From IMG/VR virus record IMGVR_UViG_2687453529_000007: a stretch of DNA of 19,211 nt; one strand, written 5' to 3'. Below, piece by piece: positions 1-19,211 of this stretch. Below the pieces are notes generated by a model that was not told where the DNA came from, made no database searches, and saw nothing but the letters and a program-made list of their open reading frames with translations. Position numbers and translations under genes: made by a program. The DNA is from a virus. Lineage: Duplodnaviria; Heunggongvirae; Uroviricota; Caudoviricetes. The first letter of the stretch is position 1. Each line of letters begins with the position of its first letter.

Positions 1-924
1 GTGGCAAAGCAAAAGTTCAAAATCACCAACTGGCCCACCTACAATAAAGCCCTCATCAACCGTGGCTCCATAACTTTCTGGCTGGATGATGAAGCTATTC
101 AGGCCTGGTATGAGTCAGCAACACCTTCTTCACGAGGCAGACCTCAGCGCTATTCTGACCTTGCCATCACGACTGTGCTGGTCATTAAACGCGTATTCAG
201 GCTGACCCTGCGCGCTGCGCAGGGCTTTATTGATTCCATTTTTTCTCTGATGAACGTTCCGCTACGCTGCCCGGATTACAGCTGTGTCAGCAGGCGGGCA
301 AAGTCGGTTAATATCAGTTTCAAAACGCCCACCCGGGGTGAAATCGCACACCTGGTAATTGATTCCACCGGGCTGAAGGTCTTCGGTGAAGGCGAGTGGA
401 AAGTCAAAAAGCATGGCCAGGAACGCCGTCGTATATGGCGTAAGCTGCATCTGGCAGTTGACAGTAAAACACATGAAATCATCTGCGCTGACCTGTCGCT
501 GAACAACGTTACGGACTCAGAGGCCTTCCCCGGGTTAATCCGGCAAACCCACCGGAAAATCAGGTCAGCCGCCGCCGATGGAGCTTACGATACCCGGCTC
601 TGTCACGATGAACTGCGGCGTAAGAAAATCAGCGCGCTTATCCCGCCCCGAAAAGGTGCGGGTTACTGGCCCGGTGAATATGCAGACCGTAACCGTGCAG
701 TGGCTAATCAGCGAATGACCGGGAGTAATGCGCGGTGGAAATGGACAACAGATTACAACCGTCGCTCGATAGCGGAAACGGCGATGTACCGGGTAAAACA
801 GCTGTTCGGGGGTTCACTGACGCTGCGTGACTACGATGGTCAGGTTGCGGAGGCTATGGCCCTGGTACGAGCGCTGAACAAAATGACGAAAGCAGGTATG
901 CCTGAAAGCGTGCGTATTGCCTGA
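1..924 (+). CDS. IS903/IS5-family DDE transposase (307 aa)
   Basis: Full-length ORF MAKQKFKITNW...MPESVRIA, near-identical along its length to the IS903/IS102 transposase as recalled from memory. Confidence 0.9.
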   Translation: MAKQKFKITNWPTYNKALINRGSITFWLDDEAIQAWYESATPSSRGRPQRYSDLAITTVLVIKRVFRLTLRAAQGFIDSIFSLMNVPLRCPDYSCVSRRAKSVNISFKTPTRGEIAHLVIDSTGLKVFGEGEWKVKKHGQERRRIWRKLHLAVDSKTHEIICADLSLNNVTDSEAFPGLIRQTHRKIRSAAADGAYDTRLCHDELRRKKISALIPPRKGAGYWPGEYADRNRAVANQRMTGSNARWKWTTDYNRRSIAETAMYRVKQLFGGSLTLRDYDGQVAEAMALVRALNKMTKAGMPESVRIA

Positions 925-962
925 AAACACAACCCGCTACGGGGGAGACTTACCCGAAATCT

Positions 963-980
963 GATTTATTCAACAAAGCC
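963..980. repeat. IS903 right terminal inverted repeat
   Basis: GATTTATTCAACAAAGCC, matching the canonical 18-bp IS903 end. Confidence 0.8.
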
Positions 981-1508
981 ACGCGCTGGACACACCACGA
1001 TGACAGCGGTTTTATCCCTTACGCCATCACCACCGGCCTTGATTACGAGGCGATGACCGAACAGCGCAAAGGCTATGAGAACTTTGTTTATCAGAACGGC
1101 GTTTACGATCTCGGCACCAAAGGTGATATGCGACGTAACGAACGTAACCTGATGTGGAACCTCGATCCCTACATTCAAACGCACTGGCAGCTCACCTCAG
1201 CCCTGGGGCTGGACGCCGGGGCGCGCTATAGCTCGGTATGGTTTGATTCCAACGATCGTTATGTTGTAGGTAAAAATGGTGATGATAGCGGCGAAGCGAG
1301 CTATCACAAGTGGCTTCCGGCGGCAGCGCTGAAGTATGCCATGACGCCGCAGTGGAACGTTTACCTCTCTGCCGGGAGGGGATTTGAAACGCCGACCATT
1401 AACGAGCTGTCCTATCGTCCCGATGGTCAGTCCGGGCTTAACTTTGCTCTGCAACCGGCCACTAACACCACCGTTGAAGCAGGCAGTAAATGGCAGGTGG
1501 GCACCGGG
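981..1508 (+). pseudogene. Internal fragment of a TonB-dependent receptor-like outer membrane beta-barrel gene (no start, no native stop)
   Basis: Frame open directly from the IS end; translation contains TBDR-like barrel motifs (RGFETPTINELSY resembling the GF-R-APS/T-x-x-EL-Y motif; NFALQPATNTTVEAGSKWQ). Reads straight into lysC sequence in a different frame. Specific family not identified. Confidence 0.5.
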
Positions 1509-2635
1509 TGGAACGTCTGCGTTACCCGAACGTTATCCGTGAAGAGATTGAACGTCTGCTGGAGAACATTACTGTTCTGGCAGAAGCGGCGGCGCTGGCA
1601 ACGTCTCCGGCGCTGACAGATGAACTGGTCAGCCACGGCGAGCTGATGTCGACCCTGCTGTTTGTCGAAATCCTGCGCGAACGCGATGTTCAGGCACAGT
1701 GGTTTGATGTACGTAAAGTGATGCGTACCAACGACCGATTTGGTCGTGCAGAGCCAGATGTAGCCGCGCTGGCGGAACTGGCCGCGCTGCAGCTGCTCCC
1801 ACGCCTCAATGAAGGCTTAGTGATCACCCAGGGATTTATCGGTAGCGAAAATAAAGGTCGTACAACGACGCTTGGCCGTGGAGGCAGCGATTATACGGCA
1901 GCCTTGCTGGCGGAGGCTTTACACGCAACTCGTGTTGATATCTGGACCGACGTCCCTGGCATCTACACCACCGATCCACGCGTGGTTTCCGCAGCAAAAC
2001 GCATTGATGAAATCGCGTTTGCCGAAGCGGCAGAGATGGCAACTTTTGGTGCAAAAGTACTGCATCCGGCAACGTTGCTACCCGCAGTACGCAGCGATAT
2101 CCCGGTCTTTGTCGGCTCCAGCAAAGACCCACGCGCAGGTGGTACGCTGGTGTGCAATAAAACTGAAAATCCGCCGCTGTTCCGCGCGCTGGCGCTTCGT
2201 CGCAATCAGACTCTGCTCACTTTGCACAGCCTGAATATGCTGCATTCTCGCGGTTTCCTCGCGGAAGTTTTCGGCATCCTCGCGCGGCATAATATTTCGG
2301 TAGACTTAATCACCACGTCAGAAGTGAGCGTGGCATTAACCCTTGATACCACCGGTTCAACCTCCACTGGCGATACGTTGCTGACGCAATCTCTGCTGAT
2401 GGAGCTGTCTGCACTATGCCGGGTAGAAGTGGAGGAAGGTCTGGCGCTGGTCGCGTTGATTGGCAATGACCTGTCAAAAGCCTGCGGCGTTGGCAAAGAG
2501 GTATTCGGCGTACTGGAACCGTTCAACATTCGCATGATTTGTTACGGCGCATCCAGCCATAACCTGTGCTTCCTGGTGCCCGGCGAAGATGCCGAGCAGG
2601 TGGTGCAGAAGCTGCATTTTAATTTATTTGAGTAA
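1509..2635 (+). pseudogene. lysC: lysC (lysine-sensitive aspartokinase III) 3' remnant, lacking about the first 80 codons
   Basis: Translation ERLRYPNVIREEIERLLENITVLAEAAALATSPALTDELVSHGELMSTLLF...QKLHFNLFE is collinear with and near-identical to E. coli LysC from about residue 84 to the C-terminus. No lysC N-terminus or promoter; upstream sequence is the receptor fragment. Stop TAA at 2633-2635. Confidence 0.85.
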
Positions 2636-2647
2636 ACGATCAGTAGA

Positions 2648-2677
2648 GGTGAATAGCGACCCACGACGCTATTCACC
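2648..2677. terminator. Perfect 11-bp stem hairpin between convergent lysC remnant and Mor-like gene (possible bidirectional terminator or element boundary)
   Basis: GGTGAATAGCG-ACCCACGA-CGCTATTCACC; no clear U-tract on either side, so terminator function is uncertain. Confidence 0.3.
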
Positions 2678-2689
2678 ATGCCGGTTCAA

Positions 2690-3037
2690 TTACGAATTAC
2701 TGCGGCGCTGTTGCTTTTCCGCATGTACGCGTTTCACAATCTTATAAATCCATTGCAGCGTCAGATTATATTTCTTCGCTAATTCGGCGTAGTTGCGCCC
2801 ATCGCACTCGCTATAGATTTGGTAGTCACGCTCCGATGCTCGTCCGGAGATCCCCTTAGGGAAATAGATGCTTTGTCCGCCCCAGTTACGCATCATTCGG
2901 TCGGCAATGGCAAAACCCACATTTTCTGCCGATGAACTGTCGAGATTGATGCTTTCAATCAGAACTTGCGATGCATGAAAAGCCAGGTCGTTAATGATCT
3001 CCGGTGTCCGGGCCATCTCTTTTGATTTTCGTATCAT
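2690..3037 (-). CDS. Mor/C-family (phage Mu middle/late operon regulator-like) transcriptional activator, 115 aa
   Basis: C-terminal region DGRNYAELAKKYNLTLQWIYKIVKR aligns with the Mu Mor helix-turn-helix region NGRNVSELTTRYGVTFNTVYKAIRR; GGAG RBS 7 nt upstream of the ATG; divergent from the lysis/tail genes. Confidence 0.75.
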   Translation of the reverse strand: MIRKSKEMARTPEIINDLAFHASQVLIESINLDSSSAENVGFAIADRMMRNWGGQSIYFPKGISGRASERDYQIYSECDGRNYAELAKKYNLTLQWIYKIVKRVHAEKQQRRSNS

Positions 3038-3258
3038 TTTTCATCTCCATATATCTTGCATCCTGAATAAGACCCGATGCGTGTAAAACCACGGATATAC
3101 GCTAAGCAGTTGTCATTACTGCTACTCAATACATTCAATAAACAAATAAACAATCACCAAAAATATAAACTTTTAATATTAATGAACGTCATAAATTCAC
3201 GAAATAAATATATTGTTTGGATTATGTTTCTTATCAACAGGAGTATCATTTTACACTA

Positions 3259-3278
3259 TACTGTATACATATACAGTA
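3259..3278. promoter_or_regulatory. LexA (SOS) operator, near-consensus
   Basis: TACTGTATACATATACAGTA versus consensus TACTGTATATATATACAGTA (CTGT-N8-ACAG core intact, one mismatch). Lies in the AT-rich divergent region between the Mor-like gene and the lysis genes, flanked by -10/-35-like hexamers on both strands. Confidence 0.75.
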
Positions 3279-3574
3279 TTATTTTTACCTGTAGAGTAAA
3301 AAGATCGTTTCCCTCACAGTCGCTGACTTTCTTAAACAAACTTTAAAAATCAAATAACTATCGACTATTCCTACGATCCACCATCATCTTTCCCCTGCAT
3401 AATGACGCGCTTATTAGCCTGGTCACCTTTTGCTCTTTAATTGCTGAGTCGATTTATTAGCGGGCTTGTTCATTTATAGAGAATCTATTTTTTAAACTTA
3501 TTTATTAAAGCTTTTTTCATTCTTCACTGGCGGGTTCTGACGACACTAAACGCTCACTTATCAGGAGATATCGT

Positions 3575-3862
3575 ATGAAAAAAGTCACTTTTCCCCGGCT
3601 TTCCGGCTGGCTAGTCGCTTCCGCCGCGCTGTTTGTCGTGATCGGCTGGACCTCTTCCGCACAGATCCCGGTCGTCATTTATAAACTAAGCCTGGTTTCG
3701 CTTTCCGCGGTGCTGGGATACTGGCTCGATCGCAGTTTGTTCCCCTGGGCACGGCCTGACTCTTTTAGCCCCTGGAAGGAACCTCGTTGCTGCGCGGCGG
3801 CAATGATTCGCCGCGCCATCATCGTTGCCGCCGTCTGTCTTTCCGTCGCCTTAGGGCTATAG
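3575..3862 (+). CDS. Small multi-pass membrane protein, putative holin (95 aa)
   Basis: AGGAG RBS 7 nt upstream; three hydrophobic segments; stop overlaps the start region of the downstream lytic transglycosylase (TAGTGATG). Function inferred from position. Confidence 0.45.
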   Translation: MKKVTFPRLSGWLVASAALFVVIGWTSSAQIPVVIYKLSLVSLSAVLGYWLDRSLFPWARPDSFSPWKEPRCCAAAMIRRAIIVAAVCLSVALGL

Positions 3863-3864
3863 TG

Positions 3865-4470
3865 ATGTGGCTGAAATATATCGCGTCTATGATTATTTTC
3901 GTTCTTTTCCCGCTTAACGCCTCTGAACCGCCGCGAGCCTCTCTGGCATGGCGAAACGAACTAATTCGTACAGCTCGAGAAGTCTGGGGGCTGAATGCTC
4001 CAGTGGCCGACTTTGCCGGGCAATTACACCAGGAGTCCGCCTGGCAGCCAATGGTACGTTCCCCCGTTGGCGCACAAGGTATGGCGCAATTTATGCCTGC
4101 TACAGCGACATGGATAAGCCAGTTGTATCCACAATTGCGTGAAAACAAACCGTATAACCCAACCTGGGCGATTCGCGCGCTGGTGCAATATGACCAGCAT
4201 TTGTGGAAAAACATCTCTGCGAAAAATGATTGTCAGCGTATGGCGTTTACCCTAAGCGCCTATAACGGCGGTCAGGGGTGGGTTAACCGGGATAAAAAAC
4301 TGGCTGCATCCAAAGGGTTAGATGCCACTAGCTGGTTTGGTCATGTTGAGCAAGTCAACGCCGGGCGCAGCGCCACGAACTGGCGAGAAAATCGTCGCTA
4401 TCCAAAGATGATCCTCTATCAACATGCCGCCCGCTATTTACTCTGGGGACAGGCAAGCTGTCTTCATTAA
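3865..4470 (+). CDS. Phage lytic transglycosylase (SLT domain) endolysin with N-terminal signal/SAR-like hydrophobic segment
   Basis: N-terminal MWLKYIASMIIFVLFPLNA hydrophobic stretch, then SLT motifs (LHQESAWQP with catalytic Glu, GMAQFMPATA, AYNGG). The track ORF 3787-4470 begins earlier with a non-ATG codon; ATG at 3865 sits directly after the holin stop. Confidence 0.8.
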   Translation: MWLKYIASMIIFVLFPLNASEPPRASLAWRNELIRTAREVWGLNAPVADFAGQLHQESAWQPMVRSPVGAQGMAQFMPATATWISQLYPQLRENKPYNPTWAIRALVQYDQHLWKNISAKNDCQRMAFTLSAYNGGQGWVNRDKKLAASKGLDATSWFGHVEQVNAGRSATNWRENRRYPKMILYQHAARYLLWGQASCLH

Positions 4471-4482
4471 TCAGAGGGGCCG

Positions 4483-4797
4483 ATGAAACTCAGTATCGAT
4501 TTTTGGGAAGTGATCTCCCTTATGCTTTCCTTCGTTGGATTAATGTTTGCTGCCGGAAAACTGCTGTTAGCACAAATTGAAAAACGACTTAATGAGCGTT
4601 TTGAGTCTCTGGAAAATGCCCGCAGGGAATCAGAAACAAGTTGGTCGAAACTGGAAAGAGAATTTCTCGAATTTCGTGCCGAGCTTCCGCTGCATTATGT
4701 CCGCAGAGAAGATTATCTTCGTGGGCAAGCAGTATTAGAAGCGAAGCTGGATGCCTTATATAGCAAAATCGAGCTGTTACAACGTGGCAGTTATTGA
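4483..4797 (+). CDS. Lysis accessory protein, Rz/i-spanin-like (N-terminal TM helix + coiled coil), 104 aa
   Basis: N-terminal TM segment EVISLMLSFVGLMFAAGKLLLA followed by charged coiled-coil-like sequence; position after the endolysin. No convincing embedded lipoprotein (o-spanin) ORF found by eye. Confidence 0.4.
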   Translation: MKLSIDFWEVISLMLSFVGLMFAAGKLLLAQIEKRLNERFESLENARRESETSWSKLEREFLEFRAELPLHYVRREDYLRGQAVLEAKLDALYSKIELLQRGSY

Positions 4798-4802
4798 AAA
4801 AT

Positions 4803-4834
4803 CCCCACCCTTATGTAAGGGTGGGGATTTTTTT
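4803..4834 (+). terminator. Rho-independent terminator closing the lysis cassette
   Basis: CCCCACCC-TTATGTAA-GGGTGGGG stem-loop followed by ATTTTTTT; an A-run upstream makes it potentially bidirectional. Confidence 0.85.
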
Positions 4835-4941
4835 AACCATTCAATTTTTTCTCTAAATCACATTAAAAGATTCTTCACCTTCGCTGCTTCAGAATACATT
4901 TCAACGATAACGAAGTGAGCGGTAATTAAGGTACAGCCTAT

Positions 4942-5397
4942 ATGGAAATTTTATCTGTAATGAATTCTGTTGTGACCAGATTACGTGAACACAACTCCGA
5001 AATGGATATATTTATTTCATCTAAGGATGCCCAGAAATATATTCCACAGACACAACGAGTTGCAGTGATTATTAATTATAGCGGTTCTGTCTTTGCTACG
5101 CCCGAAAGCAGTAATGCCATCGTGCAACAGCAAATACTCCGCTTAACCGCCACCGTTATTGTTGGCAAAAATTGTGATGCATTAAACGCACTTGATCACA
5201 TACGCAGCGCATTGGGTGGCCTTCCGCTTCCTGATTGTGATCGTCTGCTTTGGCTTGAAAAAGAAATTAATACGGGTGAGAGCGGCGGTTTCTGCCGCTA
5301 CATCCTGGAAATGGCGACCAGCTCGCTGTTTATCGCTGAACAGGAAAGCACGGATCTTCCCCTGCTTACGGAAGTTAACTACGAGGAAACTGAATGA
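4942..5397 (+). CDS. Putative tail completion / sheath-terminator-like protein (151 aa)
   Basis: First gene after the terminator, immediately upstream of a small ORF and the sheath gene, coupled to the next ORF. Family assignment is by position only. Confidence 0.35.
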   Translation: MEILSVMNSVVTRLREHNSEMDIFISSKDAQKYIPQTQRVAVIINYSGSVFATPESSNAIVQQQILRLTATVIVGKNCDALNALDHIRSALGGLPLPDCDRLLWLEKEINTGESGGFCRYILEMATSSLFIAEQESTDLPLLTEVNYEETE

Positions 5398-5591
5398 AAT
5401 ACATCTACAACGGCCCAGCAAGCGGCGTCACCCTTGCCGATGGACAAGAAATCTTATTGTGGCCGAACAGTGAAATTGATCTGCCAGAAGACAACGAGTG
5501 GGTCATGACCATGATTGCCCGCAATCATCTGACTCCTGTCATCACTCAGGAAGAACAAAATAACGTAGAGGAAATTGTACATGGCAGCTAA
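5394..5591 (+). CDS. Small conserved phage tail-module protein (65 aa) preceding the sheath gene
   Basis: GAGGAA RBS; ATG overlaps the upstream stop (ATGA); 3' end overlaps the sheath start by 11 nt. Function unknown. Confidence 0.4.
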   Translation: MKYIYNGPASGVTLADGQEILLWPNSEIDLPEDNEWVMTMIARNHLTPVITQEEQNNVEEIVHGS

Positions 5592-7005
5592 TTATCTGCA
5601 CGGTGTAGAAACTATTGAAATTGAAACCGGCCCGCGTCCGGTTAAAGCGGTAAAATCCGCCGTCATCGCTTTAATCGGTACATCCCCCTGCGGTCCGGTA
5701 AATAAACCAACATTATGCCTTTCTGAAAGCGATGCTGCGCAGTTTGGCTCGACTCAGGCTAACTTTACGATCCCACAGGCACTGAAGGCAATTTATGACC
5801 ACGGTGCCGGTACGGTGGTGGTGATTAACGTGCTGGATCCGGCAAAACATGGCTCCAACATCAGCAATGAGAGTATCACTTTTGATGCTAACAACCAGGC
5901 GAAGCTCGCTCACCGCAATGTGCGTAACGTGGTACTAAAGCCCTCTTCATCAAATTCATCAACCTTTAACACCGCAGCATTTAGCGTAGATGAACAAACA
6001 GGCATAATTACCCGTAAAGGAGCCGACATTCCTCCTGGTGCGAAAGTTTGTGCCTATTATTCCTGGTGCGACCCTACAAAGGTCACCGCAGCCGATATTA
6101 TCGGTACCGTAAATACCGCAGGCGACCGCACGGGGATGAAACTCCTTCAGGACACCTATAACCTGTACGGTTTCTACGCCAAAATCCTGCTTGCTCCTGT
6201 GTTTTGTACGCAAAAATCGGTGACTACTGAGCTGATTGCACAAGCGGAAAAACTCGGTGCGATTACCTACATTGATGCCCCGATTGGGACAACATTCCAG
6301 CAGGTATTGGCTGGACGCGGTTCGCAAGGGGCTATCAACTTCAATACCAGCTCTGATCGTGCGCGTTTATGTTACCCACATGTCAAAGTTTACGATGGCA
6401 TCACTAACCAGGAAATTCTTGAGCCTCTCTCTTCGCGTGCTGCCGGGCTGCGTGCCAAAGTAGACCTCGAAAAAGGTTTCTGGTGGAGCAACTCAAACCA
6501 GGAAATTCAGGGTATTACCGGTATTGAACGTTCGCTTTCCGCAATGATTGATGATCCACAAAGCGAAGTGAATCAGCTCAACGAAAACGGCATTACCACT
6601 ATTTTCAATAGTTACGGCTCTGGTCTGCGCTTGTGGGGTAACCGCACAGCGGCATGGCCTACCGTGACCCATATGCGTAACTTTGAAAACGTCCGCCGGA
6701 CAGGCGATGTAATCAATGAGTCAATCCGTTATTTCAGTCAGCAGTATATTGATATGCCGATTAATCAGGCACTTATTGACGCGCTGACCGAATCGGTAAA
6801 TACCTGGGGCCGAAAACTGATTGCCGACGGCGCACTGCTTGGCTTTGAGTGCTGGTACGATCCGGCACGAAATTCACCGGCTGAACTCAGCGCCGGGCAT
6901 TTATTGCTGAGCTATAAATTCACCCCGCCACCGCCGCTGGAACGTCTGACGTTTGAAACTGAAATTACTTCTGAATATTTAGTCTCTCTGGAGAGCAATA
7001 GCTAA
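5581..7005 (+). CDS. Contractile tail sheath protein (P2 gpFI-like)
   Basis: N-terminus MAANYLHGVETIEIETG resembles P2 FI (YHHGVQVLEINEG) and the C-terminus LLSYKFTPPPPLERLTFETEITSEYL resembles P2 FI ([26 protein letters not shown]). GAGG RBS 9 nt upstream of ATG 5581; the track ORF begins at TTG 5575. Confidence 0.9.
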   Translation: MAANYLHGVETIEIETGPRPVKAVKSAVIALIGTSPCGPVNKPTLCLSESDAAQFGSTQANFTIPQALKAIYDHGAGTVVVINVLDPAKHGSNISNESITFDANNQAKLAHRNVRNVVLKPSSSNSSTFNTAAFSVDEQTGIITRKGADIPPGAKVCAYYSWCDPTKVTAADIIGTVNTAGDRTGMKLLQDTYNLYGFYAKILLAPVFCTQKSVTTELIAQAEKLGAITYIDAPIGTTFQQVLAGRGSQGAINFNTSSDRARLCYPHVKVYDGITNQEILEPLSSRAAGLRAKVDLEKGFWWSNSNQEIQGITGIERSLSAMIDDPQSEVNQLNENGITTIFNSYGSGLRLWGNRTAAWPTVTHMRNFENVRRTGDVINESIRYFSQQYIDMPINQALIDALTESVNTWGRKLIADGALLGFECWYDPARNSPAELSAGHLLLSYKFTPPPPLERLTFETEITSEYLVSLESNS

Positions 7006-7529
7006 TGGCTGGAAAAATTCAAATTAACCGTATTACCAACGCCAATATTTATCTCGATGGTAATAACCTTTTAGGTCGTGCAACAGAAATTAAATTGCCG
7101 GATGTAAGTTTAATTATGCAGGAGCATAAAGCACTGGGCATGGTGGGTAAAATCGAACTCCCGGCAGGTTTCGATAAACTGGAGGGCGAAATTAAATGGA
7201 ACTCCTTCTATCAGGACGTAATGCGTAAAACGGCAAACCCGTGGCAGGCGGTTGCATTACAGTGCCGCTCCAGTATTGATTGCTATAACTCCCAGGGGAA
7301 AGCGAATCAATTAGCGCTAGTGACACATTTAACCGTGATGTTTAAAAAGAATCCACTGGGCACATTTAAACAGAATGAAAACCCGGAATTCAGCAGCGCC
7401 TTTGGTTGCACTTATATTAAACAAGTAGTTGATGGTGAAACGCTGCTTGAACTTGATTATATGGCCAATATTTTCCGGGTTAATGGTGTGGATCAATTAA
7501 GTACCTATCGCAATAACATCGGTGGCTAA
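7005..7529 (+). CDS. Tail tube protein (P2 gpFII-like)
   Basis: Start overlaps the sheath stop; C-terminus NGVDQLSTYRNNIGG matches the P2 FII end NGVDRLEQHRRNIGL. Confidence 0.85.
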   Translation: MAGKIQINRITNANIYLDGNNLLGRATEIKLPDVSLIMQEHKALGMVGKIELPAGFDKLEGEIKWNSFYQDVMRKTANPWQAVALQCRSSIDCYNSQGKANQLALVTHLTVMFKKNPLGTFKQNENPEFSSAFGCTYIKQVVDGETLLELDYMANIFRVNGVDQLSTYRNNIGG

Positions 7530-7579
7530 GTTATTCGGGGCTACGGCCCCGAACTTTGCAAAATAAATAAGGACACAAA

Positions 7580-7897
7580 ATGAAAGAACATTATATCTTG
7601 CAGTTTCCATTTACGTCGGCAGCAGGAAATAATATCGACACGCTGCAATTACGTCGCCTGAAAGTAAAAGATATGCGCAACGCCCGCCGGATCAGCGAAA
7701 AGCCAGAAGAGTGGGATGAACCGCTGATGGCGGCGATGACCGGACTGGTGCCAGAAGATTTAGCCGAAATGGATTTGCTGGATTACCAGGCATTGCAGAA
7801 ACGATTTCAATCCATGCTTACCGTGGTTACAGAATCCTCCCCTGCTATGGCAGGCAATGGCGCTACTGGCGAGATGGTTTCGCTTTCCGCCCAGTGA
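7580..7897 (+). CDS. Tail assembly chaperone (gpE/gpG-like), short product
   Basis: Small acidic protein between tube and tape measure genes, the position of frameshifting tail chaperones. Confidence 0.6.
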   Translation: MKEHYILQFPFTSAAGNNIDTLQLRRLKVKDMRNARRISEKPEEWDEPLMAAMTGLVPEDLAEMDLLDYQALQKRFQSMLTVVTESSPAMAGNGATGEMVSLSAQ

Positions 7898-7985
7898 GAT
7901 AGACGCCCTTACCGTCGATGACTTTAGCAACTGGCTGGATGAAGCCAGCGCCCAAATAAAAATCGAATATGACTCGCAGACCTGA
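7580..7985 (+). CDS. Frameshift-extended chaperone isoform (E+E'-like), requiring a +1 shift
   Basis: A +1-frame ORF is open from 7764 to the TGA at 7983-7985 and would append ...PPSEIDALTVDDFSNWLDEASAQIKIEYDSQT. The only candidate shift motif seen is CTT_TCC at 7883-7888. Site and mechanism are not proven. Confidence 0.4.
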
Positions 7986-8086
7986 TGTCTGCGAGTTTCC
8001 CAAGCCCGTCAGGTTTATTTCTTCCCTGCCCCTTTTTTTAGAAAAATAACCAGCGGGCCATTATCAATATTTAAAGAGAAACAATT

Positions 8087-8887
8087 TTGGCCAACGATAT
8101 TATTACCCAGCTTCAGGCGCGTAATGAGACGTTGACGCAGGCAATAGCCCGTTACGGCTCACTCAACGCCAGAACATTGTTAACTCTCTCTACTCAGCAG
8201 GCGACAGTTATCAAACTAACGCAGCAGCTTGCCGATTCCGCTCTCCGCCTGGAGGAAAATAGCCGCAGCCGCGCTAATCTGATGGAGAAAACCCAAACAT
8301 TTGCCGGGCAATTTAGCAAAGTATTCAATGTTGAAGCCCCCGACTGGAAGTTGCCGTATGAGTTTCAGGACAACATGGTCAATATGGCGACCAAAGGTGG
8401 GATGAATGCTACAACCCGCGAGACGCTCAGCCTTAATCTGCGCGACTGGAGCATGGATTTTAACCAGCAGCAGACCACCTTACAGAACGCAGCCCAAACG
8501 CTGATCGAAGGCAATTTGTCGTCGATGCAGGATCTCAACCGTTATATGCCGGAGATCGCCAAAGCTGCCACCGCCACGCGCGAAAGTGCTGAAACGTGGG
8601 CGAATGCCGCGCTCGCGACTCATGATCGACTGAATATTGCCCCGGAAAATTTCCACGCCGCGCAAAACATGATGTACGGCATTAGCAAAAGCGGTGGGCC
8701 TGCCATTGCTGAACAAACGCAGTGGATAGAGAAATTTGCAGGTAAAACCGGCGCTCAGGGTCTGGAAGGTATGGCTGAACTGACTGCCGCCATGCAGATC
8801 GCAATGAAAAATGGGGCCAGCGCCAGTGCGGCGGCGGAGAATTTTGAACCACTTTCTGCAAACCACCTTTTCGAAAAAAACCGATAG
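8087..8887 (+). CDS. Tail tape measure protein, N-terminal segment (frame A); TTG start
   Basis: Helical N-terminal region typical of tape measure proteins; ends at TAG 8885-8887 while a second frame continues. In-frame stop at 8072-8074 restricts the start to the TTG at 8087 (RBS AAGAG upstream). Confidence 0.6.
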   Translation: MANDIITQLQARNETLTQAIARYGSLNARTLLTLSTQQATVIKLTQQLADSALRLEENSRSRANLMEKTQTFAGQFSKVFNVEAPDWKLPYEFQDNMVNMATKGGMNATTRETLSLNLRDWSMDFNQQQTTLQNAAQTLIEGNLSSMQDLNRYMPEIAKAATATRESAETWANAALATHDRLNIAPENFHAAQNMMYGISKSGGPAIAEQTQWIEKFAGKTGAQGLEGMAELTAAMQIAMKNGASASAAAENFEPLSANHLFEKNR

Positions 8888-10463
8888 CTGGTTCGCCAGC
8901 CAGGGCGTCGATCTGCAAGGCTCTCTGCTTGAACATCAGCAAAACGGTATGGGTGTTAGCGAAGCCATGACTCATATCGTACAAATGCAGCTTGAGAAGA
9001 TGAACCCGGCGATCCTCGACACCTTCAAACGTACTATGCAGATTGAAGATTTATCTGCTCGCAGCAATGCGCTGCAATCGATGGTGTCGCAATTTAATCT
9101 GGGCGAAATGTTCGGCGATGTGCAAACGGTGGAATTCCTGGCACCTATGCTGGCGAATATGGAGGAATATCGCCAGTTAAAAGCCTCTGCCATGCAAGCC
9201 ACCAGCAAGAATCTGATTAACGCTGACTTTTCTGCGCAAATGGCCTCGCCCATTGAACAGACTAAAGCGTTACAGCTGGCATTAAATGATTTATGGCTCA
9301 GCATTGGTTTGCAGCTTATGCCGGCGATTGGCGAGCTGGCACAAAGCCTTACGACGGTTATTCGCCAGTTCAGCGCCTGGCTACGCGAACATCCGGCGCT
9401 GGTGCAAAACATTGCGAAAATCGTCGGGGCGGTTTGGCTGTTTAACGGCGCGCTGAATGTTTTAAAGCTGGGCGCGAACCTCATCACCTCGCCGTTTATT
9501 CGTCTGGTCGATATCTTCCTGAAAGTCAAGGCAAGTCTGGCGCTCACAGGCGGGGCAAGTAAGATGCTATCAGCGGTTAAGTCATTGGGTGGCGGCGCAA
9601 AATGGCTAATGCAACTGCTTGGTCGTGGCCTGATTGGCGCACTGAAACAGGTAGGTCAGACCGTCTTCTGGTTGGGTAGGGTTTTATTGATGAATCCCAT
9701 TGGTCTGGTCATCACTGCGATTGCGGGCGCTGCTTATCTGATTTGTCGCAACTGGGAGCCTATCTCCAGGTTCTTTTCGACCATCTGGCAACGTATCACC
9801 ACGGCCTTTGACGGCGGCATTGCAGGAATTTGTCGGTTGATTCTCGACTGGTCACCGCTGGAGTTGTTCTATAGCGCCTTTTCCAGTGTGATGAATTGGT
9901 TTGGTGTCGAGATGCCTGCAAGTTTTAGCGAGTTCGGCAGCAATCTTCTGGGCAGTCTGGTTGACGGCATAATGAATGCCTTCCCCGCTCTGAAAGGCAT
10001 TATTGATCAGGTAAAAAACGCCATCCCAGACTGGCTAAAAACCACGATGGGTATTAGTACAGAAGGATCGGCTACAGCTATTACAAGCACGACTAATACC
10101 GCATCCGTCTCCCCCGCGACCGTTGTTCCAGGCGTTGCCGGTGCGATTTTAACACCGCCGGTGGGCAAACAACTCGCGCCATCCGGCAAAACGGCTACGC
10201 CGTCATCGGCGCCAGCGGCAAAAAATACAGCCGCCAAACCCGTATCTGCCTCTTTACCTGGTAAATCCGTAACCAAACCGGCGACGCTACCCTCCCGTTC
10301 CTCAGGAAAAGTCCAGGTAAATTTTTCGCCACAAATTACCGTGCAGGGTAACGGACAAAACACCACTAAAGAGATTCAGAACGTGTTGACGATGAGTAAA
10401 CGCGAACTGGAAAGAATGATTAACGATGTAATGGCGCAGCAGCAGCGCCGGGGGTATGCCTGA
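8811..10463 (+). CDS. Tail tape measure protein, main/C-terminal segment (frame B, +1 relative to frame A)
   Basis: Frame B opens after the TGA at 8805-8807 and encodes typical tape-measure content (LQTTFSKKTDSWFASQGVDLQ motif region, long hydrophobic/Gly-Ala-rich middle, Ser/Thr/Pro-rich tail). Segments together total about 790 aa. Confidence 0.65.
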   Translation: MGPAPVRRRRILNHFLQTTFSKKTDSWFASQGVDLQGSLLEHQQNGMGVSEAMTHIVQMQLEKMNPAILDTFKRTMQIEDLSARSNALQSMVSQFNLGEMFGDVQTVEFLAPMLANMEEYRQLKASAMQATSKNLINADFSAQMASPIEQTKALQLALNDLWLSIGLQLMPAIGELAQSLTTVIRQFSAWLREHPALVQNIAKIVGAVWLFNGALNVLKLGANLITSPFIRLVDIFLKVKASLALTGGASKMLSAVKSLGGGAKWLMQLLGRGLIGALKQVGQTVFWLGRVLLMNPIGLVITAIAGAAYLICRNWEPISRFFSTIWQRITTAFDGGIAGICRLILDWSPLELFYSAFSSVMNWFGVEMPASFSEFGSNLLGSLVDGIMNAFPALKGIIDQVKNAIPDWLKTTMGISTEGSATAITSTTNTASVSPATVVPGVAGAILTPPVGKQLAPSGKTATPSSAPAAKNTAAKPVSASLPGKSVTKPATLPSRSSGKVQVNFSPQITVQGNGQNTTKEIQNVLTMSKRELERMINDVMAQQQRRGYA

Positions 10464-11416
10464 TGTATGCCGTTTTAGGAGAGATTGAATTTAAGGTTGT
10501 CACATTCTGGGACGGCTTTAAAAGCACAATGGGCGTGGATTACGCCACACATGCCCGTATAGAAGGCAAACCCGGCGTGCAGTTTATTGGCGATAAGCTG
10601 GATATGCTGGCGCTGGAATTTTCCCTGCACAGCCAGTTTTGCCAGCCCACAACAGAGCTGAACCGACTGCGTGAAGCCATGCTTGCTCACAAGGCGATGG
10701 CACTGGTATTTGGCAATGGCGATTATCGCGGCTGGTTTGTGATTACGGAGCTAACCGCCACCCACCAGCACACCGATCCCTGGGGCAATGTGATTGCCCA
10801 AAACGGAACGATGTCGCTCCAGGAGTACACCGGCGATCCTAAAAATCCACTTTTACCTCCGGCGATTACCACCCAGGAGCCCAACATCGAGGAAAAGGCG
10901 AGCGATTTTCCCGACAAGGTGGAGTCCTGGTTTGATCAGATATTAAACGCCATCGAAGAAGGTATGCGTAAGGCCAAAGAGATGCTGGATGAACTGACAC
11001 AAGCCATTGAAGATATTAAAAAAACGGTGGCAAAAGTGAAAGCAATGATTAAAGAGGCCAAAGCGTTAAAAGAAAAGTGTGAAAAGATAATTACGTCATT
11101 GAAAAAGACAATCGACGCCATCGAAACCCTGTTTAAACAGCCAATGGATCTGCAAACGCTGGCAGGACTCCCAAAAGCGTTGTCGGCGCAGATTAAAACT
11201 TTACTGGGTAACATGCCAGGTATCCGGGACTGCGCCAATGACGCCAGTACACTGGTTGACCATGCTCAGGCGCTTTTCGACGACATTACCAGCGACATCG
11301 CCGAAGCGACGTTTGATAAAGCCGCAACGTTGGTTGATCAGGCACGAACAACGGTACAACAAACCACTCCCACAGTGAGCCAGCTTGCTGCCGCGACCAT
11401 TACGAGGATCTGGTGA
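10463..11416 (+). CDS. gpU-like tail protein with long C-terminal coiled-coil extension (317 aa)
   Basis: Sits between tape measure and gpX/gpD as P2 gpU does; ATG overlaps the tape measure stop (TGATG). C-terminal ~190 aa are E/K/A-rich predicted coiled coil. Assigned by synteny and weak N-terminal resemblance. Confidence 0.5.
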   Translation: MYAVLGEIEFKVVTFWDGFKSTMGVDYATHARIEGKPGVQFIGDKLDMLALEFSLHSQFCQPTTELNRLREAMLAHKAMALVFGNGDYRGWFVITELTATHQHTDPWGNVIAQNGTMSLQEYTGDPKNPLLPPAITTQEPNIEEKASDFPDKVESWFDQILNAIEEGMRKAKEMLDELTQAIEDIKKTVAKVKAMIKEAKALKEKCEKIITSLKKTIDAIETLFKQPMDLQTLAGLPKALSAQIKTLLGNMPGIRDCANDASTLVDHAQALFDDITSDIAEATFDKAATLVDQARTTVQQTTPTVSQLAAATITRIW

Positions 11417-11625
11417 TGCGATACCTTGAACATATCACCACCGACGGCGAACGCTGGGATAATCTGGCATGGCATTACTACGGTGATGCGCTGGCTTATG
11501 AACGCATAATCGCCGCCAATCCACATGTAGCCATTTACCCGGTACTGCCTTCCGGTATTCAGCTCATTATTCCGGTCATTTCCGTCAATAAAACCTTATC
11601 GGAGATCCCACCATGGCTGAGATAA
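11416..11625 (+). CDS. gpX-like small tail protein (LysM-like fold)
   Basis: Pattern L-x-x-I-x-x-x-x-ERWD-x-L-A-W-x-YYGD...AANP...LPSG matches the P2 gpX family; ATG 11416 overlaps the upstream TGA (track start 11413 is a GTG). Confidence 0.6.
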   Translation: MRYLEHITTDGERWDNLAWHYYGDALAYERIIAANPHVAIYPVLPSGIQLIIPVISVNKTLSEIPPWLR

Positions 11626-12653
11626 GCGTAACTGGTGGCGTCTTTGCCACACTCACGCCCATTTTTACCCTCTGGTATGGGCATAAAGATATCACTTATG
11701 ACATCACACCCTATGTCACCAGCATCAGTTACCACGACAGCATCAAAAACGAGTCGGATACCATCGCAATTACACTGGATGACACAGATGGACGCTGGAT
11801 AAAAGAGTGGTATCCCGGCAAAGGCGATACGCTGGCGCTGCATATGGGTTATCAGGGAGAGAAGCTGCTCGATTGTGGTCAGTATATTATTGATAAAATT
11901 GATATTTCAGCGCCACCTTCTACGGTAAATATTGATGGCATCGCCACTTCCGTCAATCAGGCGCTGCGCACCCGTAACAGCCAGGGTTTTGAAGAAACGA
12001 CGCTTTCGGCTATCGCCAGCCGTATCGCACAAACTCACGGCCTAAAGCTGGTGGGCAAAATCGAGCCTCTGACAATTGACCGGGTGACACAGTACGGCGA
12101 AACCGATGTTGGATTTCTCAAACGTCTGGCCAGTGAATATGGTTATGCCGTAAAAGTGACGACGAAAGAGCTGATTTTTTCACATTTACCCACGCTGCGC
12201 TGCCTGGCACCTGTGAAAAAGATCGACCGCAAAGACGTTTCGCATTTCACCTTCAAAGATACCATTAACCGTATCTACAAAAACGCCACCGTACAGCATC
12301 AAAATAGTAAGAAAAAAGAACTGGTTATCTACACTCACAACAGCCAGCAAAAACCGTCTGCCCGTGGAGTCGGCACCAGTGCCGACACGCTAAAACTGAA
12401 CAGTCGGGCGACGGACGTTGGCGCAGCACAGGCAAAAGCCAACGCTGCACTCGACAGCCACAACGAATATCAGCAAACCGGAACGCTCACAATGATGGGC
12501 TGCCCGGAACTGACGGCGGGCAATAAAATCGAGCTAACCGATTTTGGCGTGCTTTCCGGTCAATGGCTAATTGATAAATCGACTCACAGTTTTGTGCGCA
12601 GCGGCTATACCACTGAAATCGACGTGTCGCGCGGGCCAGCGACCAGCCAGTAA
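11613..12653 (+). CDS. gpD-like tail protein (late control D family; baseplate hub)
   Basis: Collinear similarity to P2 gpD: TLSAIASRIAQ / DVGFLKRLASEYG / C-terminal DFGVLSGQWLIDKSTHSFVRSGYTTEIDV. GGAG RBS. Confidence 0.8.
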   Translation: MAEISVTGGVFATLTPIFTLWYGHKDITYDITPYVTSISYHDSIKNESDTIAITLDDTDGRWIKEWYPGKGDTLALHMGYQGEKLLDCGQYIIDKIDISAPPSTVNIDGIATSVNQALRTRNSQGFEETTLSAIASRIAQTHGLKLVGKIEPLTIDRVTQYGETDVGFLKRLASEYGYAVKVTTKELIFSHLPTLRCLAPVKKIDRKDVSHFTFKDTINRIYKNATVQHQNSKKKELVIYTHNSQQKPSARGVGTSADTLKLNSRATDVGAAQAKANAALDSHNEYQQTGTLTMMGCPELTAGNKIELTDFGVLSGQWLIDKSTHSFVRSGYTTEIDVSRGPATSQ

Positions 12654-12662
12654 GGAGGAAAT

Positions 12663-13364
12663 ATGAAAGGAGTAACCCGTCAAACGGGGATTATCAGCGA
12701 TATTGACGAAACCAGCGTTCGGGTGCGGGTCACGCTCCCGGAGTGTGACAATCTGAAGAGCAACTGGCTTGCGGTACTTCAACGCAATTCCCAGGACAAT
12801 AAAGACTACTGGCTACCGGATATGGGCGAGCAAGTGGAAGTTCTGCTGGACAATAACGGTGAAGATGGCGTGGTGCTGGGCGCAGTTTATTCTACGGTTG
12901 ACACCGCGCCTGTAGCCTCGCGCGACAAACGTTACGTCCAGTTTTCTGATGGCGCAGCGTTTGAATATGACCGCAGCACGCACCAGCTGACGATCAACGG
13001 CGGTATCGAGAAAATCGTGATTGAGGTTATCAACGGTACCTGCCTGACATCGCCCAACGTTGAGATTAAAGCCCAACAGGTCACCGTGACTTCCGATACC
13101 GTCGATGTTAAAGCGACCGATGTCAGCATCGACGCCACTAAGGTCGAGGTTAAAGCAGCAGCAGTGACGGTAGATGCGCCCATGAGCACCTTTACTGGCA
13201 ACGTCACGGTAATGAAAAAACTCACCTGGCTTGGCGGGATGGCAGGAAGTGGAGGCATCGGTAACGCAGCCACGATAACCGGCAATGTCAACGTGATCGG
13301 CAACGTTCAGGCCAGCGGCGCATTGCAGGACAGCGGTGGCAACTCCAACCACCATTCACACTGA
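12663..13364 (+). CDS. gpV-like baseplate spike protein
   Basis: Strong RBS TAAGGAGG; MGEQVEVLLDNNGEDGVVLGAVYS and VQFSDGAAFEYDRSTHQLTINGG match P2 gpV motifs; C-terminal His-rich tip NHHSH. Confidence 0.85.
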   Translation: MKGVTRQTGIISDIDETSVRVRVTLPECDNLKSNWLAVLQRNSQDNKDYWLPDMGEQVEVLLDNNGEDGVVLGAVYSTVDTAPVASRDKRYVQFSDGAAFEYDRSTHQLTINGGIEKIVIEVINGTCLTSPNVEIKAQQVTVTSDTVDVKATDVSIDATKVEVKAAAVTVDAPMSTFTGNVTVMKKLTWLGGMAGSGGIGNAATITGNVNVIGNVQASGALQDSGGNSNHHSH

Positions 13365-13369
13365 CGTTT

Positions 13370-13399
13370 AACCCGCCTGATGGCGGGTTTTCTCTTTTT
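13370..13399 (+). terminator. Intrinsic terminator inside the tail gene cluster (between gpV-like and gpW-like genes)
   Basis: AACCCGCC-TGAT-GGCGGGTT stem-loop followed by TTCTCTTTTT. Confidence 0.7.
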
Positions 13400-13462
13400 A
13401 ATCAATCAGTTTTCTAAATCGCTTTAATATCTCCACAGCCCGTTCAGGGCGAAAATACCCTC

Positions 13463-13822
13463 ATGAACACAAAAACACGCCCCTCAACGCTGCACTGGCA
13501 ACCGGCCTTGCTGCGGCCTGAAGAATACGTCTGCGGACTGGATGATATTCACCAGGCAATACACATCATTCTGCGTACACCGCGCGGCAGTGATCCCCAC
13601 AGACCGCTGTTTGGCAGCAACTTGTGGCACTACATCGATTACCCCATCGAGCGGGCTATCCCGCATGTGGTACGGGAGTCGGTGGAAGCCATCCGCCAGT
13701 GGGAACCGCGCTGTCGGTTGCTGAAGGTGACACCAGTAATCGACGGCGAACATCTGACGTTACGTGTGCAATGGCGCGCCGCTGACGGCGTTATCAACTC
13801 AACGGAGGTGTTATGGCGATAG
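13463..13822 (+). CDS. gpW-like baseplate protein (GPW/gp25 family)
   Basis: ILRTPRGSDPHRPLFGSNLWHYIDYP and WEPR match P2 gpW (ILRTPVGSRVMRRDYGSLL...IDQP, KWEPR). Confidence 0.85.
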   Translation: MNTKTRPSTLHWQPALLRPEEYVCGLDDIHQAIHIILRTPRGSDPHRPLFGSNLWHYIDYPIERAIPHVVRESVEAIRQWEPRCRLLKVTPVIDGEHLTLRVQWRAADGVINSTEVLWR

Positions 13823-14928
13823 CCGAACCCAATTTTATTGACCGCGATCCTGCGCAAATTACCAGTGAGATGATTGCGCAATACGAAGATGCCAGTGGTA
13901 AAAAACTCTATCCGGCACAGGCTGAGCGGTTGCTCATCGACCTGTTTGCCTATCGTGAAAACCTTGTACGCATCGCCATTCAGGAAGCGGCGAAACAAAA
14001 CCTGGTCGCGTATTCCCGCGCGCCAATGCTGGATTATTTAGGAGAGCTGGTGGGCGTTCACCGTTTGCCTGCGCAGCCAGCAAAAACGACGTTGCAGTTT
14101 TCGGTCGTCAGTGCGTATACCAGCAATATCCTGATTCCCCAGGGGACGCGGGCCAGTGCCTCTGATAGCGTGATGTTCGCCACCGATGAAGATGTTCTGC
14201 TTCCGGCCTGGAGTTTGCATATCGCCGTTCCTGCCACCAGCCTCGCAGCAGGTGAACAGGGTAACGGCTGGCAGCCTGCACAAATTAGCGCTCTGGTCGA
14301 CAGGATTGGTCATTATGACATCAACGTAACCAACCTGACTGCGTCAACGGGCGGCTGCGGTGAAGAGAGCGATGACGCATTGCGCCAGCGTATCCAACTG
14401 GCACCAGAAAGCTTTAGTAATGCGGGCAGCTATGGCGCATACCGCTTTCATACGCTTTCTGTTAGCCAGTCGATTATTGACGTTGCAGTACTGGGGCCGG
14501 ACGAGGGATTGCCAGAAGGCTGCGTGGAGATCTACCCGCTAACCCTGAATGGACTGCCAGGAATAGAACTGCTCGCGCAAATCGAACAGGAGGTTAGCAA
14601 GGAGAAAAAACGTCCGCTGACCGACAAAGTGAGTGCGAAATGCGCTCTTCGAGTGCCGTATGAGATCCGTGCGCAGCTAACGCTGTTTACCACCGCCGAT
14701 CAGGAGACAACGCTGGCTGCGGCGCGTAAAGCGATTAGCCTCTGGACGCAACAGCGGCAGAAACATCTGGGGCAAGACATTGTGCCAAACCAGATAATCA
14801 AAGTGTTACAGGTCGATGGCGTCTATGACGTTGCGCTGAACTTGCCTACAAAACGTATTTTGCAGGCGCATGAATGGGCGGAATGCACTGCAATAGACGT
14901 CACGATCGCCGGAGTTAGCGATGGATAA
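13813..14928 (+). CDS. gpJ-like baseplate wedge protein
   Basis: Size, position after gpW and overlapping start (GGAGG RBS) fit the P2 gpJ / Mu gp47 family. Confidence 0.8.
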   Translation: MAIAEPNFIDRDPAQITSEMIAQYEDASGKKLYPAQAERLLIDLFAYRENLVRIAIQEAAKQNLVAYSRAPMLDYLGELVGVHRLPAQPAKTTLQFSVVSAYTSNILIPQGTRASASDSVMFATDEDVLLPAWSLHIAVPATSLAAGEQGNGWQPAQISALVDRIGHYDINVTNLTASTGGCGEESDDALRQRIQLAPESFSNAGSYGAYRFHTLSVSQSIIDVAVLGPDEGLPEGCVEIYPLTLNGLPGIELLAQIEQEVSKEKKRPLTDKVSAKCALRVPYEIRAQLTLFTTADQETTLAAARKAISLWTQQRQKHLGQDIVPNQIIKVLQVDGVYDVALNLPTKRILQAHEWAECTAIDVTIAGVSDG

Positions 14929-15637
14929 ATTGCTACCACCGCCGCCGCTTGCCAGCGATGAGCGTTTTTCGATTCTGGCAAATATCGCCGCCGAGCGTTT
15001 TGCCCAACTCGATCTGACGGCGTTGATGGTTTATCTGGTCGACCTGGTTGATGCTTCGGCATTACCAGCCCTTGCAGAACAATTTCACGTTCAGGGGTTG
15101 GAAGGTTGGTTATTTACCACCGATGAGCGGGAGAAACGCGAGTTAATTAAACAAGCCATTGAACTGCATAAATATAAAGGAACAATTTGGGCGGTGCGGC
15201 GGGTGCTGGAAATACTCTCCTTACCCGGAACTATTTCAGAATGGTTTGAATATGGGGGAAGGGCTTACTTTTTTAAGGTTGATATTACACTAGAGAAAAA
15301 AGGATTAAATGAAGATGAATTCAATGCACTTATCACATTAATTCATGAATATAAAAATGTCCGTTCAAAGCTGGAAAGCATTGTTATTTGGCTTATTAAT
15401 CGAAGCCCAATACCAGTTATTGGCAGTGCCATGCAAGGAGGGGAAGTCATTACAGTATTGCCTCCTGTTGCAGAAAGCCTCAGCCAGTCATCTGGAATAT
15501 TTTTAGCGACAGGTTATTGTGTGGAGGAATATATTCAACTACTACCTTATCAACCCGATCGACTAACACAATCCCAACCGATGAAGGTCGGCACAGGATA
15601 CTGGAGCACCGAAATTATGTCTGTATATCCGGAGTAA
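14921..15637 (+). CDS. gpI-like baseplate/tail protein
   Basis: [15 protein letters not shown] matches P2 gpI HCHKGTIGAIRRVVE; overlaps the gpJ-like stop. Confidence 0.8.
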
Positions 15638-15639
15638 TA

Positions 15640-17250
15640 ATGGCAAGTGAATTTTTTACAATATTAACTGCTGCAGGCAAAGCCAAAATTGCCTCAGCAC
15701 TGGCCGAGCAAAAACAGATCCGTCTGCAAACTATGGTAGTTGGCGACGGTAATGGTAAATATATCGAACCGACAGAAAGTCAGACCAAAGTAGTCCATGA
15801 GGTCTGGCGTGGTCAGCTCAATACATTAAAAATTGCGCCAGATAATCCGGCCTGGGTTATCGCAGAAGCGATTATTCCCGAACAAGTCGGAGGCTGGTAT
15901 GTACGCGAAGTTGGGTTACTGGATACCGACGGCACGATGGTCGCTATTGGTAAATTCCCGGAAACCTATAAGCCACGATTACCTGCGGGGGCCAGTAAGC
16001 AAATCGTTATACGCGCGGTCATGGAAGTCACCAATGCAGATGCGGTGACGCTTTTGATCGACCCTTCAGTCGTTGTGGCAACCAGGGAATATGTCGATGA
16101 CGCGTTGAAAACACATCAGCAATCACGAAATCATCCTGATGCGACGCTGACACAAAAAGGTTTTACGCAGCTGAGTAATGCGACTAATAGCGATGATGAA
16201 ACCAAAGCGGCCACGCCAAAAGCGGTAAAAACGGCATATGACCTGGCAAATAGCAAAGCTGCCACCAGTCATAATCATGCCTGGAATCAGATTACTGGTA
16301 TCCCTGATGGTACACTGACGCAGAAAGGAGTCGTTAAGCTTAACAATACAACAAATAGCACCAGTACGACGGAAGCTGCAACACCAAGTGCGGTTAAGGC
16401 AGCGATGGATAAGGCTATTGCTGCGGCACCGTCCAGCCATACCCATGCCTGGGGGCAAATAACAGGTATCCCCGACGGTACGCTGACGCAAAAAGGGGTC
16501 GTGAAACTTAATAATGCGACCAACAGCACCAGTACGACGGAAGCTGCAACGCCGAACGCTGTTAAGGCAGCGATGGATAAGGCTATTGCTGCGGAAAGCT
16601 GTCCTGTTGGGATGCCTATTCCCTGGCCATCTGATTCTGTACCTTCAGGCTACGCTCTGATGACAGGTCAGACATTTAATAAAACCTCCTATCCCAAACT
16701 GGCAATTGCATATCCATCTGGTGTTATTCCTGATATGCGCGGATGGATAATTAAAGGAAAACCATCCAGTGGGCGCGCTATATTATCTACTGAACTGGAT
16801 GGAGTTAAATCACATAACCATACGGGCAGTATTTCGAGTACGGACTTAGGGACGAAATCTGTATCATCAATAGATCTAGGAACAAAGAACACTCAGTCAT
16901 TTAATCATGGGATAAAAACAACAAATACAGCAGGCGCGCATAGCCATGATAGTGGTTCTGGCGAAAGTAGTGAGGGGGGAAAACCTCGGTATGGTACTCG
17001 TGATAACACAACAAATAATTTTGGTTCTGGTGAATCAGATCATGACAATTACAAATTTAACACATCCACGGATGGAGAGCATGCACATTCAGTTAATGTT
17101 GGCTCACACTCTCACTCTGTTATTTTAGGGTCACATAATCATTCAATTGCCCTTGGTTCCCATAATCACTCCCTAACCATTAATAATACCGGCAACACCG
17201 AAAACACCGTCAAAAATATCGCATTCAACTATATTGTGAGGCTAGCATGA
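15640..17250 (+). CDS. Tail fiber protein (P2 gpH-like N-terminus, repeat-containing shaft, His-rich C-terminal receptor-binding region), 536 aa
   Basis: N-terminus [18 protein letters not shown]...HEVWRGQLN...[20 protein letters not shown]...[14 protein letters not shown] is collinear with P2 gpH. GGAG RBS 5 nt upstream of ATG 15640; the track ORF 15517 begins upstream inside the gpI-like gene. Confidence 0.85.
16267..16602 (+). repeat. Tandem 168-bp (56-codon) direct repeat, two copies, within the tail fiber gene
   Basis: Two near-identical units encoding SH(N/T)[47 protein letters not shown], with a degenerate third copy upstream; matches the phage tail fiber repeat class. Confidence 0.8.
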
Positions 17251-17954
17251 ATACTTTTACCTTTTCCGATGAAGCTCAAATACTAACTGTATATAATTTT
17301 TCACAAGACTCCCAAGAATATATCGGTGAGTCTGATGCATACATTGCACCTAATACAGGCTTGCCAAATTATTGCACATTAATTTCACCTCCCGAAAAGG
17401 TTCCTGGTTTTACTCCAGTGTGGGAGAATGAAACATGGAGACTTATTGAAGATCATCGAGGCCAAACTGTTTATAACAAAGTTGATGGTAGCCAGCTTAT
17501 TATTCAAGAATTGGGCCAATTACCTGAAAATGTAACAGTCATTTCCCCGACAGGTTCTTTTGAACGTTGGGATGGTGAAAAATGGCAACCATCTATAACC
17601 GATGCTAAAGAGGCGAAATACTCTGCAATCAAAAATCAACGCGATGCCATCACAACCGATTACATCATCATCAACAACCATCACTTCCACAGTGATACAA
17701 ATAGCCGTATCCAACAGCTTTCACTCACAAAAATGGGAGCGGAGAAAAAAATTCCGCCAGGTTTAATGTGGAAAACTAAAAATAATGGTCTGATTGAGTT
17801 AACCAACGAAATCGCTGCCCAGTTTGAATCGGTCACCATGGATCACGATATGCGCTTGTTCGCAAACGCCCAGCGTCATATCGCGGCGGTGGAAGCACTG
17901 GACGATATTCAGGCGGTGCTCGACTACGATTATTCAACAGGCTGGCAACCATGA
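17247..17954 (+). CDS. Tail fiber assembly chaperone (Tfa / gpG family)
   Basis: N-terminal half [44 protein letters not shown]...[34 protein letters not shown] closely parallels lambda Tfa; ATGA overlap with the fiber gene stop. Confidence 0.85.
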
Positions 17955-18406
17955 GTAAAACCACTGTCTGGCTCGCTTGTTATAAGGGCCGAACAGAGCA
18001 CCGTGGTATTGCCCGACTGGCTGACTGGCTTACCCGTAAAATCACACGCGGTCATTATTCCCACTGTGAATTAGCCGTTAAGCATGGTGAAAAGAGATAC
18101 CTTTGTTACTCTGCATCACTGCGCGATCGCGGTGTACGCGGAAAGATAATGCCATTGCCAGCGGATAAGTGGGATATGCTGCCGCTCCAGGCTAGCCTTC
18201 AGGATGTGGAAACTTTTTTCCGTAAACATGATGGCAAAAAATATGACTGGCGCGGAGCATTAGGAATTATTACCGGTAATAAAGAACAGCGCGATCGCCT
18301 GTTTTGCAGTGAATTTTGTGCTGAATTTCTGCAACTGAAGGAAAGCTGGCGCTATTCTCCAAACCACTTGTACGCTTTAGTCAGCAGCTGGCAATACCAG
18401 CAATAA
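17951..18406 (+). CDS. Hypothetical protein (151 aa) coupled to the tail fiber chaperone; possible His/Cys permuted-papain-like (LRAT/NlpC-P60 superfamily) enzyme
   Basis: ATGA overlap with the Tfa stop. Contains GHYSHCELAV and, about 75 residues later, RLFCSEFCAEFL, loosely resembling the His-then-Cys motif order of permuted papain-fold proteins. The fold assignment is tentative. Confidence 0.5.
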   Translation: MSKTTVWLACYKGRTEHRGIARLADWLTRKITRGHYSHCELAVKHGEKRYLCYSASLRDRGVRGKIMPLPADKWDMLPLQASLQDVETFFRKHDGKKYDWRGALGIITGNKEQRDRLFCSEFCAEFLQLKESWRYSPNHLYALVSSWQYQQ

Positions 18407-18419
18407 ATCACGCCGGGCT

Positions 18420-19211
18420 TTATGCCCGGCACATTACCGTTTGATACAGCAAATTATCTAGCTCCCGAACATCTCCATCTCGACTGTCCGGTAAAATCGG
18501 TGGAATTTCCCCGCGCGCCAGTTCCGCGCGAATAAACGCATGCAATAAAGGACGGCGCAGTCCATATTCCGCTTCACTCGCACGCTGTTTACGCTCCAGC
18601 AATTCATCTATTTCTGCGCGTAAGGCCGCATCCAACTCACTTCCCGCCAGTAACTCGGCAAAGCGCATTGGCGGCACGCCTTTTCCCGCTTCAACCCAGC
18701 GTACGGCCAGCAGCGGGCGCAGCACGTAAAAGTATTTTTTCAGTCGAACTTCGTCGCCCTGTAAATAACCGCGAAAGTTTTTCTGCGCCATCGAATAGTA
18801 ATGCCAACGCGCGCGCAACGAAGAAAACCACATTGGGACCATTGCCTTAAGCGCCGTTATCGTTTCTTCATCTTGTTGATAGACCACCGGAGAATCCAGC
18901 CATTCTATCAGCGTCGGATTCGCGCCTTTCAATAATCCCAGCGCCTTACGCCACTCCCAACCGGAAACATCTAACTCGTCGTCGATAGGCAGTTCGATAA
19001 CATCGCGCGGTGACTCTACACGCAGATACCATTCTAGCGGATGGACATACAAAAACCGTACATCGTAGTCGCTATCGGGCGAGGCAAATCCCCAGCCGCG
19101 GCTGCCTGATTCACAGGCGTACAGCACTTTCACGCCATAGCGACGTTCTATTTCTTTTAACTGCTGCGATACCCGTTCGCGCATCGCAGCACTGACTCCA
19201 TTTAATGGCAT
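18420..19211 (-). CDS. Pol-beta-superfamily nucleotidyltransferase-like protein (263 aa), convergent with the tail operon
   Basis: N-terminal motif ESGSRGWGFASPDSDYDVRF matches the G[SG]-x9-13-D-x-D nucleotidyltransferase signature, followed by a helical C-terminal domain; start codon is at the window edge (19209-19211). Confidence 0.55.
   Translation of the reverse strand: MPLNGVSAAMRERVSQQLKEIERRYGVKVLYACESGSRGWGFASPDSDYDVRFLYVHPLEWYLRVESPRDVIELPIDDELDVSGWEWRKALGLLKGANPTLIEWLDSPVVYQQDEETITALKAMVPMWFSSLRARWHYYSMAQKNFRGYLQGDEVRLKKYFYVLRPLLAVRWVEAGKGVPPMRFAELLAGSELDAALRAEIDELLERKQRASEAEYGLRRPLLHAFIRAELARGEIPPILPDSRDGDVRELDNLLYQTVMCRA

Follow-up and report, generated by a model that had tools for sequence, protein, structure and literature searches.

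An RlaP-family nucleotidyltransferase of the Escherichia coli accessory genome, encoded in a slipin-rlaP operon beside a phage-tail gene cluster, with a probable role in RNA repair

Background

SPFH/Band-7 modules, ‘a novel tRNA-like molecule’, and the RlaP nucleotidyltransferase were reportedly described by Burroughs & Aravind in 2016 as components of RNA-repair systems. Two Pseudomonas enzymes, PfRlaP and PaRlaP, were studied by Carruthers, Fatma & Huang (bioRxiv 10.64898/2025.12.29.696909); both add one to two NMPs (or dNMPs) to the 3′-OH of RNA, not to DNA or protein, and favour Mn2+ as well as mimics of cleaved or damaged tRNA. When RlaP was applied before ligation, aminoacylation of a tRNA short of one nucleotide was partly restored. 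The authors treat the in vivo role of RlaP as still a proposal and state that its 3′-OH product is incompatible with RtcB (all bioRxiv 10.64898/2025.12.29.696909). The second system of relevance is the rsr-yrlBA-rtcBA operon of Salmonella, which is controlled by RtcR and sigma-54 (Hughes et al. 2020, PMC7790460); tRNA fragments activate RtcR (PMC7790460).

Proteins of the same Pfam family as RlaP are also known from phages and Bacillus, i.e., NrdC.11 of phage T4, YcgL of B. subtilis, and proteins of Pseudomonas jumbo phages. These belong to other sequence clusters (bioRxiv 10.64898/2025.12.29.696909) and stand in another genomic context; the jumbo-phage proteins align with the RlaP described below over 88–98% of the length at only 44–45% identity.

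Identification of the 263-aa protein as RlaP

The window, i.e., the whole stretch of 19,211 nucleotides that was analysed, ends with an open reading frame on the minus strand (Table 1), the stop codon of which occupies positions 18420–18422 and the ATG start of which is the very last triplet. An in-frame alternative ATG is located 9 nt further upstream (21319–21321 of locus L006, past the window end), where it shares bases with the stop codon of the slipin gene (ATGA) and would extend the protein by Met-Ser-Gln; the annotated ATG was preferred because of the N-termini of the orthologues and the spacing of the AGGA Shine-Dalgarno sequence. Searches against Pfam gave PF10127 (RlaP, ‘RNA repair pathway DNA polymerase beta family’) as the sole assignment of the 263-aa protein, with an E-value of 3.9e-96 and 322 bits (cut-off 23), the match spanning residues 10–256 and profile positions 1–248 of 249. 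Because of this end-to-end match, the reading frame is a real gene and no chance ORF.

The protein is a full-length RlaP with an intact catalytic signature. An earlier, sequence-only reading of the window had pointed out a Pol-beta-type GS...D-x-D motif, and this motif is present as G36-S37 and D48-x-D50, with D81 as an additional acidic residue; all five positions are invariant among 12 orthologues from 10 genera (alignment A1). The same reading had placed the gene convergently to the tail operon at a distance of 13 bp, which is exactly the arrangement found (Table 1). PF10127 and the three-Asp Pol-beta core are shared with PfRlaP and PaRlaP, and the orthologues from Pseudomonas rtc operons (taken from the 80 loci described below and not PfRlaP or PaRlaP themselves) are 56–58% identical over the full length. 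No NCBIfam model matched the protein, and a sequence search of the PDB with RlaP found no relative. Members of the family are expected to have an N-terminal NTase domain and a C-terminal helical domain, the last helix of which is packed back on the NTase domain; AlphaFold2, run from a shallow alignment of 12 sequences, returned a mean pLDDT of 58, with values below 50 for the NTase domain, i.e., too low to support a fold assignment.

Table 1 Positions of the features at the right end of the window
Feature	Position	Strand	Basis and remarks
Last tail-cluster gene, 151 aa	17951–18406	+	ORF call; PHROG 1128; not part of the slipin-rlaP unit
13-bp gap between tail cluster and slipin-rlaP unit	18407–18419		Right boundary of the tail cluster; alignment A2
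G+C-rich terminator-like hairpin	18409–18433		Terminator scan and alignment
rlaP coding sequence	18420–19211	−	263 aa; PF10127 Pol-beta-superfamily RNA nucleotidyltransferase; ORF call and Pfam
NTase-domain catalytic core of RlaP	18969–19106	−	Read from sequence; alignment A1
G36-S37 of RlaP	19101–19106	−	Pol-beta signature
D48-Y49-D50 (DxD) of RlaP	19062–19070	−	Pol-beta signature
D81, third acidic residue of RlaP	18969–18971	−	Pol-beta signature

Slipin partner, promoter, and leader RNA

In every E. coli locus examined, a slipin gene (375 aa, SPFH/Band-7; Pfam Band_7, E-value 9.7e-27) stops 5 nt upstream of rlaP on the same strand; the two genes form a chromosomal operon, slipin-rlaP, with rlaP in the distal position and the promoter-proximal part just outside the window. 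The sequence-only reading had expected any partner genes beyond the window, and it is indeed past position 19211 that the slipin gene and a predicted structured leader RNA follow.

About 315 nt upstream of slipin (locus L006), a sigma-54-type −24/−12 element, TGGCACacttTTCGCA, was predicted from sequence; it aligns with the known sigma-54 promoter of rtcBA in K-12 and has TCGC at −12 instead of TTGC. An RtcR binding site upstream of slipin could not be defined. A perfect tRNA T-arm, GGGTTCGATTCCC, is located at about −186 upstream of slipin in E. coli. In L006, promoter and leader occupy about 22610–22760 on the minus strand, just past the window end. Both elements recur upstream of slipin, the sigma-54 element as TGGCAC-N5-TCGC and the T-loop as GGTTCGA[AT]TCC; the T-loop motif was found in 30 of the 42 loci checked (in some of them twice) and the sigma-54 element, for which a stricter pattern was applied, in 24 of the 42.

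Directly upstream of slipin in Betaproteobacteria and Pseudomonas, one or two tRNA-like genes with odd, aberrant, or undefined anticodons were detected by ARAGORN and the Rfam tRNA model. A fold computed from a single leader sequence gave no information (z = −1.0). Neither Rfam (E ≤ 1) nor ARAGORN found anything in the region upstream of slipin in E. coli, the element of the Enterobacterales being too divergent for both tools. Therefore, the case for a leader RNA is based on motif conservation, the tRNA calls in other taxa, and covariation: the Enterobacterales leader aligns well and yields a consensus structure of 20 pairs, nine of which show compensatory changes. These data point to a conserved, covarying, structured leader RNA with a tRNA T-arm that precedes slipin.

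Distribution in E. coli

A protein identical to RlaP is encoded on many E. coli chromosomes, and the slipin-rlaP pair was found in 1629 of 5426 complete E. coli genomes (~30%). The gene order at this site is yjbD, slipin and rlaP, either the tail cluster or a zeta-toxin-family gene, and lysC; on the E. coli chromosomes examined, yjbD, rluF, the sorbose operon, and pepE are located beyond slipin. The tail-cluster junction stands next to rlaP in only 195 of the 1629 genomes, whereas the zeta-toxin-family gene takes the place of the tail cluster, convergent with rlaP, in the other 1434. The slipin-rlaP pair thus occurs independently of the tail cluster. In about 70% of E. coli the site is empty, e.g., in K-12, where yjbD and lysC are adjacent.

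The zeta-toxin-family gene encodes a solitary P-loop kinase of 308 aa (6039–6965 in L007, 6035–6961 in L009), and no epsilon-type antitoxin is annotated beside it. It was considered as a functional partner of RlaP and rejected, as the 80 loci from outside E. coli contain no homologue and the gene is missing from the window.

Gene order in other genera

Orthologous loci were collected by a scan of one genome per species, which yielded 80 loci from Gamma- and Betaproteobacteria with proteins of 53–94% identity. Neighbouring ORFs were clustered and cluster representatives were checked against Pfam, whereby RtcR, RtcB, RtcA, a HEAT-repeat protein, and a treble-clef zinc-finger protein were identified as neighbours. 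In many of the 80 loci, RtcB is encoded immediately upstream and/or RtcA downstream of rlaP, with RtcR divergent. Exact RtcB and RtcA counts are withheld for Betaproteobacteria because simple ORF calling yielded false antisense ORFs in loci of high GC content (cluster c4).

Pseudomonas and some Betaproteobacteria have rtcR followed by slipin, (zinc-finger gene), rtcB, (HEAT-repeat gene), rlaP, and rtcA. This agrees with the published position of the P. aeruginosa RlaP gene between rtcB and rtcA (bioRxiv 10.64898/2025.12.29.696909) and with the SPFH protein PaFlo8 embedded in the rtc locus of that species (PMC13086221). The Pseudomonas operons resemble the E. coli unit in having a slipin gene and tRNA-like elements and differ in the position of rlaP, which lies between rtcB and rtcA with a divergent rtcR in Pseudomonas and has only slipin upstream in E. 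coli. In Phytobacter, Kosakonia, and Franconibacter, rtcR is followed by slipin, rtcB, and rlaP and then by lysC and pgi, i.e., at the same chromosomal site as in E. coli. A form with rtcR, slipin, and rlaP and without rtcB is present in Citrobacter, Klebsiella oxytoca, Superficieibacter, Mangrovibacter, Brenneria, and Lonsdalea, and lysC follows rlaP in the ligase-less loci of Citrobacter, K. oxytoca, and Superficieibacter. E. coli retains slipin and rlaP only, its ligase-less module being without an RtcR of its own. In E. ruysiae (5698–6000 of L010), rlaP stands alone beside yjbD, an internal deletion having taken the leader and nearly all of slipin; this deletion reduces the operon still further. 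It fuses the beginning of the leader with the final ~60 nt of slipin, and the −24 element there is degenerate (TGGCCT).

Proposed role in RNA repair

In all likelihood, the gene at the end of the window is an accessory-genome orthologue of RlaP in E. coli that is distal in a slipin-rlaP operon, has a role in RNA repair, and forms the host-side flank of the tail cluster. The family is a known one (PF10127), and the present case is one more RlaP within a reduced Rtc-type RNA-repair unit. The gene, which RefSeq lists merely as ‘nucleotidyltransferase domain-containing protein’, can accordingly be named RlaP and placed in such a unit, carried by ~30% of E. coli.

By analogy with the Pseudomonas enzymes, RlaP of E. 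coli would add one or two NMPs in a Mn2+-dependent manner to the 3′-OH of damaged RNA, e.g., nicked or trimmed tRNA, and this addition would let ligation restore a functional molecule. As no RNA ligase, cyclase, or RtcR gene adjoins rlaP in the E. coli unit, a repair role requires partners in trans. The canonical rtcB-rtcR region was detected in 5424 of the 5426 complete E. coli genomes, so that regulator and ligase are on hand in trans; RtcR would supply sigma-54 activation and RtcB ligation, and we infer that both act on the slipin-rlaP unit. The unit is probably a satellite of the canonical rtcR-rtcBA locus, because E. coli lost the cis-encoded rtcR and rtcB at this site.

The slipin-rlaP unit and the Salmonella operon are built on the same logic: each combines a sigma-54 promoter with a non-coding RNA that contains a tRNA-like domain, a protein for RNA binding or scaffolding, and enzymes for RNA end healing and sealing. 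The components differ: slipin stands for Ro (Rsr), another leader RNA for YrlA and YrlB, and RlaP takes the place of RtcA, and the E. coli unit is without RtcB and RtcR. Slipin and the tRNA-like leader may thus form a scaffold comparable to that of Ro and Y RNA in Salmonella, a view adopted because SPFH proteins and a tRNA-like RNA have reportedly been described together in RNA repair (see Background).

A more far-reaching version is possible rather than likely: leader, slipin, and rlaP could be a self-standing, selected unit, i.e., an orphan sigma-54 operon tied in trans into the RtcR/RtcB regulon, in which slipin and leader present damaged tRNAs or decoy anticodon nucleases and RlaP rebuilds trimmed 3′ ends. 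If so, the carriers, ~30% of strains, would be resistant to nucleotide-excising ribotoxins. E. coli offers a genetically tractable host for studies of the in vivo role of RlaP, of the role of the accompanying SPFH protein and tRNA-like leader, and of the possible control of an orphan sigma-54 operon by RtcR in trans.

Selection and allele divergence

Given the reduced state of the operon, rlaP might be regarded as a relic without function, left by the decay of a second rtc operon and heading for loss. The stepwise reduction fits this, from the full operon in Phytobacter and Kosakonia via loss of rtcB in Citrobacter and K. oxytoca and the additional loss of rtcR in E. coli to the deletion of leader and slipin in E. 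ruysiae, as does the empty site in K-12 and most other E. coli. Such a fate is nevertheless improbable, since slipin and rlaP are both under strong purifying selection: among E. coli alleles, which differ by up to 10% in DNA, dN/dS was 0.04–0.08 for rlaP and 0.05–0.08 for slipin, although the synonymous divergence of rlaP is very high (dS 0.25–0.49 for the window versus L007, L008, and L009). Furthermore, rlaP is essentially full-length in 1627 of the 1629 carrier genomes, none of its catalytic residues varies, E. coli has conserved both promoter and leader, and the ligase-less form with rtcR, slipin, and rlaP recurs in several genera. Low dN/dS, invariant residues, the kept promoter and leader, and the recurring ligase-less form all argue against a dead relic.

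The synonymous divergence of slipin was 0.03 between the window-type allele and CE10 and 0.16–0.18 against zeta-type alleles, and the contrast in dS between slipin and rlaP differs by pair. CE10 carries the tail cluster together with another rlaP allele, i.e., the allele type does not follow the tail cluster. This pattern suggests that alleles at the variable junction have recombined or been imported.

Comparison with defence and toxin systems

MenT and AbiEii toxins are enzymes with a Pol-beta fold, which extend the 3′ ends of RNA (tRNA) by a few nucleotides. The sequence-only reading had drawn attention to standalone nucleotidyltransferases of toxin-antitoxin and anti-phage systems at prophage ends, and in this sense the protein could be a MenT/AbiEii-, MNT-HEPN-, or CD-NTase-like enzyme that blocks translation upon infection via addition to tRNA 3′ ends. 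The addition of one to two nucleotides to the RNA 3′-OH by the RlaP family formally equals the chemistry of MenT, the variable slot between rlaP and lysC holds a zeta-toxin-family gene or the tail cluster, and RNA-repair systems are, broadly speaking, conflict systems. MenT and AbiEii, however, belong to other Pfam and PADLOC families, which RlaP does not match, and RlaP has no cognate antitoxin and stands in a repair context. In searches against PADLOC-DB v2 (E ≤ 0.1), nothing was found for RlaP, slipin, or the 151-aa protein of the adjacent tail cluster, and Pfam gave PF10127 alone for RlaP. No HEPN, antitoxin, toxin, or sensor partner is present at the locus, and the orthologues are encoded beside RtcB, RtcA, and RtcR in RtcR-controlled RNA-repair operons, at a fixed chromosomal site across genera. 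A defence or toxin function is thus very improbable, and this lead of the sequence-only reading was dropped in favour of RNA repair.

Junction with the tail cluster

The tail cluster (2690–18406) comprises genes for a Mor activator, holin, SLT, sheath, tube, tape measure, baseplate, fibre, and fibre assembly as well as the 151-aa gene, and it extends up to lysC. No head, terminase, or integrase genes are located between lysC and rlaP. The 151-aa gene overlaps the tail-fibre-assembly gene by 4 nt; its product matched PHROG 1128 (‘enoyl-CoA hydratase/carnithine racemase-like’, moron category) at an E-value of 2.7e-58 and had no Pfam match.

At the right end of the cluster, the hairpin takes up most of the gap and covers the rlaP stop as well as the last four codons of rlaP. 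According to the terminator scan on the minus strand, i.e., the rlaP strand, it has 10 pairs, seven of which are G-C, with the core arms GCCGGGC and GCCCGGC inside the 10-pair stem. Tail-type and zeta-type genomes have both conserved it, and it is here that their homology starts: in alignment A2, the sequences left of ~18408 are unrelated and those right of ~18408 are common to both types. As the common sequence begins at the terminator hairpin, RlaP marks the host-side boundary; rlaP and its terminator are the host-side flank, and the tail cluster stops at about 18407–18410, where its right boundary can now be fixed. The alternative that the sequence-only reading had left open, i.e., a host gene that marks the right boundary, is the supported one: ~1430 complete E. 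coli genomes without the tail cluster have rlaP at the same site between lysC and yjbD, and in Citrobacter, Klebsiella, Kosakonia, Franconibacter, and others the gene is the immediate neighbour of lysC. Whereas the position of the gene is thus maintained without the tail locus, RlaP is a family of stress response and repair and not strictly a housekeeping one.

The tail cluster is located at the same site beside rlaP in Phytobacter massiliensis (L011) and Superficieibacter (L012), where homologues of the 151-aa protein are 79–80% identical and the baseplate J protein (gpJ) is 89% identical. Since the cluster abuts rlaP in these two loci as well, it is an old resident of the site, and it may be an old, domesticated tailocin-like locus. 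Its presence there does not make rlaP a part of it; rlaP lies outside the tail cluster.

That rlaP is a moron, carried as cargo by the tail cluster or prophage remnant and gained and lost with it, is hardly credible: the full-length match to PHROG 14344 (E-value 2.8e-120), the fact that the right end of the cluster never occurs without rlaP in E. coli (same 1629 records), the shared junction in P. massiliensis and Superficieibacter, and the RlaP-family proteins of phages (T4 NrdC.11, bioRxiv 10.64898/2025.12.29.696909; Pseudomonas jumbo phages) would fit, but most other genera and ~1430 E. coli genomes have slipin-rlaP and no tail cluster, genomes with and without the cluster are homologous from the hairpin beyond the rlaP stop onwards, rlaP is operonic and co-oriented with slipin and convergent to the tail genes, and the best match in 50,697 real phage genomes, from Pseudomonas jumbo phages, reaches only 44–45% identity, so that PHROG 14344 probably derives from over-extended prophage calls. 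The distribution largely refutes this explanation.

Left end of the window

Bases 1–1511 are 99.9% identical to an IS903B transposase and a fragment of a TonB-dependent receptor, which are found on many E. coli plasmids and chromosomes. A start of the window inside an intact lysC was considered and rejected, as Pfam and BLAST show the IS903B and TonB-receptor fragment there. The lysC ORF (1490–2635; 381 aa, AA_kinase and ACT) is 5′-truncated, with the first ~70 codons missing, and the arrangement resembles the insertion of a mobile (resistance-type) transposition unit into lysC.
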